In this document: positions 1-64,000 of the stretch, one piece after another
Layout: each line of letters starts with the position of its first letter
How positions within the stretch are numbered: the first letter of the stretch is position 1
DNA from: a virus
Taxonomy: Duplodnaviria; Caudoviricetes
Length of the DNA stretch: 64,000 nucleotides
Reading direction: 5' to 3' (one strand)
IMG/VR virus record: IMGVR_UViG_3300042542_005523
Made by a program: the position numbers and the translations under genes
The notes under the pieces: model-generated
Seen by the model: the letters and a program-made list of their open reading frames with translations, nothing else
Told to the model about the DNA's origin: nothing
Database searches by the model: none

Positions 1-198
1 TTCAAGGCGTTTGAGGTTTTTAAGATAAAAATAGGAAAAGCTAAGGTTGTTTTTGGAGTCGAATTACCAGAAAAGGAAAAGTTCCCGAGCGACGAGGATT
101 TTGGTAAATGGGCTTGGACGTATACCGACTACGAGAAAGCTATTGATAGATTCAATAAAATAGAGAACGGAATAGAAGACGATGAAGACAATGAGTAA
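1..198 (+). CDS. 3' part of a hypothetical protein (truncated by window start)
   Basis: Frame 1 is open from base 1 to TAA 196-198 (FKAFEVFKIK...FPSDEDFGKWAWTY...EDNE*). Its stop overlaps the next ATG at 191. Not in the ORF track because it has no start codon in the window. Confidence 0.75.
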   Translation, partial: FKAFEVFKIKIGKAKVVFGVELPEKEKFPSDEDFGKWAWTYTDYEKAIDRFNKIENGIEDDEDNE

Positions 199-724
199 AA
201 AAAGAGTTATAATAGCAGGAAAGGGAGCTTCTGGCAAGGACCACTTGAGAAAGATGATGGTTGAGGAGGGCTTCAATTATTGTGTTTCACATACAACTAG
301 ACCTATAAGATCTGACGAGGAAGAGGGCATAGATTACTATTTCATAAAGGAGTCCGATGCTTATGGGATGATACTGGAAGATCTTTTTTTGGAGCACACC
401 ATATTTAATGGATGGGTTTACGGAACGAGTAAATCGGAGTTTCACAAATCTAATTTATTTATAATGACACCTTCTGGAATTTCTCAGTTATCACCTGAAG
501 ACAGAAGCGAGTCCATTATTCTCTATGTTGACATCGACGAGAATATAAGAAGAGATAGAATGTCTATGAGAAGAGATGCAGACGACGTTGACCGTAGAAT
601 AAAGGCAGACGAGAAAGACTTCTTGAATTTTATAGATTACGATTCCTCTATAACTGATCCTGCATTTAACAGGATACCGAAGGAACTATATAGTGTATTG
701 AAAAAAATAGAACAGAATGATTAA
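191..724 (+). CDS. gmk: guanylate kinase-like nucleoside monophosphate kinase
   Basis: P-loop GKGASGKD, VSHTTRPIR..E.EGIDYYF and LEH..FNGWVYGT are Gmk family motifs. ATG 191 (overlapping the upstream stop) preferred over 182. Confidence 0.85.
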   Translation: MSKKRVIIAGKGASGKDHLRKMMVEEGFNYCVSHTTRPIRSDEEEGIDYYFIKESDAYGMILEDLFLEHTIFNGWVYGTSKSEFHKSNLFIMTPSGISQLSPEDRSESIILYVDIDENIRRDRMSMRRDADDVDRRIKADEKDFLNFIDYDSSITDPAFNRIPKELYSVLKKIEQND

Positions 725-1853
725 TATTTGTGTTGACGGAAATTACATATTCCACAAAACCTTTGGGGTTTTTGCTGGTTATGGCAATGTGGATCCTGGT
801 AAGGTTTTTTCTAAAAAATCAGACCAGACTATGTTTATTAGAAAAGTAGCGACTGACTTGTGCTCCTCATTAAACAATTTGCCTTCAGGTGGAAGACTTA
901 TTTTTACAGCCGATAGCAAAAGCTGGAGAAGAGAAATTGAGATTGAAAATGGCGGATATAAGTCAAATAGAACAAAGGATGAGAATGTCGATTGGACTAT
1001 TTTCTTCGATCTTATGGATTCTTTTGGTCGCCAACTGGAGAAAATGGGATTCATTTATTCTAAAGTATCCGGAGCGGAGGGTGACGACCTTCTCTATATG
1101 TGGTCGAAGTACTTTAATAATAACGGAGAAGATTGTATAGTGGTATCTGGTGATAAAGATTTACATCAGCTAGCTAGATTTGAAGGATCGAATTGGACTA
1201 TAACGTGGAATAGCAACAATAAAAAGAATATAGTAACTACTCCTATCGGATGGAAGTCCAATTGGTTGGAAAAAGAGGAGGAAGCTAGCATTTTTAATAT
1301 GGGTTCTGTTATATCACCGGATAAGGGTAAATTAAAGACGCTGCTTTCCAAGTGCGAATTAAACGAGGTTGATCGTGAATTTTTCGTTCTGAATAAGATG
1401 TTTGTGGGTGATAAAGGTGATGCGGTACCATCTGTTTGGGAAATCCCGCAGAATGGCAAGAAAATGGGGTTCACGCCTAGAAAAAGCGAGTCTTTAATAG
1501 AAGCGATGAACACATCAGAGCAATGGAAGAATATACAGCCAAAAGAGCTACTAAATAGCAATGAATTTCTCAATTGGGCTTCTGGATTTATATTGAGAAC
1601 CATGAAGGATGTGGACTCCTCAGAGAATAGAAATAAGGTCTCTGATAACATCAGAAGAAATTACAAGCTCATGTGGCTGGATGATACAGTATTTCCTGAT
1701 AAAGTTGTTTCTGATTCAGAAGCGGAGATAGAAAGAGGAATTTCACTAGAAAGAAAATCAATAACATTAGACAGAATAAAAATACTAGAAGGTACAAATT
1801 GGATATCGCCTAATTACAGCCCATCCTCATTTGATCCTTTTGCAAATCTATAA
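717..1853 (+). CDS. rnh: T4 RNase H-like / FEN-type 5'-3' exonuclease
   Basis: Acidic motifs VDGN, FTAD, YKSNR, EGDD, SGDKDLHQL and GDKGDAVP of the PIN/5'-3' exonuclease family. Confidence 0.85.
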   Translation: MINICVDGNYIFHKTFGVFAGYGNVDPGKVFSKKSDQTMFIRKVATDLCSSLNNLPSGGRLIFTADSKSWRREIEIENGGYKSNRTKDENVDWTIFFDLMDSFGRQLEKMGFIYSKVSGAEGDDLLYMWSKYFNNNGEDCIVVSGDKDLHQLARFEGSNWTITWNSNNKKNIVTTPIGWKSNWLEKEEEASIFNMGSVISPDKGKLKTLLSKCELNEVDREFFVLNKMFVGDKGDAVPSVWEIPQNGKKMGFTPRKSESLIEAMNTSEQWKNIQPKELLNSNEFLNWASGFILRTMKDVDSSENRNKVSDNIRRNYKLMWLDDTVFPDKVVSDSEAEIERGISLERKSITLDRIKILEGTNWISPNYSPSSFDPFANL

Positions 1854-1855
1854 AG

Positions 1856-2284
1856 ATGGAACTTTTTGACGTAGTAAAGAAAATATTCGAAAAAAAAGAG
1901 TCAAAGTGGGCTGATGTAGCTAAGGTAGACAAGAACAGGAATTTTTTCATGCTCAATAGAATAATGTCCATTCAATTTCCGGTTCAAGCTAATCAGTTTA
2001 ATAAATTAAAGATAACACCACATACTGTTATAGATTGGTGGCATGATACATTGAGTCCTAGATTTACCTCCCCTCCTAAATGGATCTACACAAAGACCAA
2101 AAAATCTTCTGAGAAAAAAGATAGCTCTAAAAAGGATCACAATTTTGAGGATGCTGAGAAGTTCATAAGAGAAAAATTCGAGGTTTCTAAAAGGGATCTT
2201 GATCAGATTAAGAAGTTCTATCCAGATAGATATAATGCTTGGCTATCCTCCGTATCGGATCAATTGGGTGTCAAGAGTAAGTAA
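1856..2284 (+). CDS. probable clamp loader small subunit (T4 gp62-like)
   Basis: FFMLNRIMSIQFPVQANQFN ... KW..K ... KFEVSKRD resembles the gp62 pattern FM.N..LS.F...AN.MN ... KW.K; size 142 aa fits. Confidence 0.5.
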   Translation: MELFDVVKKIFEKKESKWADVAKVDKNRNFFMLNRIMSIQFPVQANQFNKLKITPHTVIDWWHDTLSPRFTSPPKWIYTKTKKSSEKKDSSKKDHNFEDAEKFIREKFEVSKRDLDQIKKFYPDRYNAWLSSVSDQLGVKSK

Positions 2285-2291
2285 ATATATA
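2284..2291 (+). promoter_or_regulatory. late-type box variant AATATATA
   Basis: Intergenic, 17 nt before ATG 2309. Confidence 0.4.
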
Positions 2292-2308
2292 GAGGATACA
2301 CTATAATT

Positions 2309-2860
2309 ATGAGGAAAGAGCATTCAAAACTTATCGATAAAGTTATATCCAGTTTAGATTGGGATTCTATTTTTGAGGTCTATAAGGCATTCAAAATGGG
2401 AATAGGCGAGGGTAGCAACGTTATACCTGGCATTAAAAGAAAACCTTTTAGCGATTCTCTTACCAAGAATGACATAAAGGGAGAGCTTAAGACTATACTA
2501 AAACAGGTAATAGACGGAGATATATCCGACATAACATACGGTCCTTGGATCATAAACTGGGACAATGGCGACTGGGAGCCTGTTGAGGATGAGATGGACG
2601 AGGATATCGATGACCAGGAGGAGGAAAATATTGAAGATCCTAATATAGTAAATTCAAGGCTTGAGGTTATCTATGCACCTCAACGAATAGCCCTTATAAT
2701 TAACTCATTAAAGGATGAACAACCCGAGGGAGAACTCAATGACTCTTATTTAATAGAGAGCTTGATGCAGAAAGCTATTAAGAATGAGGATTATGAACTA
2801 GCTTCTAAATTCAGGGACATTTTGAAGCATCAGGATAAAGAACAAAGTTCTGATATATAG
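2309..2860 (+). CDS. hypothetical protein with acidic linker and C-terminal UVR (UvrB/UvrC-type) coiled-coil motif
   Basis: C-terminal LMQKAIKNEDYELASKFRDIL matches the UVR consensus L..A...E.YE.AA..RD.I. Confidence 0.65.
   Translation: MRKEHSKLIDKVISSLDWDSIFEVYKAFKMGIGEGSNVIPGIKRKPFSDSLTKNDIKGELKTILKQVIDGDISDITYGPWIINWDNGDWEPVEDEMDEDIDDQEEENIEDPNIVNSRLEVIYAPQRIALIINSLKDEQPEGELNDSYLIESLMQKAIKNEDYELASKFRDILKHQDKEQSSDI
2852..2859 (+). promoter_or_regulatory. putative late promoter GATATATA
   Basis: Exact recurrent motif, but only 4 nt before GTG 2864. Confidence 0.5.
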
Positions 2861-2863
2861 TAG

Positions 2864-3355
2864 GTGAAATATATTAAATCAATAAACGAATTTGACACAG
2901 GTACCCCGTTTGGTGATACCTATGGATACGGCGGGGCAAATGGTGTTTTTAAAATAAACTATAAGCCATTTTCTGATCTTTCTATAGAAGTTGGCCCGGA
3001 TCCCAATGTGCCTAGATCTATAAAGGGATCTGAATTTCAGGTTGGTGATTTCGTTGTAGCTGAGCCTATTAACTCTAAGAGCAAAAAGAATAAAAAGATT
3101 GGTATAATAGTTAGAGCTCAAAAAACACCAGACTCAAAGGGATTTAGATATTTCATACAGGTTTTCAATATAGGGAAGCTTACTGAGAAAGTAATAGAGG
3201 TCAAGCCTAATGCTATACAATTTATAGACCAAGGTGATAAAGGACACCAGGATTTACTTTCCAAATACAAGATCGCTCAGCTTCCTGGTAAAGCATTCAA
3301 TTCTCCTACCGTTTACAACGATGCCGATCTTGGTCTTTCTACCGTAGGTGGATAA
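2864..3355 (+). CDS. hypothetical protein, possible internal head protein (KOW/SH3-like core)
   Basis: GTG start, N-terminus MKYIKSINEF resembles a capsid-targeting sequence, GATATATA box directly upstream; FQVGDFVVAEP...IGIIV is KOW-like. Confidence 0.5.
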   Translation: MKYIKSINEFDTGTPFGDTYGYGGANGVFKINYKPFSDLSIEVGPDPNVPRSIKGSEFQVGDFVVAEPINSKSKKNKKIGIIVRAQKTPDSKGFRYFIQVFNIGKLTEKVIEVKPNAIQFIDQGDKGHQDLLSKYKIAQLPGKAFNSPTVYNDADLGLSTVGG

Positions 3356-3356
3356 C

Positions 3357-3385
3357 GGAACTTAAGTCATTTCCTTTAGTATAAT
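3357..3385 (+). promoter_or_regulatory. putative early/middle promoter GGAAC-N18-TATAAT
   Basis: Upstream of the UvsE-like gene. Confidence 0.5.
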
Positions 3386-3396
3386 AATAAAAAGGA

Positions 3397-4293
3397 ATGA
3401 TTTCTTTAGACAAGTCTAATTTAGGGTACATCGGTCTCCCGAAGAAAATAAAAGGAAACGGACAGGTTAAAATAAAATCTGTTTATGATTTTCTTAAGCT
3501 AGTTAGAGATTCGATTGTTTATAATTCAAATCTAGGACTTAACATATTATGTCTGGATATAAGCGAATTTGATAATCCGGAACTGTTCGTTGATTTTAGT
3601 TTTGACGAGGAGGATCCTAAAATTTCAGGAATATTATCTAGTATACACGAGATTTCTAATATTAATAAATTTAGGACCTGCTTTATAATACCGAAGGAAT
3701 ATTTTTTGGCTAGTCAACTAGACGGGGTTCCTGATAAAACAATAACACTTCTGGAGAGCCTAGGGTCCATATTAGATGTGCTGGGCCAGAAGGGGAGATC
3801 GATAATAGTTAGAATAGGAAGTGCATATGGAAACAGGAAGGAGACTATAGAGAGATTTTCAGTTAAGTTTGATTTAATATCTAAGCAAACCCAGAAGAGA
3901 ATATCGGTAGTTAACGACGATAAACCCAGCCTTTTTTCAGTAACGGAACTCATATCAGGTTGCTATTATAAATCGGATGTACCGGTATCTTTTAGATTTC
4001 TTAATCATTTATTCAATGACGGAGGTCTTAGTACAAGGGAGGCTTTGTTTCTTAGCTGCTCCACATGGAAGTTCGGCAGTAATCCAATTATGATCCATGC
4101 AGAGTCTGAGAGCGAGGATGAAAACGGATTTCCTGTTAATTCCAAGCCTTCCGGAAGATTGTCTAAAAGAATACCAACATTTGGTCTTTCTGTCGATGTT
4201 ATAATAGATTCACCAGAGAAGGAATTTTGCTGCATTAATTATCTAAAGGACTTTAAGTCACTACCACCATTTGTATTTAATAAGAGAAAATAA
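3397..4293 (+). CDS. uvsE: UV damage endonuclease UvsE/UvdE-fold protein with substituted metal ligands
   Basis: LGYIG, IIVRIGSAYGNR, RISVVNDDK, DVPVSF, STW, IHAES and DVIIDSPEKE are colinear with UvsE; most His/Glu/Asp ligands are replaced. Confidence 0.8.
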   Translation: MISLDKSNLGYIGLPKKIKGNGQVKIKSVYDFLKLVRDSIVYNSNLGLNILCLDISEFDNPELFVDFSFDEEDPKISGILSSIHEISNINKFRTCFIIPKEYFLASQLDGVPDKTITLLESLGSILDVLGQKGRSIIVRIGSAYGNRKETIERFSVKFDLISKQTQKRISVVNDDKPSLFSVTELISGCYYKSDVPVSFRFLNHLFNDGGLSTREALFLSCSTWKFGSNPIMIHAESESEDENGFPVNSKPSGRLSKRIPTFGLSVDVIIDSPEKEFCCINYLKDFKSLPPFVFNKRK

Positions 4294-4994
4294 TGATCAA
4301 TAAAGAAGTAAAAGAAAAAGCTCTGTATTTTGATGTAGAAACTGCGTCTTGTTTCGAAAGTCTAGAAGCATTAAACGAGAGAAATCCGAGATTGGGTGAA
4401 CTATGGGGTAAGAGAGCTAATTTCTATAGAAATTCTTACAAAGAATTGTCAGATATGAATGACGGTGAGATATTCGCTGAAAAATCTGCTCTGGAGGCTG
4501 AATTTTCAAGAATTGTGTGTGTTTCCTTCGGTAGCTTTAATGATGATGGTACGATAAGGACAACATCTTTCTTCGGTGATGATGAGATTGACATTCTCAA
4601 CAAAACAAACAAAATTCTTAACAATGCCCACTCAAAAGGGTGGAAGTTATGCGGACATAACATTAAGGGATTTGATATAGCTTGTCTAGGAAAGAGAATG
4701 CTTTATAACGGTATTACACCTTCTCAGAATATACAGGTTTGGGATAAAAAACCATGGGAGATGCCTTTTCTTGACACCGCAGAGATATTCTCCTTCGGTA
4801 ATTGGATTGGCCAAAAATATCTAGGTCTAGACCTATTAGCATGCTCCCTTGATGTAAGATCCCCAAAAGAGGATATCAAGGGATCGGATGTCTCTAGAGT
4901 CTTCTGGGTCGATAAGAATTTTGATAAAATTAAGGAATATTGCGAGAGGGACGTCGAGACAGTAATGCTGATCATGAATAAGATTTCGGTATAG
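4293..4994 (+). CDS. DEDDy 3'-5' exonuclease (PolB-exonuclease-like, stand-alone)
   Basis: Exo I YFDVET, Exo II GHNIKGFD, Exo III YCERDV. ATG overlaps the upstream TAA (TAATG). Confidence 0.85.
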   Translation: MINKEVKEKALYFDVETASCFESLEALNERNPRLGELWGKRANFYRNSYKELSDMNDGEIFAEKSALEAEFSRIVCVSFGSFNDDGTIRTTSFFGDDEIDILNKTNKILNNAHSKGWKLCGHNIKGFDIACLGKRMLYNGITPSQNIQVWDKKPWEMPFLDTAEIFSFGNWIGQKYLGLDLLACSLDVRSPKEDIKGSDVSRVFWVDKNFDKIKEYCERDVETVMLIMNKISV

Positions 4995-5017
4995 TTACAC
5001 CTTATTGTTTTTTTCTT

Positions 5018-5025
5018 GATATATA
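5018..5025 (+). promoter_or_regulatory. putative late promoter GATATATA in hairpin loop
   Basis: Exact motif 15 nt before GTG 5041, inside a perfect 10-bp stem 5008-5036. Confidence 0.7.
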
Positions 5026-5040
5026 AAAGAAAAAAATTCT

Positions 5041-5820
5041 GTGGTTTTTAATTTCAAAAGTTATCTAAAAGAATCTAAAAGTCCCTTCTATAACGAAGAA
5101 CTTTGCCCTCTTTTTTGGGAAAAAGAAGGAGATGGCAAGGAGTTAGAGTGGAAGCTAGATCCTCTTGTAGGAAAGAAACTTCTGGATATAGCGAATGATT
5201 TTATAGAGGAAGGTTCGGATGTGCTAAAGAAAAAGGATGTTTTGGACATTCAGCTTGTTGGGTCCTTAACTGGTTATAACTGGAACCAGTATTCTGATCT
5301 GGATCTACATATTATTGTAAATTTCAAAGACATGGGCGATGATCCTAAAATGATAGACTATGCTATGTATGGTCTAAAATTCTCATGGAACACGAAACAT
5401 GACATAACAATGAGAGGACATGACGTGGAGATAGCAGTACAGGACGAAGGATCGGAAAGCTACATTTCTACGGTATATTCACTTAGCAAGAAGAAATGGA
5501 TTAAGAAACCTAAGTACTCACCACCTAAAATAGATGAGTTTATGGTGAATAAGAAGTTTAATTCTTTGGCTTACGATATAAGTAAGCTTGAAAATAAGCT
5601 AGTACTGGGCAACGTTTTTCCTTCTAACCCCAAGCCTCTGTATAATATGGCTGCTAAGCTAAAATCTAAAATAATGAAAATGAGAAAAGAGTCCTTATCA
5701 AAAGGAGGGGAATTCTCTGTTGGCAACCTGGTCTTTAAGAAACTCAGATCTGAAGGATATATAGGTAAATTGATCGATACGATCACGAAGTCATACGATA
5801 AAATATACACAATAAAATAA
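5041..5820 (+). CDS. Pol-beta superfamily nucleotidyltransferase
   Basis: GSLTGYNWNQYSDLDLH (GS..DxD) plus DVEIAVQDE; GTG start; N-terminus MVFNFKSYLKES. Confidence 0.85.
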   Translation: MVFNFKSYLKESKSPFYNEELCPLFWEKEGDGKELEWKLDPLVGKKLLDIANDFIEEGSDVLKKKDVLDIQLVGSLTGYNWNQYSDLDLHIIVNFKDMGDDPKMIDYAMYGLKFSWNTKHDITMRGHDVEIAVQDEGSESYISTVYSLSKKKWIKKPKYSPPKIDEFMVNKKFNSLAYDISKLENKLVLGNVFPSNPKPLYNMAAKLKSKIMKMRKESLSKGGEFSVGNLVFKKLRSEGYIGKLIDTITKSYDKIYTIK

Positions 5821-5832
5821 AGTAAATAAATT

Positions 5833-8430
5833 ATGTACGTAATAATTCCTAATGGTACTCTTAGTAAAGGCGATCCATTCCCGATGGTAGACATTCCAAC
5901 TGACGTAAATGGACCAGACTATACGGATTTTGAATTGGAGGATTTCCAGTGGTGGGCATATAGCAAGCCATTTAACGATTGGTTCAAATCATCAGGGAGA
6001 TCGTGGCAAGCTTCGGAGTCTGAGATAAGAAGTGATGGTGATGCTTTAGTAGAAAGATGGAAGACAGAGAAAGCAAAAGAGGGTAAACCCATAATGAGCT
6101 TTTTGGATTTCGTAAATGAAAGTTTAAGATCTGAGTATATTGAACTTTTTGAAGAAGGACCGGAAGGTGAAACATCAGGAGTTTCTGAAGGAACTGGTAT
6201 AACCCAACAGGATCAAATTAAATTCTTATATGCTTACACTAAGCTAGTTAAACAAGGTGCTATACAGACTACATTCGATATTAGCACAGATTTTAACGAA
6301 GGGGACGAGAAGGCTTTCTTTTTAACTGTTGTTCAAGAGGACGAAGAAGCGCAAGCTTTGAATATGAAGGCTATGAAACTCAAGGCAAAGACTGGAGCCT
6401 CCTCCGGAGCAGGTAGGCTTGCACAAGGTACCGTGATGTATCCAGGTGCTCCATACAAGATACCACCGGAAGCAACGTCTAACTATATAGTAACAAAGAT
6501 TCAACAGGATCTTTCCTCCCTAGGGGTATGGGCATCTGGAATGCTAGCGGGGTGGGGAATTTACACTGTGGCTGGTGTTGCTGGCGGATCTTTTTTACTT
6601 TATAGAGTATTGAATGGGTGGAAATTTTCTTCCGCAGTGGCAGCAATAGGTAATGCAGGTGGACAGACTGCTGCAAAAACAATAGCGGATCTTTTAAAAG
6701 GAGGAAGTGCAGCCAAAAAGGGTACAGGAATTTTTGGAAGACTTGGAAAGATTGGTACATTCGTTTTCAAAGAAGGATTGGGTACTGCAAAGGGGTTTAA
6801 GTCAGCAAGGCAAGCATGGAAATTTGGATCTAAATTAAAGCCAGCCATGAGGGTTTTAAATACAAGTAAAGCTTTCTTAAGAGGTACATCAGCAGCTGCT
6901 ACGAGGGCAATACCCGTTGTTGGATGGGTTCTTCTAGCTGTTGACGCAGTGGGCTCTATGATAAACTGGTACAGCGACAATCAAGCTCCAACACCAGATG
7001 AAGCAGTTGAGCTTTTTGATGGTAAGAAAACTTTTTCGCCTTCATCGATCAATGTTGGCGAATCTATAGTTCTTTGTTGGTCACAGCCTGATGCCTCAGC
7101 ATGGGGTGCAGTTCTTTCTTTCGTTTTCAGCAACGCGGGTGAGACTAGGACAATAATGGAAATGACAAAGATTATAGGTGACGCTTCTGGATATTCCCTA
7201 TTTATATTACAATCAGCTAATTCTTCTGGCCTAAATGAACAAATAAAGGATAGCATGCTAACCCTTGTAGCGGTTCCTAATTCTGCTAAGCTGGAAAACG
7301 GTATTGTTGATAACGATGATTTTTCAGGCAGAATTTGTTCTGTTTCCAAGGAGGACGTTAACGCAGAGGGTGATGCTATACCAGTTCCTTTTGATTTTCA
7401 AGGAGTTTGTAACTGGGATACTTTAGTTAGCGCAGTTGAATCATCGGAAGGTGTAATGTTTAAGTCCGATCCTAACGCTCCAGCTACATACGAATTTAAT
7501 TTCGAGGACATGGACGGGGATAGAATAAACGTTGTTGGAACTTTAGTTACAGACGAGGATCTTGCTAATCTAACCACCGATGATATAGAGAGAATATTCT
7601 ACGGTGGAATTGATACCGGGAACTCTAGGAGAGGCGGGGAAGCTGAGAGTGAAGAGGAGGAAGAAGACATTGAGGATCTAGAAACAGAGGAGACAAACGA
7701 ATCATCTAGAGTGGTTAATTTCGAGAGTTTTAAAAGCGGTAGGCTATACGAGAGTGGAGATGAAGAGGACACTTCTGATGTACTCGATTCTTTTCAAGGT
7801 CCAGCATTTATAGCAATATACGTTTGTGATGAACCAAATAGTAAGGCTTACGCTAGTAGGGAAATTGGGAGAAAGAAGAGACTTCCGCAATTTACTAATT
7901 TCGCAGTAAATCCTGATGACTACAATGCAGGACCAGGAACAACAATAGACGTAGATGTAAACAGCGACGAGGACATAGAGGATCCAAAAGCAGGTTATGC
8001 AGAGTACAGGGAAGGAAGTGAGGTTGACAGAGAGGTGGTGGTTGAAGAGCCTGTGAAAGATGATAAAGAAGAAGGAACGGAGGAAGTTCAGGCAGGTGAC
8101 GGTAAAATAAAAGCTCCTGATATTACAAAGAAGGAAAGAAAGCACAGCACTGTTATTAAAGACGGTGACAAAGACGGTGGGATTAATCTAATGGATGAAT
8201 TCTTGACCACTGAAGACAAGGAAATTTTAGGTATATCTGATTGGGATAAGGTAACTATGGTAAAAGCTAGGTATGATGATAACGGTGAGATATCTAAAAT
8301 TATCGTCAGAAATAAGGATGCTGAATTCATGAAAAAATCAAAAGAATATGTTCCTTCTGATGGAGAATCATTCGAGATTGCAAAAAAATTGCTGCAAAGC
8401 GCGCAAAGTAGGCTCGAAGTTAAAAAATAA
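5833..8430 (+). CDS. 865-aa putative virion (head/ejected) protein with hydrophobic Gly/Ala helices and acidic C-terminal part
   Basis: Long ORF directly upstream of the prohead protease. Hydrophobic segments LGVWASGMLAGWGIYTVAGVAGGSFLLY and AIPVVGWVLLAVDAVG; internal MSFLDFVNES and NFESFKSGRLYES motifs. Confidence 0.55.
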   Translation: MYVIIPNGTLSKGDPFPMVDIPTDVNGPDYTDFELEDFQWWAYSKPFNDWFKSSGRSWQASESEIRSDGDALVERWKTEKAKEGKPIMSFLDFVNESLRSEYIELFEEGPEGETSGVSEGTGITQQDQIKFLYAYTKLVKQGAIQTTFDISTDFNEGDEKAFFLTVVQEDEEAQALNMKAMKLKAKTGASSGAGRLAQGTVMYPGAPYKIPPEATSNYIVTKIQQDLSSLGVWASGMLAGWGIYTVAGVAGGSFLLYRVLNGWKFSSAVAAIGNAGGQTAAKTIADLLKGGSAAKKGTGIFGRLGKIGTFVFKEGLGTAKGFKSARQAWKFGSKLKPAMRVLNTSKAFLRGTSAAATRAIPVVGWVLLAVDAVGSMINWYSDNQAPTPDEAVELFDGKKTFSPSSINVGESIVLCWSQPDASAWGAVLSFVFSNAGETRTIMEMTKIIGDASGYSLFILQSANSSGLNEQIKDSMLTLVAVPNSAKLENGIVDNDDFSGRICSVSKEDVNAEGDAIPVPFDFQGVCNWDTLVSAVESSEGVMFKSDPNAPATYEFNFEDMDGDRINVVGTLVTDEDLANLTTDDIERIFYGGIDTGNSRRGGEAESEEEEEDIEDLETEETNESSRVVNFESFKSGRLYESGDEEDTSDVLDSFQGPAFIAIYVCDEPNSKAYASREIGRKKRLPQFTNFAVNPDDYNAGPGTTIDVDVNSDEDIEDPKAGYAEYREGSEVDREVVVEEPVKDDKEEGTEEVQAGDGKIKAPDITKKERKHSTVIKDGDKDGGINLMDEFLTTEDKEILGISDWDKVTMVKARYDDNGEISKIIVRNKDAEFMKKSKEYVPSDGESFEIAKKLLQSAQSRLEVKK

Positions 8431-8452
8431 GAAGATTTTCTAAAATAGAATT

Positions 8453-8460
8453 GATATATA
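8453..8460 (+). promoter_or_regulatory. putative late promoter GATATATA
   Basis: Upstream of the prohead protease gene. Confidence 0.75.
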
Positions 8461-8486
8461 GAAAATAAGAAAAGAAATATTTATAA

Positions 8487-10517
8487 ATGAAATATTCTGA
8501 TACAATAAACGAAAATTATGTCTTCATCCTGGAGAAGCAAGATTTTATTCTTGAATCCAAGAAGACTAATAGTGATGACTATGTTCTAGAAGGCATTGCT
8601 GCTGTATTCCAAAAGGAGAACAACAACAATAGAATCTATACTGAGGGGGATTATCTTCCGCATCTTAGCTATTTGAAGGATAAGATTGCACAAAAAAGAC
8701 TAGTTGGTGAATTAGATCATCCGGAAAAATTTGACGTCTCTCTAAAGAATATTTCTCACATTATAACGGATCTTAATTACGATAAGGATAATAAGACAAT
8801 CAGGATAAAAGTTAAATTACTTGACACCCCAGCAGGACAAATTGCTAAGAAATTAGTAGATGCTGGAGTTCCTATCTCTATTTCATCAAGAGCAGCTGGT
8901 AATGTTGGTCCGGATAAGAAGGTAGAGATCAAGAAGATATTCACATATGATCTTGTTGCCGATCCTGGATTTCAAGACGCTCAATTAGAGAGAGTTTATG
9001 AAAGCGCAGGATTCACCCAATCTGATATTAAGAACTTTACTGATAAATATTCAGTCACATCTGGTCTAGAGTGTATCAATGAAAGTTTCGGTATTAAAAA
9101 TAATTCCAGTGTGAAGATATATAAAGTTGAAAATAACGAGGAATTCGATAAATTGATCAACAATAAAGAAAAAAACAAAAAAGCCCTTATGGAGAAGAAT
9201 AATGAATTTGTAACAGCAGAAGAGCTCAATCAGTATTCCGTTTTCTTGAAAAACGAGATGGATTCGATGAAAATTGCTATGGATACAATTAAGGAACAAA
9301 AGTCGAATATTGACGAGTCTCAAGGAGGAAACACTTCTGAATATTGCAGAATCCTTGAGGGAAGAATTGAGAAACTTGAAAAGTATTCCGATTATATAGC
9401 AGAGAATTTAGAAAATTCTGTTAAATATGGTGAATATCTAGCTGAGAATCTTGACAATTCTATTTCATATTCTAAGTATTTAGCTGAAAACCTTGATAAG
9501 TCTATTGCTTATTCTAAGTATTTAGCTGAGAATGTTGATAAAGGAATTTCTTATACAGAATATATTGCTGAAAATGTTGATAGTTCTATTGAGTATTCTA
9601 AATATATTGCTGAAAAGCTTGATCAGAACATTCAATATTCAGAATATCTAGCTGAAAGCGTAGAAAAGAATATTGACTATTCTGAATACCTTGCAGAAAA
9701 CATAGACGATAATATTCAATATGCTGAATATGTAGCTGAGAATTTAGATAAAGGAATTTCTTATTCTGAATACGTAGCAGAAAATGTTTCTAATAACATT
9801 AGCTATTCTGAATATATAGGAGAGAATTTAAACAAGTCTATCACATATAGCGAGTATCTAGCAGAAAGCTTGAATAAGACTATCGACGTAACGGAAAAAA
9901 TTAATGAAAAGGTTAAAACCAACATTAGTTATTCTGAGTATATCGCAGAATCTTTAAATGATGAGTTTGGTAACAAGAACCAAGCACAAGCTCTTAAAGA
10001 GTCTATAAGCTTCACAACAAGAACATCAGCTGAAACTACAGGTTTTGCTGGAAGCTACGATGACTTAAGTTCTAAAATTGACAATTTAATTGAGAAGGTT
10101 AAAACCCAAAAAACCGAAATCAACGAAGCAGCTAAAACTGCATATACACCTGCCGAAACACAAAAGGCGACATCACTACTTACCGAATCTTTGAATGACG
10201 AGAAAGTGTTTAACACCGGAATTAAATTCATTGACGAAATGCCAACTGAGTATGCTCAGGTATGGGAATCACTTAACGAAGGATACAAGCAATCTATTGT
10301 TGCTCAGTCTAACTTCTATAAGCTAGATACACCTTACCAAATCAGAAATTTCTGGTCTACCCGTCAATTAGGCGTTTCTCCTATTGGACTTCAAAAATTA
10401 GACGAGAGTGAAAACACATCCGATGAAAGAAATCAAGCTCAAAATCCAGGTTACAGCAATGCTTACATGGATATGATCGCTAGATCTCTAGAATCAAGAT
10501 TTCAAACAAACAAATAA
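8487..10517 (+). CDS. gp21: prohead protease (T4 gp21-like) fused to scaffold/core domain (gp22-like)
   Basis: LEGIAAVF...NNNNRIY, GELDHP (catalytic His), ISSRAAG (catalytic Ser), YDLVADPGF..A; followed by coiled-coil repeats; lies immediately upstream of the MCP. Confidence 0.9.
   Translation: MKYSDTINENYVFILEKQDFILESKKTNSDDYVLEGIAAVFQKENNNNRIYTEGDYLPHLSYLKDKIAQKRLVGELDHPEKFDVSLKNISHIITDLNYDKDNKTIRIKVKLLDTPAGQIAKKLVDAGVPISISSRAAGNVGPDKKVEIKKIFTYDLVADPGFQDAQLERVYESAGFTQSDIKNFTDKYSVTSGLECINESFGIKNNSSVKIYKVENNEEFDKLINNKEKNKKALMEKNNEFVTAEELNQYSVFLKNEMDSMKIAMDTIKEQKSNIDESQGGNTSEYCRILEGRIEKLEKYSDYIAENLENSVKYGEYLAENLDNSISYSKYLAENLDKSIAYSKYLAENVDKGISYTEYIAENVDSSIEYSKYIAEKLDQNIQYSEYLAESVEKNIDYSEYLAENIDDNIQYAEYVAENLDKGISYSEYVAENVSNNISYSEYIGENLNKSITYSEYLAESLNKTIDVTEKINEKVKTNISYSEYIAESLNDEFGNKNQAQALKESISFTTRTSAETTGFAGSYDDLSSKIDNLIEKVKTQKTEINEAAKTAYTPAETQKATSLLTESLNDEKVFNTGIKFIDEMPTEYAQVWESLNEGYKQSIVAQSNFYKLDTPYQIRNFWSTRQLGVSPIGLQKLDESENTSDERNQAQNPGYSNAYMDMIARSLESRFQTNK
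9384..9971 (+). repeat. 14 tandem 42-bp (14-aa) coding repeats, consensus YSEY(L/I/V)AEN(L/V)D.(S/N)I.
   Basis: First unit YSDYIAENLENSVK at 9384, 14th unit YSEYIAESLNDEFG at 9930 (13 x 42 bp later); unit 13 is degenerate (VTEKINEKVKTNIS). Confidence 0.95.
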
Positions 10518-10533
10518 AAAATAATTTCTAATC

Positions 10534-12279
10534 ATGAAACTAATTAATGAACAAGAAATCTATGATACCTGGTCGCCTCTAATTGAGAGCAAAGCTGGTA
10601 TCACTGATTCAAACAAAAAATCGTGGTTGACTAAGTATTGTCACTACCACTCATTGAACGAATCTGCCGGTGCTTATAACACTCTAGGTGTAGTAAACGG
10701 TATGGGTAACGTAGCGCCTCCTGCATACCCAGGAATGTCTTCATTCGCTGGTTCTAACGCAGGTGGAAACAACTTCGGTGCTAACCAAGGATTCTACAAT
10801 GCTTCTAACAACGGATCTGGTGACAAATTCCCATCTCTTCTTCCATTGGCTATCCAAGTGGCTGCTAAGACTGTTGGATTTGATATCGTTCCTGTTATTC
10901 CAATGTCTGGACCAACTGGTATTTTGTCTTACCTAGACTACGTATACGCTGGTGGTAAACTTGCTGGTGCTACAGCTTCTGGATCTAATGCTGCTGCTGA
11001 AGACCTAGCTGATGCTCCAACAATGATCAAGTTCCCAGTTTATCAGTCAACTGCTGGTACTGGTACTACTGGTGCTACTGCTGGTACATTTGACGTTGGT
11101 ACTGAATATACTGTAACTAATGGTGGCGGTGCTTTGACTTTGATCTTCGTTGGTCTATCAAGAATCGATGGTTTCCCAATCTTTAGAATTTCTGCTATCA
11201 CTGGTGGTTATAACGTTGCTTCTATTATCAACGGTACTCCTGTTAACGTGGTAACTAGCGGTTTCTATACCGGTACATCTGCAAATGGTGGTAACTTCAC
11301 TGCACAATTGGTTAAAGCTCTTGAAGATCACATCCAAGGTTTCTCTGGTGCTGGTTTCAACAACAACCAGGACTGGCAAGGTCCTTACGTTGATGGTACT
11401 AAGACTTACAACCCAATGTTGAGAGGAGTAGCTGAATCTACTTACTACAACTCAATGGGTCTAAGCACCTTCACTAAGTTCGTAGAAGCTGAAACTTTCC
11501 AAGTAGCTGCTTCTGTAACTACGGAGCAAATCCAAGATTTGAACAAGCAATTTGGTATTGACGTTATCTCTATGATCGAGAATGCACTTGTTAACGAGGT
11601 TTCTCAAGCTATTAACAAGCACATCCTTTCTAGAGCATTTGCACTAGGTTGGTCTAACCACACCCAGTTCAATAACGTTCAAAATCAAAACTTGAACTTG
11701 AACTTGATCCTTGGTGGTGGAACTGGTACAACTAGCGCTTACATCAATAAATCTGATGCTAACGTGACTATGCCAATCCCAGCTGGTCCATCTACTTCAA
11801 GCTACGAGAACTTGTCAACTTTACAAAGAAGACTGTACTCTAGAATTCTAGCTGCTGCTAACGTGGTTGCTAACCAAGGTAGAAGAGGTCCTGCTAACTT
11901 CCTTGTAACTAACGCTGCTATCGCTTCTGCGTTACAAGATATTAGCCAGTTCACTTTCGCTCCGTTCACAAACACTCTAACTCAAAACAACGGTACTCTT
12001 TACCCAGTTGGTTCTCTAGCTGGTATGACCGTTTACGTAGATCAGAACATGAACTACAACGACACTAGAGTTTGTGTTGGTAGAAAAGGTGGTGACGATG
12101 AGCCAGGTTTGAAATTCATGCCTTACATGATGGCTGAGTCTATCCAAACCATCTCTGAAGGTACAATGTCTCCGAAGATCGCAGTTAAGTCTAGATACGC
12201 TCTAGTTGAGGCTGGTATGCTTCCAGAGACCCTGTATTTCACTTTCTTCGTACAGCTTCCAGCTGGTGGAATCGTTTAA
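10534..12279 (+). CDS. gp23: major capsid protein, T4 gp23 family
   Basis: W.PLIES, DIVPVIPMSGPTG, EINK-like AINKHIL, RRGPANF, GLKFMPY and PKIAVKSRYAL; strong codon bias (GCT, GGT, AAC, TTC); followed by a terminator. Confidence 0.95.
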   Translation: MKLINEQEIYDTWSPLIESKAGITDSNKKSWLTKYCHYHSLNESAGAYNTLGVVNGMGNVAPPAYPGMSSFAGSNAGGNNFGANQGFYNASNNGSGDKFPSLLPLAIQVAAKTVGFDIVPVIPMSGPTGILSYLDYVYAGGKLAGATASGSNAAAEDLADAPTMIKFPVYQSTAGTGTTGATAGTFDVGTEYTVTNGGGALTLIFVGLSRIDGFPIFRISAITGGYNVASIINGTPVNVVTSGFYTGTSANGGNFTAQLVKALEDHIQGFSGAGFNNNQDWQGPYVDGTKTYNPMLRGVAESTYYNSMGLSTFTKFVEAETFQVAASVTTEQIQDLNKQFGIDVISMIENALVNEVSQAINKHILSRAFALGWSNHTQFNNVQNQNLNLNLILGGGTGTTSAYINKSDANVTMPIPAGPSTSSYENLSTLQRRLYSRILAAANVVANQGRRGPANFLVTNAAIASALQDISQFTFAPFTNTLTQNNGTLYPVGSLAGMTVYVDQNMNYNDTRVCVGRKGGDDEPGLKFMPYMMAESIQTISEGTMSPKIAVKSRYALVEAGMLPETLYFTFFVQLPAGGIV

Positions 12280-12308
12280 TCCTAGTCTAATCTAGAAATA
12301 AACATAGC

Positions 12309-12341
12309 AAAAACCCTAAGGAAACTTAGGGTTTTTCTTTT
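12309..12341 (+). terminator. rho-independent terminator after MCP
   Basis: AAAACCCTAAG-GAAA-CTTAGGGTTTT perfect stem followed by TCTTTT. Confidence 0.9.
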
Positions 12342-12377
12342 GCCCTAATTTTTTTGCTTCTTTATTTTAAGATTAGT

Positions 12378-12385
12378 GATATATA
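12378..12385 (+). promoter_or_regulatory. putative late promoter GATATATA
   Basis: Between the MCP terminator and ATG 12407, where transcription must restart. Confidence 0.75.
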
Positions 12386-12406
12386 GACTGAAATTAAAAT
12401 ATCAAT

Positions 12407-13546
12407 ATGAGTAGATTTGCAAAATTTTCAGAATTTAAAAACATCAAGCCTCTATTAGAAAAAGCTAACAGTGAGGATATGATAGAAGTTAATTACATCA
12501 TTTCCGAGCTAGATAACGATTCTATCATAGAAGAGGGGTTTTTAGATGATCTTAAAACTGGGGCATCTAAAATTCTATTCGGATCATTCTCCAAAGCGGG
12601 TATGATCGATGACCTTAGAAAAAAATTGTTGGATCTTGAGATAAAATTCTACGATACAAAATTTGAATTATCAGATGAAATCGATAATCTAGAAGACGAG
12701 CTTGCTAAAGCATCTAAAGAAAAGAATGATTCAATGTCTTCTGCATTAAAGAAGCAGCTCGATGCTAAGAATCAGGAAAAAACAGCTTTAGTGGGATCTC
12801 ATAAAGCCAATGTTAAAAGAGTTTATGATCTATTGGATAAATTGATTACAAAAAGTTCAAGATTGAGAGAATACTGGGAAACAACAAGAGCAGAGGACGA
12901 GTATAAATTAGAACAGGCTAAATACCAAGTTCTTAAGAATAGATCTGCTGACGCTGAAAGACTATCTAAGCAGAAATTAGAGATAGAGAAGGCAAAGAAA
13001 GATGCGGAAGAAGCTGCTGAAAAGTTCAAAGCGGAGCTAGCTAAGGGTTCTAAAAAGGATGATAAACCAAAGTCTTCCGGAATAGATTCAGAGAGGGAAG
13101 GTAAGATAATAAAATCTGGGAAGACAAAGAGCATAATACAGAGAAAAAAAGACATCGGGATAGAGATCGCGAATCTTAAGGCTGATTTAGAGGAAATCCT
13201 CGAGAAGGCTAGGAAAAAAATAATAAAAGGTCAAGCATCTGAAAACATTATTAAAAAGTTTCAGCGGGATGCTATTGAGATTGCTGTAATTCTAGACTCT
13301 AAAATTAGCCTACTTAATCTATATAAGGAGATGGGTAAGAACGAGGAAGAGATCAGAAGAAATGCATCGAAATCCTCAAAGATTAAAGACTTAACAGATA
13401 AAATAAACAAAGCTACATCATCACAAGGTGGAACGACAGGAGCAGCTCAGAAAACTGTACAAGATGCTTTTACAGGAACTCCAAGTTCTTCTAAAATAGA
13501 CAAGGCCACCAGCGATCTAGATTCGTTTTCTATCGTAGTATATTGA
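12407..13546 (+). CDS. coiled-coil putative internal head protein
   Basis: Lys/Glu-rich helical sequence; N-terminus MSRFAKFSEFKNIKPLLE; GATATATA box upstream; shares RL..YWE motif with the next gene. Confidence 0.55.
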   Translation: MSRFAKFSEFKNIKPLLEKANSEDMIEVNYIISELDNDSIIEEGFLDDLKTGASKILFGSFSKAGMIDDLRKKLLDLEIKFYDTKFELSDEIDNLEDELAKASKEKNDSMSSALKKQLDAKNQEKTALVGSHKANVKRVYDLLDKLITKSSRLREYWETTRAEDEYKLEQAKYQVLKNRSADAERLSKQKLEIEKAKKDAEEAAEKFKAELAKGSKKDDKPKSSGIDSEREGKIIKSGKTKSIIQRKKDIGIEIANLKADLEEILEKARKKIIKGQASENIIKKFQRDAIEIAVILDSKISLLNLYKEMGKNEEEIRRNASKSSKIKDLTDKINKATSSQGGTTGAAQKTVQDAFTGTPSSSKIDKATSDLDSFSIVVY

Positions 13547-13558
13547 CAACTAAAGAGT

Positions 13559-14428
13559 ATGATTTTAAAATTTGAACAATGGAACCAATTGAACGAAGCA
13601 AGTGTATTGACTTCGATCAAAAATTGGCTAAGCGGTAACTTCGGCGGTGCCGTTGAAAAACTAGATAGCCTTATCCTGGCAATTAAAAAAGCGGAAACCG
13701 GGTACATAGGGGAGTGGGAAGACGTAGTCTCTGAGATCGACCAACTTGAAATCAAACTCCAAGGAGATGTTGATGCTGCTCAGGAAAAGTCCACTTTAAG
13801 AATGATAGAGAGAAAGAAGCAAATTCTAAGTGCAATAAAGAAAAAGAAGGAGAAGGAATTAGAAAACATATTCAGAAAAGTAGAAGTCATCAAGAAGGGA
13901 AACAAGAGGCTTTCAGATTACTGGGAAAAAGAGAAAGCACAGGCAGATGCAGACATAGCTAAAAGAATGTATGATATAGCTAAATCATTGGGTGACGATG
14001 AGATGGCTTCTGATCTCTATGACAAATATAAGAAATTTCTAGATAAATCAACAAGATTGGAAAGTGTTCTTTCTAAAAAATACAAAGGTAAACTTGGTAA
14101 GCTTTCTGATAAGGAAGAGGAGTTAGAAAAGAGCGAGAGCTCACTTTCTAAGCTTTCTAAAAAACCACTAGGTGAATTTTCAGATAGCGTTAAGGACTTA
14201 GATCCAAAGGAAGCTAGAGAGCTAATGAAAATATGCACGGAAGAAAGAAACAGACTTTATGTTGATATGGATCTTGAGGTCTCTAGAATAGAAGAGGAAA
14301 TAAAAAAGAAAAAGGATAGAGACTTTGAGATTGAAGCGGAAAGAAATATAAAAAAGATCAAAGAAAAATATCTTGAAAAAATCAGGGAGTTTAGATCTAA
14401 AATAACTTTAGCTAAAAGGTACTCTTAA
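13559..14428 (+). CDS. coiled-coil putative internal head protein, paralog of 12407
   Basis: N-terminus MILKFEQWNQLNEA; RLSDYWEKEKAQAD vs RLREYWETTRAEDE in the upstream gene. Confidence 0.55.
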   Translation: MILKFEQWNQLNEASVLTSIKNWLSGNFGGAVEKLDSLILAIKKAETGYIGEWEDVVSEIDQLEIKLQGDVDAAQEKSTLRMIERKKQILSAIKKKKEKELENIFRKVEVIKKGNKRLSDYWEKEKAQADADIAKRMYDIAKSLGDDEMASDLYDKYKKFLDKSTRLESVLSKKYKGKLGKLSDKEEELEKSESSLSKLSKKPLGEFSDSVKDLDPKEARELMKICTEERNRLYVDMDLEVSRIEEEIKKKKDRDFEIEAERNIKKIKEKYLEKIREFRSKITLAKRYS

Positions 14429-14441
14429 AAAATTAATCCAG

Positions 14442-16877
14442 ATGAAAGAATATTACAAATATAATCCTATAGCCAGACAGATCTTTGAAGCTGAAGCGAA
14501 TAAGGCGGGTGACGGAAAAAAGACTGTCTTGGATTTCGTAACAAGGGTTGTTGCTAATACTATGGATGTATTTAAGTCCATTGTCTTTGATATTGCTTCT
14601 TCAAATGATAGAAATCCTGATGTTCTAAGAAATAAGCTTTATGATATTTCTAAATCAGGATCACTCTCTGAGCTCGTTTCAAAACTAAAGGATTACTCGG
14701 AGGACGCGAATCTTTCCAGCAGGTTGCTATCAGACACGAAGGCAATGTATAGGGAATCGCTCGATAAATTTTGCGATGTGTTACACAGAATAGATGAGAT
14801 ATCCGCAGATAAAGGTAGGGATGCCCTACAGGAATTTAAGAGCTATTGCTCTTCTATACAAAGATCCGTTGATGTCTTGGCTAATGTTAAATTAAAGAAG
14901 ATAGAGGAAACTAAGAAACTTCTTAATGAGAGCATTTTTATGGGTTATGGTGAAAGAATAGAGAATCTTAAAAAGATACTTTACAACCTTATTTCTAGTT
15001 GCGACGGCAAAAATCAAAAAATGGGATATGGTAAAGATTGGAGAAGAGTATTCATAGATCTGGATCAAAAGTTGGACGTCCTTGAAGCTACCAGAAACGG
15101 TATAAGCGAAAGAGACAGAAAACACCTGGAGGATTTGGAGAAGCAGATTGAGAAGTATATGAACGAGTATTATTCTGCTGTTATACAATCCACTAATAGA
15201 AGTATGTCTGAAATAGATCAGGAGCCAGAATTAGCTAAATATTATTCTGATGCAACGGAGATATGTTCGGATGCTCTAGATATTCTAACCCGTGCTAAAA
15301 CTCAGTATTTGGAGACCATGAAATCTTTAAGAGAAGAGATAGCTGAAAACGAAGCAGAGGTGGTTAAGTTTGTTTTTCCTATCAAGCTCGGCGATTCTGA
15401 TGAAAACAAAAGATTTGCTGGTACAGGACTTATAGCTCATATACAGGATGCTTTAGCAGATGGCATACCTAGTTCTTCTTCTGCTCTTAAAAGCAGTGGA
15501 GAAAAGGGTACATTTGGACAGAAGACAGAGTCTGTTATTAAAGCCATCCAGAAAAATATGGGCAATAAGAACATAGACGGTAAAATGGATAAAGCTTTAC
15601 TAGATTCAATACTTGTATCAGATTTTATATCTAAAAAACACAAGGATCAAATAATAAATGATCTCAGAGCTCTAAAGAAACCTCTAAAGGAATCTATTCT
15701 TTCTTTTGTTTACGGTGATCCAATTTTCGAAGAAAAAATAGTGATAGACAAGGAAAGCTTTTCCAAGGATCTAGAATCTTATCTAACTGACGACAAGGGA
15801 AAAAATAATTCCCAAAAAATGTCACAGAAAGAAAAGGATGCTTTTGACACTGATGATCTTGCTAAGAAATTGAGAAAGCACTATGACCTTAAGGTTGAAT
15901 CTGACGATTTTAAAAGAGAGGACGGTAATTTTAGATCCTCTTATTCTGGACCTTTTATAGAAGCTTGGAATCAAGCTGTAACTGAGGTTGGTGAAAATAC
16001 AGATTATCAATATTTCTTCTGGGAGGGTGGAGCATATGCTATAGATTCTGACAAAACGAGTCTTAAGACACCGTCAAATTGGAAATCGTGGGCTGAAGCT
16101 AGACAACTTAGAATGATGTCAGATGATGACTGTATGGATTTTGTTTCAAGTTATCTGGAAAACTGGGGCACGTTTGGAATGACGAGACCTAACTTTAGAT
16201 CTGCGTCAATCAAGAGCTTGTATAAGAAAAATGCAGATCTTGATCTTGATTTTCCTGGCGTTTATGAGATGGTTTCTCAGATCCTTAAAAACTCTGAAAT
16301 ACCGTACATACCATTCGATCTTTTAACTAAGAAGATTGGCAAAGCAGTAAAAGAAATGTCCCAAATTGGCGAAAGCAATCCCGATCTCGGAGCCTCTGAT
16401 ATTGTTGTCCTTAATAATCTTCTCTGCATGATTGCTAACACGGTTACATTCGATGGTGATAGATTCATAAGCTCTATTAAGTGGATTTATGAAAACGTTT
16501 TGACCCCAAATGTATCTAAAAGAATAGCAGGTGATAGCATATTATCTAACAAATCTGAATCAGAAAAGAACGGATTTATGTTAGAATATGAAGGATCCAC
16601 TATGAAAGTTAAGTCAACATCAGAGATAATCAACAAGGACGAGACAATAGATCAGTACAAGGATATAGATGATGGATTAGAGGGATGGGGAAGCCTTTCT
16701 AAAATGTCTAAGAGTAGTTCATCTCCTATCAAGTGTGCTTTTGGTAATAGTGTATATTTTATAGCATCCAGAGTTTATCCAAGCATAAAGATACACGTGA
16801 AAAGAATGAATTCAACAGACTTTGCTCAAATGCCTCAGGAGGATAAGAGCAGATGTTATAATGTAAAGAATTCTTAA
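14442..16877 (+). CDS. 811-aa protein with internal peptidoglycan-binding domain (PG_binding_1-like)
   Basis: IKLGDS...IAHIQDAL...KGTFGQKTESVIKAIQKNMGNKNIDGKMDKALL fits the PGBD pattern LQ..L....G.FG..T..AV..FQ...G...DG. Confidence 0.65.
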   Translation: MKEYYKYNPIARQIFEAEANKAGDGKKTVLDFVTRVVANTMDVFKSIVFDIASSNDRNPDVLRNKLYDISKSGSLSELVSKLKDYSEDANLSSRLLSDTKAMYRESLDKFCDVLHRIDEISADKGRDALQEFKSYCSSIQRSVDVLANVKLKKIEETKKLLNESIFMGYGERIENLKKILYNLISSCDGKNQKMGYGKDWRRVFIDLDQKLDVLEATRNGISERDRKHLEDLEKQIEKYMNEYYSAVIQSTNRSMSEIDQEPELAKYYSDATEICSDALDILTRAKTQYLETMKSLREEIAENEAEVVKFVFPIKLGDSDENKRFAGTGLIAHIQDALADGIPSSSSALKSSGEKGTFGQKTESVIKAIQKNMGNKNIDGKMDKALLDSILVSDFISKKHKDQIINDLRALKKPLKESILSFVYGDPIFEEKIVIDKESFSKDLESYLTDDKGKNNSQKMSQKEKDAFDTDDLAKKLRKHYDLKVESDDFKREDGNFRSSYSGPFIEAWNQAVTEVGENTDYQYFFWEGGAYAIDSDKTSLKTPSNWKSWAEARQLRMMSDDDCMDFVSSYLENWGTFGMTRPNFRSASIKSLYKKNADLDLDFPGVYEMVSQILKNSEIPYIPFDLLTKKIGKAVKEMSQIGESNPDLGASDIVVLNNLLCMIANTVTFDGDRFISSIKWIYENVLTPNVSKRIAGDSILSNKSESEKNGFMLEYEGSTMKVKSTSEIINKDETIDQYKDIDDGLEGWGSLSKMSKSSSSPIKCAFGNSVYFIASRVYPSIKIHVKRMNSTDFAQMPQEDKSRCYNVKNS

Positions 16878-16892
16878 TTTCAATTATTTTAC

Positions 16893-16921
16893 GAAAACAA
16901 AACTCATTTTGATGATATAAT
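16893..16921 (+). promoter_or_regulatory. putative early/middle promoter GAAAAC-N17-TATAAT
   Basis: Upstream of the dNMP kinase + asnB pair. Confidence 0.55.
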
Positions 16922-16925
16922 CTTC

Positions 16926-17501
16926 ATGATTATCATATTTGAGGGTTGCAGAAATTCCGGTAAAACATTTCTCAGTAAACAGATATCTGAGGATTTGTAC
17001 ATACCTAGATTCCAATTTGATTTTGTTGAATACTTTAACGGGCTTAATCTAGAAAGCAAAGAAAGCGAATCCGCTCACTCTTTTTCTATGGGCAAGGATT
17101 TAATGTTAATGCAATTAAATCGGGATGGCTTCATACAGGATGATGTTATCATAGATCGTGGATTTCTCACAGTTCTTTCTTGGGGATTGCTAGAGAAAAG
17201 AATAGATCTACCTACTTCAAGGAAGCATCTTGGTCTTTTAAACTCTAATGGCTTAACGAAGGATATTCACATCATTTACATAGAGGGTGATAACCCCGAC
17301 CAATCGGATAGAAATAAGGATATGTGGGATGACGTAGAGAAAACAAACAGTGAGAAGTTTGCTTATGAATTTATACTCCATCAGATATCTTCTGAACACA
17401 CTGACATAAAAGTAACAAGATTCAGAAACGAATTTAATGAACAATCAATACACGATTTAGCAAAAATTATAAAGAATGTGCGGAATAATACTAGCAACTG
17501 A
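16926..17501 (+). CDS. thymidylate-kinase-like P-loop dNMP kinase
   Basis: IIFEGCRNSGKT P-loop and IIDRGF (TMK DR motif). Confidence 0.75.
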   Translation: MIIIFEGCRNSGKTFLSKQISEDLYIPRFQFDFVEYFNGLNLESKESESAHSFSMGKDLMLMQLNRDGFIQDDVIIDRGFLTVLSWGLLEKRIDLPTSRKHLGLLNSNGLTKDIHIIYIEGDNPDQSDRNKDMWDDVEKTNSEKFAYEFILHQISSEHTDIKVTRFRNEFNEQSIHDLAKIIKNVRNNTSN

Positions 17502-18885
17502 ATTTAACTCGACTGAGGAAATATTAAATTCAATCTCTCATAGAGGAATTGAAAGAACCGATAAAAAATTAGAAGGTGTTACACTATGTCATCATAGATT
17601 GCCTATCCAAACAGTGGAAGGTGATAATTGGTACCAACCAAAACAAATATCAGATGGTATCTATATGCTTTTTAATGGTGAGATTTTCAACTACGATACT
17701 AATGCATATTCCTCCGATATAGAGTATCTTTGTAATCTTTTTAGCTCTTATAATTTCGGAGGTGTTGAAATGTTTTCAGCTCTCTTTCTTCCACATATGC
17801 AAACCTGGGATGGTTTTTGGGCTATTGTCATATATGATTCAAAAACAGGAGATGTTATTTGCTTTACTGACCCGTTGGGTAAAAAATGTCTATATGTTAA
17901 TAAAGAAGGTGAGATATCCTCGGAGATAAAAGGTGTGCATCGTCAGGGATATTCCATAGACGATACTTATATTTCTAGCGTTAGAAAGTGGGGTTATAAC
18001 ACTGACAATAGAACTCCTTATAAGGAAATAAAAAGAATACTTCCTAATAACATCTACTCTTTTAACATAGTATCTCCTATGTTCCAACAGGTTTATCAAA
18101 AATACTGGGAGGGATTTGACTCCCCTATTTATGAGCTTCGAGGTAAACCATACGAGGAACACATGGAATGGCTATGGGATAAGATGGTAGAAAGTGTTAA
18201 GAATAGATTACTTAGCAAGAATTACCCAATATCCGCATTAATATCAGGTGGACTCGATTCATCTATTATTGCAGCATTAATGAAATCGGAGTCTATTGAT
18301 AGAATAAACTGGTTCACTATAGAGAATGGCGAAACTGAATATGTCGACCTTCTAGCTAAACACCTTGATATCAAGGTCAATAAGCTAACATACGATATGG
18401 ACGAATCCTTAAACAAGGAGATCTATAAAATATGGAACGAAGGACCAGTCGATCTTGGTTCTGTTATACCACAGTATCATTTATTTAAAGCTGTCAAAGA
18501 ACAGACTGGATATAGAATAGTTATAAGCGGTGATGGCTCTGATGAATTATTTGGTGGATATTCAAGGATACATGAATTTGATTCACAAAAGTCAGATGTT
18601 TTCGAAGAACTTTCTTACTATCACCTGCCACGATTGGACAAGATGAGCATGGCCCATACACTGGAGCTAAGAACCCCATTTTTAAATCTTGACATAGTGC
18701 GATTTGCACTACATTTACCTCTTGAGTGGAGAAAAGATAAGAAGATACTAAAAGATACTTTTTCTCCTATCCTGCCACCCGAGATAGTGGGAAGAAAGAA
18801 AATACCCCTGAAGAACCCACAGATCAAGGAAGATAAAATAGCATATAGACAGAAGGCAATAGATCTTTTTCTTTCTGAAATGTAA
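17476..18885 (+). CDS. asnB: asparagine synthetase B-like glutamine amidotransferase
   Basis: MCGII (Ntn Cys), HHRLPI, FNGEIFNY, SGGLDSS (PP-loop), SGDGSDELFGGY, RLDKMSMAHTLELRTPFL. Overlaps the kinase gene by 26 nt. Confidence 0.9.
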   Translation: MCGIILATEFNSTEEILNSISHRGIERTDKKLEGVTLCHHRLPIQTVEGDNWYQPKQISDGIYMLFNGEIFNYDTNAYSSDIEYLCNLFSSYNFGGVEMFSALFLPHMQTWDGFWAIVIYDSKTGDVICFTDPLGKKCLYVNKEGEISSEIKGVHRQGYSIDDTYISSVRKWGYNTDNRTPYKEIKRILPNNIYSFNIVSPMFQQVYQKYWEGFDSPIYELRGKPYEEHMEWLWDKMVESVKNRLLSKNYPISALISGGLDSSIIAALMKSESIDRINWFTIENGETEYVDLLAKHLDIKVNKLTYDMDESLNKEIYKIWNEGPVDLGSVIPQYHLFKAVKEQTGYRIVISGDGSDELFGGYSRIHEFDSQKSDVFEELSYYHLPRLDKMSMAHTLELRTPFLNLDIVRFALHLPLEWRKDKKILKDTFSPILPPEIVGRKKIPLKNPQIKEDKIAYRQKAIDLFLSEM

Positions 18886-18894
18886 AGGAGCAGT

Positions 18895-18902
18895 GATATA
18901 TA
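18895..18902 (+). promoter_or_regulatory. putative late promoter GATATATA
   Basis: In a 37-nt intergenic gap before ATG 18923. Confidence 0.7.
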
Positions 18903-18922
18903 GACTAAAATAACGTATTTTT

Positions 18923-19627
18923 ATGTCTAATCACATTAAATCTTTCGAATCTTTCTCTAGTGGTAAATCACAGAAAGACAGCTTATTGGAATTTGACGCT
19001 GGTAGTTTGCTAACCGGTGCAGTTAATTTCTTTGGTCCTGGATTAGGATCCGCAGTTGAGCAAAAACTTGTAGAGTTTCTCCTAAATAAACTTGGTATAA
19101 AGCCAGATACTGCTGCTTCTATGTTAATACAGGAAGTAGTCGAGGCAATACCAATGGAGGATTATCCTGCTCTATTAACTGGTGAAAAGTTGAATATGAC
19201 TTATCTTAATCCTTATCTTGCCGAAGCGATAGTTGATTCAGTAAAAAGAACGGGTTTGGATACGATCTTTAATCCCTTAGCTGAAAAATTTGGCCTTGAA
19301 CCCGGAGGACTTTTAACTAGAACGATTGTTGAATCTTTCGAGGCACTCGGTGAGGATGAGCTTAGAAAAAAGATAATAGGTATTCTTAATTTCATAGCTG
19401 GTATAGAATTTAGTGCAGGTGAATATGCATCAACTCTTGATGCTGAAACTCAAGAGAAGCTATCTAAAGGAATCGGTAAAGCTTTATCCATGCAGAGTCC
19501 TTTGGCAATTAAGAGAGCTAAAGATCTTCAAGCAAAGGCTAAAGCCGAAACTGGTGGTGAATCAAATTGGTTTTCTACATTAGTTGGTTCTTTATCAAGA
19601 CCAGGCAAAATGACCGACACGTTCTAA
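18923..19627 (+). CDS. putative internal head protein
   Basis: MSNHIKSFESFS...LLEF N-terminus, GATATATA box upstream, amphipathic helices. Confidence 0.5.
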   Translation: MSNHIKSFESFSSGKSQKDSLLEFDAGSLLTGAVNFFGPGLGSAVEQKLVEFLLNKLGIKPDTAASMLIQEVVEAIPMEDYPALLTGEKLNMTYLNPYLAEAIVDSVKRTGLDTIFNPLAEKFGLEPGGLLTRTIVESFEALGEDELRKKIIGILNFIAGIEFSAGEYASTLDAETQEKLSKGIGKALSMQSPLAIKRAKDLQAKAKAETGGESNWFSTLVGSLSRPGKMTDTF

Positions 19628-19642
19628 AATATAAGAAAGAAA

Positions 19643-20206
19643 ATGAATTTAAACGATGTATCAAAAAGGGACATTCTCGATTTCGACAAGTTCCTTAAAA
19701 AAGTTCACGATAATAACTATAAACCTCTAGCTCCTGAGAATCAGGAGGGAGATCCAGGTCTTTCCGGACTAAGCCCTATTAAAAGAGAACCTGCTTATGA
19801 TTATGCTGGGTATGCAGATTCAGTTTTCGGTAAGGAGTCTAAGATAGGATATCCTGGTATTTCTTTCAGAGACCCTCAAAGCGGTAAGACTGCACCTTTC
19901 ATACAAGCAGGATCTATGGAAATGCTAGGTCAAGGTGGTGGAGCTCAGAGTGAAGTTTCTGAATCTACTGGGTCTTTTACTCTTGCTAGATTAAAAGATT
20001 TGTCCGGTATAAACGAGGGGCTTTCAACACCAGAGGGAGACCTAAAGGGAATAATTAACGATCTCTTAGATAGAGAATTTAGAGGCATTGACCCAGTAAA
20101 AGCTGCCGAGGTTTTCGAATTTTTCGCCAAAGCTATGAGAGGTAATGAATATAGAATGAAAAATAATATAGGTCCGGTTAGAGCAGATTTTACTAAAAGA
20201 AAATAA
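19643..20206 (+). CDS. putative internal head protein
   Basis: ILDFDKFL near the N-terminus, internal ARLKDLSGINEG; co-transcribed with 18923. Confidence 0.45.
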   Translation: MNLNDVSKRDILDFDKFLKKVHDNNYKPLAPENQEGDPGLSGLSPIKREPAYDYAGYADSVFGKESKIGYPGISFRDPQSGKTAPFIQAGSMEMLGQGGGAQSEVSESTGSFTLARLKDLSGINEGLSTPEGDLKGIINDLLDREFRGIDPVKAAEVFEFFAKAMRGNEYRMKNNIGPVRADFTKRK

Positions 20207-20221
20207 AAGATATAAAACTTT

Positions 20222-20254
20222 AAAAGGCCTCGAGTTTCTCGGGGCTTTTTTTAT
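20222..20254. terminator. bidirectional rho-independent terminator
   Basis: AAAAGGCCTCGAG-TTT-CTCGGGGCTTTTTT between convergent genes, with A and T tracts on both sides. Confidence 0.85.
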
Positions 20255-20985
20255 TGCTTTCTTCTTTTAGATAGTGTCTCTATGAATTTATCTTTTGCCA
20301 ATTTCAGAATGTCTGATTTTTCTGAAAAGTTTTCATAGATCTCAACAACATAGAATGCTGGAGTGAAATTTTTATCAGCTCCCATTTCGGATAAGATCTC
20401 GTGATAGATGTGCTCGTACGATAGAGAGAATTTCTTATTGTTCAGAGATATTTTTTTCATTACTATGACATCTTTTTTACTTCCCTCCGTATTCATTATC
20501 GTTTCCTTCCAATAATACGGGATCAGTCTTTCTGTTATCATATTTCTTATTAGTAGAACACCTGATTCCGAAAGCCCTGAAATTCTATCGTATTTAGACT
20601 CTAGCTTGAATATCTTGATCTTTTCCTCTTCCTCTTTAATGATCTCTAAGCATATCTCTGAGAATTCATATAATATACCTAAAGACGATGAAATAACCTC
20701 GTCTATCTCTTTGAAAGTGTCGCTTTGTTTAGGCAGATCCACTATCTTATTGTATTCAGATAGGGATTCTTTAGATATACCGGCTAGTAAAAACCCTGGT
20801 ATTTTCCTACTTTCCTTGAATGAGCTCATTGCTTTAACGAGAGTAGATATCTCCTTTAAACTGCTCAGTACTGAGGGACCGTCTAGATTTTGACTTTTAT
20901 TTTTTAAAAAATCTAAAAGCACATAGCTTTTGTGCTCTACGTCAAGAGGACTTTCCAAAAACCATATTGGGTTCAACTTCTCCAT
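20251..20985 (-). CDS. hypothetical protein (only minus-strand gene)
   Basis: 244-aa ORF filling a gap with no competing + strand gene; ends at the bidirectional terminator. Confidence 0.85.
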   Translation of the reverse strand: MEKLNPIWFLESPLDVEHKSYVLLDFLKNKSQNLDGPSVLSSLKEISTLVKAMSSFKESRKIPGFLLAGISKESLSEYNKIVDLPKQSDTFKEIDEVISSSLGILYEFSEICLEIIKEEEEKIKIFKLESKYDRISGLSESGVLLIRNMITERLIPYYWKETIMNTEGSKKDVIVMKKISLNNKKFSLSYEHIYHEILSEMGADKNFTPAFYVVEIYENFSEKSDILKLAKDKFIETLSKRRKQ

Positions 20986-21010
20986 GTCTTTTTTATTATA
21001 CCTGTTATCT

Positions 21011-21018
21011 TATATATG
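21011..21018 (-). promoter_or_regulatory. late-type box variant CATATATA (minus strand)
   Basis: 25 nt upstream of the minus-strand ATG 20985, back-to-back with the 21040 box. Confidence 0.45.
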
Positions 21019-21039
21019 GTTACAAAAAAATCTCAAGAA

Positions 21040-21047
21040 GATATATA
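21040..21047 (+). promoter_or_regulatory. putative late promoter GATATATA
   Basis: In the divergent intergenic region before ATG 21062. Confidence 0.75.
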
Positions 21048-21061
21048 GAATTGATTAAATT

Positions 21062-21499
21062 ATGGGAAGAATACAAGACTATCAACATTTTGCAGCTGCC
21101 AAGACTGATAAACATGCTAGAGGTGAATACTCTTTTATACATACTCTTGGTGAAACTGACATATCGTTAGAAAATGTTCCAGTTGAACTAAAGGAACTAT
21201 CTGACGTGAAAGCCTCGGTGGAATATTCTATAGAGACTATAGCCACTAAGTCCGGAATAGAAGGAATATCTTTCAGAGTGGATATGATAGAATTAGTCTT
21301 TTCTGTTGACAAATACCCAAATGATGTCGAGGAGATTGATCTTGATATTGCTCCTGGACAAAATATAGAGCACGGAAGAATAAGACCCATTGAATTGGAT
21401 AGCATAATTCCAACTAACCCTTCTAGAATAGAAATCAATATGGGTAATAGTTTAAACGTTAGCAATTTCATAATCACGGTATTTTTTGGAAATGAATAA
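21062..21499 (+). CDS. hypothetical protein
   Basis: 145-aa ORF after a GATATATA box; N-terminus MGRIQDYQHF. Confidence 0.75.
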   Translation: MGRIQDYQHFAAAKTDKHARGEYSFIHTLGETDISLENVPVELKELSDVKASVEYSIETIATKSGIEGISFRVDMIELVFSVDKYPNDVEEIDLDIAPGQNIEHGRIRPIELDSIIPTNPSRIEINMGNSLNVSNFIITVFFGNE

Positions 21500-22481
21500 C
21501 AGATTGCTGGATTTTAATTTATTCATAAACGAGTCTTCTCCCAGTTTCAAAGGAGGCTCTTCTGCTTATAACATAAGTGAAAGATGGGACGGAGGCTATG
21601 ATATAAGAATGTGCGATTCCCTTCTAAACGGTGATCGAATGGACGAATCTTATATAAACATTGCTAAGAAAACTGAAAAGGCTGTTGCATTAGCTTATGT
21701 TAAGCCAGACGGTAAGCACTCCGAGTATTTATGGATTCCATCTTCAGCATGCTTCAAAAAGAAATACGTTTCTAGTTCTGGTGCTTATTATCCTGTTGAA
21801 ATACCATCTTATACTTACTGGTTCAAGGACGAAGCTAACAGAAGAAAATTAGAAAATTTCCTGAATGACTTTGTGGACTCGCAAGAATTAAAGAAGAGAA
21901 AGGGAATAGATGATATTTTGGAACAGGCCAAGGATGACCTAGATTTAATACTAGATCAGGTTGGTCTTAATGATGCTATTGCTTCCCTGGAAAGGGGAAG
22001 TTCAGATTACCAATTTGAGGGTATAACAGAGAATGGGATGAATGTTATAATAAACAAAAGATCCAAGGAGGATCTTGTTGGTGACTTTGAAATATATTCT
22101 TCCAAGAAAGAAACAAGACCTGCTATAAGATTCAGCTACACTAAGGGATCTAATCAGCCTTCCTTCATATTCAATATAGACGGTAAAAATTATCAAGCAA
22201 GTGCTAGGATAACAGAGGTTGAAAATAATCCATACCTAAGGTATCTGATACTAAGATCCCTTAATAAAGAGAAGCAAGCAGAGAAAGACGGTCTGCTTAA
22301 TTATTACATAGAGCTTCTAAAGTCACATGATTGGGACTATCAATATTCGGACGACTCCAGAACATACAAGGCTGGCCAGAAAGATATTAATCACATCAAT
22401 GAAGTTGGTGATCTTCTTAAGGAATTTATGCCCGAAAAAGAGGTGTCTGACATTTATTTGAACTTTTCAAATAAAAAATAA
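21492..22481 (+). CDS. putative internal head protein
   Basis: ATG 21492 overlaps the upstream stop (ATGAATAA); N-terminus MNNRLLDFNLFINES. Confidence 0.55.
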   Translation: MNNRLLDFNLFINESSPSFKGGSSAYNISERWDGGYDIRMCDSLLNGDRMDESYINIAKKTEKAVALAYVKPDGKHSEYLWIPSSACFKKKYVSSSGAYYPVEIPSYTYWFKDEANRRKLENFLNDFVDSQELKKRKGIDDILEQAKDDLDLILDQVGLNDAIASLERGSSDYQFEGITENGMNVIINKRSKEDLVGDFEIYSSKKETRPAIRFSYTKGSNQPSFIFNIDGKNYQASARITEVENNPYLRYLILRSLNKEKQAEKDGLLNYYIELLKSHDWDYQYSDDSRTYKAGQKDINHINEVGDLLKEFMPEKEVSDIYLNFSNKK

Positions 22482-22482
22482 A

Positions 22483-22511
22483 GGAAACTTATTCATTTTT
22501 ATCTCTAGAAT
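22483..22511 (+). promoter_or_regulatory. putative early/middle promoter GGAAAC-N17-TAGAAT
   Basis: Upstream of the 44-aa ORF. Confidence 0.55.
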
Positions 22512-22517
22512 CTAATC

Positions 22518-22652
22518 ATGGAAAGAATAGATTCGATTGACCACGGCCAGATTTTAAAAATATCTAAGCCGAATGGCAACCATATCTACGGATTTGAAAG
22601 GTCTGATGATCAAATTATGACTAGAATTTACTTCTATAACATGGGAAACTAA
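22518..22652 (+). CDS. 44-aa small ORF absent from the ORF track
   Basis: MERIDSIDHGQILKISKPNGNHIYGFERSDDQIMTRIYFYNMGN*; fills the gap and starts 6 nt after a GGAAAC-N17-TAGAAT motif. Confidence 0.5.
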   Translation: MERIDSIDHGQILKISKPNGNHIYGFERSDDQIMTRIYFYNMGN

Positions 22653-22672
22653 GTGAATTTTTCGAATAAAAT
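22644..22672 (+). promoter_or_regulatory. putative early/middle promoter GGAAAC-N17-TAAAAT
   Basis: Upstream of the Nudix operon. Confidence 0.55.
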
Positions 22673-22684
22673 AAAAAGAACTGG

Positions 22685-23338
22685 ATGTTCGAGAGAATTG
22701 CAAATATTTTTAAAATAAAAAAAAGAAATATGTCTGATAACGGAGAAGAAATCAGTGTTGAGATTTTAACCAATAGATACACTAATCACGATTTTCAATG
22801 GATCAAGGGGGAAAATTTAATGAATGTTGTCTCATTCGATGTTGTTACACAGCAGGATGATCAATTTTATATACACTTTAAAGGTGGTTCTAGAATCAAC
22901 TACAATATTCTCGAGGAATATATGACGTGGTATCCGGCTCAAAGAGTTGAGCCCCGTCCCGCACCTACACCAGCCCCGCAGTCACATGCATCTGTTTCAT
23001 CTATAAAATTTGGCGATACCGGAACTGCTGTAAATGAAGCTTCACAATCTCCGATATATAATTTGTTAGCTAGACAAAAAAAGAAACCGGTTGAAATAGA
23101 GTTTAAGATTAAAGTGCCTCTGCCATCCAAAGATCTTTTTAATGTTCTAACCAGTTCCTTTGATGATGCTGAGAATGAAATTGTACAATTTATCATAGAT
23201 AGCATAGACATCGATGATATTAGAAACACTCTTTCGAAATCAATAAGAGAAAATTATTACGGCTCAGCAAATAGCAAACCAGCCGTACAAAAGGAAACTG
23301 TAAAAAATAAAAAGATAAGAGAAGAAAATGAAGAATGA
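22685..23338 (+). CDS. hypothetical protein
   Basis: 217-aa ORF (alternative start at MSDNGEE); central Pro-rich linker. Confidence 0.8.
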   Translation: MFERIANIFKIKKRNMSDNGEEISVEILTNRYTNHDFQWIKGENLMNVVSFDVVTQQDDQFYIHFKGGSRINYNILEEYMTWYPAQRVEPRPAPTPAPQSHASVSSIKFGDTGTAVNEASQSPIYNLLARQKKKPVEIEFKIKVPLPSKDLFNVLTSSFDDAENEIVQFIIDSIDIDDIRNTLSKSIRENYYGSANSKPAVQKETVKNKKIREENEE

Positions 23339-23912
23339 TGACAAAGTATTGTTTTCATCAGAATATTTAAATCTGATAGAAAGAGACGGTAAAGTAGGAA
23401 TAGTTCCTAACTTCTCCAATGTTGTTATTCTCCCCTATATCGCTGATAAAGAGGGACTTCCCCTACTTATTGGTGTTTTGAAGGAGTATAATGTTTTTAG
23501 GGAAGGTGGATATTCAATCTCTCCTATCACCGGATCCAGCGATGACGAGGATCCTAACTTTTTAGAAACAGCTAAAAGAGAGCTGCACGAGGAATCCGGG
23601 TATATGGTGAGCGATAATGATAGATGGTATTTTCTAGGAAATGCAATATCGTCTAAGTTTGTTGATCACGAACAGCCTTGTTTTGCTGTTGATGTTAGCG
23701 ATTTGCAAAGAGAGGAACCCACTACAGACGGAAGTGAGCAAGAAGCTCTTTCTAAATTTGTCTTCATACCAGCTAATGACGTTGTTAAATGCAAGGACGT
23801 TTTCATTCCAGCTTTATTTTTAAAGCTTTTTAAATTTGTATTAGGAAAAGATCTACACAATCCTGATTCGGAGGACCTTTTTAAACCAAAGGGATTTAAT
23901 ATCACTTTATAA
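23328..23912 (+). CDS. Nudix hydrolase
   Basis: Nudix box GSSDDEDPNFLETAKRELHEESGY. Confidence 0.85.
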   Translation: MKNDDKVLFSSEYLNLIERDGKVGIVPNFSNVVILPYIADKEGLPLLIGVLKEYNVFREGGYSISPITGSSDDEDPNFLETAKRELHEESGYMVSDNDRWYFLGNAISSKFVDHEQPCFAVDVSDLQREEPTTDGSEQEALSKFVFIPANDVVKCKDVFIPALFLKLFKFVLGKDLHNPDSEDLFKPKGFNITL

Positions 23913-23919
23913 TTTTTTT

Positions 23920-24195
23920 ATGAGTCAAAATAGAAGAGAAAGAAGGAGATTACAGAGGGAACTTAAAAAAGTTGACCCTACAAATTCTTTAAATGAAATC
24001 GTTACATCTGAGATGGGAGCGGAGATACGTAGAAGATATCTGCAAAAATTAAAGAATGAGCAGGTAGAGACTCAAGAAGTAAGTGATTCTGAGTATACAC
24101 CATCCTCATTGAACCTAGCTCCCCCCGAGGCAACATATGGTTCTTTTAAGAATCTTGTTATAAAAAGAGATTGGGATTCTGTCTCTGAGGATTAA
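23920..24195 (+). CDS. small hypothetical protein with basic N-terminus
   Basis: MSQNRRERRRLQRELKK; in-operon position after the Nudix gene. Confidence 0.7.
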   Translation: MSQNRRERRRLQRELKKVDPTNSLNEIVTSEMGAEIRRRYLQKLKNEQVETQEVSDSEYTPSSLNLAPPEATYGSFKNLVIKRDWDSVSED

Positions 24196-24216
24196 TTTAC
24201 CGTCTATTCTTGGAGG

Positions 24217-24224
24217 AATATATA
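24217..24224 (+). promoter_or_regulatory. late-type box variant AATATATA in 5' arm of a hairpin
   Basis: Before the first tail-module gene; GGAATATA 24215-24222 is complementary to TATATTCC 24263-24270. Confidence 0.6.
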
Positions 24225-24272
24225 TTAGGGTGATATGCTAAAGATACCACCCCTAAATTAACTATATTCCTA

Positions 24273-26123
24273 ATGGGTTATTATTACATAGTAAATGGAG
24301 TTGACGTTGGTCAATCTAATGTTCTCGATTCGAATACTCCCTCCGTTCTTTACGATGAGAGAATTCTTCAGCTTAATGCTCAAAATACGATACAGAGAGC
24401 TAGTAATCTAGGCTCCGATAATCCTTATAAAGGTCCTGCTCCAAGAACTCTTTTCTATGATGCTGGCTTTAGAAGACCCGGTAAGTATGGGCAGTTTCTT
24501 ATGTATGCATTCGGGAATGGTGAGAATGATTTCATGGAGTCTTATTACAGCTCAGAGAATGCAACATACAATTCAAAGATATCCTCTATACAATCTAAGA
24601 ACCCCTCTGCTGCTTTTCTAGTTAGCAGCAGCGCATCTTTAGAAGCATCCTCACTGAGTAATACTTTGAATAGTTACCTTTCTAATAATCTTGGAGGCTC
24701 TATAGTAGGAGGGCTTGCTGCCCCGTATAATTGGAAGGATTTCCTCTATTGTAAATATTACGGAACTATACCCAATAACTACATGGTCACTCTAAGAAGA
24801 TTCCCAACCCCAATGAGGGATAATTTAAGTATACCGTCGTCTGTAGCAGATTCCGATTCAACTAGAAGGGAGGGAGCAGGAAGACCAGTAGCTCAAGCAG
24901 TTACATGGTTAGGAGACGATACTGGTAACAAGCTGAGCACCCTAATAGGATTTACAACAGGATTGGAGTGGCTTTCGAAGCCACAAAGTGGGTCGATAAC
25001 ACAGGAAGCTTTTGATAAGGGCCTTTTCAATTCGCTGCCTTATTCAATACCAGATATTGCCAAACTCCTTGGAGATGCTGCACCAACGGATGCAGATAGC
25101 TTACAGAAGCTATTTAACTTGGTTGCATCAGTAGCCGATCCTAACCAAATAGCACAAAGGGGAGGTTTAGCTTCTGTTTTGAGGGATAAAGCTGTAAATG
25201 AGCAAGATGGCGCTCTATCAGATTTTATATGGACCAGTGTAGATACCGTAAGTAATACGTATATAAGAGACAGGGGATTGAGTTTCACAAACACTGGTAT
25301 GTCCCTTGCCTTCCATTATGACCTGACTTCTATAGGAGAGGTTAACACAAAAGCAGCTATGCTTGATCTTATGGGGAGCTTACTTGGACTGGGCACTAAT
25401 TATGGTAACTTTTTAACACCCACTATAAGATACAACAGCGAATTTTATCCAGTAGGATTCCCAGGTGGAAATGCAGGACTTGCTAGTTTTTATAGGGACC
25501 CTATCAATTTTATAAAAAACCACTCAACTGATATAAATGAACTTTTGACAGGTGATCAAGCAGGAGCAGCTTCTGAAGCAGCCGGCAAAATAAAGGAAAC
25601 GATAGGCGCAAATGGTACAAATGATCTTGCCAATGTAATAACAGGTGGAACATCACCCGCTGTTGAAAGAGCGATTAGCATAGCTTTGCAAGAGAAATTT
25701 ATAGAAAAGGTTCAATTACCTCTTTCTTTTTTAACGGGTGCACCAATCGGGGAATGGCATCTTGTAGTTGGCAACCCGTGTAACCCGATAGCGATGATAG
25801 GGAATCTTATTTGTGAATCTGTTCAGATTGAGTTTTCTGAAAGATTAGGTCCCGACGATTTCCCAGCTGAATTGAAAGCTACGTATACATTAAAACACGG
25901 AAGAGATAGGGAAAGAGGTGAGATTGAATCTATGTTTAATAGAGGTGATGGTAGATTATATCAGTCGTCACTACAGACTTATGCAAATGGACAATCCGAT
26001 GGAGCATTTTCAGATACTCAGGGTAATAGAATTAATCAGAATTATGCACAGAAAATTACATCTGGAGTTCTTCCTTACACTCAAAGCGACGCAGACTCGC
26101 AAGGTCCCATAACGAATCCTTAA
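24273..26123 (+). CDS. baseplate/tail-tube-initiator-like protein
   Basis: First gene of the tail module; C-terminal beta-rich WHLVVGNP.NPIAMIGNLICESVQIEF...LKATYTL; precedes the LysM/gp53-like gene. Confidence 0.45.
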   Translation: MGYYYIVNGVDVGQSNVLDSNTPSVLYDERILQLNAQNTIQRASNLGSDNPYKGPAPRTLFYDAGFRRPGKYGQFLMYAFGNGENDFMESYYSSENATYNSKISSIQSKNPSAAFLVSSSASLEASSLSNTLNSYLSNNLGGSIVGGLAAPYNWKDFLYCKYYGTIPNNYMVTLRRFPTPMRDNLSIPSSVADSDSTRREGAGRPVAQAVTWLGDDTGNKLSTLIGFTTGLEWLSKPQSGSITQEAFDKGLFNSLPYSIPDIAKLLGDAAPTDADSLQKLFNLVASVADPNQIAQRGGLASVLRDKAVNEQDGALSDFIWTSVDTVSNTYIRDRGLSFTNTGMSLAFHYDLTSIGEVNTKAAMLDLMGSLLGLGTNYGNFLTPTIRYNSEFYPVGFPGGNAGLASFYRDPINFIKNHSTDINELLTGDQAGAASEAAGKIKETIGANGTNDLANVITGGTSPAVERAISIALQEKFIEKVQLPLSFLTGAPIGEWHLVVGNPCNPIAMIGNLICESVQIEFSERLGPDDFPAELKATYTLKHGRDRERGEIESMFNRGDGRLYQSSLQTYANGQSDGAFSDTQGNRINQNYAQKITSGVLPYTQSDADSQGPITNP

Positions 26124-26140
26124 AATATTTTCACTTTAGC

Positions 26141-26737
26141 ATGGCACTATCAATAGATACTCTTTATAGAAATAAGAACGTTTTTAATCCCAATAAGGAC
26201 CAGATGAATGCAAATCTTGGTATATGGGATCTTACTAAATCATCACTTAACTATTTGAATGTAAACGTTCAGATAAATTCTATTTATATGCTTAGTGATG
26301 ATGACACGATGAGGCCTGATATAATAGCAGCAGCAAAATACGGGGACCAGTCTTTAATGGGGTCTCTTTGTAAATTTAATAGCATAGCGAATCCATTTGC
26401 GATAGGATCTGGCCAATTCTTATATTTACCTAAGGTATCAACATTTGAGAATGCATTTGATGTAAAAAAGAATCTAGAAAAAGGGGGGAATACAAACTCT
26501 AGTCCTTCGGATGCATTTAGAAAAAGTCAGGAACAAAAGATAGTAAAGGCAAGTGAGGGTAGGAAAAAATTTGTGGAATCCAAGATAAAAAAACAGCCAG
26601 CACAGATACTACCGCCAAACGTGTCGCAAGCCGGTGAAAGGCCAACGGTAAGAAAGAATGGAATTATAGTATTTGGCCCAGATGCGGGTGGTGGTGGAGT
26701 TAACGGTGTTAATAATTCTAACGGTAATCAGCAATAA
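26141..26737 (+). CDS. gp53: baseplate wedge protein, gp53/LysM-like
   Basis: RPDIIAAAKYGD...LCKFNSIANPFAIGSGQFLYLP matches the gp53/LysM pattern. Confidence 0.7.
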   Translation: MALSIDTLYRNKNVFNPNKDQMNANLGIWDLTKSSLNYLNVNVQINSIYMLSDDDTMRPDIIAAAKYGDQSLMGSLCKFNSIANPFAIGSGQFLYLPKVSTFENAFDVKKNLEKGGNTNSSPSDAFRKSQEQKIVKASEGRKKFVESKIKKQPAQILPPNVSQAGERPTVRKNGIIVFGPDAGGGGVNGVNNSNGNQQ

Positions 26738-26745
26738 ATTTTTAA

Positions 26746-28299
26746 ATGGCTACAATATCTAAAGACCAAATTCAAATAGCAACAGTAGCTAGTAACTCCA
26801 TTAAGCTCGATCAAATAGGGGATCTAGCTAAAACTGCCGAGGGTCAGGGCGAGTTAGAGAAGGATCTAGCCGCTGATAATAGCGACGCTACGCTGGGAAG
26901 TAAGACCCCACTTGTCGTTATTAATGGATATTACGTTACCAAGTATCTTCGGTATTTTAACTTAGATATGAATGGGTTTATGCCCGTTATTAGGCTCAGC
27001 TTCACTGCTATGGAAACTTCATTCCTTTCAGTCAGCTACCCTAAAGATGGCGACATAGTATCCGTTTATATCAGATCGCTGGAGGACGTCTATAAGCCCA
27101 TCAGGATGGATTTTAATATACTTACGGTAGATGCAGAATTGACCTCCAAATTAGCTGATAAAGGAATCGATTCGGATGGACTAGGTCAGAATCTGAAGTT
27201 TAATATCCTTGCAGAATGCAGGGTTCCTGGCATTTATACAAACAGAAGTAAATCTTTTGGTGCTTCGACGTCTTACGATACCCTTTTTCAGGTTGCTCAG
27301 GATCTAGATCTTGGATTTTCTACTAATGATTCGAATCTAAACGATACAATGAACTGGCTTTGCCCAAATTATTCCTATTTCGATTTCGTAAAAGATGTAA
27401 CTAGAGATTCGTATAAAGATGACAATAGCTTCTATATGTCTTTTATAGACTGCTATTATAATCTTAATTTTGTAAATATGGGCAGCCAATTTTTATATAG
27501 CGGTGACCCTGAAGTTGTCGCAATGGTTACATTGGGTCCTGCTAGTGTTACGCCCGATGCTGTGATACCTAGTGCTGCTAACCCCTCACTTAAACAGACG
27601 CCACTTGTTATTAGCAACTCTTGGAAGGCCGGATCTGTACCTTTTGCTTTATCCGGATTCATATTAGTTTCGGGTGCAGGCCAGAAATCAAATAAGACCG
27701 GGTATTTCACAAGAATAACTTATTATGACGAGAATAACCAAACCAGTAATGCAGAGGATAAGATTGTTGGGTATGATATAGAATCAGGAACACCCGATAG
27801 CATAGGGGCCAATACAGTTTTACAAAAAGGTAGAGCTACTGAAGATTTGTATAAAAATGAGAGAAGAATAGAATGGCTGGGCGTTGTGAATGAATATAGT
27901 GAGGATAATCCTGGTACCCATCCCAACTATTTCCACGCTAGATACCAGAATTTAATGAATATAGAAGATGCCACAAAGCTTTTGTTTAAAGTTGAGATGG
28001 TCACCTATTTTGCGGGTATTTATAGAGGACAGGTACTGCCAGTTCAGATGTACGTCTATGGTGCACAAGATAAAAGAAAGGATAACACCGGTACGGTAGA
28101 GAATTACAAGTCAGGTAACTCAGATCAGCCAGTTCTTGATAACTTTCTCTCTGGTAATTATGTGGTTGTTGGTATGGATGTTACTTATGATAGTGCTAGA
28201 GGGATGAGGCAGGTGCTCACTTTAGCTAAGAGACAATGGGATATTAACACATCGGGTATTCTTCAAAAATACTCTCCGTTTCCTCTTGTGGATGTTTAA
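26746..28299 (+). CDS. baseplate hub protein (gp27-like)
   Basis: Position between gp53-like and gp5-like genes; ending FLSGNYVVVGMDVTYD...QVLTLAKR is typical of hub proteins. Confidence 0.55.
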   Translation: MATISKDQIQIATVASNSIKLDQIGDLAKTAEGQGELEKDLAADNSDATLGSKTPLVVINGYYVTKYLRYFNLDMNGFMPVIRLSFTAMETSFLSVSYPKDGDIVSVYIRSLEDVYKPIRMDFNILTVDAELTSKLADKGIDSDGLGQNLKFNILAECRVPGIYTNRSKSFGASTSYDTLFQVAQDLDLGFSTNDSNLNDTMNWLCPNYSYFDFVKDVTRDSYKDDNSFYMSFIDCYYNLNFVNMGSQFLYSGDPEVVAMVTLGPASVTPDAVIPSAANPSLKQTPLVISNSWKAGSVPFALSGFILVSGAGQKSNKTGYFTRITYYDENNQTSNAEDKIVGYDIESGTPDSIGANTVLQKGRATEDLYKNERRIEWLGVVNEYSEDNPGTHPNYFHARYQNLMNIEDATKLLFKVEMVTYFAGIYRGQVLPVQMYVYGAQDKRKDNTGTVENYKSGNSDQPVLDNFLSGNYVVVGMDVTYDSARGMRQVLTLAKRQWDINTSGILQKYSPFPLVDV

Positions 28300-28310
28300 T
28301 AGCACTGGTC

Positions 28311-28318
28311 GATAAATA
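28311..28318 (+). promoter_or_regulatory. late-type box variant GATAAATA
   Basis: In a 36-nt gap before ATG 28336; one change from T4 TATAAATA. Confidence 0.6.
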
Positions 28319-28335
28319 TAGAAAAAATTAATTAA

Positions 28336-30750
28336 ATGGCTTGGCCGGGAACAACAGATCAACTCAGGAGTTTATTTCTAAAAGGATTTAAGCTATCAGA
28401 ACAGGGCAAATTCGAAGACCCTACATACCTTGGGTTTAAGGTTGTGATAGACTTCGGAAATCTTCCTATCGATGCCGAGTTTGGTCAACCGCCTAGTCCT
28501 CTTTTTAGAAAGGATAATTATTCATTCCAATCCGGTAATAGCGGATTTTTCAGTTCAAACCCATTCGGGCAGCCAGCTTACTCCGTTAAAGGAAGTCAGA
28601 ATGTGTCCTTTTACTCCGCACAGGGTTATCTGAGGCAAAGAGAAAGCCAATTCTTCAACGGGTCTGGTGGTAAAAGAGCTGATATATTGAATCAATTTTC
28701 AGTTTCTCTTAAGGATCTACTGGACAATTATCCCTGGTTCCTGCAATCTATAGATGGATTAGACGCTTTAGTTAAAGTGGCTAGAACTGGATACATCGGT
28801 GGTGCAGAAGCCGGATTTAACCCATCAAGAACCTCCGGTAAACCGCTAGTATTCACTTGTCTCGAGTCTTTAAATCAGAGAATGACAGCTCTGGGAGAAA
28901 TGTATAAACAAGCAACATTCGATGCTGATCACATGAGAGAAACCGTTCCTAGAAACTTGAGAAGATTCAAGATGTACATATTTGTTACGGAGATAAGAAA
29001 TTTCTTTAAAACATCTAGACTTATTGCATCTTCTGCAGCTTTAACTACGATAAGCAACCTATCCAGCCTGGTAGGTAATAACAACAATCCTGGGTCTACA
29101 AATTCGGCTGATACCGCTAATTCTTTTAATCAGTCCTATGGATCTGATCCCTCTCAGACCCCCGGTGCTTTTAGCGGATTGCTTGGCAATGTTATAGATA
29201 ATTCTGGTCTTGATGGCGAACTTAGCTTATTTAGAAATCAGAGTGATCAAACGGGGATAAAACCTATGTTGATAATGGAGTGCAGTAATTGCGAGTTTGA
29301 TTTTGATGATTCCACCTCTGTGCCTACAACAATAGATGCTGGGTCTGAGTCTGCTAGACCTATCGGGTATTCTTTCAAAGTACACGTCGGAAGGGTAAGA
29401 ACCAAGTATCAATTTCCGAATATTAGAAGTGATCAAAACCCTCTTGTACTATCGGACGGATGGGATCAATCAAAGAGTTCTGTTATGCAGGATCCAACAA
29501 CAACAGGTGGGGCTTTAGGTATAGCAGGAGAGCTTTTAACTAACTTTCTGAGCAACACAGTAGATGATTTTATAAACGAAGGTGTTGCAGAGTACCTAAA
29601 TCCAGCTCTTTCCGGACTGGATCAGACTCTATTGGGTAATATTTACTCCCTGAATCCATCACAGATTCTTAGCGATCTGAGTTATAACTCTGCCCAAAAT
29701 TTCTTAGATCAGGTTACTAATTCAGAACTTAGTCTAAGAAATCTGGATCGACCTTTACCGAACCCTCAGACAACTGGATTCGGTGGACCTCCCGATAGAG
29801 TATATGGTCCTCCCTCTAACTCAGGTGAAGGTGACGTTTACAGAAGGGTTCCTGGACAGGATCTTGGCGTCAGCACTAACGAGACAATTAGCAGGGTGTA
29901 TCCGACTGAGGTAGGCGGGCAAAGCGATGTTTATCGTAATGTACCAGGAAGAGATCTTGGTGTACCAGATAGGGTTTATCCAGATGCAACTAGAGGATCT
30001 GATTCATACAACAACGTTCCTGGACCTGATTTAGGAGTACCTGATAGGGTTTATCCCGTAGTGGACAGCGACGTTTATGATAAAGTACCAGGCGAGGATT
30101 TAGGTGGTCCTGATAGGGTATACCCACCTTCGGATGGCGACTTCTATCCTGATGTACCCGGAAAAGATTTAGGTGGTCCTGGTAGAGTCTATCCGCCAGC
30201 TGAGGGTGATGCATATAATAGAGTACCTGGTGAGGATTTGGGTGTTCCTGGACGTCTATATAGTCCATCGTTAAGGGATGATGTTTATTCTGATGTTCCG
30301 GGAGCTGATTTAGGTGTTCCGGATAGGCTATATCCTCCTTTTAGGGAGGAAGTTTATCCACCAAACTTGGGGACAAGAGAATCGGATATCAATGAAAAAG
30401 TATATCCACCTAATGTTCCGAATGCTAATAGTGATTTAGGATCCTATGACGTTTATCCACCAGTTCCACCTGCGACAAATGCACCAAATTCAATTGGAGA
30501 TGTTTATCCTCCGGTACCACCTGCGACAAATTCACCAAATTCAATTGGTGATGTTTATTCTGGTATCGGTAATTTACAGGCACCTAATGATAATGCGATA
30601 GGTAGGGTTTATCCTAAAACTGTAGAGGATTTTGTTTTGGAGAAAATTATATCACAGAAGGATCTAACTCTAGGAAACTTGAAGCCTGTTGATAAGTATA
30701 ATATAAGCTTAGGTGACTTTAATTCACCAGAGTCTGATTTTGAAATGTAA
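28336..30750 (+). CDS. tail/baseplate protein with Pro/Gly/Asp-rich C-terminal repeats
   Basis: Globular N-terminal half followed by tandem DVY..VPG.DLG.PDRVYP units; lies between hub and spike genes. Confidence 0.55.
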   Translation: MAWPGTTDQLRSLFLKGFKLSEQGKFEDPTYLGFKVVIDFGNLPIDAEFGQPPSPLFRKDNYSFQSGNSGFFSSNPFGQPAYSVKGSQNVSFYSAQGYLRQRESQFFNGSGGKRADILNQFSVSLKDLLDNYPWFLQSIDGLDALVKVARTGYIGGAEAGFNPSRTSGKPLVFTCLESLNQRMTALGEMYKQATFDADHMRETVPRNLRRFKMYIFVTEIRNFFKTSRLIASSAALTTISNLSSLVGNNNNPGSTNSADTANSFNQSYGSDPSQTPGAFSGLLGNVIDNSGLDGELSLFRNQSDQTGIKPMLIMECSNCEFDFDDSTSVPTTIDAGSESARPIGYSFKVHVGRVRTKYQFPNIRSDQNPLVLSDGWDQSKSSVMQDPTTTGGALGIAGELLTNFLSNTVDDFINEGVAEYLNPALSGLDQTLLGNIYSLNPSQILSDLSYNSAQNFLDQVTNSELSLRNLDRPLPNPQTTGFGGPPDRVYGPPSNSGEGDVYRRVPGQDLGVSTNETISRVYPTEVGGQSDVYRNVPGRDLGVPDRVYPDATRGSDSYNNVPGPDLGVPDRVYPVVDSDVYDKVPGEDLGGPDRVYPPSDGDFYPDVPGKDLGGPGRVYPPAEGDAYNRVPGEDLGVPGRLYSPSLRDDVYSDVPGADLGVPDRLYPPFREEVYPPNLGTRESDINEKVYPPNVPNANSDLGSYDVYPPVPPATNAPNSIGDVYPPVPPATNSPNSIGDVYSGIGNLQAPNDNAIGRVYPKTVEDFVLEKIISQKDLTLGNLKPVDKYNISLGDFNSPESDFEM
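29833..30336 (+). repeat. 7 imperfect coding repeats D-x-Y-x-x-V-P-G-x-D-L-G-(V/G)-P-(D/G)-R-(V/L)-Y
   Basis: Read directly from the translation; unit length about 23-28 aa. Confidence 0.9.
30448..30558 (+). repeat. two near-identical 51-bp (17-aa) units DVYPPVPPATN(A/S)PNSIG plus the start of a third
   Basis: Units begin at 30448, 30499 and 30550. Confidence 0.9.
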
Positions 30751-30752
30751 CT

Positions 30753-31433
30753 ATGCCAAGTGAAAGAACCCTACTGGGGATAATAGTAGACATAGATGAT
30801 CCTCTAAAAGAGGCTAGGGCAAAAATCCGTGCTTTTGGATTTTTCGATGATGTTGCAGTAGAGGATCTCCCTTGGGCAGAACAAATCGCTGGATTATCTT
30901 TTGGCGGAGGTGGCGGAGGGGGTAACCTGACTATACCTAGATTGGGAGCTGTTGTAGCGGTTCACTTCGAGGAGAATAATTACTATAAGATTACCTATCA
31001 CTATATTAAGGAGATATCTAGTGATCTTTTGGATAAGATGCAGGAGGATAACTGTTACACGGGTGCAAACTATTTAATATATGATTCCGAGGCAAAACCC
31101 GGTCCTTTGCATATGTACTATACGTATAAGGATGGTGTTGTTTTTGAATTAGATAATGCAAAAATACAACTGGACACACAGAATGGTGGTCAGCTTAGAG
31201 TGGTTGTAAAAATGGGTGACGATGAGATTAGAATGGAGAATAGCAAAGTTATCATAGAATCTGGAAATATAGAACTAGGTAGCGGTACTAGTACATTGGA
31301 AAAGGTTATACTTGGTGATACATTTTTAAGCTTCTTTAATCAGCACACACATGCTACACCAGCAGGACCATCCTCCCCTCCTGCTTCACCGATGACAACA
31401 GCTCAATTGAGTTTCATCACTAAAACTAGGTAA
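30753..31433 (+). CDS. gp5: baseplate central spike (gp5/VgrG OB-fold, HxH tip, no lysozyme domain)
   Basis: GIIVDIDDPLKEARAKIR...LPWA...IPRLGAVVAVHF OB-fold; C-terminal HTH metal-binding tip followed by PAGPSSPP. Confidence 0.85.
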   Translation: MPSERTLLGIIVDIDDPLKEARAKIRAFGFFDDVAVEDLPWAEQIAGLSFGGGGGGGNLTIPRLGAVVAVHFEENNYYKITYHYIKEISSDLLDKMQEDNCYTGANYLIYDSEAKPGPLHMYYTYKDGVVFELDNAKIQLDTQNGGQLRVVVKMGDDEIRMENSKVIIESGNIELGSGTSTLEKVILGDTFLSFFNQHTHATPAGPSSPPASPMTTAQLSFITKTR

Positions 31434-31435
31434 GG

Positions 31436-33364
31436 ATGGCTAATTGGCAGCAATTTATAACGGATTTTTCTAACTTTTTATCTTCTAACCAATCTAGCGG
31501 TCCCTTTCAGACCGGCAAAAAACTATCTGAATATTATGTTAATACCATAAAAGGTGCTAAGGCTATTCCCGCAGGAAATGCTTTAAATGGTAATTTAGCA
31601 CAGAGCTTCAAGCCTATATTAGATCTTGGATTTGGACTTGGCTTTTTTCTTCTACAGAACTCACAGAAAACTTTCAAACAGTTACAGGGAGACGAGAAAT
31701 ATTTCGATGGGTCCAGCCCCATACCTTCCGAGGAGGAGCAAAAGGCGTTTAAAGAACAGCCTCAGGTTCAGGATCAATCCATAGATGATATATTTAATCT
31801 AGTATCCCAGGACGATCTTGAGGATATTAGAAAAAATGGTACTTGGAATTTTTTCCTACATGAGACGGACGGCAAAGAATCAACCAAGATATTTAACTAC
31901 AAAGCTAAAGTAGATTTTAATAACGTAGGTAATACGAAGGTTTCTATATTTGGTAACACATTACAAAAAGCTAAGAGCGGTATAGCTAGGTACGGATTTC
32001 TCCCCGGTATCAATACGATATTAACATACGATAGAGAGGATGCGAAAGAGGATGCCCAGGATGAGATAAATTCTAGAGGCATTGGAGCTTTAACCTTTAA
32101 TGACCTATATAGCTATCTTGTAAAAACTCTAAATGACGATAGAAAGGATAGATTGGATCAAGCGGTAAGAGCAAACACGGGATCGGACAGTGGAACTCAG
32201 GCAGTTAGAAACGATATAGACAATATATTTCTAAGTCTTTATTCTACAGAACTTCAGAAATGGATAGAGATAATAACCCCTTATATTTCTAAGAGTTTGG
32301 CAAATGCATCAGATGAGACATTTTCTGACTCAGCCAAGACAACCCCTTCTTCTCTAGGAATATCATCGGACGGTGAAAATTTTATATCTATAATAGAAGA
32401 GAATTCTATTTTTCCTACTGTTAGCTCCCGATCTGTGACTACAGTAGGTGATTTTCAGAAGGAGGTCCAATTTAAAATTGCAATAAAAGCGGGAAGCGAT
32501 GTTTCTGTATTACGGGACGTTACCCTTAATAACATACAATATGGCCTTGCTGGTACACCGGTAATTGACATAAGGTTTACATTAAATGGATCTGAGGATT
32601 TAAGCGTAGTGGTAACTGATTTATCTACTAGATCTCAGGAAAGATTCACTATAAATAAAGTTTTTGGACAGAATGGTTACCCAGCCGGAAGTCAAAACGA
32701 GACATATAGATTTCCTCCTGGCGGGCCAATTTATCCGTCCGCTGCTGTACAGGAGCAGGATGCTGTAAAAAGCGCAAAAGATTCAATTAATGGTGTACTA
32801 GGGTCTCTGTCCGCTGACTTCCAACAAAAGTTGATAAATTTCGGATTGGATGCTAAGATAGCTGATCTTATGTCTAAGAGCGATCCTTATCTAGTTATGT
32901 CATCTAGTGTAGTCCTATATTGGACTATATTGGGATTGGTTCCTACTTGCTTTGCAGCCAATCCGCCGGTACTTCCTGCTAGCATACCAGCTCCTGGACT
33001 TTTTACTATAATTTTTCCAGGTCTTCCGTTTACGCTTGCTAATAAATTGAGACTGTCTTTTAATGCAGGATTGAATCCCGTCTTTAATCCTGAATTAGAT
33101 CCAAATGGGCTTGTAGAAAAAGCAGCTTCGCTTTCCAATTCTATCGAATCTGAAGAATTTAAAGCTCTTCTTTCCCTTATAGAATCACAGAAGGCCTTGC
33201 TAGAAGCAACAAAGAGCCAAAATCTAGTTTCTAAAGCGGTTTCAACTAAACTCGCAGTTTCTTTTGCATTACATTTGCTTTCTCTGAAGTTTCTATATAC
33301 TGGATCAACTCAGGCAGGACCTGCAACTGTTCCGACCCCTGGATTTGTTTTGCTCGTATTTTAA
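31436..33364 (+). CDS. spike-adjacent baseplate protein containing an Hsp70/DnaK substrate-binding beta-domain
   Basis: aa about 304-406 (nt 32345-32656) align near-gaplessly with DnaK SBD-beta; hydrophobic Pro-rich C-terminus. Confidence 0.75.
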   Translation: MANWQQFITDFSNFLSSNQSSGPFQTGKKLSEYYVNTIKGAKAIPAGNALNGNLAQSFKPILDLGFGLGFFLLQNSQKTFKQLQGDEKYFDGSSPIPSEEEQKAFKEQPQVQDQSIDDIFNLVSQDDLEDIRKNGTWNFFLHETDGKESTKIFNYKAKVDFNNVGNTKVSIFGNTLQKAKSGIARYGFLPGINTILTYDREDAKEDAQDEINSRGIGALTFNDLYSYLVKTLNDDRKDRLDQAVRANTGSDSGTQAVRNDIDNIFLSLYSTELQKWIEIITPYISKSLANASDETFSDSAKTTPSSLGISSDGENFISIIEENSIFPTVSSRSVTTVGDFQKEVQFKIAIKAGSDVSVLRDVTLNNIQYGLAGTPVIDIRFTLNGSEDLSVVVTDLSTRSQERFTINKVFGQNGYPAGSQNETYRFPPGGPIYPSAAVQEQDAVKSAKDSINGVLGSLSADFQQKLINFGLDAKIADLMSKSDPYLVMSSSVVLYWTILGLVPTCFAANPPVLPASIPAPGLFTIIFPGLPFTLANKLRLSFNAGLNPVFNPELDPNGLVEKAASLSNSIESEEFKALLSLIESQKALLEATKSQNLVSKAVSTKLAVSFALHLLSLKFLYTGSTQAGPATVPTPGFVLLVF

Positions 33365-33377
33365 ACTTTTGCTATCT

Positions 33378-33385
33378 GATATATA
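33378..33385 (+). promoter_or_regulatory. putative late promoter GATATATA
   Basis: Upstream of the S1 homolog. Confidence 0.7.
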
Positions 33386-33423
33386 CATAAGAAACTAATA
33401 TTAACCATTTAAAACTAAAATTG

Positions 33424-34593
33424 ATGTATCAAGAATTCGAAAATGAAGAATTCAGTTGGGAAAATTCAAACGGATTTAAGCCTAACAAAAAAATTAAGAA
33501 TAATCACGGGATGACTATTTATTGTCATGCTGATTATGCTGAAGAACTTGCTGCGGCATACGCTAAGCATTCTGAAGGACTAGATTGGAATGATCTAGCT
33601 AAGGATCTAGTTGATGGCAGAATGTACCCTTGTAAAATTGTTGCTTTAACTGAAGAAGAGGCTTTTGCCCAGACTGACTCAGGTCAAACAATTTATATTG
33701 ACCTGAAGAAGGAAAGAAGGGATGCTGAAAAATTAAATATCGAGGGTATTGATTTTACAGTAGGTACTAGAATAGAAGCTCACGTTAGAAGAACTCCTAA
33801 GGGATATCTTGGATCTGTTGTTGAGCATTATATAAAGACGCTGAAGTCTGAACTTTTTGATCAAATCAAAAAAGAAACTACAGCTTATAAAGTAAAGGTT
33901 GAGAGCATAAATAAAGGTGGATATATTGTCGATCTTTGTGGTATTAAGTGTTTCATGCCTGGATCCTTGGCTGCAGCTAATAAGATCAAGGATTTCGAAT
34001 CCTATATTGGAAAGGATATACACGTAATGATGGAAGGCTATATAGAGGCAAAAGATACCTTCATTGTTTCTTACAAGAAGTATATTTCCAAGATTATGGA
34101 GCAGAAGATTCAAGAGCTTGACCTAACCAGGAAATATAAAGGCTCCATCACTGGAACAAGCCCATTTGGAGTTTTTGTTGAGTGGGAGGAGATCTATACT
34201 GGCTTGATCCATAAGAGCGAGTTCGAGAGTGACGATGAATTGTCCAAACTTTGTTCAGGTGACGAGATAGAATTCTATGTGAAGGAGATTAAAGAGAACA
34301 ATAAATTGACTCTAACGCTAGATAGACCCTTAGAAAGAAACGTAATTCTTTATGATATTGAGACTCGTGTCGAGGAAGGCACAATAGAGCCAATGCAAGC
34401 TCTCATCAAGCACAAAAGAAAAAATGGAGTGCTTATAGAGATAAGCGATATTGGTCTAATGGCATTTATAAGTTCCGAGCATTTGGGTAAAGGCGATAGA
34501 AATGCTAAGACTGGTGATCCTATTGAAATATTAATATGGAAGATAGACGTTCACACAGGAAAAATATTTGCTAAATCCATAAATGAAGGATAA
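33424..34593 (+). CDS. rpsA: ribosomal protein S1 homolog (four S1/OB domains)
   Basis: KVKVESINKGGYIVDLCGIKCFMPGS (S1 domain 2 pattern), YKGSITGTSPFGVFVEW...GLIHKSE (domain 3 pattern), plus flanking degenerate S1 domains. ATG 33424 preferred over TTG 33421. Confidence 0.85.
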   Translation: MYQEFENEEFSWENSNGFKPNKKIKNNHGMTIYCHADYAEELAAAYAKHSEGLDWNDLAKDLVDGRMYPCKIVALTEEEAFAQTDSGQTIYIDLKKERRDAEKLNIEGIDFTVGTRIEAHVRRTPKGYLGSVVEHYIKTLKSELFDQIKKETTAYKVKVESINKGGYIVDLCGIKCFMPGSLAAANKIKDFESYIGKDIHVMMEGYIEAKDTFIVSYKKYISKIMEQKIQELDLTRKYKGSITGTSPFGVFVEWEEIYTGLIHKSEFESDDELSKLCSGDEIEFYVKEIKENNKLTLTLDRPLERNVILYDIETRVEEGTIEPMQALIKHKRKNGVLIEISDIGLMAFISSEHLGKGDRNAKTGDPIEILIWKIDVHTGKIFAKSINEG

Positions 34594-35989
34594 TAGAAAC
34601 CATTTTGAAAAAGCTCAGGCTCTTTCTTTGTCTGATGTTGGGTTTGAATTCGAATTCTTTTCCAATGTTACCAAAGGAAGAGCTGCTGATGCTCTTTCGA
34701 AACTTCTCGGTAAAAAAGTAGATGTATCTAATAAATACCACTCGGATATACCGGTTAACAGGGAGAGATTCAAGTTAGAGCCGGATTACTCGGGGGGTAT
34801 AAGTATGTTAGAACTTGTTACTGGTCCAATGAGTTATAACGAGGCTATACCTGTTATGATCAAGATCCTAAAATGGATAGACGAGAATGGATGGACAAGC
34901 GATAAATGCGCTTTCCAATTCTCAGTTAGTTTTAACCCGGAGAGAGCCAATCTTAAAAATGCGATACAAACGATGGATCATTTAAAGTTCATCCTTGGTA
35001 TTGACGAGAATTTCATTTATTCTAAGTTTGGTAACAGAACAAAGAATGTCTATGCTAAATCTATAAAAAGGGTTTTACCCAGAAGTAGATACATGATATT
35101 GGAGAATATTAGCACTATAGACCCAATGATGTTTAAGACACCTAGTGACAAGTACTATGGTGTGAATTTCACAAAGGCTCCTGATGGATATTTAGAGTTC
35201 AGGTATTTAGGTGGTAAGGATTATCAGAAAAAGATAGAGCCAATCAGAGAGGTTGTTGAATATATCATTCTGTATCTCTATGATATAGTTAGCAAAAGAA
35301 TGGGAGGCTATAGTAAGGAGGACCTAGATAAGCTAAAATCAATGATGAAGGATTATGCTAATGTTGTAAAATGCTTCTCTAAACCTGAGCTTTTCCTTAG
35401 ATATTATCCCGACTTCAAGATATTTATAGATCTTAAAGGATTTGACGGTAATCTAAGAACATATTTCCCTGCAATCAGGGATAAGGTATTTGATCTTGTT
35501 ATAGAAGGCGGTATAACAGATTGCTTTTTTAATTATGACACATCCACAGGGAGATGCCAACTTAAAGGTGCAAGGTCTAGAAATTCTTTTGAGATCTACG
35601 ATTTTGACGTGATTGATTGCGATATAAAGGGTTCTTATTTAAAGAAGTGCAACATATACGATTCTAAGATTAACAAATCAAATCTAGATGAATGCTACCT
35701 AGTAAGAGGTACAGATGTTCTTAATTCTAGAATAGAAGCATGCTCTGTTGAACCTACTAATAAGCTTAAGGACTGCTACATAAACTGTGAACAGAAATCT
35801 ATCAATTGCGAGATTGATGGCGGAGTGCTAAGAGCAGGTATACTTGGTGAATATGCTGAATTAAGTAAGGACACTAAAAAAGTCAAGGGATGGAACGAGG
35901 TTAGAAATGAAAGATTCATAACTGATAAAAGACTTCAGGACCTAAACGATAAATATAAAGGAGCCAAATTTGGCGATATGAATTATTAA
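34583..35989 (+). CDS. putative amidoligase (COOH-NH2 ligase fold) with C-terminal pentapeptide-like beta-helix
   Basis: VGFEFEF, EPDYSGG, LELVTGPM, KYYGVNF, YLEFRYLGG; the CG.HVH motif reads CAFQFS; I/L every fifth residue in the C-terminus. Confidence 0.7.
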   Translation: MKDNRNHFEKAQALSLSDVGFEFEFFSNVTKGRAADALSKLLGKKVDVSNKYHSDIPVNRERFKLEPDYSGGISMLELVTGPMSYNEAIPVMIKILKWIDENGWTSDKCAFQFSVSFNPERANLKNAIQTMDHLKFILGIDENFIYSKFGNRTKNVYAKSIKRVLPRSRYMILENISTIDPMMFKTPSDKYYGVNFTKAPDGYLEFRYLGGKDYQKKIEPIREVVEYIILYLYDIVSKRMGGYSKEDLDKLKSMMKDYANVVKCFSKPELFLRYYPDFKIFIDLKGFDGNLRTYFPAIRDKVFDLVIEGGITDCFFNYDTSTGRCQLKGARSRNSFEIYDFDVIDCDIKGSYLKKCNIYDSKINKSNLDECYLVRGTDVLNSRIEACSVEPTNKLKDCYINCEQKSINCEIDGGVLRAGILGEYAELSKDTKKVKGWNEVRNERFITDKRLQDLNDKYKGAKFGDMNY

Positions 35990-35997
35990 ACTTCACC

Positions 35998-36804
35998 ATG
36001 ACTGAAACAGAATTAATCCAAGAAATTACAGACGCGCTTAATTTCAGCTGCGGTCTTCCTTATTCCCTTAATGAACAAGAGGTTAGAAGGATTATAAAGA
36101 GAGCCAAGGATTGGTTCTATGATAACTATCAATATTCTGTTGAGGATAGAATGTTCATAATCGGTAAAGCTGTTTTTGCACATCCTGAATGGAGGGCAAC
36201 TAGACAACTGACACTCCCTGATTCGATTGTATCAGTATATGAAGTTAGAGACGTGGGTGGAGCGGGTGTTAGTGGTAATCCAGATAAGGATTTTGGTGAT
36301 TCTAAACTCCTTGGTTCCGAACTGCTGCTATCTCCTTTTATTGGTGATAATCTTGTTTATAGAACAGTTATGTACTCCTATTTTGATTTGGCTAAGGCTT
36401 ATCTATTAGCTACCTATGCTTTCAAATGGAATAAGAACTCAAAGAGACTTACCATTCAAGGACGTGATCCAAATAGATCAGGAGTAGGGGGTTCAAATAG
36501 TAATTCTAATTCACAGTTAGCTCAAGGATTTTCGAGCGGGAATGGCGGATACGATCTATATGTGAGATGTTTTGTTAAAATAGGTGACGAGTATCTTTTC
36601 GATGACGAATTGTTTGTTAGATATTGTATCGCTAAGTCCAAGATAGCTTTAGGAAGAATGCTCGGGACATTTAACTATAATCTACCTGGTGGAGTTCAAG
36701 TAAATGCAACGGATGTCATTAGCGCCGGAACCGAAGAGTTACAGGAGGTCATGGATATGATCAATGGTGAGAACACTCCTAGTTATTTCTTACAGTGGAA
36801 TTAA
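35998..36804 (+). CDS. gp13: neck protein (T4 gp13-like)
   Basis: YCIAKSKIALGRMLGTFNYNLPGGVQVNA matches the gp13 C-terminal motif. Confidence 0.8.
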   Translation: MTETELIQEITDALNFSCGLPYSLNEQEVRRIIKRAKDWFYDNYQYSVEDRMFIIGKAVFAHPEWRATRQLTLPDSIVSVYEVRDVGGAGVSGNPDKDFGDSKLLGSELLLSPFIGDNLVYRTVMYSYFDLAKAYLLATYAFKWNKNSKRLTIQGRDPNRSGVGGSNSNSNSQLAQGFSSGNGGYDLYVRCFVKIGDEYLFDDELFVRYCIAKSKIALGRMLGTFNYNLPGGVQVNATDVISAGTEELQEVMDMINGENTPSYFLQWN

Positions 36805-36857
36805 AAAATACACAGTGAGTTTATTGTAGATAGCATTTAGCTCCCTTTATTTTGATC

Positions 36858-36865
36858 GATATATA
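36858..36865 (+). promoter_or_regulatory. putative late promoter GATATATA in hairpin loop
   Basis: Upstream of the gp25-like gene. Confidence 0.7.
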
Positions 36866-36878
36866 AACAAAAATAGGG

Positions 36879-37250
36879 ATGAGAGACATTTACAACAGAG
36901 ATCCACAAGATCCTAATTACGTACCTTACATCTTAGAGGTCACAGATCCAATAGAGATCTGTGTTGGCCAGCTTAAAATGATGCTCTTGACAGACAAGGG
37001 TGAAGTTTTAGGTGATCCTAAATTTGGGCTTGCCTTGGAATCTTTAATTTTCGAATTAAATCTATCTCAGGACTCTATAAGAAAAGAGCTAGATCTTCAT
37101 CTGTCAACATATTGCCCGCTTTTTAGAGTACTCGGTGGAACATATGATTTGAAGTTTTATTTGGGTACGAATAGGGATATAGCATTTCTAGATTTTCTTT
37201 TGCCATACCAAGGCGATCAAAGTCCAGTTGTTAGTTTAAAGTTAAGTTAA
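36879..37250 (+). CDS. gp25: baseplate wedge / sheath initiator (gp25-like)
   Basis: LLTDKGEVLGDPKFGLALESLIFE. Confidence 0.8.
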   Translation: MRDIYNRDPQDPNYVPYILEVTDPIEICVGQLKMMLLTDKGEVLGDPKFGLALESLIFELNLSQDSIRKELDLHLSTYCPLFRVLGGTYDLKFYLGTNRDIAFLDFLLPYQGDQSPVVSLKLS

Positions 37251-37255
37251 AAAGC

Positions 37256-39001
37256 ATGAACATATATCAAAAGAATAGAATTCTAATCAGCGGTCTCTTA
37301 TCGGACACTTATGTTTTTCTACAGAGAACATACAATCAGTCTAGAAACGTATTTACCGCTGCTTCAGCTTGGGGACAAATACTTTTTGTATTACAGAACC
37401 TATCGCAGATGATCCTTTATTTCATAGAGGACTCAATTACCGAATTGAACATTTATCAAGCAACACGGGACTACTCAGTGAAGAGCATAGCTAGACTATC
37501 TGGGTATGATCCAGGTAGAGCATCTACAGCTCAGGGCGAGATCTCAATACAATGGAATCTTAATACTGCTCCAGTTGGTGGGGGATCAGTTATAATAGCG
37601 AACAACACACAGGTTCAATGTATACAGAACGGTAAGTACTATTCTATGATGTTACCCTCTCCGACGGTTACCTTCAATCTTGTGCCCAATAACACTCTAA
37701 GGGTTAAGATAGCACAGGGAACAGTTCAAAATGCGACTGTTACGGGGACTGGACTTGCACTTCAATCTTTTAACATACCTTCTAAATCGGGAGCTTTTAT
37801 TGATCAATATTATGTGAACGTTTATGTGAATGAGGAGAAGTGGAAAAGATATGATTCTTTTTATGATATGCCTTTGCAGGGATCTACTTTCATAGTAAGA
37901 ACCGGTATTTCACAGGGAATTGATGTCTATTTTGGTAATGGTAATTTTGGCAAGGTTCCACCTCCTGGATCTATAATAAGAATAGAGTACATACAGACAC
38001 TAGGAGGACAAGGAAATCTTAGATCAACAGCAGATAAGCCAATTACTTATAGATTCACAACTTTAGGGACCGATCTATTTGGACAGCAGCTTAATCTTAA
38101 TGATTGTGTTAATATCAGAAATGAGGTTGATCCTTTGTTTGGTAGCGATCCCGAGAGTACTGAACTTATAAGATTGGTTGCACCCTATACTAGTAGAGCG
38201 TTCGTTCTGGCAAATCCACAATCGTATGAAATATATTTGACAAGATTAAATATTTTCTCGCAAATACATGCTTACTCTACTTTTGAAGATGAATATTTGG
38301 ACGATGATAATATAGTTTACATTTATCTAGTTCCAGATATAACTCTCAACCTAGAATCAAACCAGGATTACTTTGATATACCCACAGCGGAGTTTATACT
38401 TTCACCTGAAATGAAATTAGCTATAATAAATCTTCTGGAGGATTCAGGACAAATGATAGCTACTACCGTGTTAAAGATAATTGATCCAGCTATAACTAGG
38501 ATAGTTGGTAACGCTTCTGTTACGATATTTGAAGGCAACGATCCAACTACCATAAAGAACACTATCCGTAGATCCATAGCAAGCTATATGCTCAATCTAA
38601 AGAGAAGAGACAGAATACCAAGATCTGATATTATCGCTATATTAGAATCTATACCAGGTGTTGACTCAGCTAACTTCTTTTTTACAAGCCAGAAGAATGA
38701 AGCAAATCAGTTAACAATGCAGGGTGCTACTAATTTAAACGCTGCAACACTTAACACTCAGGTTGGAATAGATTCTTTCGGTGACATCCTCATAGGAAGA
38801 AATGAGTTAGTAATAATGAGAGGAGGATGGACAGACCGTTACGGCGTGACCTATAAAGAAGGTATCGTTGATGGCGCACCTTGTTCTTTGAATATTGATA
38901 TACCTTATGTGGTTCCTAATACATTTAACACAGAATCCGCTAAGAACCAGAAGTCTGTTATTATTGATTCTAACAGCCAGACCGTACCAAGAACAATGTA
39001 A
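37256..39001 (+). CDS. gp6: baseplate wedge protein (gp6-like)
   Basis: ATRDYSVKSIARLSGYDP, VYFGNGNFGKVPPPGSIIRIEY, GSDPESTELIR, SDIIAILESIPGVD. Confidence 0.8.
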   Translation: MNIYQKNRILISGLLSDTYVFLQRTYNQSRNVFTAASAWGQILFVLQNLSQMILYFIEDSITELNIYQATRDYSVKSIARLSGYDPGRASTAQGEISIQWNLNTAPVGGGSVIIANNTQVQCIQNGKYYSMMLPSPTVTFNLVPNNTLRVKIAQGTVQNATVTGTGLALQSFNIPSKSGAFIDQYYVNVYVNEEKWKRYDSFYDMPLQGSTFIVRTGISQGIDVYFGNGNFGKVPPPGSIIRIEYIQTLGGQGNLRSTADKPITYRFTTLGTDLFGQQLNLNDCVNIRNEVDPLFGSDPESTELIRLVAPYTSRAFVLANPQSYEIYLTRLNIFSQIHAYSTFEDEYLDDDNIVYIYLVPDITLNLESNQDYFDIPTAEFILSPEMKLAIINLLEDSGQMIATTVLKIIDPAITRIVGNASVTIFEGNDPTTIKNTIRRSIASYMLNLKRRDRIPRSDIIAILESIPGVDSANFFFTSQKNEANQLTMQGATNLNAATLNTQVGIDSFGDILIGRNELVIMRGGWTDRYGVTYKEGIVDGAPCSLNIDIPYVVPNTFNTESAKNQKSVIIDSNSQTVPRTM

Positions 39002-39003
39002 TT

Positions 39004-39543
39004 ATGGCGTCAAATAATAGATTTCTACCGCAATTCCAGGACCCTGAAGGAGGAGTAAATTTTACTGTTGTAAGAAAGGTTCCGCCTACTACAAACAGTA
39101 CATATTACCAGCCCAATGACGTGTATGCAACCACGCAGTTAGCAGAGGAAAGATCATATAATATAGGATGCACCGGTTACAGAAACGTAACGGTTAATGC
39201 AACAGGAACCGTTAAATATGCTCCGTGTGCAGCTTCTGCTACTTATGTTATCCTCATGCAGGGTATGCCTAAGATTAATCAGGAGAGGATCTATTATGCA
39301 TTCGATCCAACTGATAATATAGATGATGTTAAAAATAGCATTAATGACAACATCTATACAGGTTTTGAGTATAAAGAAAAGATTTTTGAGAAATCTATGT
39401 CTAAAGTCATACTAAGAGATCCAGTAAAAGCTTCTATACTTCAATACTTCCAGAGGGTAGTTTTTGGATTAATAGAATCGACAAAACAGATAAGTAACTT
39501 CGTTAACTATACAGTGAAGAAAAATAACAGGAGAGTATTCTAA
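39004..39543 (+). CDS. hypothetical baseplate-region protein
   Basis: 179-aa ORF tightly packed between gp6-like and the 1720-aa gene. Confidence 0.7.
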   Translation: MASNNRFLPQFQDPEGGVNFTVVRKVPPTTNSTYYQPNDVYATTQLAEERSYNIGCTGYRNVTVNATGTVKYAPCAASATYVILMQGMPKINQERIYYAFDPTDNIDDVKNSINDNIYTGFEYKEKIFEKSMSKVILRDPVKASILQYFQRVVFGLIESTKQISNFVNYTVKKNNRRVF

Positions 39544-42500
39544 TGGCAGACAGTAAGTTAAAGTTTTTTAATAAATCGGGCAATCCGCTCAACTTTGCTT
39601 ACGTTGGGCCAACTGGACCAACCCCTCTTGATTTCAAGCTACTATATGTTAGCTCATCCACATCGAATTCTAGGGGGCAGCTGGACGTAAGCAATCTAGA
39701 CAACACCTCTACTTTGGTATTTAACATACAGGATACTAACGGATTTAATATCACAGGATGGGCCAATGAATTAAGTTACTTTCTAGACAGAGGTGCGGAG
39801 GTTGATATAACCCTTGACATCCTACCAGAAAATCAATTCAGAGGTAGGGTTTCTAGCGTAACAGTGGGGGGCAGTTCCATTACCGTTGTCTTTTCTCAAG
39901 TAAATGGACTTGTTATAATTTCAACCGGAAAAAATATAAAGGTTACAACTAACTACGCATATAGACCTGGTGGTTATTTTACTGGTAACATATATTTCGA
40001 TCAAGTTTCAGCCGGCCTTTACGAAAACCAGCAGATATTTGTGGTAGAAGAAGGATATGGACTTTCAACGGAAGCGGAAACGTGGAGCAGCGTTTCTAGC
40101 GGATCCAGCTTAAATTCTTACATTAGATCAGTGTTTACAGGTAGCGAAACTGTTCTTGTGGCTGGTAGAGCTGGCGGTTCTGGACTTTTTAGATATTCAA
40201 CCGATGGCGGGCAGAGCTTCACCCCAATATCAATATCAAGCCAAATTGTATATGGATTAGGTTGGAATGGGTTATCCGGGTCCTCCTCTGTGTTCTTGCT
40301 AAGTACATTGAGCTCGGCTAATAGAATATTTAGAGGTACAGGATCAAGTGTTTCGCCTACTGTTTCTGCAGCCAGTTCCATGCCCGCTATACCAGGAGGA
40401 CAGAAGAACGATATGAGAGGCGTAGCCTTTACCAATCAATCTGGAGGTGGCGTAGCTATATCTGTCGGACGTCTTTATAGTAATTTGGATCCTACTGGAG
40501 GTGGAACATCACTAGCTAGTGTTATCTGGAGGTCGACTGACAGCGGTGACAACTGGACCGATATATCACCGGCTTCAACTTCCGGTCTGTGGGACGTTGT
40601 TTTCCAGAGCGGAAATGGATTTATAGTAGGTGAAGATTCTATATTGCTATTTTCTAGCGACTCTGGAGCTAGCTGGACAGCTACTACCAGTCCTGCATCA
40701 TCTGATTTCAGGAGAGGTTTTTTGCTTCCTAATGGCAAGGGATTTGCTGTTGGAACAGGTGGAGTCCTAATAACAACCGGGGATTTTGGACAATCGTGGT
40801 CCGCTCTAGATACTGGTGTATCCGTAGATCTGTTCGATGTCTATTTCTGGGACAGCATGAACGGATTCATAGTTGGTGATGGCGGAATTATACTTAGAAC
40901 CAAAAATGGGGGGTTTTCTTGGTTACAACAAGCCTCACCCATTTCTTCAGATCTGCTCACGGTATATGCAGATCCATCCTCATCTAACTATGGATTTGCG
41001 GGCGGCTCAAGTGAGACCGTTATATCTGCTAATATAGACATAGAGCTTCAGTATCTTTATCCTAGAGCGGGATCTACAGGAGCTGCCGGTCCTTCACTAT
41101 GGAGGACTAGGTGGGAGAGCGATAACTACGGCGACGTGGACGTTTCAGAGGTTATATTCACATATAAAATAGTAGAAGGAGTTGGGGGAACGGGGGGTGA
41201 GCAATATCCTCTTATCGTTTCTTATCCTAATATAGCAATACCTGTAGACTATAGCGTAGACGATTATTATTCAAATGGATATCTGATAAGTGGGTCTAGT
41301 GGACCTGCCCATTCAGAGGCTCTTCCCATAAACGTTGCTTTAAATGCAACCGATCTCTATGCTGACGTTTATCAGAGAAAATTGATAGTAGAGGATCTTT
41401 CATCTGGAACACCAGAGAAAGTTTTGGTTGTTGATTTTTACGGAGAGGTTGTTGGCGAGGACGAGAGATTCAATGTAATGCTTCAGAATTTAGGCAGAAC
41501 TTTCTATGCGCAGGATGCTAATATTTTAAGGGATAGCGATCCAAAAGAACCCCTACCTAACTTTTTAGAAATTAATGAGAAAAGAAAGGAACTTTTATTT
41601 GCCGGCGATCAAATATACAATTATATAGGTGCCTATAAGGGATTGATCAACGCATTGAAATTCTTTGGTTATCAGGATTTAAGGATCAAGGAATATTGGC
41701 TTAATCTTGCATACAACTCGGTTGAAAAGGCATCTCCCCTTTTACAGAATAATGCTTTCCTAGCACAGTATCAATATCAAAATGGTGGAGCCTATAGTCA
41801 GAGTGTTCTGATTAGCGACGTTTTAGATAATGCTAATAAAGGAAAGTATAGATTAGAGCAGACATATGGGCCAGGCCCGGATGGAACTTACGTTCTTGAT
41901 GTCTCTTCTGAGTCTACTTTAGTTCCTAGTAGAACCTACAAAAAGACTTCGTTATTTGGTCTTTATTATGATCTTAACAAGCAAACAACGGATGTTGATG
42001 TTTATGGATATCCTGTTGTTGTTGACTCGTTCACCTTCACACAGGAAGAGGTTTTGATTAAACTTTTTGCTCTTAAAGAAAGACTTAAAGCAACATATCT
42101 CCCTTTGAATGCAAGAATAGTTGATATCTGTGGTGAAGGTATTTACTTTACAGTTTACAACACTAAAGCTTGGACTGATTCCATGGTTAGATCCGATATA
42201 CAATCCGGATTTTATCTTGATATAGTAGCCAATCCCGATTTTGGATTTATCGAGGATCTAAGAGCTTTTTCAACCAGACCTTATTCAACATCACTACAAA
42301 CACCTGAAAATTACGGGGATCTGGTTAGTGTTAACGTTGAATTGTACGGTGCTACGGGTTCATCCGGTGGTGCTCTATATTTTGAAGGAATCCCAGCTAC
42401 AGGCGGAAATCAGACTTTACAGGTTTATGCAGGCAAGCAATATAATTTCAATCTTACTGCTAATATACAGTCTGTACAGGTTGGTGATTATGATTTTTAT

Positions 42501-44705
42501 TTAAGCACCACACCATATCCGACTCAAACTGATCCACTGGGTGTTACTGGGAATGGTACGACAGGGGCTACACCTCTGGAGTGGTATGTAAACCCGCAAG
42601 AGGTTACTACTGTGTATTATTACTCCACTGTTAACCCCGCTTTTATAAATGGCACCATCTCAGTTTTACCTTCACCTGTTTCTGATTTTGGAAACATTTC
42701 AGATCCGCTTTATTATCTGCAAACTAGATCTGCCGCAGAGAATGCTACTATGGTTCAGGCCATCTCTAATTGGTATCAGCAAAAGGAGAACGGGAATCTA
42801 AAAAAGCTTGGTGATGGTATACAGGACCCGAATCCTCTAGTTGACCCAATAAGCGGACAACCGTATCAGAACCCTCTGGGCATGCCAGTTGTTCTTGAAT
42901 TGCTAACTGATACATGGCTTTGGAGTGAAATGAGCATGAGTTGGAGCTCCCTGACACTTCCCCTATTTAATGTGGGTGACTATGCATTGGTTAGGCAATA
43001 TCAGGATTTCGTTACATTTGGTTTAACCGGTGGATATTACGGAACTGTAACATCAATTAACTATGCAGCTGGCGAATATACCTTGCTGAAGGATGTAGGT
43101 GGATCTGTAACGGTAGGTGGTGAGCTTTTAGTTTCACCAATACAGGAATATCTGATGTTAACATGGGCTAATGTAGATTTCTCTAACATGTTTGAAATCG
43201 AGTGGATCATACAGAAGATACCAACAGAACCAGGTTTACCCTATTATTATGAATTTAGAGGGAATATCCTAAGTTATTATAAATTTTCACACTTTATTCC
43301 TTACACTGGAAAGTATAAGGTAATCTGTAATGTCTATGACGGATTTAATGCAAAAACAAATGTAATCAAGAATAACCTGATTGAGGTTGCTCCTTCTACG
43401 ATTGATATTGATGCATGGACGAGATATAGAGAAGTGGAGTATTATGACTGGGAGCAAGTATACAAGCCATGGGAGCTTTACCAGTCAATATGGGAATACC
43501 CCGCTGAGGGAATGACTTATCAAGAGCTGAATAAAGAAATGCCAGCTCAGATGCTTGCTTATGCAACTTATGGTAATAATGTCGAGGAGGGTCAGAGCTT
43601 ATATGTAGGAGCATATTCAGATCCTATAGGAGCAACCGGATATTTAGAACTATCACAATCGATATTAACTCCAACCTCCATAGCTTCTCCGGATTCGCCA
43701 TCTTATCCAGGAACATTCGGATTCGCTGAAATTACAACCTCTGCTGCTCATGGACTTTTGCTTGGAGACTATGTTTGGATATGTAACTCAGATACACCGG
43801 AGGTTAATGGAAACTGGCAGGTGCAGGAGATATTCAGTACTACAGTTTTTTCCATATCGCTTACTCTAGATACGTCTATGTCTGGTGTGGTTTATTCATC
43901 GAGCGAGAACTCGGTTACTTTAAATGGCAACGAAACAATTGCTACGCCTGGATCGATTAAAGTCTATATTGACAATAGACTAATTGGTGAAACAACAAAT
44001 GGCGATAATCTTTATAAGACTACAAACAGCTTAGTTGCCTCTGTAAATCAGCTGGTTACGTATCCGGATTACTATGCTTCGTCTCCAGATCCAATTGGTG
44101 CTACAAATATAGTTACGATACAGGCTCCTGATATAACGGGTGCTCAGTTTAACGGGTCCGTTTTAACAACGGTTGTTACTGGATCTATATCTGTTCCTAG
44201 TTCTTCTGCATCACTCAGCGGAGGAACCGGATCTTATTATGGTTATACATATTGGAATGAAACTTCTGAGACGTACCCTAATGCTAATCTAAAATATTGG
44301 GGTGTTAAAAATCTAGATTGGCAGATATTCGAGGAGAGTCAATGGGTTGATGCCTATGCACACTCTTGGGAAGATTTCGCCTATAATGGTGAATGGCTAG
44401 GTGGATTCGAGATACACACCGCAACCGATGGCGATCACCTAAAGTTAAGCACTGCAACTGAGCTTTATCCGGCTCCCGTTGGTGTAACATTTACAGCTTC
44501 TTCACCTAGCACATTAACACTTCAGGAAGTTGCTGACCAGCTTAATAACTCTAGTGATGACTATATTACTGACTTCTACTATACAGTTATGCCTCCTGGG
44601 ATAGACTCGTCCACATTAGCTAACACATCGGATCTTGCTAACACATCAGAAAATATTTTTGCTGTGTCTGCATCAACCGGTACAACCCCACCGTACAGAA
44701 GTTGA
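39543..44705 (+). CDS. large baseplate wedge protein (gp7-like position) with inserted BNR/Asp-box beta-propeller
   Basis: Follows gp6; YIGAYKGLINALKFFGY motif; five Asp-box motifs between nt about 40079 and 41030. Confidence 0.6.
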   Translation: MADSKLKFFNKSGNPLNFAYVGPTGPTPLDFKLLYVSSSTSNSRGQLDVSNLDNTSTLVFNIQDTNGFNITGWANELSYFLDRGAEVDITLDILPENQFRGRVSSVTVGGSSITVVFSQVNGLVIISTGKNIKVTTNYAYRPGGYFTGNIYFDQVSAGLYENQQIFVVEEGYGLSTEAETWSSVSSGSSLNSYIRSVFTGSETVLVAGRAGGSGLFRYSTDGGQSFTPISISSQIVYGLGWNGLSGSSSVFLLSTLSSANRIFRGTGSSVSPTVSAASSMPAIPGGQKNDMRGVAFTNQSGGGVAISVGRLYSNLDPTGGGTSLASVIWRSTDSGDNWTDISPASTSGLWDVVFQSGNGFIVGEDSILLFSSDSGASWTATTSPASSDFRRGFLLPNGKGFAVGTGGVLITTGDFGQSWSALDTGVSVDLFDVYFWDSMNGFIVGDGGIILRTKNGGFSWLQQASPISSDLLTVYADPSSSNYGFAGGSSETVISANIDIELQYLYPRAGSTGAAGPSLWRTRWESDNYGDVDVSEVIFTYKIVEGVGGTGGEQYPLIVSYPNIAIPVDYSVDDYYSNGYLISGSSGPAHSEALPINVALNATDLYADVYQRKLIVEDLSSGTPEKVLVVDFYGEVVGEDERFNVMLQNLGRTFYAQDANILRDSDPKEPLPNFLEINEKRKELLFAGDQIYNYIGAYKGLINALKFFGYQDLRIKEYWLNLAYNSVEKASPLLQNNAFLAQYQYQNGGAYSQSVLISDVLDNANKGKYRLEQTYGPGPDGTYVLDVSSESTLVPSRTYKKTSLFGLYYDLNKQTTDVDVYGYPVVVDSFTFTQEEVLIKLFALKERLKATYLPLNARIVDICGEGIYFTVYNTKAWTDSMVRSDIQSGFYLDIVANPDFGFIEDLRAFSTRPYSTSLQTPENYGDLVSVNVELYGATGSSGGALYFEGIPATGGNQTLQVYAGKQYNFNLTANIQSVQVGDYDFYLSTTPYPTQTDPLGVTGNGTTGATPLEWYVNPQEVTTVYYYSTVNPAFINGTISVLPSPVSDFGNISDPLYYLQTRSAAENATMVQAISNWYQQKENGNLKKLGDGIQDPNPLVDPISGQPYQNPLGMPVVLELLTDTWLWSEMSMSWSSLTLPLFNVGDYALVRQYQDFVTFGLTGGYYGTVTSINYAAGEYTLLKDVGGSVTVGGELLVSPIQEYLMLTWANVDFSNMFEIEWIIQKIPTEPGLPYYYEFRGNILSYYKFSHFIPYTGKYKVICNVYDGFNAKTNVIKNNLIEVAPSTIDIDAWTRYREVEYYDWEQVYKPWELYQSIWEYPAEGMTYQELNKEMPAQMLAYATYGNNVEEGQSLYVGAYSDPIGATGYLELSQSILTPTSIASPDSPSYPGTFGFAEITTSAAHGLLLGDYVWICNSDTPEVNGNWQVQEIFSTTVFSISLTLDTSMSGVVYSSSENSVTLNGNETIATPGSIKVYIDNRLIGETTNGDNLYKTTNSLVASVNQLVTYPDYYASSPDPIGATNIVTIQAPDITGAQFNGSVLTTVVTGSISVPSSSASLSGGTGSYYGYTYWNETSETYPNANLKYWGVKNLDWQIFEESQWVDAYAHSWEDFAYNGEWLGGFEIHTATDGDHLKLSTATELYPAPVGVTFTASSPSTLTLQEVADQLNNSSDDYITDFYYTVMPPGIDSSTLANTSDLANTSENIFAVSASTGTTPPYRS

Positions 44706-44723
44706 TCCCTTATTTTTTAATGC

Positions 44724-44731
44724 AATATATA
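44724..44731 (+). promoter_or_regulatory. late-type box variant AATATATA
   Basis: 5 nt before ATG 44737. Confidence 0.45.
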
Positions 44732-44736
44732 ATTGA

Positions 44737-47700
44737 ATGCCATACTCAGGATTATACACACTAGGATTCGATATAGATTCGAACGATAAAATTTGGGCGG
44801 TAGGTCAAGATCTAAGAATGTTCAATGGAGCAACTTGGACCTACTATAATTACCAAAATTCAGCAGTGCCTTCGGTGGCACCTTACTATCTGGACACAAG
44901 GACGGTATCGATTTCTCCAGATGGGACTAAATGGGTTGGCTGTGCGGAGATAGCATCTCTAGACGACCCCGCTATTTTCTATATAGCACCGGATGATGTT
45001 AATACTGGAAAGTCCTGGTCATTCAATGACATAGATACTTTTAATTCCCCGATGGAGGTTTCTAAAATATATGCTTGTCCATATGGCAATGATGTTTTAG
45101 CTTTCTTAACATTAGGCGGAACCGGATCTGCTGGCTTAACAGGTGGATTTCTCTATAGATATGACATACCAAATGACTCTTGGAAAAGAGTTGCAGACGG
45201 GTACATCTGGCCTCATATTTATGACATTAAAGCTAGAGGGTTTGGAGGGGACGACTATAGATATTATCTAGGCACAAGCCAGGGTATAATAGAAATTCCA
45301 GGTGAAGAACTTGGTGTTTCTTACTTAGAAGGTAATATACCATATATTCCTTCTGCTAACTTTTATAATTCTTCGAATTTTTCAAACCTAAGCGATAACA
45401 TATACTCACTTGGATTAGATGAGAACTTCAACCTATGGTCAGGTTCTGACTCCGGAAAACTACAATTCTGGGATTTCCAAACCTGGCAGACCTTTGATAC
45501 ACCAGGTGCTACTGCTAGTGTTACTAGTTTAGCGATAAGAGACAACGGTCACGTATTCTGGGGTAATTATGATATTGGTCCTGGACTATATCACTTTAAT
45601 GGGGTTACCGGCTCTCTAATTGGTCTTAGCGGAAGTAATCAGATACTTTCACTGGGCATACAAAATAGAAACAGAAACCAGGACGGTGTTTTGACTTACG
45701 AAAACGATCTTTGGATACTAGCTCAAAATCAGCTAGATAGACTTTCATATGAGGTTCCTTATGTGAAAGCTTCTAGTTTACAGCAGGGTGCAACAGGATG
45801 GAATTTCACTTACTACACGCAGGCAACTGGAAGTACTAGACCTTTTGCTAACTCCATACCTGGTGTTAATAAGTACACCTGGGAATACCCTTACTGGCAG
45901 ACATATCAAACGGATTATCTTCAGTACAAGTTCCCTGGTCTAGATCCAAGAAATCTTTTTCTAACAACGGAGCTTTCCGCTATAGCTTCAGGAGAAGCTG
46001 GCAAGCAGCCTTATTGGAATAATCCACCAATACCCTCTGTGGAGGATATGGATTTAGTAGATAGCGTGCAAGAAGCTAAATGGGCACAGATAGTTTCAAA
46101 TCTATTAGTTGCAAATGTCACTGATTTCTTTATTTATACCAATTGTATAATTGATACAGAAGCTTATAAGAGATATGTTATAGGTGGGACTATAAAAGGC
46201 AGATACGAGCCTTTCTCTAATGGGGTGGAGGTCTCTCCAGCATCCAGTGGTATTCTTTTGGGGAAAGATATAAACGGTGACGATGCTTATCTTTTTGCCA
46301 GCAATCCTTCCTTAGCGGGGTCACTCAATATACGGGGAGGTCAGACTTATAATGCATCGGCTCCTCCTGCTTCTTCAACGGAATCGTATACCGGATTCAT
46401 AGCTAGTTATGACGAGGATGGAAGAGTAATTGATTCGATGGTGATCCCGGGTAAAAGCACAAAGGTTCTAAGAATAATACCATCAGAGGACGGAAATTCG
46501 ATATACGTTGGTGGGTCATTCAATGGACTAATAGAGGTCGGAGACTATATCTGGTCTTCGGTAGCCCCTACCGTAGGTCCTACTGGTGCACCTATCGGGT
46601 TAACCAATTCCGATGTTCCAGGACTTGATACCGATTATAGCTGGATTTATACACCAGGTGGAACAGGTGCATATTCTCCTAATGTGGGAATACAGTGGAC
46701 TTACAGAAATCCATCCAGTACAAGTACATCAAATTCCAATTTTAGATTATACGGGGAGGATGGTGTAACACAGGTTTCTGGCGATCTATCAAGTTCAACT
46801 GCAATCAAGTACATTTCCCTTGGGTCTTCTCCGGCATCAGGATCTTTTTCACTGTCAAGCTCTAATTTGTACACAGGAATGGTAGTACAAATAGGAGGTG
46901 CTTATTATAGGATTGATACAATAACATTTAATCTACCGGATAGTAATTTTAGTTCTATTGTTCGTTGTATAGGTGTTACGTGGGTATCCGGGACACAAAG
47001 TTTAACATCAGGAAGTAATTATAATTTTGATTTCTGGTACTGGAATCAGCTATCATTCCCGTTGATTAGAAATGGCGCTACTAGTACAAGCTCAATAGAG
47101 GCAGGATCTGGTATTTTTATAATGGAATTAACTAACAATATTGGAAACACGACTTCTCTAAGGGACGTTAACTCCGAGACCGATTGGAAATACCAGGTTA
47201 AGAACTTTAGACACTTCCCTTCTGATGTTAATGCGGTAAACCCGAATACTGTTGAACAGCTGATGATGGATTCATCCCTGGATAAATTGGCTTTCTCTTT
47301 CCAGACTGATTATACTACACCCACTTACAAAATATCAACACTAAAGAATGCATGGAATAGAACTACTGATAATATTTACGTACCCGACCAATTAGGGAAC
47401 ACCGGTACTTCATCAGATGTTAATGGCGTCATTATTATGAATTCATTAGATTTCAGCTTAAGAGCAGCGGCACAGATTAATAATGACGGAATGGATAGCG
47501 TAACTGCTGTTTCTGTAGCTTCGCTATCCGGAACGGAGACCTTAGCGGTCAATGGCTCTACTAATGTTAGCATCAATATAACCGGGGTTACACTTACCAA
47601 TCCTACTGTTTATAGCGGCTATAAACCTTTCTATTTTATCATGGATTATTCAGACCCCGGTAACATAGGTATCACTGGAAGTTTCTTTAGCTCTTTTGGT

Positions 47701-48837
47701 ACTAGTACTGCGAGGCCATTTGAAAGTAATGCTGGATACCTGAGTAAGTATAATGGTTATTATACGGTGACTAATCAGCACTATGGAGCTACATCTGGTA
47801 CATATCTCGGTAAAGATATAGAACTTGGCCTACCCAGTCAGTATTTAGTAACCGGTTTTGTAAACCCATCAAATTCCACGGAGAAAGTAGTATTTGGTCC
47901 TTTGCCTAATATACAAATAATCACACAAACCACATCGGGATATCCAATATCAACAGATCTTGATATTTGGAATTCTAGACCTATTGCTACAGAAACTGGT
48001 AATCTGGTTGGTATTTTCGCAGGTGCAACATCCGATTCATACTCGACTAGTTTACAGAATATTTACGTCTTCAAGCAGGATTTAAATACTGGAATAGTGA
48101 GCACATTAAGTTTAGAAAATGTTAAAACAATAGGTGGTAATATATTCTCTTCTGATTCAATAGGGAACATATTCTTTACTGGTCAGAATGCTTCCACCTA
48201 TGGCGGATCAACAGGACCTGCTTGGTTGGATTATGTTACGACTAATAGTAACGCTAATGTGTATTCTTTCCTTTCTGAGCAATACATTCCTCAACTTGGT
48301 GTCAATATGGGACAGATTATATCTAGACCAGGGTCGAACCCGTGGACGTGGTGTGACGTACACCAATCTGATAAGGGACTGACACTTCCGCAGCTTTGCA
48401 CTGTTTTCTTCTCCAATTATAATTCTGCTATCTACGGAAAGCAAAATAACGTATGGATACTAAGCGATGCGAAAACCGGCACAGAGATATTGAATGTTAA
48501 GAACACTCCTTATTTTATTTACACATTCGCTCAGGAGGGCTATTACTCCATTTACAATTCAGTGGAGGATGCATTCGGAAATGTATATGAAGTATCTAAT
48601 CCTGCTTTTGTTACCGTAGTGAATTACACAGATAAAAACCCTAATGATAAAAATCCTTTCGCTGTTAATTCATCAGATTACGGATGGCCAATACCACCAA
48701 AAAACACTGATCAGAAGCTACAAGCTTTAGAGAAAACAATGGCTCAGGATCAAATTGAAAATGCTAAAAATAATAAATTACCTTTCGTTTCGAACCTAGT
48801 TATTAAGGATAATCCTGACGCCACTTTTAATCAGTAA
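44737..48837 (+). CDS. tail appendage / receptor-binding-like protein with N-terminal beta-propeller and C-terminal PKD-like domain
   Basis: Repeating (L/I)xxD..G..W blades; C-terminal YTFAQEGYYSIYNSVED is PKD-like. Confidence 0.55.
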   Translation: MPYSGLYTLGFDIDSNDKIWAVGQDLRMFNGATWTYYNYQNSAVPSVAPYYLDTRTVSISPDGTKWVGCAEIASLDDPAIFYIAPDDVNTGKSWSFNDIDTFNSPMEVSKIYACPYGNDVLAFLTLGGTGSAGLTGGFLYRYDIPNDSWKRVADGYIWPHIYDIKARGFGGDDYRYYLGTSQGIIEIPGEELGVSYLEGNIPYIPSANFYNSSNFSNLSDNIYSLGLDENFNLWSGSDSGKLQFWDFQTWQTFDTPGATASVTSLAIRDNGHVFWGNYDIGPGLYHFNGVTGSLIGLSGSNQILSLGIQNRNRNQDGVLTYENDLWILAQNQLDRLSYEVPYVKASSLQQGATGWNFTYYTQATGSTRPFANSIPGVNKYTWEYPYWQTYQTDYLQYKFPGLDPRNLFLTTELSAIASGEAGKQPYWNNPPIPSVEDMDLVDSVQEAKWAQIVSNLLVANVTDFFIYTNCIIDTEAYKRYVIGGTIKGRYEPFSNGVEVSPASSGILLGKDINGDDAYLFASNPSLAGSLNIRGGQTYNASAPPASSTESYTGFIASYDEDGRVIDSMVIPGKSTKVLRIIPSEDGNSIYVGGSFNGLIEVGDYIWSSVAPTVGPTGAPIGLTNSDVPGLDTDYSWIYTPGGTGAYSPNVGIQWTYRNPSSTSTSNSNFRLYGEDGVTQVSGDLSSSTAIKYISLGSSPASGSFSLSSSNLYTGMVVQIGGAYYRIDTITFNLPDSNFSSIVRCIGVTWVSGTQSLTSGSNYNFDFWYWNQLSFPLIRNGATSTSSIEAGSGIFIMELTNNIGNTTSLRDVNSETDWKYQVKNFRHFPSDVNAVNPNTVEQLMMDSSLDKLAFSFQTDYTTPTYKISTLKNAWNRTTDNIYVPDQLGNTGTSSDVNGVIIMNSLDFSLRAAAQINNDGMDSVTAVSVASLSGTETLAVNGSTNVSINITGVTLTNPTVYSGYKPFYFIMDYSDPGNIGITGSFFSSFGTSTARPFESNAGYLSKYNGYYTVTNQHYGATSGTYLGKDIELGLPSQYLVTGFVNPSNSTEKVVFGPLPNIQIITQTTSGYPISTDLDIWNSRPIATETGNLVGIFAGATSDSYSTSLQNIYVFKQDLNTGIVSTLSLENVKTIGGNIFSSDSIGNIFFTGQNASTYGGSTGPAWLDYVTTNSNANVYSFLSEQYIPQLGVNMGQIISRPGSNPWTWCDVHQSDKGLTLPQLCTVFFSNYNSAIYGKQNNVWILSDAKTGTEILNVKNTPYFIYTFAQEGYYSIYNSVEDAFGNVYEVSNPAFVTVVNYTDKNPNDKNPFAVNSSDYGWPIPPKNTDQKLQALEKTMAQDQIENAKNNKLPFVSNLVIKDNPDATFNQ

Positions 48838-48854
48838 AAATAAGTGGATAAATC

Positions 48855-48883
48855 GAATCCTTTTTGTTTATAAGTAATATAAT
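48855..48883 (+). promoter_or_regulatory. putative early/middle promoter GAATCC-N17-TATAAT
   Basis: Upstream of phoH ATG 48891; weaker upstream element. Confidence 0.4.
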
Positions 48884-48890
48884 ATCTAAT

Positions 48891-49571
48891 ATGGAAAAAC
48901 TATCAAAAATCCCAAATTCGGAAAAAAGAAAACCTAAAAATCCGATAAGATTTAAAATTGAATTAAACGAGGAACAAAAAATAGCAAAATCACTGATTTA
49001 CGATAATCCTGTTGTCTTGATAAAAGGTCAAGCAGGATCTGGTAAGACTTTAGTTGCTTGCCAGGTTGCTATGGACATGTTTTTCAAAAGGGAAATAGAA
49101 AAGATCATAATAACCAGACCGACTGTAGCAAAAGAGGATATAGGTTTTTTGCCCGGAGATCTTAAGGAAAAAATGGATCCGTGGTTGGCTCCCATCTATT
49201 CAAATCTCCATCTTTTATACGATAGAGAGAAAGTTGATAAGATGCTAGCTGAGAATCAAATAGAGATAGTGCCTTTTGCCTTCATGAGAGGTAGAACATT
49301 CCCTAATTCCTTCGTTGTCGTTGACGAGTGTCAAAACATCACACACAGTCAAACCGAGATGATGCTAGGCCGCTTAGGTAAAGGTGGTAAAATGGTTTTC
49401 TGCGGGGACATAACACAATCGGATCTTAAGAATAAGAAAGAAAGCGGAATAAGCTTTTTTGCTAGATTAGAGGAGAATGTTAAGGGTGTTAAAGTGATCT
49501 CGCTTAAAACTAATCATAGACACGAAATAGTGGAACCGATCCTTAGAGTTTACGGTGACTTTAGAGATTAG
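48891..49571 (+). CDS. phoH: PhoH family ATPase
   Basis: GQAGSGKT, ITRP, FLPG, RGRTF, DECQN, GDITQSD. ATG 48891 preferred over TTG 48864. Confidence 0.95.
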   Translation: MEKLSKIPNSEKRKPKNPIRFKIELNEEQKIAKSLIYDNPVVLIKGQAGSGKTLVACQVAMDMFFKREIEKIIITRPTVAKEDIGFLPGDLKEKMDPWLAPIYSNLHLLYDREKVDKMLAENQIEIVPFAFMRGRTFPNSFVVVDECQNITHSQTEMMLGRLGKGGKMVFCGDITQSDLKNKKESGISFFARLEENVKGVKVISLKTNHRHEIVEPILRVYGDFRD

Positions 49572-49595
49572 TGTTTATTGATATAATTTCTCTTC

Positions 49596-49603
49596 GATAT
49601 ATA
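49596..49603 (+). promoter_or_regulatory. putative late promoter GATATATA
   Basis: Between phoH and the next structural gene. Confidence 0.75.
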
Positions 49604-49635
49604 ACTCTGAAAAAAGGATAAAAAAATAATAAAAA

Positions 49636-50559
49636 ATGGCATCTGTAAGTATTACTGAAATTTTAGGTTCTGATTCGATATCGGGATCTAGAATTACCAT
49701 AAATTCCAACTTTCTAATTCTTCAGAATTGGGTAAATGGATTTGAAAATGTATTTGGAATAGACACCTCTACTGGTGTAATGGATCTAACTGGAGCTTCA
49801 ACGGGTAGGGTTTCTGCTTTGACTATTAGAGCAAACACTTTCTCCACCCCTGCGTCAGGCACTGCACTAGCAGCAATAGCAAGTAACGGTGCTGCTTCTT
49901 TTGTTTCGACGTCAACACAGACACTAGCAGTATCTGGAGCATCCACATTTAGTGGGGCATTGGGTATAGCTGGTAATCTAACTCAAGCAGCTGGTGTAAC
50001 AGCTAGCTTTGCTGGTAACGTTGGTTATACTGGAAGATCGACTTACGGGGCTTATTCTAACGAGGTCCATGCAAACAACTGGAGCACTAATGGATCATTA
50101 GCTGGTGGAGCACCTGGATTAACTTCTGCATTTCCTGTTAGTACAACTGGTGTAGGCGGCGGTGGTATATCTACTAATGTTAACAATCCTTACATCTTCA
50201 CTGGAACTGAAGATGTTATCTATGCAAACTGCGGTCCAACCGGATTTTACATGCAGGTTGTTGGGGGAAGCGGAGGCACAGCATCTAACTTGCCTTCTGG
50301 ATACAGAGTTACTATCGTTAACACTGCAAGAGCAACCACACCTTTTATTGCAACTGGAGTTACTGGTGTAACACAAACTTACTATACTGGGTTTAATACT
50401 ACCAGCACATATGGCTCGTATACTGGTATCACTTTCGCAGCTAATACTCCATACAGAAGTTCTGTTACACTACAATGGGAATCTAGAATTGCAGGTGACC
50501 AAACAGAACAAAAAGGTTCATGGGTTATTCTAGGTGGACAGAACGTTACAGCTGGATAA
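49636..50559 (+). CDS. short tail fibre-like protein
   Basis: N-terminal ITEILGSDSISGSRITINSNF module; G/S/T/A-rich beta-strand body. Confidence 0.55.
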   Translation: MASVSITEILGSDSISGSRITINSNFLILQNWVNGFENVFGIDTSTGVMDLTGASTGRVSALTIRANTFSTPASGTALAAIASNGAASFVSTSTQTLAVSGASTFSGALGIAGNLTQAAGVTASFAGNVGYTGRSTYGAYSNEVHANNWSTNGSLAGGAPGLTSAFPVSTTGVGGGGISTNVNNPYIFTGTEDVIYANCGPTGFYMQVVGGSGGTASNLPSGYRVTIVNTARATTPFIATGVTGVTQTYYTGFNTTSTYGSYTGITFAANTPYRSSVTLQWESRIAGDQTEQKGSWVILGGQNVTAG

Positions 50560-50580
50560 AAAAACAAAGGATAGAAGAAG

Positions 50581-52782
50581 ATGGCAAAAACCCCTTTTAT
50601 TAGGCCCCTGCAAGTTCAGGGTGGAACTTTTTATACATTTAGTTCAGCGGCAGAGGACCTTGCTTTTACATTTAATAATTCGGTCAATAAATTCAGGTTT
50701 TCCAAATTTGCACTATTGAATATTCCTGATATTAGCACCACTGCTTCTCAGGATAATACGGTTAAATTAAACGCTCCGGATAGCGCATTTATAGATTGGA
50801 GTACTGGTACATATAATCTCGTGCCTAGTGATGCTAATATTGCATTCTCTCAAAGCTTTCAATCGTACTGTTTAAATTTAGAAACGACTATAACCAGCAG
50901 CGATGAATACGACCCATCGTTAAAACAGAATGTCTCGGAGAGGGTTTTCTGGAAATGGATGAGAGAGATTGGAGCTTTGAGATTTAAAGCGGCGTCTTCT
51001 GAACAGGTGTCACCGTCTTTAGATCAAAATAGCGTTACGTTCGATTCTAATGGATTGCCAGTAACACAGAAGAGATACGTTGAGGGAGATGAGCCTACTG
51101 GGCAAACCGGAGGTTATGGATTAACAGGTCCTTATAGTAAAGTGGTTCAGTATATTGGTGGTCTTGATATTGTTAACTCTGTTAGGAATCAAGATAATGC
51201 TTATTCCGAGGTTTATGTATACGTGCCAACCTCTGACGGTAGCACTCCTACTGTTCTATTTAAGAACGTTGTTGATACCAATTACTACCCAGATTTTACT
51301 TGGACCAACAATCCTTCGGATCCTTTAGATGCCGAATATCTAACTGGAAGATCTTATTTGGATGTAAATCCTTCTGGATTGAGTACTTTAGCTATCTTTG
51401 ACGAGGAAGCTTCAGGCGTACCAACTGTTTCTTATAGTGATACTTTTGATGGATCAACTTACACAGGGAACTGGTATGCACCCCTAGATACACCAAACAG
51501 TTATTTTTCTGACGATTCTTTCGTTAATCCATATAATAAGATTCTAAGCAAAACTTATGGATCGATAACAAATTGGGAATTCGTTAGATCAAACCTTGAT
51601 TCAATAGGATTGGATTTCGATCCAAATTCATACAAACAAATTATCGATAATCCTAGCATTTCTACCATTGAGGAATTTAATTCCACCTCGGATGCTAACG
51701 ATTTTGATTTTAATGCTGTTCTGATTTATTATGATGTATACGATCCTGCTAATGAAGCTGACGTTGCGACTAACTTGTATGGTGTTCTTTTTCTAGACGA
51801 CGTTAATTCGGAATCTGGCGATTCTTTCATTCCTAGATTTAGTAAATATAGACCAAATCCAGTTACTAAACTAAACGGTAACTCTTACGGATTTAAGATC
51901 AATCTTAAATTCGATACCGATGTAGATCAGACAGGAGTAGAGCAGGCTATAAATGACTATTCGTCATTCTCGCTGTCTATGTTTATGGATGCTATGAATG
52001 TATTGCAAGATGCCTCTGGTACTATAAATGACACGGCTTCACAGTTTATCTTCTTAGAGCAGAGAGTTACTGCTATGGAGGATTTGCTTCTATCTAGCAC
52101 AACCACAGCTACACTTGAAGCTAGAATAGCACAACTTGAATCTTCCTATGCTGCTAACCAATCGTTATTCACGAACACGAACGCAGTTATGCAGCTCATA
52201 GATCAAAACTATGAGATTTTGAGGTCCATTATAAATGGGCAATCCTCTATAACAGTTTCATATGATCTTGATTTAGTAAAGCAAGGGATGGGTATTAATG
52301 TCGACAGAACGATACCAAATGAGCTTTATATAAATAACGCTAACCAGGATTTCAATATAGGATCAAATTATGGTGTTGGTACTCTGACACAAACTGGTTC
52401 TAATGTGATACCGTTAGTTGAGTTTTCCAACTACTTCAAGCACGTAAACAACGGAATACCAATAACTTTAACGCAGGATCTAAACATCAGACTACAGGAT
52501 ACTACCGTTAGATGGAAAACAGGGCAAAGATTCAGAATAACCTTTGGTGATAGAGTCTATCCCTCTGCATTCTTTGTTAATATCTTGACTAATGCAACAG
52601 GTGAATATCCAGTTTCAAATCCAAGCGGGACTCCTTATTCAACCCTAATTATTTCATTAGATTCCGATTTCTTCTCTGGGTACGATTATATGCCAGTTCT
52701 AGAAATCGTGTGCATCGATCAAAATAACTTGATATTCCAGGTTGATGCTATAGGAAAAAGTTTAACAAATAATAATATCTAA
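50581..52782 (+). CDS. virion structural protein, function unknown
   Basis: 733-aa ORF in the tail operon with a short coiled coil (LEQRVTAMED...LEARIAQLE). Confidence 0.55.
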   Translation: MAKTPFIRPLQVQGGTFYTFSSAAEDLAFTFNNSVNKFRFSKFALLNIPDISTTASQDNTVKLNAPDSAFIDWSTGTYNLVPSDANIAFSQSFQSYCLNLETTITSSDEYDPSLKQNVSERVFWKWMREIGALRFKAASSEQVSPSLDQNSVTFDSNGLPVTQKRYVEGDEPTGQTGGYGLTGPYSKVVQYIGGLDIVNSVRNQDNAYSEVYVYVPTSDGSTPTVLFKNVVDTNYYPDFTWTNNPSDPLDAEYLTGRSYLDVNPSGLSTLAIFDEEASGVPTVSYSDTFDGSTYTGNWYAPLDTPNSYFSDDSFVNPYNKILSKTYGSITNWEFVRSNLDSIGLDFDPNSYKQIIDNPSISTIEEFNSTSDANDFDFNAVLIYYDVYDPANEADVATNLYGVLFLDDVNSESGDSFIPRFSKYRPNPVTKLNGNSYGFKINLKFDTDVDQTGVEQAINDYSSFSLSMFMDAMNVLQDASGTINDTASQFIFLEQRVTAMEDLLLSSTTTATLEARIAQLESSYAANQSLFTNTNAVMQLIDQNYEILRSIINGQSSITVSYDLDLVKQGMGINVDRTIPNELYINNANQDFNIGSNYGVGTLTQTGSNVIPLVEFSNYFKHVNNGIPITLTQDLNIRLQDTTVRWKTGQRFRITFGDRVYPSAFFVNILTNATGEYPVSNPSGTPYSTLIISLDSDFFSGYDYMPVLEIVCIDQNNLIFQVDAIGKSLTNNNI

Positions 52783-52787
52783 TCAAA

Positions 52788-55700
52788 ATGGCAGGCACCC
52801 AAAATTCGATAAGTTCTTTAGTGGCTCAATTTCTGAGGCTTCAAAAGAATGCCTTAGAAATTATTAATGGCTTAAATGAGGTAGCGACGTCTACAAATGA
52901 AACCGTTTCTATCGAGGTATTAGATGACAATGGGAATCCCACAACAGCGAGCATTCCTTCGTATGGATACATGAGAGCCCAAATCGAGAGGATTGATAAT
53001 AATATTAAATCTTTAGCTGGAATATCTAACGGATCAACTGTTAGAAATCCCGACGGAACATATTCGCAGGTCTTCAAAGCAGAGCCTTTAAAGAATCCTG
53101 CACCGATGAGCAATCTTCCCGTACCTGGAACATTCCAGACCAAGGACAATTGGTTCTTTGAAAGCTTTCTGAGTCCACTTTTATATGTGAGTATAGATGT
53201 AACAGGAAAGATCTCTGAAAATGCTGATAGAATACTTGTTAAAAGAATTATTGCTAACACAACAACTCAGGCTCAAAAGGATTTCTTTGATAATTCTTTA
53301 AAGGGTAGAAATGACGTTTCTTATGATACCTTCGTATCCGAATTAACTGCTGCGGGAATTCAATACTTCACTGACGAAAGTCTAGAGCAATTACCTCTGA
53401 GAAAACTTAGATATACTGGATCTTTTAGTGTTACCTCTTTTTACGATAGCGTTGTTTCTACAACAAGCCAAAATGGACAACTAGTTCAAACAACTGTTCG
53501 TAATTATAAACTAACAAGTTTAAAGTACACAGATACAACAACAGGGGTAAAGAATAGCAGGACACTCAATAACGGGAATAGACTAGCAACCGCAGACGGA
53601 ACGATCTATTTAATCACCTCTGTTAACCTAGACGAATCCTCAGTTCAATTACAGAGGGTATCCGGTTATCAGCAGGTTTTCTTAGGAGCTGATACACTTA
53701 GCTATTTCTCAAATGACCTTGGCGACAGATTCGTTGATGTTAACATCGGAAATGATGAAAGACAAGGAGTTTTCTTTAAGACAATCGATGATAATTTCAA
53801 TATAGTTTCATCTGAGTGGTCCACAGGTATCACATTCTGGAGCAGTGAATTAACCACGCTGGATTCAGCTGGTAATCTTGTTTCACTGGAACAGTTTTAT
53901 TTGACACAGGTAGCGGATATCGGTAAGGTATTTCTCGATATGGCAAAGGAAAAAACAGTTCCTGCTATTCAAGGATTAACACCTAACGTGCCTACTGTTG
54001 CTGAGACAAACTTTAAAGTGGTTCAAATTAACAAGCAGGTTACTGACTCTGTTTCTGCTAAAACAGCTACAGATAAGGTTGCTGCTAAAAGTTCACTTAA
54101 GACCGAAATAGATGCATTGGATGCTTCGATTAATCAAACTAAAGTTCAGCTAAACCAAGCTAAATCACTGGGCACAACTAAAGCTTCCTCCGGAGCAGTT
54201 AGTACGATACAAGCGAAATTAGATTCCCTTATAAACGAGAAATCAAAGAAGAGTCAGCTTTACTCTTCTGTTGTAAAGGACATCCAAACAACTACGTCGG
54301 ATCTTTCACAGATTGATACGCAGCCTAAATATAGGGTAAGAGGATTCTGGGCAATACCCGATCCTGTTTTCGATCCTTTAACCGGTTCTCAGCAGGTAAT
54401 AGCTTTCAAGGTAAGATACAGATATCTTTCCGATAGTGGTGCAACACAGCCAACTGAGCAAATTAAATTCGTTGATAATAACGGACAACAAAAGACCGGA
54501 GCTTTCTCCAACTGGGTAGAATATACAACTCCAATCAGAAAGAAAGTCTATGATGAGAATAGAGGAGTTTATGTTTGGGCTCCTGAGAATGTTGATAATG
54601 CTGATGCTCAAAATATAAATCAAATTGATATTCCCATTCAAAAGGGTGAAAAAGTAGAAATACAAATCGCATCTGTGTCTGAAGCGGGATGGCCTAATAA
54701 TCCTCACGTATCGATATATTCCGATCCTGTTTCTATTTCCTTCCCTAGCGACTTAGCTGTAAATGGTATAACTGATCTATTGAAGAAAAATAGCGAGGAT
54801 TCAGCAGTGGTAACGGTTCAGGAGAATCTTAATGCACAGGGACTTCCGCAGCATCTTTCCGAGCAGTTTACTGAGAATGTAGTTACATATTTCCACCAGG
54901 CCTCGAGTATAGCATCTGGCTTTTTCAATTCAGCGGGTGGAACCATAAGCATATTTGATAAATTAGCGGAACTTCAACAACAGATTGCCACACTACAATC
55001 TCTTGTCTCTGTTACTGTTGGTGTTCTTGAAGTTTATTTATTAGACGGTATTAGTTCACTTCAAGTTTCAGCTGGACAGGTAATTTCATTAAATGCGGGA
55101 TACTATAATGATCTATTTGACCTAACTGTTCCTGCAAATGTAGGTAAGATATACACTAAGACCTATCTTATATCCCTTACTAACTCTCAGGCAACCCCTG
55201 TAGAACTTCAGTCTATAGTTCCTGGTGGATTTACCACTCAAGCTCCTATTTCGACTTATCCACAGATAGATGGCTACGGAACTAACCTTAGATATGGTGC
55301 GGTTCCTTTATCGGTAACAACATACGCATCTTCAGACGTAATTTCAAATACCGACATTTATCAGGCTGCTCCTTTTGCATGTGCTCAAACATATGGACAG
55401 TACATGTATTCAAGGTACAAGAACATCGGATTGAATCAGGACCTATATCTAACAAGTTCACAGATACCGGCTTTCAATCCTTTATATGACTATTCAGGTA
55501 CTACACCTAGCACTTCCTTCTTTGGTGTAACTGGTGGAATTATGCCTCTCAATGGATCTTGTTTGATACCATATGATCCGCAAAATACGCCAGTCACAGC
55601 TTCCGGCGGTACAGCTGCAGGTATCTGGTCTGGTTTATGGTCAGGAACAACACCACAGGGAGGAGGGTACGTTTCAGAATTCTGTATATCTACAACCCAT

Positions 55701-56351
55701 CCTGCTCTGAATACTGGTGCTACAGGTGATTATGTTACCTACGTTAAGCCTAATTTCGATAATACCGTAACTGGGTCTATTTTGTATCCTGCATTCAGAC
55801 ATGCAATCGGATTCTACGCTGATACAACTCTACCTGAGTATTATTCACAAACTCAATATAGAACTCCAACAGCAGCGGCAGGAGCAACTGCTGCCTCTGT
55901 TGACATATACGATTCGCAGTGGCAGGATAGAGTTGGATTTGATGCAAACGATCAGTACCTCATTGGTAAATATTCCTGTGGTGCTTATCTTTTCTTAGGT
56001 ATACCACAAACAACTTATTTAGCTGTAGATGGATTTACGTCTCAGTCATCTAAGAGGATCTATCAAGGACAGAATAACTCTGTCAATATTCCGATTATAT
56101 TCCAATTTAGAGCACAGGATGTTGGCGGATATATCGGAGGATATAGAAAAGCTGGTACTTTGAGTAATGTAACTTATACTAAGAAGATTGGTATAGACTT
56201 ACAACAGAGAGCGATTAGTGTATTTTCTTTTGATATAGAAGTTACCGGTTCGTATAGAAACCAGACCCTTATAGCTCCTAACTTTGGCTCTCAAGTAACT
56301 CCACCAGCAAATTCTACGGTTAATATTATAAATAACGTACTACGTGGTTAA
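52788..56351 (+). CDS. virion structural protein with coiled coils and an FN3/Ig-like segment
   Basis: 1187-aa ORF; coiled coil LKTEIDALDASINQTK; beta segment FKVRYRYL...VEIQIASVSEAGWP. Confidence 0.55.
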   Translation: MAGTQNSISSLVAQFLRLQKNALEIINGLNEVATSTNETVSIEVLDDNGNPTTASIPSYGYMRAQIERIDNNIKSLAGISNGSTVRNPDGTYSQVFKAEPLKNPAPMSNLPVPGTFQTKDNWFFESFLSPLLYVSIDVTGKISENADRILVKRIIANTTTQAQKDFFDNSLKGRNDVSYDTFVSELTAAGIQYFTDESLEQLPLRKLRYTGSFSVTSFYDSVVSTTSQNGQLVQTTVRNYKLTSLKYTDTTTGVKNSRTLNNGNRLATADGTIYLITSVNLDESSVQLQRVSGYQQVFLGADTLSYFSNDLGDRFVDVNIGNDERQGVFFKTIDDNFNIVSSEWSTGITFWSSELTTLDSAGNLVSLEQFYLTQVADIGKVFLDMAKEKTVPAIQGLTPNVPTVAETNFKVVQINKQVTDSVSAKTATDKVAAKSSLKTEIDALDASINQTKVQLNQAKSLGTTKASSGAVSTIQAKLDSLINEKSKKSQLYSSVVKDIQTTTSDLSQIDTQPKYRVRGFWAIPDPVFDPLTGSQQVIAFKVRYRYLSDSGATQPTEQIKFVDNNGQQKTGAFSNWVEYTTPIRKKVYDENRGVYVWAPENVDNADAQNINQIDIPIQKGEKVEIQIASVSEAGWPNNPHVSIYSDPVSISFPSDLAVNGITDLLKKNSEDSAVVTVQENLNAQGLPQHLSEQFTENVVTYFHQASSIASGFFNSAGGTISIFDKLAELQQQIATLQSLVSVTVGVLEVYLLDGISSLQVSAGQVISLNAGYYNDLFDLTVPANVGKIYTKTYLISLTNSQATPVELQSIVPGGFTTQAPISTYPQIDGYGTNLRYGAVPLSVTTYASSDVISNTDIYQAAPFACAQTYGQYMYSRYKNIGLNQDLYLTSSQIPAFNPLYDYSGTTPSTSFFGVTGGIMPLNGSCLIPYDPQNTPVTASGGTAAGIWSGLWSGTTPQGGGYVSEFCISTTHPALNTGATGDYVTYVKPNFDNTVTGSILYPAFRHAIGFYADTTLPEYYSQTQYRTPTAAAGATAASVDIYDSQWQDRVGFDANDQYLIGKYSCGAYLFLGIPQTTYLAVDGFTSQSSKRIYQGQNNSVNIPIIFQFRAQDVGGYIGGYRKAGTLSNVTYTKKIGIDLQQRAISVFSFDIEVTGSYRNQTLIAPNFGSQVTPPANSTVNIINNVLRG

Positions 56352-56406
56352 AATGGTAATTCTATTTTGGATTGAACAAATGGAATTGACAGCCTTTTTA
56401 ATCGAT

Positions 56407-56414
56407 GATAAATA
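56407..56414 (+). promoter_or_regulatory. late-type box variant GATAAATA at base of a 9-bp hairpin
   Basis: Before ATG 56445. Confidence 0.6.
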
Positions 56415-56444
56415 CTAATAACAGATTCTAATAATTATTAGTAA

Positions 56445-59400
56445 ATGGCATTTCAAAAGTTATACGACTACAACACCTCATTCTCTTTAATGAGAACAAA
56501 TCCCGTTTTATCGGGAAATGTAAAAATCACTGTTGATTCAGATGGAGGGGTTTGGCTGAATTCGATTAATGCGGATACCTCTTTAAGTACTGATACTTTT
56601 AAAAAGTATAATGTTACCGGAGAAAAAACATACGCACAGGATCTTTTTCAATTCTTTAACCCTAGCCTAATATCTAGAAGCATTGTTTTTAAGGTTGGTC
56701 AATTGACAAACGGTGAGAATCAATCCACTAATAACTATGCAGGGCAATATGATTTTTTATATTCTGCTGGTTCTCAAACACTTATAGATAAAAATTATCC
56801 GGAAGACTTCTCTTATTTTGCACCACTTTGGGTAAAGAGTGAGATACCTGATTTCTTTGTTATATTCAAAGTACCTGGACCTCTTTCCTATACATATTCA
56901 CAGAATCAGACTGTTATCAATTCTGGTGTGAAGTATAAGGTGGTTAAGAATTACGATCAGGATAATTTTGTGGTCAGATACGGAGTAGACGGAAGTGGAA
57001 ATCCAGTTTATTATCAAAGTGGAGATTTTTTCACTGGTCTAAACTCTCTAACATCGTATAGCATTTTTTCAGGAAGCGGATCTGTTGTTATATTCGATGA
57101 ACTCTATAACATTAATAATGTAGATGATGTACAGACTTATTTTACCGATAAAATATTACCAAATTCCGGCGTAATAAAAACTTTCGATCTTAGGTCTGGT
57201 ACAAGAATAGGTAACTATATCAGAGGTATATTTTCGGACATTGGGGAATCGTATTCACCAGTGAACATTAATCTAGGGGATGGCGGATTTACCTACTTCA
57301 ATGGTATATCTGTAAATTCTGGAGTTTACACACAAGCGGGTGAATTGACCTGGGATTATTTCACAAGCTCTGATTCAACTGTACAAATCGACTTGGAAAG
57401 ATTTATCACGGAAGGATTTTCTAGAAATGGGATAATTTGTCCTAGCCTTTTAAATCTTGAATTCCTTTTTGATGATCCTGAAGCAGTTGACTACGATATC
57501 AATAGATATTACGGAGCCTATGTTTCTAGAAACGACACTGGTGAATTTATACTAAATGGTGAATTTCTTTATCAATTTAGAAATTCAGAGGGTAATCAAA
57601 ATTACCCGATACCTAGCAGAAACGCATTCGGTTACTATTACGATAACACATCGTACCCTGTAGCTGCTACAGCAGGTGTTAGATTATATTATGAGGGAGC
57701 AAGTGGATTCCTTCCTGGATCAAATGACACTAATTCGATTAGCTCTTTGAAGTTATTCTATGTAACCGATAAGAATGACAACTTCTACTCACTTAAGAGA
57801 ATTGATAACTGGGATAATTCAGTAACTGCAAGTTCTCCTTATGGTTACGGCCCTTATGATCCTTCTACAGAATTCTTTAGTGCTACTGGATCTACCGGAT
57901 GCACTGCAGGAACTTTTGTTTTACAGAACACATCAGTGGATCTTTTAAACTTCACAGGTATAGAGAATCAAGCTGTGAGTGCCAATGGATTTATAGCCGG
58001 TAAAAACGGAAACCCTTATTTCAACATAGAATTCCTACAACCTTGGAATATCCCAAGCAAAGATATTGTGATCAAGGTATATTGGCCACAGGGATCTAGA
58101 TCGGAGGGAGCGGAGAGATTTGATATAATTAGAAGTGGTGATTTTTCTGCTACGATAGTTTGGGTAGCTGGTAGCACATATAGTAGCGGGAACGACTATT
58201 ATTTTAACGCATCTGCAGGTACTACCGGTGACATAGCTAATTCTTTTTCAACTTCAGTTTATGAAGTTTCCGAATTGGTGTGGGATTCTGGTACAGTTGA
58301 ATCTAGCTCTATAATTAGAGTTAAAAATGCTAACGATATAGGCAATTCCACCTATTACATATCGGTCTTCGATGACTATGACTATTTTGAATCAAAATAT
58401 CAATGGATGTGGTCACCGTCTAGCGCATATTCTATTGGTGACATTGTAAGATATGGCAGCCAATATTACCAGGCACTTTCAAACGTTACCGCTTCCCCTT
58501 CCTCATCCAATCAAAATCCTGATGATTTAGAGGGAACTACTTGGGAAAAATATTATTCATTTTCTAATAGCGGATACCTTAATATTAAAGACGAAGACGC
58601 AGCCTTAGTTTCCGGAGTTAAGTATTTTCAAGGTGGTACAGATAAGCCGCTAGTTAGGGTATCCTTTGACGATGATATTTTAAATATTGTCAGAATAGGT
58701 AACTTCATACAAACCAAGCAGGGATTCTCCAGAATACAGGAGGTTGGTAGATATGTTGACGATCCGATATATGATACAAACACCAAACTTGTTACTGGAT
58801 TTAATGACTATAGTCTATTTAGAACTGCTGTTATTGCTGACCCGTATGAACAAATAGTTCTAGGCTCTGATTCGAAGTTCAATGTATTTGAACCCTATAT
58901 TTTAAAAACTGGCGTATTTACATTTTTTGATTTCAAGGATTTTGATTTCGATTTTTGGTCATCTGTATATGGTATAAATCCAAATTACGAGACGTTCCGA
59001 TATTTCCAACTTTTACCCGATACGGAAGGAGAAATAGTAGCTGATATACCTTATTATGTAAAGAACGGATCCGTCTATTATAACGGCATTCTTTATAATG
59101 GAACTAACACCTTCACCGGTGTTAGCGGTGCTTCTAGTTTTACAAATAATAATACATCAACGATAATTCCTGTTGTTTATCCTCTTGAGTTTTCCAATGC
59201 TTTATATGAGACATATAGTACAGATACTGGATATGAAAAAAATCTAAACAGCTTCCAGGGGTTCATTGGTATCAGATCGATAGAGCAAACTAATTTACAG
59301 CCAAATAATGCAACAAAAGAGCAGCAATTTAATTACGGATTGCTTGCTAGCGAGTACTCTTATTTACAGGAGAATTACACGATTGAAAGAGCTAATTTAT

Positions 59401-61946
59401 CTAGAATAGTTCCTTTCATAAATAAATGGGGATATAAAAACGGTACTGATTCTAGAGGTCACCAATATAGATTAAATCTTAGTCCTTCTTTTTCTCCAAG
59501 TAACTTTTCACCTACGTTCCAGAATTTCTATCCTGACCCTAAGTATTTGACTCACGAATGGTTCCTTCTGGAAAATGTACCAAGGGAATTTCCTGTAGAA
59601 TTTATGAAGGATCAACAAAGTTATATGGCTGGACCTATAGATCTTGGTTCAGCTGTAGATACAACACCTAATTCTTCTGATTATTTGCCGTCTTACTTTA
59701 CAGTAACACCTGAGGATTATCCATCTGAATATCAAGATTTGACAGATCAGACAAAGGAGCTATTTACAGAGTTTACCTACAACGAGGGTAACGGTTATTA
59801 TGAAACTATCTTTAGAGGAGCAAAAGTTGTATTAAAGAAAAGATCTGATTTCAAAGCTGATATCCAAGGAAACGATGTTAATCTTTATGTCGATGGATAT
59901 AGAGGATATGAGGGATATAGATATGCTTCTCTGCTAAGAGTAATCCCGGAGAATTCCACTACAATACAAACTCCCGTATCATACAGATTCATAGAAAACA
60001 ACACCCAGAAGTTTATAATTATGCTGATTGATGTTGTGATGAATGACTATAAGCTACAACCATTGGGATATACCGGGGGAACTGGCGGATCACCTATAGC
60101 TGACTATACCCTCCTTTATACTCTGAGCGACAAGAACGAGCTTGCTTCATCTTTTGTTAACGGACAGCCTTTATATACTATTGCGGATACAAAACTAAGT
60201 GCAGCTTTAAATCTATCTAATGCATCAGGCAGTGTTGTTAATACTTCAACAAATCCCGGAAGGATAGTGATAACACCAAATCCCAGCTACGATACAGATT
60301 TAAGAGAGGAGGTTAATCTAACGTACCCAAATAGCGCTTCAGCTTCGGGATTGAGTTATCAAGGACCAGGAAGTTTCTCCGTACCTGATATAGGAACTCA
60401 GTACCCTTGGGCAACTGGAGTTGGCGAGAGATTTTTAGAATTTGGACCAGTGGGACAAAATGGCAATTATTATTTTACCATACCTTTCTCATTTTCAAGT
60501 CCTGTTACCGTTCCTGTCGGTACTAGCAGTATCTATAGAAACAAGCCTGTTTTTCAAGTGGAAGGTGGACAAAATTATTTTGATTTCATAGCAAAAAGAA
60601 CTTCTTTTTCTTATGTTGCTGATAAAGTAAATGCTCTTAATTCCTATGTTACCTACGAATCCTACTTTTATAACGATTCCACATCAGCATCCTCTGTAAA
60701 ACCGGATGATTTTTCTATCTACTTCGAGGATCCAGCTGAACTGTATAAAATTGCAGAATCCAGACCTGTTAAAGTTTATTCGTCTACTGCTGCTAGCTTT
60801 AGACCCGGATTGATACCAGGAAGAGGTCCACAGACTGAATCTGTGAGACAAGCTAATTCTTACGATATACAGGTTTTACCAGCAGGTGTTCCGTCTCAAC
60901 TTCTTAGGCATTCTGGAAAATACGAGCCCATGTTTAGGAAGACGATATTCTTCCAGTCTGATAAGGACGATACCATACCTAACACGGGAATAAATTTATC
61001 ATTTAGAAACTGTACATTTTCTCCTCAAACACTCGATTTTGGATTAATAAGAAATCTGAATTACACAAAGGTATCTGAAAACAATATTCTACAGGCTAGC
61101 GAGAAATTGCCAGCAGGTCCAAGATACCCACTCGTTGGTCAAACACCTATTGCTAGAAAAGATTTTAACGTTTTCCAGTCCTCGTGGGATGCTGGATATT
61201 ACAACAAGTACACTTCGGCTACTGTGGAAACACCAGTTGCTGGTACTAGGTCCATGATTGAGCAAAAAAGCTTTCTTGGAAGTAAGATGATGAAGACCCC
61301 AAAGAATATCATTATAGACAATCAGATAGTTCTTCAGCTGAGTAATACCGCCGGGACTAGCGACGTTAGCACTATAAACACAGATGCTTTCAATTCATTA
61401 ATCACCATACAGAATATAACGACTTCTAATTCGGCATCAGGTATAGGTGTACTTCTACCCTATAATACATCTATTCCTATTCAGTCACTGAATGTTAATA
61501 TATTTCCTAATGTTGAGATATTCTGGCAAAAACCAAACGCCACAACTATAACAGGTGTAATTAGATTGGATAGAATGCTAAGAAGATATCTAATGAATGA
61601 TGGCGTAGGAAACGTTTTCTTGGATAACATTATATCTGAATTTGGGGTAGGTGATCCTGCTTCTATACAGGATGATATACTGTCTTATCTTGAATTGAAT
61701 ATAGCACCTGTATATGAAGGATCTGTATTACTTGTCTATGCTAAAAAGACAGCAACGGGTACGCAGGATCCAAAATACCAGGTTAGAGGTGATATAGCTG
61801 CATCAGAAAGATTAAGAAATGGATATTTGCCAGATAAGAACTTAATTCTAACGAAGGTTAATAATTTAGTTTATAATTTCACATATAAACTGGAGCCCAA
61901 TTTTAATTACCAGATTATATTCAGATTTAATATAGATAAAATTTAA
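56445..61946 (+). CDS. 1833-aa virion structural protein with a CBM5/12 (ChtBD3)-like module
   Basis: WSPSSAYSIGDIVRYGSQYYQAL...TWEKY at nt 58410-58553. Confidence 0.55.
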   Translation: MAFQKLYDYNTSFSLMRTNPVLSGNVKITVDSDGGVWLNSINADTSLSTDTFKKYNVTGEKTYAQDLFQFFNPSLISRSIVFKVGQLTNGENQSTNNYAGQYDFLYSAGSQTLIDKNYPEDFSYFAPLWVKSEIPDFFVIFKVPGPLSYTYSQNQTVINSGVKYKVVKNYDQDNFVVRYGVDGSGNPVYYQSGDFFTGLNSLTSYSIFSGSGSVVIFDELYNINNVDDVQTYFTDKILPNSGVIKTFDLRSGTRIGNYIRGIFSDIGESYSPVNINLGDGGFTYFNGISVNSGVYTQAGELTWDYFTSSDSTVQIDLERFITEGFSRNGIICPSLLNLEFLFDDPEAVDYDINRYYGAYVSRNDTGEFILNGEFLYQFRNSEGNQNYPIPSRNAFGYYYDNTSYPVAATAGVRLYYEGASGFLPGSNDTNSISSLKLFYVTDKNDNFYSLKRIDNWDNSVTASSPYGYGPYDPSTEFFSATGSTGCTAGTFVLQNTSVDLLNFTGIENQAVSANGFIAGKNGNPYFNIEFLQPWNIPSKDIVIKVYWPQGSRSEGAERFDIIRSGDFSATIVWVAGSTYSSGNDYYFNASAGTTGDIANSFSTSVYEVSELVWDSGTVESSSIIRVKNANDIGNSTYYISVFDDYDYFESKYQWMWSPSSAYSIGDIVRYGSQYYQALSNVTASPSSSNQNPDDLEGTTWEKYYSFSNSGYLNIKDEDAALVSGVKYFQGGTDKPLVRVSFDDDILNIVRIGNFIQTKQGFSRIQEVGRYVDDPIYDTNTKLVTGFNDYSLFRTAVIADPYEQIVLGSDSKFNVFEPYILKTGVFTFFDFKDFDFDFWSSVYGINPNYETFRYFQLLPDTEGEIVADIPYYVKNGSVYYNGILYNGTNTFTGVSGASSFTNNNTSTIIPVVYPLEFSNALYETYSTDTGYEKNLNSFQGFIGIRSIEQTNLQPNNATKEQQFNYGLLASEYSYLQENYTIERANLSRIVPFINKWGYKNGTDSRGHQYRLNLSPSFSPSNFSPTFQNFYPDPKYLTHEWFLLENVPREFPVEFMKDQQSYMAGPIDLGSAVDTTPNSSDYLPSYFTVTPEDYPSEYQDLTDQTKELFTEFTYNEGNGYYETIFRGAKVVLKKRSDFKADIQGNDVNLYVDGYRGYEGYRYASLLRVIPENSTTIQTPVSYRFIENNTQKFIIMLIDVVMNDYKLQPLGYTGGTGGSPIADYTLLYTLSDKNELASSFVNGQPLYTIADTKLSAALNLSNASGSVVNTSTNPGRIVITPNPSYDTDLREEVNLTYPNSASASGLSYQGPGSFSVPDIGTQYPWATGVGERFLEFGPVGQNGNYYFTIPFSFSSPVTVPVGTSSIYRNKPVFQVEGGQNYFDFIAKRTSFSYVADKVNALNSYVTYESYFYNDSTSASSVKPDDFSIYFEDPAELYKIAESRPVKVYSSTAASFRPGLIPGRGPQTESVRQANSYDIQVLPAGVPSQLLRHSGKYEPMFRKTIFFQSDKDDTIPNTGINLSFRNCTFSPQTLDFGLIRNLNYTKVSENNILQASEKLPAGPRYPLVGQTPIARKDFNVFQSSWDAGYYNKYTSATVETPVAGTRSMIEQKSFLGSKMMKTPKNIIIDNQIVLQLSNTAGTSDVSTINTDAFNSLITIQNITTSNSASGIGVLLPYNTSIPIQSLNVNIFPNVEIFWQKPNATTITGVIRLDRMLRRYLMNDGVGNVFLDNIISEFGVGDPASIQDDILSYLELNIAPVYEGSVLLVYAKKTATGTQDPKYQVRGDIAASERLRNGYLPDKNLILTKVNNLVYNFTYKLEPNFNYQIIFRFNIDKI

Positions 61947-61951
61947 TAGGA

Positions 61952-63142
61952 ATGTCTAGACTAAATTTACAAACTTTCTATCCCGCGGACCCACAGGCTG
62001 ATTTGGTCAATAAGCTGAATCAGAATTTTAATCAGATGTCTAATGCCATGGGAGGCACTCTAGGTGATCAAGGACCTACGGGGGAAAGAGGAACTATAGG
62101 ACATGCTGGACCGGCTGGTTCAACAGGAGAAACCGGAAGAAGAGGAAGCAGATGGTTCGTACAGGTCTCTGGCCCAACCGGGCTAGATGTGAACACTGGA
62201 GATTTTTGGATGGATGCAAACGCAGATTGTTATATCTACGGAGCTACTGGATGGAATTACATCGCCAGTCTAGAAAGAGATCAGGACTTATTTAAGAATA
62301 TAACTGGTGTTGTTGGACCTAGTGGTCAAAGCTATGGTATAGCTGTGGCTTTAAATCAGGGGGATCTACAGGATTTTGCATTTGTTGTTGCAGATGATAA
62401 TCCGGAGCAAGCCGGTAACTTAAATCCACAGGGTGCTAAATTCGTTGTGTCCACTAACACTGATATAGATTCCGACTACCTCCTGGAATTCAGCAGGGCT
62501 GATCTAGATACAGCTGGATCAACTGGTGCAACGTCAGACTTCGTTAAGCATCCATTTTTCTCGTGGGGTGATAGTCTGAATTTAGATTCAATCGTTCCTT
62601 ATGGGCCATATAAGATTGATTTTGGAGGTGGTGCTACAGGATACATGAGCATAAATGCTTCCAATCAGATTAAGTTTGAATCCCTGGCTAGCTCAATAAC
62701 TCTAGCAAATCAAAATATGACGGCGGGCGGAAACGTTATACTCAATGCACCAGCGGGTAATTTATTATCTGCAGGAACTACTAATATTCTGATCACCCCA
62801 TCATACGCTGACTTTGGAAACGACCTTTCGGGAGGGATAAAATTTAATTTTAATTTTTATCCAAGCGTAGCAACGAACAATGGATATTTCAACATCACTA
62901 AAAATGCCGGAGATTCTATCTCTACGCAACCTTATACACAGATACCTTTCCGTGTTACTAGGCTTTTTAACTACGATACCTCCCTGAATGCAACAGTTGG
63001 AGTTAATTTAGCTAAGTTTTCTTCTGGGCAATCCGGTACCGTTTTGGAAATTAGAGCAAATGGTAAAGTTTATACGAAAAAAACTTCGGAAAAGTACTAT
63101 AATAATACTAACAGTCCAGTCTTTACTTGGACTACCCCTTAA
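61952..63142 (+). CDS. tail fibre protein with short collagen-like segment
   Basis: KLNQNFNQM anchor, GXY run GDQGPTGERGTIGHAGPAGSTGETGRRG, then RWFV..GD.W.D motif. Confidence 0.7.
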   Translation: MSRLNLQTFYPADPQADLVNKLNQNFNQMSNAMGGTLGDQGPTGERGTIGHAGPAGSTGETGRRGSRWFVQVSGPTGLDVNTGDFWMDANADCYIYGATGWNYIASLERDQDLFKNITGVVGPSGQSYGIAVALNQGDLQDFAFVVADDNPEQAGNLNPQGAKFVVSTNTDIDSDYLLEFSRADLDTAGSTGATSDFVKHPFFSWGDSLNLDSIVPYGPYKIDFGGGATGYMSINASNQIKFESLASSITLANQNMTAGGNVILNAPAGNLLSAGTTNILITPSYADFGNDLSGGIKFNFNFYPSVATNNGYFNITKNAGDSISTQPYTQIPFRVTRLFNYDTSLNATVGVNLAKFSSGQSGTVLEIRANGKVYTKKTSEKYYNNTNSPVFTWTTP

Positions 63143-63158
63143 ATATTTGATTTAGAAT

Positions 63159-63683
63159 ATGCCAGTTACACCTCAGTTAGAAAATAAAATAAATTGGTAC
63201 GAAATACCATATTTTGATTTAATAGATTCTAGAACTATCTTTATAGATCCATCTTATGGTGCTGTTGGAACAGACAGCACTGCTACAGCTGAGGCTAATG
63301 GGGCTTATCTGGGCATTGGATTTAATTTGGATAATTATATTTCAATAGACGCTATACCAAAGAGCGAGGCTGTTAAGCTGAGAATAATATGTGATAGACC
63401 TATACCCAGTTCTTCCACGCCTTCACTTAGTGGTTTTTCTTTTATAGGATTTTGGAGCGGTGCAACTAGACCCCAGACACTAAACTCTGATTATTTTATA
63501 TTTGGTGCTACCACTTCTAATCTTAACGTATGCTCCCAGATAGAGGTTACTGTTTTCGGATCAAATACAACTACAACAGCAAGCACACAGCCAGGAGCAA
63601 CTGCTTACCCTTGGGTTTTCTGGGAGGCTTATAGTTATAACGGAAAGGGCGGATGGAGTGGAAATTTTGTGCTAGCCCCTTAA
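63159..63683 (+). CDS. hypothetical tail-fibre-associated protein
   Basis: 174-aa ORF between two collagen-like fibre genes. Confidence 0.65.
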   Translation: MPVTPQLENKINWYEIPYFDLIDSRTIFIDPSYGAVGTDSTATAEANGAYLGIGFNLDNYISIDAIPKSEAVKLRIICDRPIPSSSTPSLSGFSFIGFWSGATRPQTLNSDYFIFGATTSNLNVCSQIEVTVFGSNTTTTASTQPGATAYPWVFWEAYSYNGKGGWSGNFVLAP

Positions 63684-63688
63684 TGAGC

Positions 63689-63696
63689 AATATATA
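63689..63696 (+). promoter_or_regulatory. late-type box variant AATATATA
   Basis: In an 18-nt gap before ATG 63702. Confidence 0.45.
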
Positions 63697-63701
63697 GATA
63701 G

Positions 63702-64000
63702 ATGATAGATTTAAGGCTTTTAAACATACAGGAAGGAGATTCTCAAGCAGACATTGCCAATAAGCTGAATTATAATTTTAATCAGATTATAAATGCTGGG
63801 GACGGAGCGTACGGGTCAGTTGGAATACCAGGAGCAGTTGGATCTTATGGTGCAACTGGTATCACAGGTCCTGCTGGATTCCAGGGACAAAGGGGTAATT
63901 TTTGGTTTGTTCAGGAAACTGGACCAACTGCTGGTGTAACCGGAGGTGATTATTGGGTTGATTTAGCTAGTGACTGCGAGGTTTTTGAATGGATAGAATC
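63702..64000 (+). CDS. 5' part of a second collagen-like tail fibre gene (runs off window end)
   Basis: MIDLRLLNIQEGDSQADIANKLNYNFNQI...GSVGIPGAVGSYGATGITGPAGFQGQRGNFWFVQ; paralog of 61952; not in the ORF track. Confidence 0.8.
   Translation, partial: MIDLRLLNIQEGDSQADIANKLNYNFNQIINAGDGAYGSVGIPGAVGSYGATGITGPAGFQGQRGNFWFVQETGPTAGVTGGDYWVDLASDCEVFEWIE

Follow-up and report, generated by a model that had tools for sequence, protein, structure and literature searches.

A conserved UvdE paralog without the canonical three-metal centre in giant T4-like phages

The window analyzed here, a stretch of 64,000 nucleotides (IMG/VR record IMGVR_UViG_3300042542_005523), comes from an uncultured T4-like giant phage of lake water, and its genes include those for a prohead protease and a major head protein. 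Positions 3397..4293 of its plus strand carry a gene for a protein of 298 amino acids (P0001), a degenerate paralog of the UV-damage endonuclease UvdE with a UVDE-type TIM barrel that lacks the canonical metal ligands. The reading frame is open and full length and contains no interruption, as the original prediction (a full-length UvsE ORF without frameshift or stop) had stated. Also as described there, the stop codon overlaps the start of the following gene: a TAATG at 4291..4295 (plus strand) is formed by a TAA at 4291-4293 whose last base is also the first of the ATG at 4293. This second gene (4293..4994, plus strand) encodes a stand-alone DEDDy 3'-5' exonuclease of 233 amino acids (P0002), which matched PF10108 with an E value of 3.9e-11 and phrog_25228 with an E value of 7e-32. 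The class motifs Exo I (D-x-E), Exo II (N-x3-F-D, N123...D128) and Exo III (Y-x3-D, Y216...D220) are present, and D14, E16, D128, Y216 and D220 were invariant in 44 relatives, so that the exonuclease was rightly called intact.

Both genes lie in a block that reads ligase, clamp-loader-like AAA ATPase, guanylate-kinase-like kinase, FEN/RNase H, three small ORFs (one of them with a UVR motif), UvdE-like gene, 3'-5' exonuclease, nucleotidyltransferase-like protein, a 900-residue protein and prohead protease. The order from ligase to prohead protease is kept across contigs of relatives that are only 45-60% identical. An exonuclease gene was found downstream of the UvdE-like gene in all 81 loci with enough flanking sequence. 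The translational coupling proposed for the pair, however, did not extend to most of these loci: the genes overlapped in 9 of the 81, were separated by a spacer of 16-50 bp in 47, and had a gene for a Nei/NEIL1-type glycosylase (PF01149, PF09292) between them in 25 (26 if one truncated locus is included). Coupling is a trait of the subclade to which the window belongs and not of the whole family. Since the whole region is syntenic, the adjacency of the UvdE-like and exonuclease genes constitutes weak evidence for a physical partnership of their products. In small Cellulophaga and Flavobacterium phages, exonuclease homologs are found on their own, and a complex prediction for the two proteins (ipSAE, 0.00) gave no answer either way. 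A viral base excision repair triad of an AP-endonuclease-like protein, an exonuclease and Pol X was also considered but found no support: the protein encoded by the conserved nucleotidyltransferase-like gene downstream had no Pol X match, and its model (pLDDT, 87) resembled CD-NTases and aminoglycoside nucleotidyltransferases only weakly (TM, ≤0.27).

Upstream of the UvdE-like gene, a promoter-like GGAAC-N18-TATAAT element (3357..3385, plus strand) ends 11 nt before the ATG. Of 60 distinct related loci, 53 had the corresponding pattern RAAC-N15-20-TAnRAW ahead of the gene, compared to 8.2 on average and at most 17 in shuffled controls and to 6 of 65 for a stretch inside the gene. The element may therefore act as a promoter, and the UvdE-like gene probably heads its own transcription unit. 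One metatranscriptome contig of 220 nt covers positions 3509-3726, which is too little to claim transcription. A separate promoter-like element that is conserved would fit a role outside the repair of phage DNA, for example as a decoy or inhibitor of a host nuclease or defense system or as a shield for modified DNA, and giant phages carry many counter-defense genes. Against such a role, P0001 had no match in PHROGs and none in PADLOC, and its gene is located inside a replication-repair block rather than in a variable island and is a core syntenic gene across contigs of lineages that are only 40-50% identical. We therefore consider a role outside repair to be unlikely.

Sequence and fold both place P0001 in the UvdE superfamily. 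Aligned to Pfam PF03851, the family to which the original prediction pointed, it scored 40 bits (E value, 3.5e-10) and passed the gathering cut-off of 24; the match spans profile positions 98-253 of 275 only. Against TIGR00629 (NCBIfam), a curated UvsE equivalog for which a score above the cut-off means that the same function is expected, P0001 reached 46.8 bits and remained below the cut-off of 124.45. Among structures, it matched PDB entry 3tc3 (UVDE from Sulfolobus acidocaldarius) with an E value of 3e-13 and UVDE from Thermus thermophilus with an E value of 6e-7. An AlphaFold2 model built from 57 relatives had a mean pLDDT of 87 and a pTM of 0.88. It superimposed on 4gle_A, the DNA-bound S. 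acidocaldarius enzyme (SacUVDE), with a Z score of 27.0 and an rmsd of 3.0 over 270 residues and on Thermus UVDE (3c0s) with a Z score of 25.9, while Endonuclease IV and sugar epimerases reached Z scores of 15-18, well below UVDE, with Endonuclease IV at 18. The TIM-barrel fold has thus been kept, in agreement with what had been claimed.

The picture was different for the catalytic centre. We compared the ligand columns in an alignment of 76 canonical UvdEs, retrieved by searching 1.8 billion representatives with a profile, and 51 family members. Eight columns, which we take to be the ligands of the three-metal centre, correspond to H101, H143, E175, D200, H203, H231, H244 and E269 of the Thermus enzyme; the names of the PDB entries "UVDE E175A" and "UVDE K229L" served as a check on this numbering. 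The eight columns were 97-100% conserved across the canonical enzymes. In all family representatives, seven of these near-invariant positions were replaced, and Glu269 alone was kept, as Asp or Glu. Two of the replacements are themselves highly conserved: H143 (97% in canonical UvdEs) became R139, which is 98% conserved in the family, and D200 (99%) became R200, which is 94% conserved and is N or K in a few members. The remaining positions are more variable. H101, the His of the FHP motif (97%), corresponds to Y, F or I at position 97 (I97 in the window protein); the invariant E175 (100%) corresponds to a nonacidic M, T or V at position 172 (V172); H203 (100%) corresponds to P, N or A at position 203 (N203); and H244 (100%) corresponds to P, T or S at position 251 (P251). 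E269 (100%) is D or E at position 271 throughout the family (D271 in the window protein).

Every substitution listed in the original prediction was present in the sequence and fell on a residue that is conserved in the canonical UvdEs of this alignment, and the conclusion drawn from them, that the metal centre has been dismantled, was borne out in that the canonical ligand set is lost at seven of eight positions. Two details were only partly upheld. The change from MIEAK to IIDSP is present, but its Glu-to-Asp exchange is conservative and the position is Asp or Glu in all family members. The His of the VH.S motif had been named as the sole survivor of the centre. Both phmmer and hhalign indeed paired His234 with His231, but this pairing requires a one-residue gap; in the ungapped P-x-x-H-x-S-E-S register (MAFFT, hmmalign), H231 corresponds to I or F at position 233 (I233 in the window protein), and His234 comes one residue late, in a column in which canonical UvdEs carry Tyr, His or Trp. 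A Tyr replaces His234 in 20% of the family. The catalytic face of the barrel still carries many acidic and His residues that are conserved, namely D174, D/E175, H204, H234, E236, D267, D/E271 and E276.

Loss of catalytic residues, taken alone, would fit a decaying pseudogene or an annotation artifact; however, the conservation and the distribution of the gene speak strongly against this explanation. More than 250 degenerate homologs were found in uncultured T4-like giant phages, and they share R139, R200 and a nonacidic residue at the position of Glu175. The 120 relatives listed share 42-98% identity, and all of them carry PF03851. The stretch itself was found in lake metagenomes from at least 14 studies and the family on viral contigs of up to 434 kb, whereas among 185,579 species genomes only two contigs of metagenome-assembled genomes carried a degenerate UvdE. 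The ORF was intact in 85 of 85 loci examined. An alignment of 57 sequences (41-96% identity to the window protein) contained 43 invariant columns, with the motifs R-[IV]-GSAYGNRK, NDDKPSLFSVTDL, FRxLxHxFNDGGLSxREALFLSxSTW and RIPTFGL and a C-terminal tail, SLPPxVxNK, that is the family's own. Selection on the gene, for which a dN/dS value near that of neutral decay had been named as the alternative, was strongly purifying: dN/dS had a median of 0.045 and a range of 0.02-0.09 (Nei-Gojobori, 15 unsaturated pairs), and the median for the exonuclease was 0.038. Strain differences within one lake metagenome pointed in the same direction, as seven of nine fell on third codon positions (codon phase counted by hand). 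The dN/dS value of about 0.045 and the invariant motifs rule out a decaying pseudogene, and together with the artifact it retains only a negligible probability. With its origin in an enzyme family, its loss of key catalytic residues and purifying selection, P0001 matches the operational definition of a pseudoenzyme and may have lost its activity.

The invariant columns are not evenly distributed over the barrel. They cluster on the catalytic face, around the C-terminal ends of strands 4 to 8 and the loops that these strands lead into, and the invariant loops there are GSAYGNRK, NDDKPSLFS, HxFNDGGL and RIPTFG. These loops were modeled with less confidence (pLDDT, 63-78); flexible binding loops often show a lower pLDDT. 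In an unrooted maximum-likelihood tree, the family and a short sister group, which still has His at position 139, formed one clade (SH-aLRT, 100) that was separated from all canonical UvdEs by a long branch. The topology suggests a single origin of the degenerate clade. Its placement among canonical UvdEs was ambiguous in this unrooted tree, which hence does not support a descent from the phage's own canonical copy.

Such a canonical copy is a regular feature of the related genomes. All nine genomes rated as at least 85% complete by CheckV, and also two less complete ones, carried two PF03851 genes, a degenerate copy that scored 29-58 bits and a full-length copy that scored 155-187 bits, which lay 96-106 kb apart. 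In the full-length copy the ligand motifs are intact (FHP, IHV, VEV, FDYLH, THY, AHSD and FEIK), and the one from a related phage passed the TIGR00629 cut-off of 124.45 with 170.9 bits. In the 434-kb relative, the canonical UvdE gene (L093:4731-5681) is found among genes for topoisomerase II subunits, a DnaJ gene and one of two halves of a DNA polymerase B gene. The two copies of one lineage share 21-26% identity. The nearest related record, which is 47 kb long, had no UvdE match, and by analogy with the near-complete relatives the window's own phage presumably carries a canonical copy as well. Since nine of nine near-complete relatives have an intact UvdE in addition, the degenerate copy is an old paralog. 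These comparisons indicate that it is a paralog with a changed role and not the phage's only UvdE gone dead.

The presence of both paralogs in all nine genomes that are at least 85% complete raises the question of whether they work together. P0001 could be a noncatalytic partner of the canonical UvdE, and a heteromer of the active and the degenerate protein could tune the substrate range or recruit repair factors. Pairs of a dead and a live paralog are common among structure-specific nucleases, which lends the idea some plausibility. However, the two UvdE genes belong to different modules some 96-106 kb from each other, and in the UVDE structure entries found the enzyme is either on its own or bound to DNA, with no protein partner in any of them. 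We regard such a heteromer as improbable, slightly more so than a role outside repair.

The region that recognizes DNA damage has changed along with the metal centre. In SacUVDE, residues 10-18, which form the loop after strand 1, line or adjoin the damage pocket, and a probing finger of Gln and Tyr flips the damaged bases and the bases opposite to them (PMC3553973). In the family, the loops that follow strands 1 and 2 are shorter than in canonical UvdEs, the first by 6-9 residues, and the canonical R25 (84%) and N47 (99%) fall into gaps. The Arg of the canonical YRxSS motif (97%) is Cys52 in the window protein. For the finger, Y102 (Tyr in 83% of the family) was paired with the finger Tyr in the phmmer alignment, whereas the ungapped multiple alignment placed E/D101 in the finger-Tyr column and Y102 one residue after it. 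Because the loops of the UV-lesion pocket are shortened, the ligand of P0001 is probably not a pyrimidine dimer.

Taken together, P0001 is an ancient and selected paralog of the phage's UV-damage endonuclease in which the barrel was kept and the canonical three-metal centre was lost. It is probably a rewired DNA repair protein that no longer cuts DNA in the usual way. As to what it does instead, we tentatively favor, at just under an even chance, a role for the barrel in binding DNA or a phosphate ligand inside the repair module, without cleavage by the canonical route. In this model, DNA hydrolysis by the three-metal route of UvdE and Endonuclease IV would have been given up. R139 and R200, which occupy the former metal-ligand sites His143 and Asp200, would form a positively charged, metal-free pocket together with the invariant loops of the catalytic face, and this pocket would bind, rather than cut, a phosphate-bearing ligand, most likely the DNA backbone at a nick, an end or a distortion. 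P0001 would thereby serve as a reader or adaptor in a replication-repair module that comprises the ligase, the clamp-loader-like ATPase, FEN/RNase H and the 3'-5' exonuclease and, in some clades, the Nei glycosylase. Incision at UV lesions would be left to the ligand-intact UvdE encoded about 100 kb away. Some observations weaken this model. The two arginines might do no more than occupy, through salt bridges, the room vacated by the metals, and a new site for one or two metals, and hence catalysis, may have arisen from the acidic and His residues that remain on the face. The net charge of the family is no higher than that of canonical UvdEs, and neither net charge nor pI discriminates as a sign of DNA binding. 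Synteny across the whole region also makes the neighboring genes weak evidence of function.

Invariance of the loops on the catalytic face is typical of an enzyme no less than of a binder, and the main rival to the binding model is a neofunctionalized enzyme. Such an enzyme would have a new active site, either metal free or with one metal, for which R139, R200, H204, H234, K176, D174, E236 and D/E271 are candidate residues, and its substrates would be DNA ends or nucleotides, on which it would carry out a different reaction, such as cleaning up 3'-blocked ends left by a Nei-type lyase or contributing to the modification of nucleotides or bases. Conservation in P0001 is highest in polar and charged loops of the catalytic face, a pattern that is typical of enzymes; dN/dS is as low as that of the neighboring exonuclease (0.045 versus 0.038); and the gene lies directly upstream of that for the Nei/NEIL1-type glycosylase in 25 loci. 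Some members of metal-dependent TIM-barrel superfamilies work without a metal, such as LigI of the amidohydrolase superfamily, and provide a precedent. Within the group of Endonuclease IV, UvdE and xylose-isomerase-like proteins, however, we know of no member that does so. Moreover, two of the candidate residues are not strictly kept, as 20% of the family carry Tyr in place of His234 and a few members have N or K instead of R200, and the gene evolves at a higher rate than its canonical paralog: for the same pairs of genomes, identity is 50-62% between the degenerate copies, compared to 69-81% for the canonical UvdE and 65-73% for the exonuclease. We consider a neofunctionalized enzyme less probable than the binding model but well ahead of the other rivals. 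A somewhat lower probability is assigned to the proposal that the invariant arginines stand in for the metals, in which case P0001 would be either a metal-independent DNA-processing enzyme whose mechanism is of a type new to the Endonuclease IV/UvdE superfamily or an obligatory noncatalytic partner of the canonical UvdE, as ERCC1 is of XPF. If either applies, there would be a repair pathway that is specific to giant T4-like phages.

These results bear on annotation. Public pipelines label the proteins of this family "UV DNA damage repair endonuclease," a label that overstates what is known about the degenerate copies and leads to inflated counts of UV repair genes in freshwater viromes. The giant phages concerned have one probable UV endonuclease and one protein of a different role. 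No description of a conserved ligand-less UvdE clade was found in the literature searched, and a paper describing a new lineage of large aquatic phages makes no mention of UvdE. If our reading is true, P0001 would be the first pseudo- or rewired member of the UvdE/Endonuclease IV group of nucleases and would represent a natural experiment in swapping a three-metal centre for arginines. The protein pair is small and looks soluble, which would make bench testing easy.

Among known systems, P0001 is closest to UvdE/UvsE/Uve1 (PF03851, TIGR00629; 2J6V from T. thermophilus, 3TC3 and 4GLE from S. acidocaldarius), with which it shares homologous sequence and the same TIM barrel. N43, R93, S106, the N-D-D after strand 5, P196, the T-W at 223-224, D267 and the K-E at 275-276 are common to P0001 and canonical UvdEs. 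Unlike the latter, P0001 has seven of eight ligands replaced, carries R139 and R200, has shortened loops after strands 1 and 2 and lacks the YRxSS Arg; unlike the UvsE equivalog, it falls below the TIGR00629 cut-off and possesses invariant motifs and a SLPPxVxNK C-terminal tail of its own. The canonical paralog of the same lineage occurs in the same genomes and belongs to the same family but has intact ligands, a topoisomerase setting and a slower evolution. Endonuclease IV (Nfo/Apn1) and the African swine fever virus AP endonuclease have the same superfamily fold (Z scores, 15-18), and the viral enzyme also acts in a viral repair setting; both are more distant in sequence and structure, however, and are active three-metal enzymes. 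Finally, although their fold is unrelated and the heteromer that they form is only putative here, ERCC1 with XPF and EME1 with MUS81 resemble P0001 in their logic, in which a nuclease-fold paralog that lacks catalytic residues is maintained by selection beside an active one.

One branch of these phages has a gene for a Nei/NEIL1-type DNA glycosylase that separates the UvdE-like gene from the exonuclease gene. In the related locus L058, this gene occupies positions 4888 to 5703; its product matches PF01149 (E value of 3e-14) and also contains PF09292, the NEIL1 zincless-finger domain. The insertion was found in this locus and 25 others (L047, L059, L061, L063 to L073, L076, L077, and L079 to L087); the 64-kb window contains no copy of the glycosylase gene. 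Two genes upstream of the UvdE-like gene, the window encodes a protein of 183 residues (positions 2309 to 2860) with a UvrB/UvrC-type UVR motif (PF02151) at residues 149 to 170 (E value of 1.6e-6). Its gene keeps the same position in relatives, and the protein could contact excision-repair proteins of the host.

A canonical UvdE gene with intact ligands was identified in a 434-kb relative (G002; positions 4731 to 5681 of locus L093). Ligand-intact copies are also present in the related genomes G003 to G006, G010 to G012, and G014 to G016. In these genomes, the distance between the degenerate and canonical genes is about 100 kb. The canonical gene is surrounded by genes for topoisomerase II subunits, a full DnaJ, a GT2 glycosyltransferase, and a RimK-like ATP-grasp protein, as well as by one part of a DNA polymerase B gene that is split in two. 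Six metagenomic proteins of 250 to 268 amino acids (P0137, P0138, P0143, P0145, P0147, and P0157) form a sister group of the degenerate family. These proteins keep a histidine at the His143 position (Thermus numbering), already have I172, R200, and S203, and lack the last strand and helix; they may represent an intermediate or a truncated form. The genomic context recovered for this group was a single 2-kb contig.

Transcription of the UvdE-like gene is weakly hinted at by a single freshwater metatranscriptome contig of 220 nt, which matches positions 3509 to 3726 within the gene with two differences; DNA carry-over is a possible source of this match. Downstream of the exonuclease gene, a nucleotidyltransferase-like gene (phrog_36119; positions 5041 to 5820) follows in 74 of 77 loci. 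Between the exonuclease stop codon and the GTG start of this gene, a hairpin with an 11-bp stem and a 9-nt loop is predicted (positions 5007 to 5037; −10.6 kcal/mol; z score of −2.6 compared to shuffled sequences). Its stem consists of A and U only, and the hairpin is not a GC-rich terminator of the classical type. The nucleotidyltransferase-like protein was modeled with a pLDDT of 87, and its structural matches, none of them to Pol X, were weak (TM scores of at most 0.27) and comprised CD-NTases and aminoglycoside nucleotidyltransferases.

Only two contigs of GTDB genomes carry a member of the UvdE-like family. One of them, the 70-kb contig L100, was binned in a Saprospirales (Bacteroidota) metagenome-assembled genome. 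Together with the closest cultured relatives of the exonuclease, which are found in Flavobacterium and Cellulophaga phages, this binning gives a faint hint of a Bacteroidota host.

Follow-up and report, generated by a model that had tools for sequence, protein, structure and literature searches.

A conserved kinase and AsnB-like gene pair of huge lake-water phages that probably serves the formation of a modified DNA base

Two overlapping genes of a huge, Lak-related phage from lake water, which encode a P-loop kinase and an AsnB-like enzyme, probably help to make an undescribed modified DNA base and not asparagine. According to the reading that we prefer, and to which we assign a probability of about 60%, this operon encodes two steps of a phage pathway to a non-canonical cytosine-type pyrimidine deoxynucleotide. 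The reading is supported by genomic context, because all 24 sequence clusters of viral loci with an AsnB-like family member have a kinase and/or a thymidylate synthase (TS) homologue nearby, often together with pyrimidine-nucleotide genes. The analyzed stretch of DNA has a length of 64,000 nucleotides and is referred to as the window. In 19 lake-water metagenome runs, 67–100% of its sampled words were present, as counted by word matches and not by read mapping.

Table 1 Features of the kinase/AsnB-like locus, other genes of the window, and gene orders around AsnB-like genes (AsnBL) in metagenome contexts.
Feature	Coordinates in the window	Strand	Basis
P-loop kinase ORF, 191 aa	16926..17501	+	ORF read from sequence; TMK/dNK fold predicted
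AsnB-like ORF, 469 aa	17476..18885	+	Pfam, PHROGs and NCBIfam matches; alignments with PDB structures of human ASNS and E. coli AsnB
Overlap of kinase (stop region) and AsnB-like gene (start), 26 nt	17476..17501	+	read from sequence
Promoter-like box GAAAAC-N17-TATAAT, 4 nt before the kinase ATG	16893..16921	+	read from sequence
GAAAAC part of the box, followed by 17 nt	16893-16898	+	read from sequence
TATAAT part of the box	16916-16921	+	read from sequence
Gmk-like gene	182..724		phrog_1815, 8.6e-34
Prohead protease gene	8487..		
Major capsid protein gene	10534..		
Metagenome context: kinase-AsnBL-dUTPase_2-TS-dCMP deaminase			
Metagenome context: MTase-TS-AsnBL-dUTPase			
Metagenome context: MTase-AsnBL-DCD/dUTPase			
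Metagenome context: ThyX...dUTPase-kinase-NTPPase-...-AsnBL-TS-deaminase			
Metagenome context: TS-MTase-AsnBL-dUTPase			
Metagenome context: AsnBL-dUTPase_2-MTase-...-TS			

The first-pass annotation had described a two-gene unit with its own GAAAAC-N17-TATAAT motif, overlapping genes and intact Ntn and PP-loop motifs, set among head genes, and a separate Gmk-like kinase gene at position 191. Both open reading frames, their strand, the extent of the overlap and the box were confirmed in the sequence, as were the MCGI start of the AsnB-like protein (with Cys2) and its SGGLDS motif. The Gmk-like gene was recovered as well, at 182..724. The placement among head genes held only in part: the prohead protease and major capsid protein genes are located 4.6–8 kb upstream of the pair, but its immediate neighbors had no family match.

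The GAAAAC-N17-TATAAT box is a putative promoter of the gene pair. It occurs once in the window compared to 0.15 expected occurrences, and since 15 of 100 shuffled sequences also contained at least one match, this count by itself is not significant. A bipartite box upstream of the kinase gene recurs in the same register in diverged relatives (L001, L038, L005, and L010), where TATAAT or TATAAA lies 4–5 nt 5' of the kinase ATG, and variant forms are found in L017, L021, and L028. Unlike the kinase gene, the flanking genes are preceded by a GATATATAG-type box. The 26-nt overlap is retained in the closest relatives only, whereas the other relatives have a gap of 0–15 nt or an overlap of 1–32 nt. 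Among the relatives, the junction is always tight, between −32 and +15 nt. The overlap of the two genes in the window suggests that they are translationally coupled.

Kinase and AsnB-like gene were adjacent in each of the 35 related viral contigs. The AsnB-like proteins of these contigs were 66–70% identical, compared to 28–47% for the kinase and the products of the flanking genes, and the AsnB-like gene is among the best-conserved genes of this huge-phage clade. It belongs to a compact family with 238 representative clusters (E<1e-30), whose representatives share 33–55% identity. No family members were found in cultured phages, and the family appears to be phage-only and confined to uncultured phages.

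The AsnB-like protein consists of an Ntn glutaminase domain (Cys2, HRLPIQT, FNGEIFNY) and a PP-loop adenylating domain (SGGLDS), and it matched the Pfam models Asn_synthase (PF00733, 5.8e-42) and GATase_7/6. C2 and SGGLDS were invariant in both alignments of the family, the signature of which is SGDGSDELFGGY plus YHLPRLDK. An ordinary AMG would be an alternative explanation for such a gene: the enzyme would make asparagine for an Asn-rich proteome, the kinase would be the thymidylate kinase of the phage, and the two would merely share an early or middle operon. Phage asparagine synthases are routinely counted as AMGs (PMC10980836, PMC7412058), and the homology to AsnB is clear. The best PDB matches were human ASNS (6gq3) and E. 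coli AsnB (1ct9). The phage protein has the two-domain architecture of both enzymes as well as their N-terminal Cys nucleophile, R/N/E/D motifs for glutamine binding and SGGLDS PP-loop. Most active-site residues of asparagine synthetases are also retained; among them are the D/E pair that follows G-x-G (D356/E357), R386, and the Lys required for catalysis. Moreover, the phage proteome contains 6.5–6.8% Asn, and a complete relative encodes two tRNA-Asn genes.

Despite these similarities, we regard asparagine synthesis as unlikely. The AsnB-like protein scored below both equivalog cut-offs for asparagine synthases (211.2 bits for TIGR01536 with a cut-off of 267.1, and 145.4 for PRK09431 with a cut-off of 499), and it also matched TIGR03108, TIGR03104, and lasso/lactam cyclase families. 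It is approximately 85–90 residues shorter than AsnB and ASNS, with a truncated C-terminal region. Residues E348 and D384 of E. coli AsnB, which correspond to E364 and D400 of the human enzyme, belong to the pocket that surrounds the aspartyl moiety (PMC6748925). At these two positions the protein encoded in the window has D353 and H383, respectively. An Asp replaces the Glu in 130 of 137 family representatives and in all 79 viral loci, with Glu in none, and His occupies the position of the pocket Asp in 109 of the 137 representatives and 78 of the 79 viral loci. As judged from the alignments, the family departs from true asparagine synthetases at these two pocket residues, with GDG in place of GEG and a His in place of the Asp. 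AlphaFold modeled the AsnB-like protein with a pLDDT of 57, which is too poor for an analysis of fold or pocket.

The gene neighborhoods also argue against asparagine as the product. Among the 24 clusters, into which the 79 viral loci were grouped by sequence, the kinase gene is located directly upstream of the AsnB-like gene in 18 and a TS homologue occurs within 7 kb in eight, while none lacks both. Genes for a dCTPase-like NTP-PPase, dUTPase, dCMP deaminase, and a C5-methylase-like protein are frequent companions, and six of seven metagenome look-ups revealed pyrimidine-nucleotide genes near the AsnB-like gene (Table 1). This linkage recurs on unrelated phage backbones, including phages of ~36 kb with few metabolic genes. 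As a caveat, nucleotide-metabolism genes of phages cluster through timing as well as through a common pathway.

In the TS homologues, the catalytic Cys and the RSxD motif are conserved and Asp stands at the position of ThyA N177, which marks these proteins as cytosine-type; they co-occur with ThyA or ThyX. A search for thymidylate synthase-like genes elsewhere in the genome, as advised in the first-pass annotation, was run in relatives of the phage. All six relatives that are at least 79% complete (G002–G005, G007, and G008) encode a second TS homologue of this kind, again with Asp in place of N177. None was found in the nearest fragments (G001 and G010–G012), which are 7–20% complete, so that its absence there is uninformative. 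Within the huge-phage clade, ~100 kb separate the TS homologue from the gene pair, and the linkage there therefore amounts to co-presence only. One of these relatives, G002, encodes a dCMP deaminase (26668-27237, E 2e-32) and has a weak match to NTP-PPase (E 2e-4); the smaller phages have clear matches to dCMP deaminase and dCTP/dUTP pyrophosphatase.

The kinase contains a P-loop (GCRNSGKT) and a DRG motif, and FEGxRNSGK(T/S), DRG, WG, and NPxxxxRxKDxWD are invariant in its family. Its AF2 model (pLDDT 89) was compared by Foldseek and VIA, with the highest similarity to the thymidylate kinases (TMK) of vaccinia virus (Z 16.2, rmsd 3.0, 176 aligned residues) and S. aureus (15.4). Human dGK (Z 14.5) and NadR RNK (14.3) followed less than 2 Z units behind vaccinia TMK, and the predicted fold is of the thymidylate-kinase/deoxynucleoside-kinase type. 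On the basis of this fold alone, the protein is a candidate kinase for a (modified) dNMP. PDB searches with the single sequence and a profile retrieved no match, and Pfam searches yielded only AAA_14 (21.8 bits, below the cut-off) and Torsin, with no match to the thymidylate kinase model PF02223. Residues 1–87 matched phrog_761 ‘thymidylate kinase’ (E 1.6e-5). This PHROG is also matched by kinases from cytosine-modification cassettes of cultured phages, which are built on the same logic and comprise a phrog_761 kinase, an NTP-PPase, an unknown gene, a TS homologue, and a dCMP deaminase; the kinases of Serbin, Strzyga, and Zuko matched it with E-values of 2e-23 to 2e-11. In hhalign, the alignment of our kinase family matched the cassette kinase of Serratia phage Serbin (gp53) with 91% probability over 138 columns, while the ‘X’ gene of the Serbin cassette had no similarity to the TS-like profile. 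A complex prediction for kinase and AsnB-like protein scored 0.01, which gives no verdict and counts neither for nor against contact. The relatives encode ThyA, and no PF02223 kinase was found in them. Together with the fold, this fits the pathway that we prefer, but it also supports the assignment as a thymidylate kinase in an asparagine-producing operon, since the relatives need a TMK analogue anyway.

Taken as a pathway to a cytosine-type deoxynucleotide, the gene pair, with its putative own promoter and translational coupling, would act downstream of the cytosine-type TS homologue, which is encoded elsewhere as seen in the relatives and would form a C5-substituted dCMP. Cys2 of the AsnB-like enzyme would then hydrolyze glutamine, and the ammonia would pass to the PP-loop site, where ATP would activate a nucleotide-borne group instead of aspartate as an adenylate. 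This would give rise to an amide- or amine-bearing nucleotide. Finally, the TMK-fold kinase would phosphorylate the modified dNMP, which host kinases may refuse, for entry into DNA. The substrate, the order of the steps, the target (free nucleotide or DNA), and the timing of the promoter are parts of the pathway that we infer. More tentatively than for the pathway as a whole, and at less than even odds, we propose that the GDG/His AsnB-like protein performs the tailoring step of a pre-replicative pathway that has yet to be described. With glutamine and ATP, the enzyme would equip a C5-substituted cytosine nucleotide with an amide or amino group. All AsnB-type enzymes known to us activate a carboxylate, and no gene for adding a carboxylate to a base was found. 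Oxidation by TET/JBP to a carboxylated cytosine found no backing either, as five relatives had no match at or above the family cut-off and G003 had a weak sub-threshold match (E 0.03, 11 bits). The original proposal of a nucleotide modification cassette is thus supported in part. The neighbors (kinase, TS, dUTPase, NTP-PPase, deaminase, and methylase) and the pocket changes link the conserved gene pair to the modification of pyrimidine deoxynucleotides, whereas the carboxylated nucleotide substrate and the amide-modified base are unsupported.

Amination of a ring carbonyl, as catalyzed by GMP synthetase, CTP synthase, and TilS, would not require a carboxylated intermediate. Here, dTMP or 5-hydroxymethyl-dUMP would be converted to a 5-substituted dCMP before phosphorylation by the kinase. 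Nucleobase carbonyls are adenylated by GMPS, TilS, and ThiI, which are PP-loop enzymes with a relationship to the synthetase domain of AsnB, and the dUMP/dTMP pool is fed by enzymes encoded in the cassettes, namely dCMP deaminase, DCD/dUTPase, and members of the TS family. We nevertheless consider this route quite improbable, as the associated TS homologue, with its cytosine-type Asp, would already act on dCMP, and we know of no AsnB-type enzyme that aminates a ring carbonyl. Another possible role is the amidation of a non-nucleotide carboxylate such as a glycan uronic acid, a peptidoglycan precursor, or a peptide. Many AsnB paralogues act on substrates other than aspartate, and the matches to TIGR03108, TIGR03104, and the cyclase families fit this role. 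We consider it very unlikely, because genes for glycans, the cell wall, or peptides are absent next to the AsnB-like gene in all 24 clusters and the recurring partners, whose presence would be coincidental, are all pyrimidine-nucleotide enzymes. A role in NAD synthesis (a NadR-like riboside kinase with NadE-like amidation of NaMN) was weakened by the phosphoribosyltransferase of the relatives (phrog_448, 2e-157), which is of the nicotinamide and not the nicotinate type, so that no amidation step is needed.

The cytosine-type pathway that we favor has its closest counterparts in phages that replace cytosine. Phage T4 uses the gp56 dCTPase, gp42 dCMP hydroxymethylase, gp1 dNMP kinase, and cd deaminase for this purpose. 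RB69 and DLP3 possess a 5-hydroxy-dCMP synthase with a cognate dNMP kinase, and such kinases are required by phage TS homologues for the presence of modified C in DNA (PMC13326640). The gene sets seen in relatives and in other phages with an AsnB-like gene follow a similar logic, with a TS-fold enzyme that has the cytosine-type residue, an NTP pyrophosphatase, a dCMP deaminase, a dUTPase, and a putative dedicated dNMP kinase, but the known pathways contain no AsnB-type amidotransferase. The kinase also differs, being TMK-fold and phrog_761-like, and T4 gp1 was absent among its best 50 structural matches. The TS homologue retains D169 and therefore lacks the D169N signature of 5-hydroxy-dCMP synthases (PMC13326640).

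Thymidine hypermodification clusters likewise pair a P-loop kinase (5-HMUDK) with aGPT-Pplase and tailoring enzymes, and uncharacterized amidoligase or amidotransferase genes accompany them (PMC8989533). In contrast to these clusters, the TS homologue here is cytosine-type and not a dUMP hydroxymethylase, and the kinase was rejected as a 5-HMUDK since its hhalign match to M6 gp54 covers 19 columns of the P-loop only. The ‘amidotransferase/amidoligase’ genes of LUZ24-like phages lack an Asn_synthase domain and represent a different system. AsnB-type amidotransferases are embedded in DNA-modification gene clusters of two cultured phages, namely in the QueC-AsnB-TGT-QueE-FolE 7-deazaguanine cluster of Achromobacter phage Motura and between two methyltransferases and ParB-like genes of Streptomyces phage TurkishDelight. 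These proteins are only 23–25% identical to the AsnB-like protein of the window, keep the GEG motif, and do not have the His signature. A 7-deazaguanine pathway as in Motura found no match to PF01702 (TGT/DpdA) in G002–G005, where the matches to PF06508 (QueC) were sub-threshold and fell on the PP-loop of the AsnB-like protein itself. In the literature searched, no AsnB-type enzyme was described from cytosine or thymidine modification cassettes.

Modified bases decide which restriction and CRISPR defenses work against a phage, and new DNA chemistry and new enzymes can be drawn from them. Pyrimidine pathways known so far employ TS-fold enzymes, kinases, glycosyltransferases, and amino-acid transferases; to our knowledge, an AsnB-type glutamine-dependent amidotransferase has been assigned to none of them. 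Phage ‘asparagine synthase’ matches that are assigned to the amino-acid AMGs may thus be wrongly classified. If our more tentative proposal of a tailoring enzyme is correct, the AsnB-like protein would be the first AsnB-type amidotransferase that acts on a nucleotide. The DNA packaged by the abundant huge phages of lake water, and by many smaller phages that are uncultured, would in that case contain a new nitrogen-bearing derivative of cytosine.

Family membership and gene context, both read from sequence, are in our view the decisive evidence on the pair formed by the kinase and the AsnB-like gene. The first-pass annotation had described this pair as two ORFs overlapping by 26 nt, with intact Ntn and PP-loop motifs and a GAAAAC-N17-TATAAT motif of their own, and separate from a Gmk-like kinase gene; each of these features was recovered in the window, which also encodes exonucleases. 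Lak megaphages and a 462-kb uncultured phage have capsid proteins 42–44% identical to that of the window. The AsnB-like gene was found on 35 viral contigs of up to 373 kb (66–92% identity), always with the kinase directly upstream (35/35), in a conserved gene order, the two genes overlapping by up to 32 nt or lying up to 15 nt apart. In the complete relative G002 (373,485 bp), the 42–110 kb region is collinear with the window, and identities to the window are 82% for the capsid protein, 66.7% for the AsnB-like protein, 65.5% for the protease, 46% for the kinase and 27–44% for the immediate neighbours of the pair. DNA matching the window was listed for 19 lake-water metagenome runs (2020–2025) at 67–100% of sampled words, these being word matches only, and five of these runs may be the source sample.

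Coordinates of features in the window, in G002 and in cultured phages
Feature	Location	Remarks
Gmk-like kinase	window 182..724	family match
Prohead protease	window 8487..
T4-type major capsid protein	window 10534..
GAAAAC-N17-TATAAT box	window 16893-16921	from sequence; last base 4 nt ahead of kinase ATG
Kinase ORF	window 16926..17501 (+)	191 aa, Walker A motif
AsnB-like ORF	window 17476..18885 (+)	469 aa, MCGI start, SGGLDS
GATATATA(G/A)-type boxes	window 2850-2863, 8450-8470, 12370-12385, 18895-18905, 21035-21045, 33380-33395, 36850-36862, 44715-44730, 49600-49612
TS homologue	L059:1224-2000 (G002 161224-162003)	also G003, G004, G005, G007, G008
Genes around TS homologue	G002 154303-155766 (L058); 160123-161153, 166526-167584 (L059)
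Sulfotransferase-like gene and followers	G002 5635-7309 (L051)
NAD-related cluster	G002 235356-238180 (L062), 241797-242306 (L063)
tRNA genes	G002 303-335 kb
Cultured-phage cassettes	L180 (Serbin 34.5-37.5 kb), L181 (Strzyga), L182 (Zuko)
Distant AsnB-like genes	L072 (Motura 17.4-23.2 kb), L074 (TurkishDelight 88-93.5 kb)

The GAAAAC-N17-TATAAT box occurs once in the window against 0.15 expected occurrences and is therefore not significant alone. It is conserved upstream of the kinase, in identical register, in relatives whose kinases are just 40–63% identical. The genes flanking the pair have a different, GATATATAG-type box, and the kinase box of several relatives is immediately preceded by a T-rich stretch or by a hairpin with a T-run. 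We infer that the pair is a separate transcription unit of a class unlike its late-looking neighbours. A GATATATA(G/A)-type box, which resembles a T4-style late promoter, is repeated 15–30 nt upstream of many structural-looking genes of the window. In a second gene class (2309, 3397, 16926, 20251 minus strand), TATAAT lies 1–12 nt ahead of the start codon, suggesting that leaders are very short or missing.

The AsnB-like protein matches Pfam Asn_synthase (5.8e-42), GATase_7/6 and phrog_16728, and scores 211 bits against TIGR01536 (NCBIfam), under the cut-off of 267 bits. Its glutaminase and PP-loop motifs are all invariant within the clade. Most of the C-terminal part of AsnB is missing from it. 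Aligned with human ASNS and E. coli AsnB, it retains the catalytic Lys, R386 and D356/E357, and has Asp in place of the SGEG Glu (E348/E364) and His in place of the YD/FD-motif Asp (D384/D400). The resulting GDG was present in 79/79 viral loci and 130 of the 137 representatives, with Glu never seen at that position, and the His in 78/79 loci and 109/137 representatives. A full-library search for the family yielded 238 representative clusters (E<1e-30) of uniformly compact proteins (~420–490 aa), 33–55% identical. No family member was found in cultured phages, the best matches among 50,697 phage records being 22–28% identical; the AsnB-like proteins of the cultured phages Motura, TurkishDelight and S-SCSM2R retain GEG and lack the His.

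Gene neighbourhoods were compared for seven metagenomic representatives of the family and for 79 loci, which were retrieved from a viral contig collection by a family-alignment scan, annotated with local HMMs and grouped into 24 clusters at 80% identity. The kinase lies directly upstream of the AsnB-like gene in 18 of the 24 clusters and a TS homologue (a thymidylate-synthase homologue of cytosine type) within 7 kb in eight, and every cluster has at least one of the two. The largest cluster comprises 35 loci (within L100–L138, L175), mostly on ~36-kb contigs and many from one sample; 29 of them show the module in its most compact form, NTP-PPase – TS homologue – AsnB-like – dUTPase without the kinase.

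Gene orders on the contigs of seven representatives of the AsnB-like family
Representative	Identity	Gene order	Remarks
P0245	49%	kinase homologue – AsnB-like – dUTPase_2-like – TS homologue – dCMP deaminase	kinase-alignment (A1) HMM E 7e-34, 16-nt overlap
P0249	48%	ThyX, RNR, dUTPase, kinase homologue, NTP-PPase, ..., AsnB-like – TS homologue – dCMP deaminase	kinase homologue 4e-23
P0256	43%	C5-methylase-like – TS homologue – AsnB-like – dUTPase
P0264	41%	methylase-like – AsnB-like – DCD/dUTPase
P0291	39%	TS homologue – methylase – AsnB-like – dUTPase
P0341	35%	AsnB-like – dUTPase_2-like – C5-methylase-like ... TS homologue	small siphovirus-type contig
P0387	33%	neighbours not recognisable

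The thymidylate synthase-like gene that the first-pass annotation had proposed to look for is encoded by all six relatives that are at least 79% complete, with 75–100% identity to the G002 copy (measured for G005, G007 and G008). The protein is compact (231–268 aa; 259–265 aa in the huge-phage clade), matches phrog_160 at 4e-26, carries its catalytic Cys in an R-x-P-C-(T/S) motif with an Arg three residues ahead of the Cys, and has RSxD, a retained D169 and Asp where ThyA has N177. Which substrate is selected depends on this last position, dUMP with Asn and dCMP with Asp, as established for ThyA N177 and T4 gp42 D179. The role of N177 in substrate specificity has been restated, and D169N described as a mark of 5-hydroxy-dCMP synthases (PMC13326640), from which the TS homologues differ by lacking D169N. 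Since ThyA (G002) or ThyX (L096) is also present, the TS homologue is not needed for dTMP synthesis; in the huge-phage clade, it is encoded along with a 406-aa ThyA that has a long insertion. Its conservation beside ThyA, with Asp at the N177 position, predicts a C5-modified cytosine in this clade. G002 also encodes a dCMP deaminase, and its NTP-PPase match is weak. Around its TS homologue lie genes for a RimK-like ATP-grasp ligase, an MGS-like domain protein, a metallophosphoesterase and an IMPDH/GMP-reductase-family protein.

Other regions of G002 contain 33 tRNA genes, including two tRNA-Asn(GTT) and four tRNA-Met(CAT), and a sulfotransferase-like gene followed by genes for an APS-kinase-like P-loop protein and a small cytidylyltransferase-fold protein, which may form a phage-encoded sulfation (PAPS) module. 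An NAD-related cluster encodes a phrog_1017 protein taken, on the basis of its sequence, for a candidate NADAR-like protein, a nucleoside 2-deoxyribosyltransferase-like protein and a nicotinamide phosphoribosyltransferase (phrog_448, 2e-157), with a second deoxyribosyltransferase-like gene nearby.

The kinase ORF had no above-threshold family match, with AAA_14 and phrog_761 ‘thymidylate kinase’ (1.6e-5) below threshold, and PDB sequence searches, including a profile search, matched no entry. Across 18 aligned homologues, FEGxRNSGK(T/S), DRG, WG and NPxxxxRxKDxWD are invariant. A confident AlphaFold model (pLDDT 89) matched the thymidylate kinases of vaccinia (Z 16.2, rmsd 3.0 over 176 residues) and S. 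aureus (Z 15.4), human deoxyguanosine kinase (Z 14.5) and the NadR ribosylnicotinamide kinase domain (Z 14.3), and ESM Atlas searches by language model and by shape placed it in the same TMK/dNK/AAA_28 neighbourhood. The fold supports a predicted nucleoside or nucleotide kinase. A role as 5-hmdU DNA kinase was rejected, the alignment with M6 gp54 being restricted to the P-loop. PF02223 thymidylate kinase was absent from the four relatives searched (92–100% complete), where the sole weak match was an adenylate kinase; all four encode ThyA.

Context and motifs suggest a pathway in which the TS homologue would form a C5-substituted dCMP and the AsnB-like enzyme, with ammonia from glutamine and ATP-dependent adenylation, would create an amide or amino function on a nucleotide-borne group; the TMK-fold kinase would then take the modified dNMP to the diphosphate. 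AsnB chemistry requires a carboxylate. No enzyme creating one on a base was found, and the TET/JBP search in the relatives gave one weak match, in one relative, below the family cut-off. In the main alternative, the AsnB-like enzyme would aminate a ring carbonyl in the manner of GMPS or TilS. A plain asparagine synthetase would suit the Asn-rich proteome (6.5–6.8%; 6.5% in G002) and the two tRNA-Asn genes of the relative, but is improbable, as it leaves both the GDG/His signature and the gene neighbourhoods unexplained.

The gene set behind the pathway favoured here has partial counterparts in cultured phages. Among their records, 121 contain relatives of the TS homologue (41–47% identity), annotated as ‘thymidylate synthase’. 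Serratia phage Serbin, Brevundimonas phage Strzyga and Streptomyces phage Zuko share the order phrog_761 kinase – NTP-PPase – 269–353 aa gene – TS homologue – (dCMP deaminase) – DNA polymerase I, in which the 269–353 aa gene matched nothing in Pfam and showed no detectable resemblance to the TS profile. Because these cassettes carry a phrog_761 kinase, and that of Serbin aligns with the kinase family described here (hhalign probability 91%), the kinase of the pair is taken to be a probable member of the cassette kinase family. As the cultured-phage cassettes share kinase and TS homologue without an AsnB-like family member, the tailoring component contributed by the AsnB-like gene appears to be variable and confined to uncultured lineages. 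Distant AsnB-like genes likewise occur in DNA-modification contexts, in Achromobacter phage Motura inside a 7-deazaguanine cluster (QueC-AsnB-TGT-QueE-GTP cyclohydrolase) and in Streptomyces phage TurkishDelight between two methyltransferases, adjoining ParB-like genes.

Amidotransferases beside thymidine-hypermodification genes have been noticed and left unstudied (PMC8989533), and the literature searched contained no account of an AsnB-type enzyme within a cassette of the cytosine or TS-homologue type. The strategy itself has precedent in T4, XP12-type phages and RB69, which combine a TS-fold enzyme with a pyrophosphatase, a deaminase and a kinase dedicated to the pathway (PMC13326640).

Follow-up and report, generated by a model that had tools for sequence, protein, structure and literature searches.

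An isolated Hsp70 substrate-binding beta-domain embedded in a spike-adjacent protein family of lake-water phages

Introduction

Nearly all known substrate-binding domains (SBDs) of Hsp70 chaperones are the subordinate half of a machine that runs on ATP. In canonical Hsp70s, J-domain binding and the relay of the J-domain signal fall to the nucleotide-binding domain (NBD) and the interdomain linker. The nearest conceptual precedent for the locus described here may be Hsp70h of the closteroviruses, a virion-tail-associated Hsp70 homolog of plant viruses that keeps its ATPase domain and is a protein of eukaryotic RNA viruses.

Phage DnaK, DnaJ and Hsp20 are described in the papers we searched, among them a study of the moraphages that reports phage DnaK and DnaJ (PMC12619734). 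Moraphages are freshwater jumbo phages of 200–307 kb with Bacteroidota hosts and a gp6/gp13/gp25/PhoH core; they carry DnaK/DnaJ and have no identified tape measure (PMC12619734). Some tape measures, such as TM4 Tmp and T5 pb2, contain embedded globular domains (PMC12619734).

Here we analyze a 64,000-nucleotide stretch of DNA from a tailed-phage record (IMG/VR IMGVR_UViG_3300042542_005523; hereafter the window), in which one gene encodes an Hsp70 SBD-beta and no other part of an Hsp70. An earlier note on this DNA, written from the sequence alone, knew of no described phage baseplate protein with this domain, and the papers we searched likewise describe no phage morphogenesis protein with a lone Hsp70 SBD. 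The domain is of a known kind and its architecture is new.

Results

In the window, phage genes run along the plus strand at a G+C content of 33–43%. One of them, a 642-aa ORF (31436–33364, + strand), encodes P0001, a member of a spike-adjacent phage protein family without prior characterization. Directly upstream lies a gp5-like spike gene (30753–31433, + strand), whose 226-aa product contains an OB domain and matches phrog_430 (5.8e-13), phrog_37871 (9e-13), Pfam Phage_base_V (0.0027) and, weakly, Gp5 and central spike chains in the PDB; no lysozyme domain was detected in it. The 642-aa ORF thus does follow a gp5-type spike gene, as the earlier note had it. At the junction between the two, TAAGGATG (31431–31438, + strand), the TAA stop codon of the spike gene is separated by 2 nt from the ATG of the 642-aa ORF, and a purine-rich AGG/AAGG stretch lies just before this start. 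From this arrangement, the ORF is likely to be translationally coupled to the spike gene, and given the 2-nt gap and the equally tight packing of the genes further upstream, co-expression with the spike is very likely.

In every locus examined, a spike gene of ~225 aa is followed by the family gene and then by S1-domain/amidoligase genes, with gp13, gp25 and gp6 coming after in the loci that reach far enough. The sizes of the neighboring genes in these orthologous loci are those found in the window. Because the S1-domain and amidoligase genes of the cluster are not obviously structural, the position of the family gene is by itself no proof of a structural role, and the baseplate label given in the earlier note is a putative one. 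A co-occurrence of the SBD with the 23-aa Pro-rich repeats of an 804-aa neighbor was considered and rejected, as the repeats are present both with and without the SBD.

Residues 302–411 of P0001 (32339–32668, + strand) are a genuine Hsp70 substrate-binding beta-domain, equivalent to DnaK 394–506, with eight strands, no linker before them and no lid after them. The Pfam HSP70 profile (PF00012) matches P0001 302–409 over profile positions 389–499 of 599 with 26.9 bits, above its curated cut-off of 20.6, and matches aa 290–420 alone with an E-value of 7.7e-8. A phmmer search of the PDB sequences returned more than 60 chains, all of them Hsp70 SBDs, led by SSB1 (1.9e-7) and including the mortalin SBD (8e-7), the DnaK SBD 1dkz (4e-4) and Hsp70-1A. 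Against E. coli K-12 DnaK, taken from the K-12 genome record, BLASTP aligns the domain at 28% identity over 114 aa (E 5e-9) with a single 3-residue gap, in keeping with the one short gap first reported. Alignment of a 12-member family profile to DnaK by hhalign gives a probability of 96.7% and an E-value of 4.7e-10, and covers DnaK 394–506 only.

The predicted structure gives the same answer. The AlphaFold2 (AF2) model of P0001 has a mean pLDDT of 53 overall, but pLDDT values of 68–81 across aa 300–410, where it places eight strands at aa 306–406. Foldseek searches with this model return DnaK SBD chains among the top PDB matches (E ~1e-10), and VIA-align superposes 111–118 residues on the SBDs of Kar2, DnaK, Hsp70 and BiP with Z scores of 14–16 and rmsd values of 2.0–2.5 Å. 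With Pfam, phmmer, BLASTP, hhalign and structure in agreement, the match to SBD-beta is far beyond chance, and the original placement of such a domain at about aa 304–406 is upheld by Pfam, hhalign and Foldseek alike. The 104-aa peptide quoted in its support reads letter for letter as aa 303–406, although it occupies nt 32342–32653 and the coordinates first given for it are 3 nt off.

We searched directly for each of the Hsp70 parts that had been said to be absent, and found none of them. For the actin-like ATPase domain, the Pfam match spans profile positions 389–499 only, and phmmer with DnaK 1–385 found no match in P0001 or in P0022 and P0023, two other family members with the domain. At the positions aligned with the VLLLD interdomain linker the sequence is D/E-S/G-A/S-K instead. 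For the helical lid (SBD-alpha), the hhalign homology ends at DnaK G506 and phmmer with DnaK 508–605 found no match; the latch residue R467 of DnaK is replaced by Ala in the domain. A remnant lid after the domain was also considered and rejected, as Foldseek alignments extended to 220 columns have an rmsd of ~15 Å and neither hhalign nor phmmer detects a lid.

In the family SBDs the positions of DnaK I401, I472, Q433 and P419 are invariant. Other pocket positions are substituted, with F426 becoming V/I/L/F, V436 becoming A/V and I438 becoming F/I/V. Even in P0022 and P0023, with domains only 27–32% identical to that of P0001, few columns are as well conserved as the pocket positions and Q433, but the retained hydrophobic residues also form the core of the sandwich, so their conservation is no proof of an open groove. 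The arch is changed at both of its residues: M404 is Asp/Asn (S or G in P0022 and P0023) and A429 is Val/Ile/Leu. Loop L4,5 carries a 3-residue deletion relative to DnaK, and the residues at the DnaK NBD-contact positions K414 and D481 are changed. In DnaK, replacement of the arch and loss of the lid lead to weaker and faster peptide binding.

To define the family that carries the domain, 1.84 billion representatives were scanned exhaustively with HMMER and the matches dissected by region. The family comprises ~50 representative clusters of 297–773 aa whose termini are conserved, with a start of the form M-[AP]-[AN]-x-W-x-x-F-I and an end of the form ...P-M-I-G-F-V-P-x-V-F. Between these termini lies a hypervariable middle region of 86–531 aa, while the neighboring genes otherwise keep the same size. 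P0001 has 15 full-length homologs (60–94% identity). Forty family members had no match in Pfam or PHROGs, tblastn of P0001, P0034 and P0027 found nothing in 50,697 cultured-phage records, and the family profile matched neither Lak-A1, LR756500, PAU or PTm5 nor any PDB sequence.

P0001 can be divided into five parts. Its N-terminal core module (~aa 1–150; 31436–31885, + strand) opens with the family start motif, has a mean pairwise identity of 84% over aa 1–100 within the clade and aligns to residues 3–129 of the 314-aa member P0027, where it is modeled as helical. A helical extension follows (~aa 151–301; 31886–32338, + strand) and is shared up to ~aa 289 with P0024, an SBD-less sister protein (P0024 3–292 matches P0001 2–289); AF2 places helices at P0001 169–291 with pLDDT 65–85. 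After the SBD comes a segment (aa 412–475; 32669–32860, + strand) that begins with a conserved Pro/Gly-rich linker, FG..YP.GSQ..YRFPPGGPI.PS, and continues in helices. Because aa 412–475 are missing from P0024, this segment is part of the inserted piece; it has no homology to the DnaK lid by hhalign or phmmer. The C-terminal core module (aa 476–642; 32861–33361, + strand) contains DPY..M....YW and PPVPP..IP.PG and ends in ...PTPGFVLLVF.

AlphaFold2 run for P0027 on a 48-sequence alignment gave a model with pLDDT 85 and pTM 0.70, in which the C module packs against the N module and the two together make up a single compact core, helical apart from a small sheet of three strands. Foldseek searches with this core found no convincing match in the PDB, VIA-wide, AFDB or BFVD. 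The core fold does match viral ESM Atlas clusters of 188–199 aa, with TM values, taken by the hit, of 0.83 and 0.69 and rmsd values of 2.8–3.3 Å. These clusters, which have neither name nor function, share the helical core fold as minimal versions without the long insert that the family carries. Searches of the ESM Atlas by features and of RNA runs returned nothing.

Two stretches of P0001 are hydrophobic (aa 484–535 and 597–624). The motif to which they belong is polar elsewhere, the hydrophobic variants being specific to this clade, and in most of the family the C module lacks hydrophobic character. We therefore reject a transmembrane reading: these stretches belong to a folded motif and do not anchor the protein in a membrane. 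We also reject the idea that the SBD shields the hydrophobic C module in cis, since SBD-less P0024 is equally hydrophobic and the link is confounded by descent.

Within the family, the SBD is carried only by the P0001 clade, P0022 (773 aa) and P0023 (701 aa). Orthologs of 312, 475 and 531 aa lack it in an unchanged gene order, which identifies the SBD as an insertion; here too the first account, that the domain is inserted, proved right. Aligned to P0027, the extra material of P0001, SBD included, falls between residues 151 and 158, in a surface loop that joins two helices, and other clades have unrelated inserts at the site of the SBD.

To trace the descent of the domain, we left the SBD columns out and built a tree of the family core. 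In this tree all SBD-bearing proteins fall into a single clade (SH-aLRT 89), sister to SBD-less P0024 (96), and a single change accounts for the distribution of the SBD. In a tree of the SBD segment itself the family domains group together (82) with the same branching order as in the core tree; as P0022 and P0023 lie on long branches, this tree is supportive and not decisive. The trees indicate that the SBD was acquired once and then inherited vertically across a clade of lake-water jumbo phages. Mean identity in the clade is 71%, and comparison of P0001 with an 87%-identical ortholog gave a dN/dS of 0.14 in the domain and 0.10 in the whole gene, which argues that the domain is kept by purifying selection and is functional rather than a relic.

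We then asked where the domain came from. A related 181-kb IMG/VR contig (G002) encodes a full-length canonical dnaK, and its product falls, unresolved, among canonical DnaK-like domains in the SBD tree, E. coli DnaK included. A recent duplication of the phage's own dnaK is rejected, as the identity is only 30% and the two take separate positions in the tree. When the nearest SBD donors were named with NCBIfam, only divergent DnaK/HscA-like Hsp70s below threshold came up, and no source lineage.

The gene was found in lake-water metagenomes, in at least 20 runs, each from a separate study, six of which may be where this DNA came from. The nearest record is a 47-kb fragment with an estimated completeness of 17%, so the genome is likely ~280 kb. 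Genes for gp6, gp13, gp25 and PhoH are present, and the gp6-like wedge protein is closest to those of uncultured huge phages, Lak phages and phages of Tenacibaculum, Flavobacterium and Chryseobacterium. Habitat, gene content and gp6 relatives fit a probable place in the moraphage lineage, and the SBD-bearing clade probably infects Bacteroidota.

Discussion

The phage domain and the SBD-beta of Hsp70/DnaK (DnaK 393–507, PDB 1dkz and 4ezq; Kar2, 3h0x) form the same eight-stranded sandwich at 24–29% identity, and have the pocket positions, Q433 and P419 in common. The phage domain differs from DnaK in its arch (M404 to D/N, A429 to V/I), in R467 (to A) and in an L4,5 loop shorter by 3 residues, and, unlike an Hsp70 SBD, it is embedded in an unrelated helical protein. 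The full-length DnaK proteins of phages (PHROG 22485; G002 dnaK; moraphage DnaK, PMC12619734) come from the same phage lineage and share the domain family, but they are canonical and fall outside the clade of the embedded domain, which is 30% identical and sits on a long branch of its own. In the 91 best matches from 1.8 billion representatives, every full-length protein outside the family with this domain also has the ATPase, and the matches outside the family that lack an NBD are short pieces of 112–418 aa that most likely represent fragments of genes.

The family gene lies beside the spike gene, and its product combines a conserved core and a hypervariable insert; this pattern suggests that the protein carries interchangeable modules facing the host or a variable partner. 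We propose that the family is a candidate spike- or hub-associated accessory protein with a swappable middle module, and that in the SBD clade this module would act as a constitutive, nucleotide-independent peptide clamp; we regard this reading as evenly poised between right and wrong. An isolated SBD without ATPase or lid would be expected to rest in a closed, high-affinity (ADP-like) state. The predicted clamp would hold an extended, partly hydrophobic segment of its partner in the retained pocket, formed in P0001 by Ile309, Val334, Val344, Phe346 and the Ile aligned with DnaK I472, with a specificity altered by the changed arch (M404 to Asp/Asn, A429 to Val/Ile). Its partner may be a hub or spike component of the phage, or a host envelope protein met at infection.

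The main rival is an assembly holdase that would stay out of the virion and serve the spike, the hub or the Pro-rich 804-aa neighbor, gripping unfolded segments during trimerization and leaving before the particle is complete, as downstream-encoded tail-fiber chaperones do. The fold is after all the client-binding domain of a chaperone, the gene lies directly downstream of the spike gene and is probably coupled to it, a related phage encodes its own dnaK, and the probable lineage is reported to carry DnaK/DnaJ (PMC12619734). We nonetheless find a holdase doubtful: most family members do their job without the domain, the likely clients keep their size and repeats whether or not it is present, and a middle region ranging from 86 to 531 aa would seem to resemble a host-facing module more than a housekeeping factor. 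The sandwich may instead have been reused without any clamping, to act as a rigid spacer or to provide a new surface for interactions, with its peptide groove disused. Replacement of both arch residues and of the R467 latch (by Ala), the shortening of L4,5 by 3 residues and the unrelated inserts at the same site in other clades would all fit such a reuse, which we consider unlikely in view of pocket positions and a Q433 that stay among the most conserved columns through to P0022 and P0023.

Another reading, a tape measure or ejected channel protein into which a globular domain is embedded, on the model of TM4 Tmp and T5 pb2, would fill a gap, since no tape measure has been identified in moraphages (PMC12619734). 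The host protein resembles these two in being a tail-cluster protein with an accessory domain in its variable middle. The full-length P0001 model is helix-rich and of low confidence, the stretches at aa 484–535 and 597–624 are hydrophobic, and a weak AFDB lead points to a 160-aa entry named 'tape measure C-terminal domain' (probability 0.90 but E 1.5). Yet the N and C modules form one compact core (pLDDT 85, pTM 0.70) and not an extended ruler, the C module is non-hydrophobic in most of the family, and the proteins range from 312 to 773 aa (2.5-fold) among phages with an identical gene order and constant sizes of the neighboring tail genes. There is also no sequence link to tape-measure families, as those of Pfam are unmatched and hhalign against lambda gpH gives a probability of 0.07%. 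We therefore set the tape-measure role aside as unlikely, and indeed very improbable. Weakest of the three mechanisms first put forward for the domain is a decoy of the DnaK system, in which an ejected or early SBD would sequester DnaK clients or host co-chaperones. The phage lineage does manipulate chaperones (PMC12619734; dnaK in a relative), but the domain lacks NBD and linker and is changed at the NBD-contact positions K414 and D481, and its gene belongs to a late morphogenesis cluster, probably coupled to the spike gene, all of which makes a decoy exceedingly improbable.

Returning to the peptide clamp, one extension of it would place the protein on or inside the spike-hub of the virion, so that the SBD is delivered to the host envelope and clamps a host segment independently of ATP; an outer-membrane or periplasmic protein could provide such a segment in an unfolded or linker region. 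We think this extension improbable; if true, it would make a chaperone client-binding fold an infection device, one of several interchangeable payloads at the same loop. Like closterovirus Hsp70h, the phage protein would then be an Hsp70-derived protein recruited to the assembly or structure of a virus particle, a parallel that we infer for the phage; unlike Hsp70h, the phage keeps the SBD-beta only, inserted into another protein.

That an isolated SBD without lid or linker is under purifying selection suggests that the clamp alone can be useful, and the domain would provide a natural, minimal model of peptide binding that is independent of nucleotide. The analysis also defines a new phage family, with a compact core encoded after the spike gene and a hypervariable insert. 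In freshwater jumbo phages, whose tail biology is barely annotated, this family may serve generally as a vehicle for accessory modules.

Genes around the spike

Immediately 5′ of the gene for the gp5-like spike lies the gene for an 804-aa protein (window 28336-30750) that has no match to any family. The protein carries a 23-aa Pro-rich unit repeated seven times in tandem (consensus GD.Y..VPG.DLGVPDRVYP.P) at about aa 500-690 (nt about 29830-30400). Its orthologues range from 798 to 1114 aa and contain 4-14 strict PGxDLG motifs each, with the repeat count being higher when the looser R-V-Y-P motif is used. The 804-aa protein could be an extended fibre or a ruler-like hub element.

Further upstream, a 198-aa protein (window 26141-26737) looks LysM/gpX-like by eye and a 517-aa protein (window 26746-28299) looks, also by eye, like a gp27/gpD-type hub. 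Neither has a Pfam match or a PDB sequence match; the 198-aa protein has only a weak match to a PHROG named 'tail sheath'. Genes for an S1-domain protein (Pfam E-value = 2.8e-15) and an Amidoligase_2 protein (5.3e-06) (window 33421-35989) separate the spike cluster from the gp13-like neck gene and are odd members of a morphogenesis cluster. Their order is kept in most relatives, and the S1 gene is missing in one (locus L005).

Full-length Hsp70s in a related phage and in metagenomes

In a related phage (contig G002, IMGVR_UViG_3300032319_000936), a group I intron (L012:1121-1510, - strand; Rfam RF00028, 50.6 bits, E = 3.6e-11) interrupts the full-length dnaK gene within its DLGG|GTFD motif. 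Some full-length metagenomic Hsp70s (representatives P0076, P0078, P0058, P0050 and P0071) have two tandem SBD-beta domains behind a single ATPase domain, a further unusual Hsp70 architecture.

Regions flanking the SBD of P0001

A close homologue of P0001, P0007 (678 aa), has an additional 36-aa insertion in the helical extension (columns 240-275 of the homologue alignment A1), and therefore the middle region accepts insertions at more than one site. Directly C-terminal to the SBD of P0001 is a conserved Pro-rich linker, YRFPPGGPIYPS (aa 412-435, window 32669-32740), which is deleted in the homologue P0019 and unconserved in the distant SBD-bearing members P0022 and P0023. The linker is reminiscent of the Pro-rich peptides bound by DnaK and HscA, and might fold back into the SBD groove as a pseudo-substrate.

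What the first reader, a model, noticed from the sequence alone, without database searches (positions are those of the whole stretch)
33424..34593. Phage-encoded ribosomal protein S1 under a late-type promoter, with a possible packaging signal
Seen: four S1/OB domains and a GATATATA box at 33378. The N-terminus MYQEFENEEFSW resembles the T4 capsid-targeting peptide MKTYQEFIAE. EEFSW..NG...EELAAAY also recalls the N-terminus of Bacteroides S1 (EDFNW..ENG...EELEKAY, from memory). Known: S1 binds A/U-rich leaders and drives initiation on mRNAs without Shine-Dalgarno sequences; S1 and S21 homologs have been reported in metagenomic huge phages. Inference: it may bias host ribosomes toward this phage's A-rich leaders, and could be delivered from the virion.
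Basis: partly seen in the sequence, partly recalled or inferred. Interest (0 to 1): 0.65.

Follow-up and report, generated by a model that had tools for sequence, protein, structure and literature searches.

The report
Giant-phage mini ribosomal protein S1
A giant lake-water phage, probably of Bacteroidota, carries a shortened four-domain copy of ribosomal protein S1 under a conserved late promoter among its baseplate genes. This kind of gene has already been reported in huge phages, and the suggested virion-packaging signal does not hold up.

Summary
Window 33424-34593 (+) encodes a 389-aa protein with four OB/S1 barrels (AlphaFold2). Its best sequence and fold matches are all ribosomal protein bS1. 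It is collinear with bS1 domains 1-4.

It is not a stray gene. At least 143 IMG/VR viral contigs carry it, including complete 430-434 kb genomes. In all 80 loci examined it sits between the baseplate hub and wedge genes. The same order holds in a phage with only about 30% identity.

The GATATATA box at 33378 is kept upstream of the gene in nearly all relatives. In the window it also precedes the prohead-protease/capsid and gp25/wedge operons, so "late-type promoter" is a fair inference.

The N-terminal F-x-W motif and following helix match S1 of class Bacteroidia (30/31 genomes). They are absent from other Bacteroidota classes (1/30) and from E. coli. Window leaders are A-rich and depleted in Shine-Dalgarno cores.

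The resemblance to the T4 capsid-targeting peptide is four residues, present only in the three nearest kin, so it is not supported.

Most likely function (inferred): a ribosome-docking mini-S1 that helps translate late phage mRNAs. Phage "possible rpS1" genes were already reported (Al-Shayeb 2020), so this is a new member of a known kind. Other first-stage notes of this scan had already flagged the same stretch.

The parts
33378..33385 (+). GATATATA promoter-like box (late type), 38 nt before the S1 start codon
   Evidence: (G/A)ATATATA is kept 28-45 nt upstream of the S1 start in about 55 of 56 distinct related upstream regions whose flanks have diverged. The same box precedes the prohead-protease/capsid operon (8453) and the gp25/wedge operon (36858).
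33386..33423 (+). A/T-rich leader without a Shine-Dalgarno sequence. It is the longest box-to-ATG spacer of the eight intergenic boxed promoters in the window.
   Evidence: Relatives keep a TTTAAAC-like element followed by an A run directly before the ATG.
33424..34593 (+). CDS of the 389-aa four-domain bS1 homologue (P0001)
33424..33621 (+). N-terminal module (aa 1-66): F-x-W motif (F10, invariant W12), an N-x-K-I-K...V-Y-C-H-x-x-Y-A segment, and a helix at 38-50. Homologous to the pre-domain-1 segment of Bacteroidia S1; candidate uS2-docking element.
33622..33816 (+). OB domain 1 (aa 67-131). Divergent, with a basic helix insert at 94-103. The residue equivalent to E. coli Lys43 is Gly-Gln.
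33886..34071 (+). OB domain 2 (aa 155-216) with the bS1 domain-2 signature KGGY-x-V-D-L-x-G-I-K-C-F-M-P-G-S-L. K164, Y167 and F177 are invariant.
   Evidence: The E. coli equivalents K117, F120 and F130 are described in PMC10123108.
34132..34317 (+). OB domain 3 (aa 237-298). A canonical S1 RNA-binding domain, with invariant F248, F251 and H263.
   Evidence: Pfam S1 best stretch 237-295; aligned to E. coli domain 3; invariants.
34393..34578 (+). OB domain 4 (aa 324-385). The least conserved domain, with a basic KHKRKNG strand.
   Evidence: (OB_cyt-4, weak)
34583..35989 (+). Amidoligase_2-fold gene. Its start overlaps the S1 stop by 11 nt, so it is probably co-transcribed and translationally coupled.
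   Evidence: Adjacent to S1 in all 80 related loci; still downstream of S1 in LR756500.1, after a gap of about 1.2 kb.
35998..36804 (+). Third gene of the putative S1 operon (268 aa, weak match to a head-tail adaptor family)
   Evidence: No GATATATA box occurs between 33378 and 36858.
36858..36865 (+). Next GATATATA box, before the gp25-like and wedge genes. It marks the likely end of the S1 transcription unit.

Best explanation
The gene encodes a phage version of ribosomal protein bS1, shortened to domains 1-4. It descends from, or has been kept compatible with, the S1 of class Bacteroidia.

It is a core gene of a large clade of uncultured huge phages (about 270-435 kb). It is transcribed from its own conserved GATATATA late-type promoter as the first gene of a three-gene unit inside the baseplate module.

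Proposed mechanism (inferred, not shown): late in infection the protein docks at the bS1 site of the host 30S subunit. Docking would use its N-terminal F-x-W/helix segment and domains 1-2. Domains 3-4 would capture the phage's short, A-rich, Shine-Dalgarno-less late leaders. The protein would thus supplement or displace the weakly bound six-domain host S1 and sustain or bias initiation on late phage mRNAs.

Shown here: homology, architecture, conservation, synteny, the promoter motif and the leader composition. Inferred: ribosome binding, timing of expression and any effect on translation.
For: Identity:
- NCBIfam rpsA models give the top eleven hits.
- A PDB profile search returns bS1 chains, collinear from domain 1 through domain 4.
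- The Foldseek top hits are bS1 on 30S complexes, E 1.7e-19.
- The AF2 model has four OB barrels.

bS1-specific features retained:
- The domain-2 KGG[FY]...F[LM]PGS signature, with invariant K164/Y167/F177. These correspond to the E. coli OB2 residues K117/F120/F130 that contact mRNA at the exit channel (PMC10123108).
- Domain 3 keeps the canonical F, F, H RNA-binding residues.
- The N-terminal F-x-W motif is shared with Bacteroidia S1. It occurs in 30/31 Bacteroidia genomes, 1/30 genomes of other Bacteroidota classes, 0 in E. coli, and 28/28 family members.
- hhalign of the family against Bacteroidia S1 is collinear from F-x-W to domain 4: probability 97.7, E 1.8e-12.
- A clade joining the phage S1s to Bacteroidia S1 is not rejected, p-AU 0.555.

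Selection:
- Identity across the clade is 50-62%, on a par with the neighbouring structural genes.
- The wider family comprises hundreds of protein clusters.

Expression context:
- The promoter box is conserved and shared with head and baseplate operons.

Substrate context:
- Window leaders are 50% A and 11% G. SD cores occur before 3 of 43 genes, against a 15.8% background.
- This matches the SD-independent initiation of Bacteroidia, for which bS1 is thought to be especially important (PMC7797042).
- It also matches the published link between phage "possible rpS1" genes and the lack of SD sequences (PMC7162821).
Against: - No experiment has been done. 30S binding is untested.
- The protein scores far below the rpsA equivalog cut-off: 81.6 against 577 bits.
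- It sits on a stem of 2.86 substitutions per site away from cellular S1.
- Domain 1 is strongly diverged. The lysine that E. coli S1 (Lys43) inserts into the uS2 zinc pocket is conserved in all sampled cellular S1 but is Gly-Gln in the phage family.
- The register of the N-terminal helix against E. coli Phe5/Phe9 differs between MAFFT and hhalign.
- The gene has stayed for a very long time between hub and wedge genes, next to two other housekeeping-derived modules. That also fits a virion-linked role.
- Some late leaders may be very short if transcription starts just after the box, which leaves little RNA for S1 to bind.
Confidence: 0.55

Rival explanations
1. Off-ribosome RNA-binding protein. 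The bS1-derived protein no longer docks on the 30S subunit. It acts free in the cytoplasm as an RNA chaperone, protector or regulator of A/U-rich late phage mRNAs, or as a cofactor of a phage enzyme, in the way host S1 serves T4 RegB or the Q-beta replicase.
For: - The uS2-pocket lysine is lost and domain 1 is highly diverged.
- The protein is far below the rpsA cut-off and lies on a long stem branch.
- Al-Shayeb et al. themselves leave open a role "on or off the ribosome" (PMC7162821).
- Extraribosomal roles of S1 in phage biology are documented (PMC13157829).
Against: The parts of bS1 that do not bind RNA in E. coli are the very parts the phage retains and conserves: the N-terminal segment, domains 1-2, and the Bacteroidia-specific F-x-W motif. 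A free RNA binder would need only domains 3-4.
Confidence: 0.2
2. Virion cargo. The protein is packaged in the particle, in the head core or in the baseplate/tail lumen, and ejected with the DNA, so that it seizes ribosomes at the very start of infection.
For: - Late promoter and deeply conserved position between the hub and wedge genes, in an operon with probable structural genes.
- The phage has a T4-type prohead protease.
- Other notes of this scan point to neighbouring housekeeping-derived modules (unchecked).
Against: - The proposed targeting peptide (MYQEF) is present only in the three nearest kin.
- No conserved cleavage motif precedes the F-x-W.
- The conserved N-terminal residues are explained by S1 ancestry.
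- Lak phages keep the gene 160 kb away from their wedge gene.
- No virion proteome exists for any relative. Every phage record with a match comes from metagenomes or faecal samples; none is a cultured isolate.
Confidence: 0.1
3. Dominant-negative decoy. The four-domain protein occupies the bS1 site on host 30S but, lacking domains 5-6, supports only phage-type leaders or none. It would thereby contribute to shut-off of host translation.
For: The docking-side features are retained. It lacks the two C-terminal domains that all sampled Bacteroidota S1 possess (open frames of 580 aa or more).
Against: - Late expression is an odd time for host shut-off.
- Domains 3-4 keep RNA-binding residues.
- From general knowledge, E. 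coli S1 lacking its C-terminal domains still functions.
Confidence: 0.1
4. Structural re-use. The tandem OB folds have been recruited as a baseplate building block or assembly factor with no role in translation.
For: Location in the baseplate module, conserved even at about 30% identity. OB folds occur in hub proteins such as the adjacent gp5-like gene.
Against: - RNA-binding and mRNA-contact residues are invariant.
- There is no PHROG structural family match.
- Lak phages place the gene elsewhere.
Confidence: 0.05

Closest known systems
Bacterial ribosomal protein bS1 (rpsA), especially that of class Bacteroidia
   Same: - Collinear OB domains 1-4.
- The domain-2 KGG[FY]...FLPGS signature with the K/aromatic/F triad.
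- A canonical RNA-binding domain 3.
- The N-terminal F-x-W motif and pre-domain-1 helix that are typical of Bacteroidia S1.
   Different: - Only four domains and 389 aa, against six domains and about 580-600 aa.
- It lacks the variable low-complexity N-terminal leader.
- It has an insert of about 11-13 residues (N-x-K-I-K...) after F-x-W and a basic helix insert in domain 1.
- The uS2-pocket lysine is replaced.
- It scores 81.6 bits against the 577-bit cut-off.
"Possible rpS1" genes of huge phages (Al-Shayeb et al. 2020, PMC7162821), including Lak megaphages and LR756500-LR756504
   Same: - Same protein superfamily: all short phage S1s form one clade, support 100.
- Lak-C1 has the same N-terminal layout.
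- Same association with genomes that lack SD sequences.
- LR756500.1 keeps the same hub-X-S1-amidoligase order and the same GATATATA box.
   Different: - This lineage is only 28-37% identical to those records.
- Its fixed place in the baseplate module, its own conserved promoter and the Bacteroidia-type N-terminus were not mentioned in the papers my searches turned up.
- Lak phages keep the gene elsewhere in the genome.
Phage-encoded bS21 of freshwater Bacteroidota huge phages (Chen et al. 2022, PMC9723584)
   Same: A small-subunit protein acting at the mRNA exit and initiation site, encoded within a structural-gene region of phages up to about 330 kb and linked to late-stage replication. One of five related genomes tested here also encodes bS21.
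   Different: It is a different protein, and four of the five related genomes lack bS21. That paper does not mention S1.
Four-domain S1 proteins of Firmicutes (NF005208/PRK06676 type)
   Same: Similar length and number of domains. Match of 68 bits over residues 113-305.
   Different: The score is far below that model's cut-off of 368 bits. From general knowledge, Firmicute S1 lacks the ribosome-anchoring domain 1, whereas the phage protein aligns from the very N-terminus of Bacteroidia S1.
T4 late promoters (TATAAATA, a -10-type box with no -35 element)
   Same: A single A/T-rich octamer a short distance before late genes, with no common upstream element in the window.
   Different: The sequence differs (GATATATA). 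The transcription machinery and start sites are unknown. In many relatives a GGAACTTA element lies about 8-10 nt upstream of the S1 box.

Membership tests
Ribosomal protein bS1 (rpsA) | Tandem S1/OB domains collinear with bS1 domains 1 onward | tested here: met
   Four OB barrels. Collinear profile alignments to M. smegmatis bS1 (family-profile positions 59-300 vs chain 31-278), to a 470-aa bS1 (110-380 vs 62-342) and to Bacteroidia S1 (8-384 vs 5-363).
Ribosomal protein bS1 (rpsA) | Domain-2 signature KGG[FY]-x-V-x-L-x-G-[IV]-x-x-F-[LM]-P-G-S with the Lys/aromatic/Phe triad (E. coli K117, F120, F130) | tested here: met
   K164, Y167 and F177 are invariant in 28 family members and aligned to the E. 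coli and Bacteroidota residues.
Ribosomal protein bS1 (rpsA) | N-terminal helix with aromatic residues that stacks on uS2 (E. coli Phe5, Phe9) | tested here: inconclusive
   A helix at 38-50 with invariant Y38 and A39 and near-invariant Y46 precedes domain 1. hhalign and MAFFT give different registers against the cellular helices.
Ribosomal protein bS1 (rpsA) | Loop-2 lysine of domain 1 inserted into the uS2 zinc pocket (E. coli Lys43) | tested here: not met
   All aligned cellular S1 have G-[FYL]-K-S at this point. The phage family has [STA]-G-Q-T (invariant G87, Q88).
Ribosomal protein bS1 (rpsA) | Score above the curated equivalog cut-off | tested here: not met
   TIGR00717 gives 81.6 bits against a cut-off of 577. 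All other rpsA models are also far below their cut-offs.
Ribosomal protein bS1 (rpsA) | Reversible binding to the 30S subunit and promotion of mRNA recruitment | not testable with these tools
   Needs biochemistry with Bacteroidia ribosomes.
Huge-phage short S1 superfamily ("possible rpS1" of Al-Shayeb 2020) | Protein of about 360-430 aa with four OB domains, encoded on huge-phage genomes and forming one clade apart from cellular S1 | tested here: met
   The top 150 representatives are all 101-449 aa, most of them about 360-430 aa. The clade that includes Lak-C1 and LR756500 has support 100. Viral contigs reach 434 kb and have terminal repeats.
T4-type capsid-targeting sequence (IPIII MKTYQEFIAE) | Conserved N-terminal targeting peptide ending in a prohead-protease site | tested here: not met
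   Only YQEF is shared. It is present in 3 of 28 family members and already lost at 73% identity. No conserved cleavage motif is seen. Actual packaging is not testable here.
Late promoter of T4 type (single -10-like octamer) | A recurrent octamer on the coding strand just upstream of late genes, conserved among relatives | tested here: met
   12 of 12 copies lie on the + strand and 8 are in short spacers before genes that include the prohead protease and gp25/wedge. The box is conserved before S1 in about 55 of 56 relatives and in LR756500.1.
Late promoter of T4 type (single -10-like octamer) | Late timing, and dependence on a phage-encoded factor | not testable with these tools
   No transcript data are available and no sigma-like factor was searched for.

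The most novel reading that the evidence does not exclude
The mini-S1, together with the adjacent Hsp70-clamp protein and the amidoligase-fold protein, is a set of host-derived proteins mounted at or loaded through the baseplate and ejected with the DNA. The phage would then arrive with its own translation-initiation factor and convert host ribosomes before any phage gene is expressed. The position between hub and wedge, conserved down to about 30% identity, would reflect this physical association rather than expression timing alone.
Probability: 0.1. Interest if true: 0.85.

Novelty: new member of a known kind. Interest (0 to 1): 0.5.

Why it matters
Bacteroidia initiate translation without Shine-Dalgarno pairing and are thought to lean heavily on bS1. 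Yet bS1 has not been seen on a Bacteroidia ribosome: it was lost from the F. johnsoniae structure (PMC7797042).

This phage family is a natural minimal S1. It keeps exactly the F-x-W motif, the helix and domains 1-4, and it is sampled in hundreds of diverged sequences. It therefore points to the parts of Bacteroidia S1 that matter for docking and for capturing mRNA.

It also offers a compact protein for structural work, and a concrete test of the published but untested idea that huge phages reprogram host ribosomes with their own ribosomal proteins.

The conserved GATATATA box and the SD-less, A-rich leaders define the late regulatory signals of an uncultured but widespread clade of huge phages.

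Tried and rejected
- PHROGs gave no family for the protein.
- Megablast of 10 kb around the gene against GenBank phages found nothing.
- The window's own assembly is not held. The nearest record is a 47-kb IMG/VR fragment.
I took genomic context from IMG/VR loci instead.
- A phmmer search of the N-terminal 71 residues against PDB found nothing.
- The PDB chains named "Ribosomal protein S1 homologue" (28jw and others) looked like a possible phage structure. They are from the Chlamydomonas chlororibosome.
- I considered the Jug phages (Bacteroides, 360-402 kb) as the lineage. That paper has no mention of S1, so I did not pursue it.
- I tested bS21 co-occurrence with the phages of Chen et al. 2022. 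Only 1 of 5 related genomes has bS21.
- The T4 capsid-targeting reading is rejected because the peptide is not conserved.
- Recent capture from a host is rejected. All phage S1s form one old clade on a long stem, and GC content is unremarkable.
- The tree alone cannot place the origin. The free tree puts the phage clade outside the sampled Bacteroidota, but forcing it together with Bacteroidia is not worse.
- Binning of two phage contigs into MAGs, one labelled Saprospirales, is only a weak hint to the host.

Full report
**Observation**

The ORF at 33424-34593 (+) is real and encodes 389 aa. The ATG at 33424 is the start used across the family.

Pfam finds the S1 domain at E 2.7e-15. The eleven best NCBIfam hits are all rpsA models, but far below their curated cut-offs: TIGR00717 gives 81.6 against 577 bits. 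PHROGs has no family for the protein.

An AlphaFold2 model built on 28 family members (mean pLDDT 78) shows four OB barrels at residues 67-131, 155-216, 237-298 and 324-385. They follow an N-terminal segment with a helix at 38-50. Foldseek against the PDB returns bS1 on 30S complexes as the top hits, E 1.7e-19.

A profile of the family against PDB sequences returns ribosomal S1 for 13 of 14 matches; the weakest is a PNPase S1 domain. The alignments are collinear from domain 1 to domain 4.

**What genome this is**

All neighbours are phage structural genes:
- a gp5/VgrG-like hub at 30753-31433;
- a gp25-like gene at 36879-37250;
- a gp6-like wedge at 37256-39001;
- a prohead protease at 8487-10517;
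- a major head protein at 10534-12279.

The nearest held record is an IMG/VR fragment judged 17% complete. A contig with a 97% identical S1 is 181 kb and judged 66% complete. More distant family members lie on complete genomes of 430 and 434 kb with terminal repeats.

The nearest GenBank relatives of both S1 and the wedge protein are the huge phages LR756500-LR756504 and the Prevotella Lak megaphages.

**Distribution and synteny**

The protein has hundreds of homologues of 385-397 aa in metagenomes. A full HMMER scan of 1.8 billion cluster representatives returns only short proteins among the top 150, most of them about 360-430 aa. In that scan 416 clusters score E below 1e-10.

In IMG/VR, 143 viral contigs encode it. 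In all 80 loci fetched the order is the same wherever the contig reaches: hub, a variable gene, S1, an amidoligase-fold gene, a 268-aa gene, gp25, wedge. S1 is 50-62% identical across these loci, like its structural neighbours.

The amidoligase-fold gene starts 11 nt before the S1 stop. The same order also holds in LR756500.1, where S1 is only about 30% identical. It does not hold in Lak-C1.

**Promoter and leaders**

GATATATA occurs 12 times in the window, always on the coding strand, against 5.9 expected on both strands. Eight copies lie in the roughly 2.2 kb of short intergenic spacers, 13-38 nt before a start codon. These include the spacers before the protease/capsid operon and the gp25/wedge operon.

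Upstream of the S1 gene the box (G/A)ATATATA is kept in about 55 of 56 distinct related sequences, 28-45 nt before the ATG, while the flanks have diverged. It also recurs in LR756500.1. This is good phylogenetic-footprint evidence for a promoter. "Late" is inferred from the genes it serves.

No other box lies between 33378 and 36858. S1, the amidoligase-fold gene and the 268-aa gene therefore probably form one transcription unit.

Across 43 genes the 20 nt before the start are 50% A and 11% G. SD cores occur before 3 of 43 genes, against a 15.8% background. This is the Bacteroidota pattern.

**Relation to cellular S1**

I fetched S1 genes from 31 genomes of class Bacteroidia and 30 of other Bacteroidota classes. 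The handle for these searches came from a Saprospirales-labelled MAG that contains a phage contig. I also took E. coli rpsA.

An aromatic-x-W motif, typically DFDW, lies shortly before the pre-domain-1 helix with these frequencies:
- 30 of 31 Bacteroidia S1;
- 1 of 30 genomes of the other Bacteroidota classes, and that one is spurious;
- not in E. coli;
- 28 of 28 family members;
- many of the wider phage family, including Lak-C1.

hhalign of the family against Bacteroidia S1 runs collinear from this motif to the end of domain 4: probability 97.7, E 1.8e-12. The phage has an 11-residue insert after the motif. That insert resembles a KKVKVFAHYEP segment found in some other Bacteroidota S1.

In a maximum-likelihood tree all short phage S1s form one clade (support 100) on a stem of 2.86 substitutions per site. 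The free tree does not nest them in Bacteroidia. However, a tree that joins them to Bacteroidia is not worse, p-AU 0.555. The capture is therefore old and its donor is not settled by the tree. The shared F-x-W motif points to Bacteroidia.

**Ribosome-binding determinants**

I compared the protein with the E. coli contacts described in PMC10123108.
- The OB2 triad K117/F120/F130 corresponds to invariant K164/Y167/F177.
- The N-terminal helix is present with conserved aromatic residues, but its register is uncertain.
- Lys43, which enters the uS2 zinc pocket, is conserved in all sampled cellular S1 and replaced by Gly-Gln in the phage family.
- Domain 3 keeps the canonical Phe, Phe and His of RNA-binding S1 domains.

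The protein thus keeps most, but not all, features expected of a ribosome-docking S1. It also keeps precisely the segments that do not bind RNA in E. coli S1. That argues against a purely free RNA binder.

**Packaging idea**

The T4 IPIII peptide and this protein share only YQEF. The MYQEFENEEF start is found in 3 of 28 aligned members and is gone at 73% identity. The conserved N-terminal residues are those shared with bacterial S1.

The phage does have a T4-type prohead protease. The gene's old linkage to the baseplate genes keeps a virion-cargo role possible, at low probability. No cultured relative or virion proteome exists.

**Literature**

Al-Shayeb et al. 2020 list S1 among the ribosomal proteins of huge phages. 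They note that phages with "possible rpS1" rarely have SD sequences, and they leave open a role on or off the ribosome (PMC7162821). Mizuno et al. 2019 set S1-domain proteins aside as ambiguous (PMC6375957). Chen et al. 2022 linked phage bS21, in a structural region, to late replication (PMC9723584). bS1 was not resolved on the F. johnsoniae ribosome (PMC7797042).

The kind of gene is therefore known. Three points about this lineage do not appear in the papers my searches turned up:
- the fixed place in the baseplate module;
- the gene's own conserved late box;
- the Bacteroidia-type N-terminus combined with the lost pocket lysine.

**Earlier notes of this scan**

Notes had already flagged the same stretch, the neighbouring Hsp70-clamp and amidoligase-fold genes, and the late-promoter box. 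I used them only as leads.

**Verdict**

This is a genuine, strongly conserved, phage-encoded mini-bS1 under a late-type promoter. It most likely helps host ribosomes initiate on the phage's SD-less late messages (confidence 0.55). The packaging signal is not supported. It is a new member of a known kind and of moderate interest.

Noticed in passing
window 2852-49603 (+), boxes at 5018, 8453, 12378, 18895, 21040, 33378, 36858, 49596: GATATATA marks what look like the late transcription units of the whole window. Near variants (ATATATAG at 2285, GATATAAT near 16910, AATATATAAT near 44725) sit in other spacers. No common upstream element is visible, which recalls the T4 late promoter type.
   Followed up: partly
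L011-L054 etc., about 8-10 nt upstream of the S1 promoter box (for example L012, L016, L027): Many relatives carry a conserved GGAACTTA element in the spacer just upstream of the S1 box. It is absent, or reduced to AACTT, in the window itself. It could be a gene-specific regulatory site.
   Followed up: no
window 31436-33364 (+): The gene between the hub and S1 is by far the most variable member of the module. It shows 23-36% identity or no hit at all in relatives, where its neighbours keep 45-75%. It contains an Hsp70 substrate-binding-like stretch (Pfam HSP70, residues 302-409).
   Followed up: partly
window 34583-35989 (+): An amidoligase_2-fold gene (Pfam E 5.3e-06, N-terminal 160 aa only) overlaps the S1 stop by 11 nt. 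It is adjacent to S1 in all 80 loci and still follows it, after a gap of about 1.2 kb, in LR756500.1. Whether it acts on S1, on a ribosomal protein or on a virion protein is unknown.
   Followed up: partly
L085 (CALAZP010000190.1, 64 kb) and L084 (CALAYS010000089.1): Two contigs of this phage clade are binned inside bacterial MAGs, one labelled Saprospirales. This is either bin contamination or a weak co-abundance hint to the host.
   Followed up: partly
L157 (G085:C1:40696-40851, minus strand): One related 349-kb genome also encodes a bS21 homologue (31.7 bits, above the Pfam cut-off). Four other related genomes do not.
   Followed up: partly
L114-L123 (S1 genes of some non-Bacteroidia Bacteroidota): These cellular S1 proteins have a KKVKVFAHYEP segment before the N-terminal helix. 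It aligns with the phage-specific N-x-K-I-K...V-Y-C-H-E-P-Y-A insert, which suggests the phage N-terminus combines two motifs that are now split among Bacteroidota lineages.
   Followed up: partly
window 20251-20985 (-): This is the only sizeable minus-strand ORF (244 aa) in an otherwise entirely plus-strand 64-kb window. It sits in an 855-nt gap that ends with a GATATATA box. I did not annotate it.
   Followed up: no
L158 (LR756500.1, reverse strand), about 16.6-24.4 kb of the locus: In this distant relative about 8 kb of small ORFs are inserted between the 268-aa gene homologue and gp25, and about 1.2 kb without a long ORF separates S1 from the amidoligase-fold gene.
   Followed up: no
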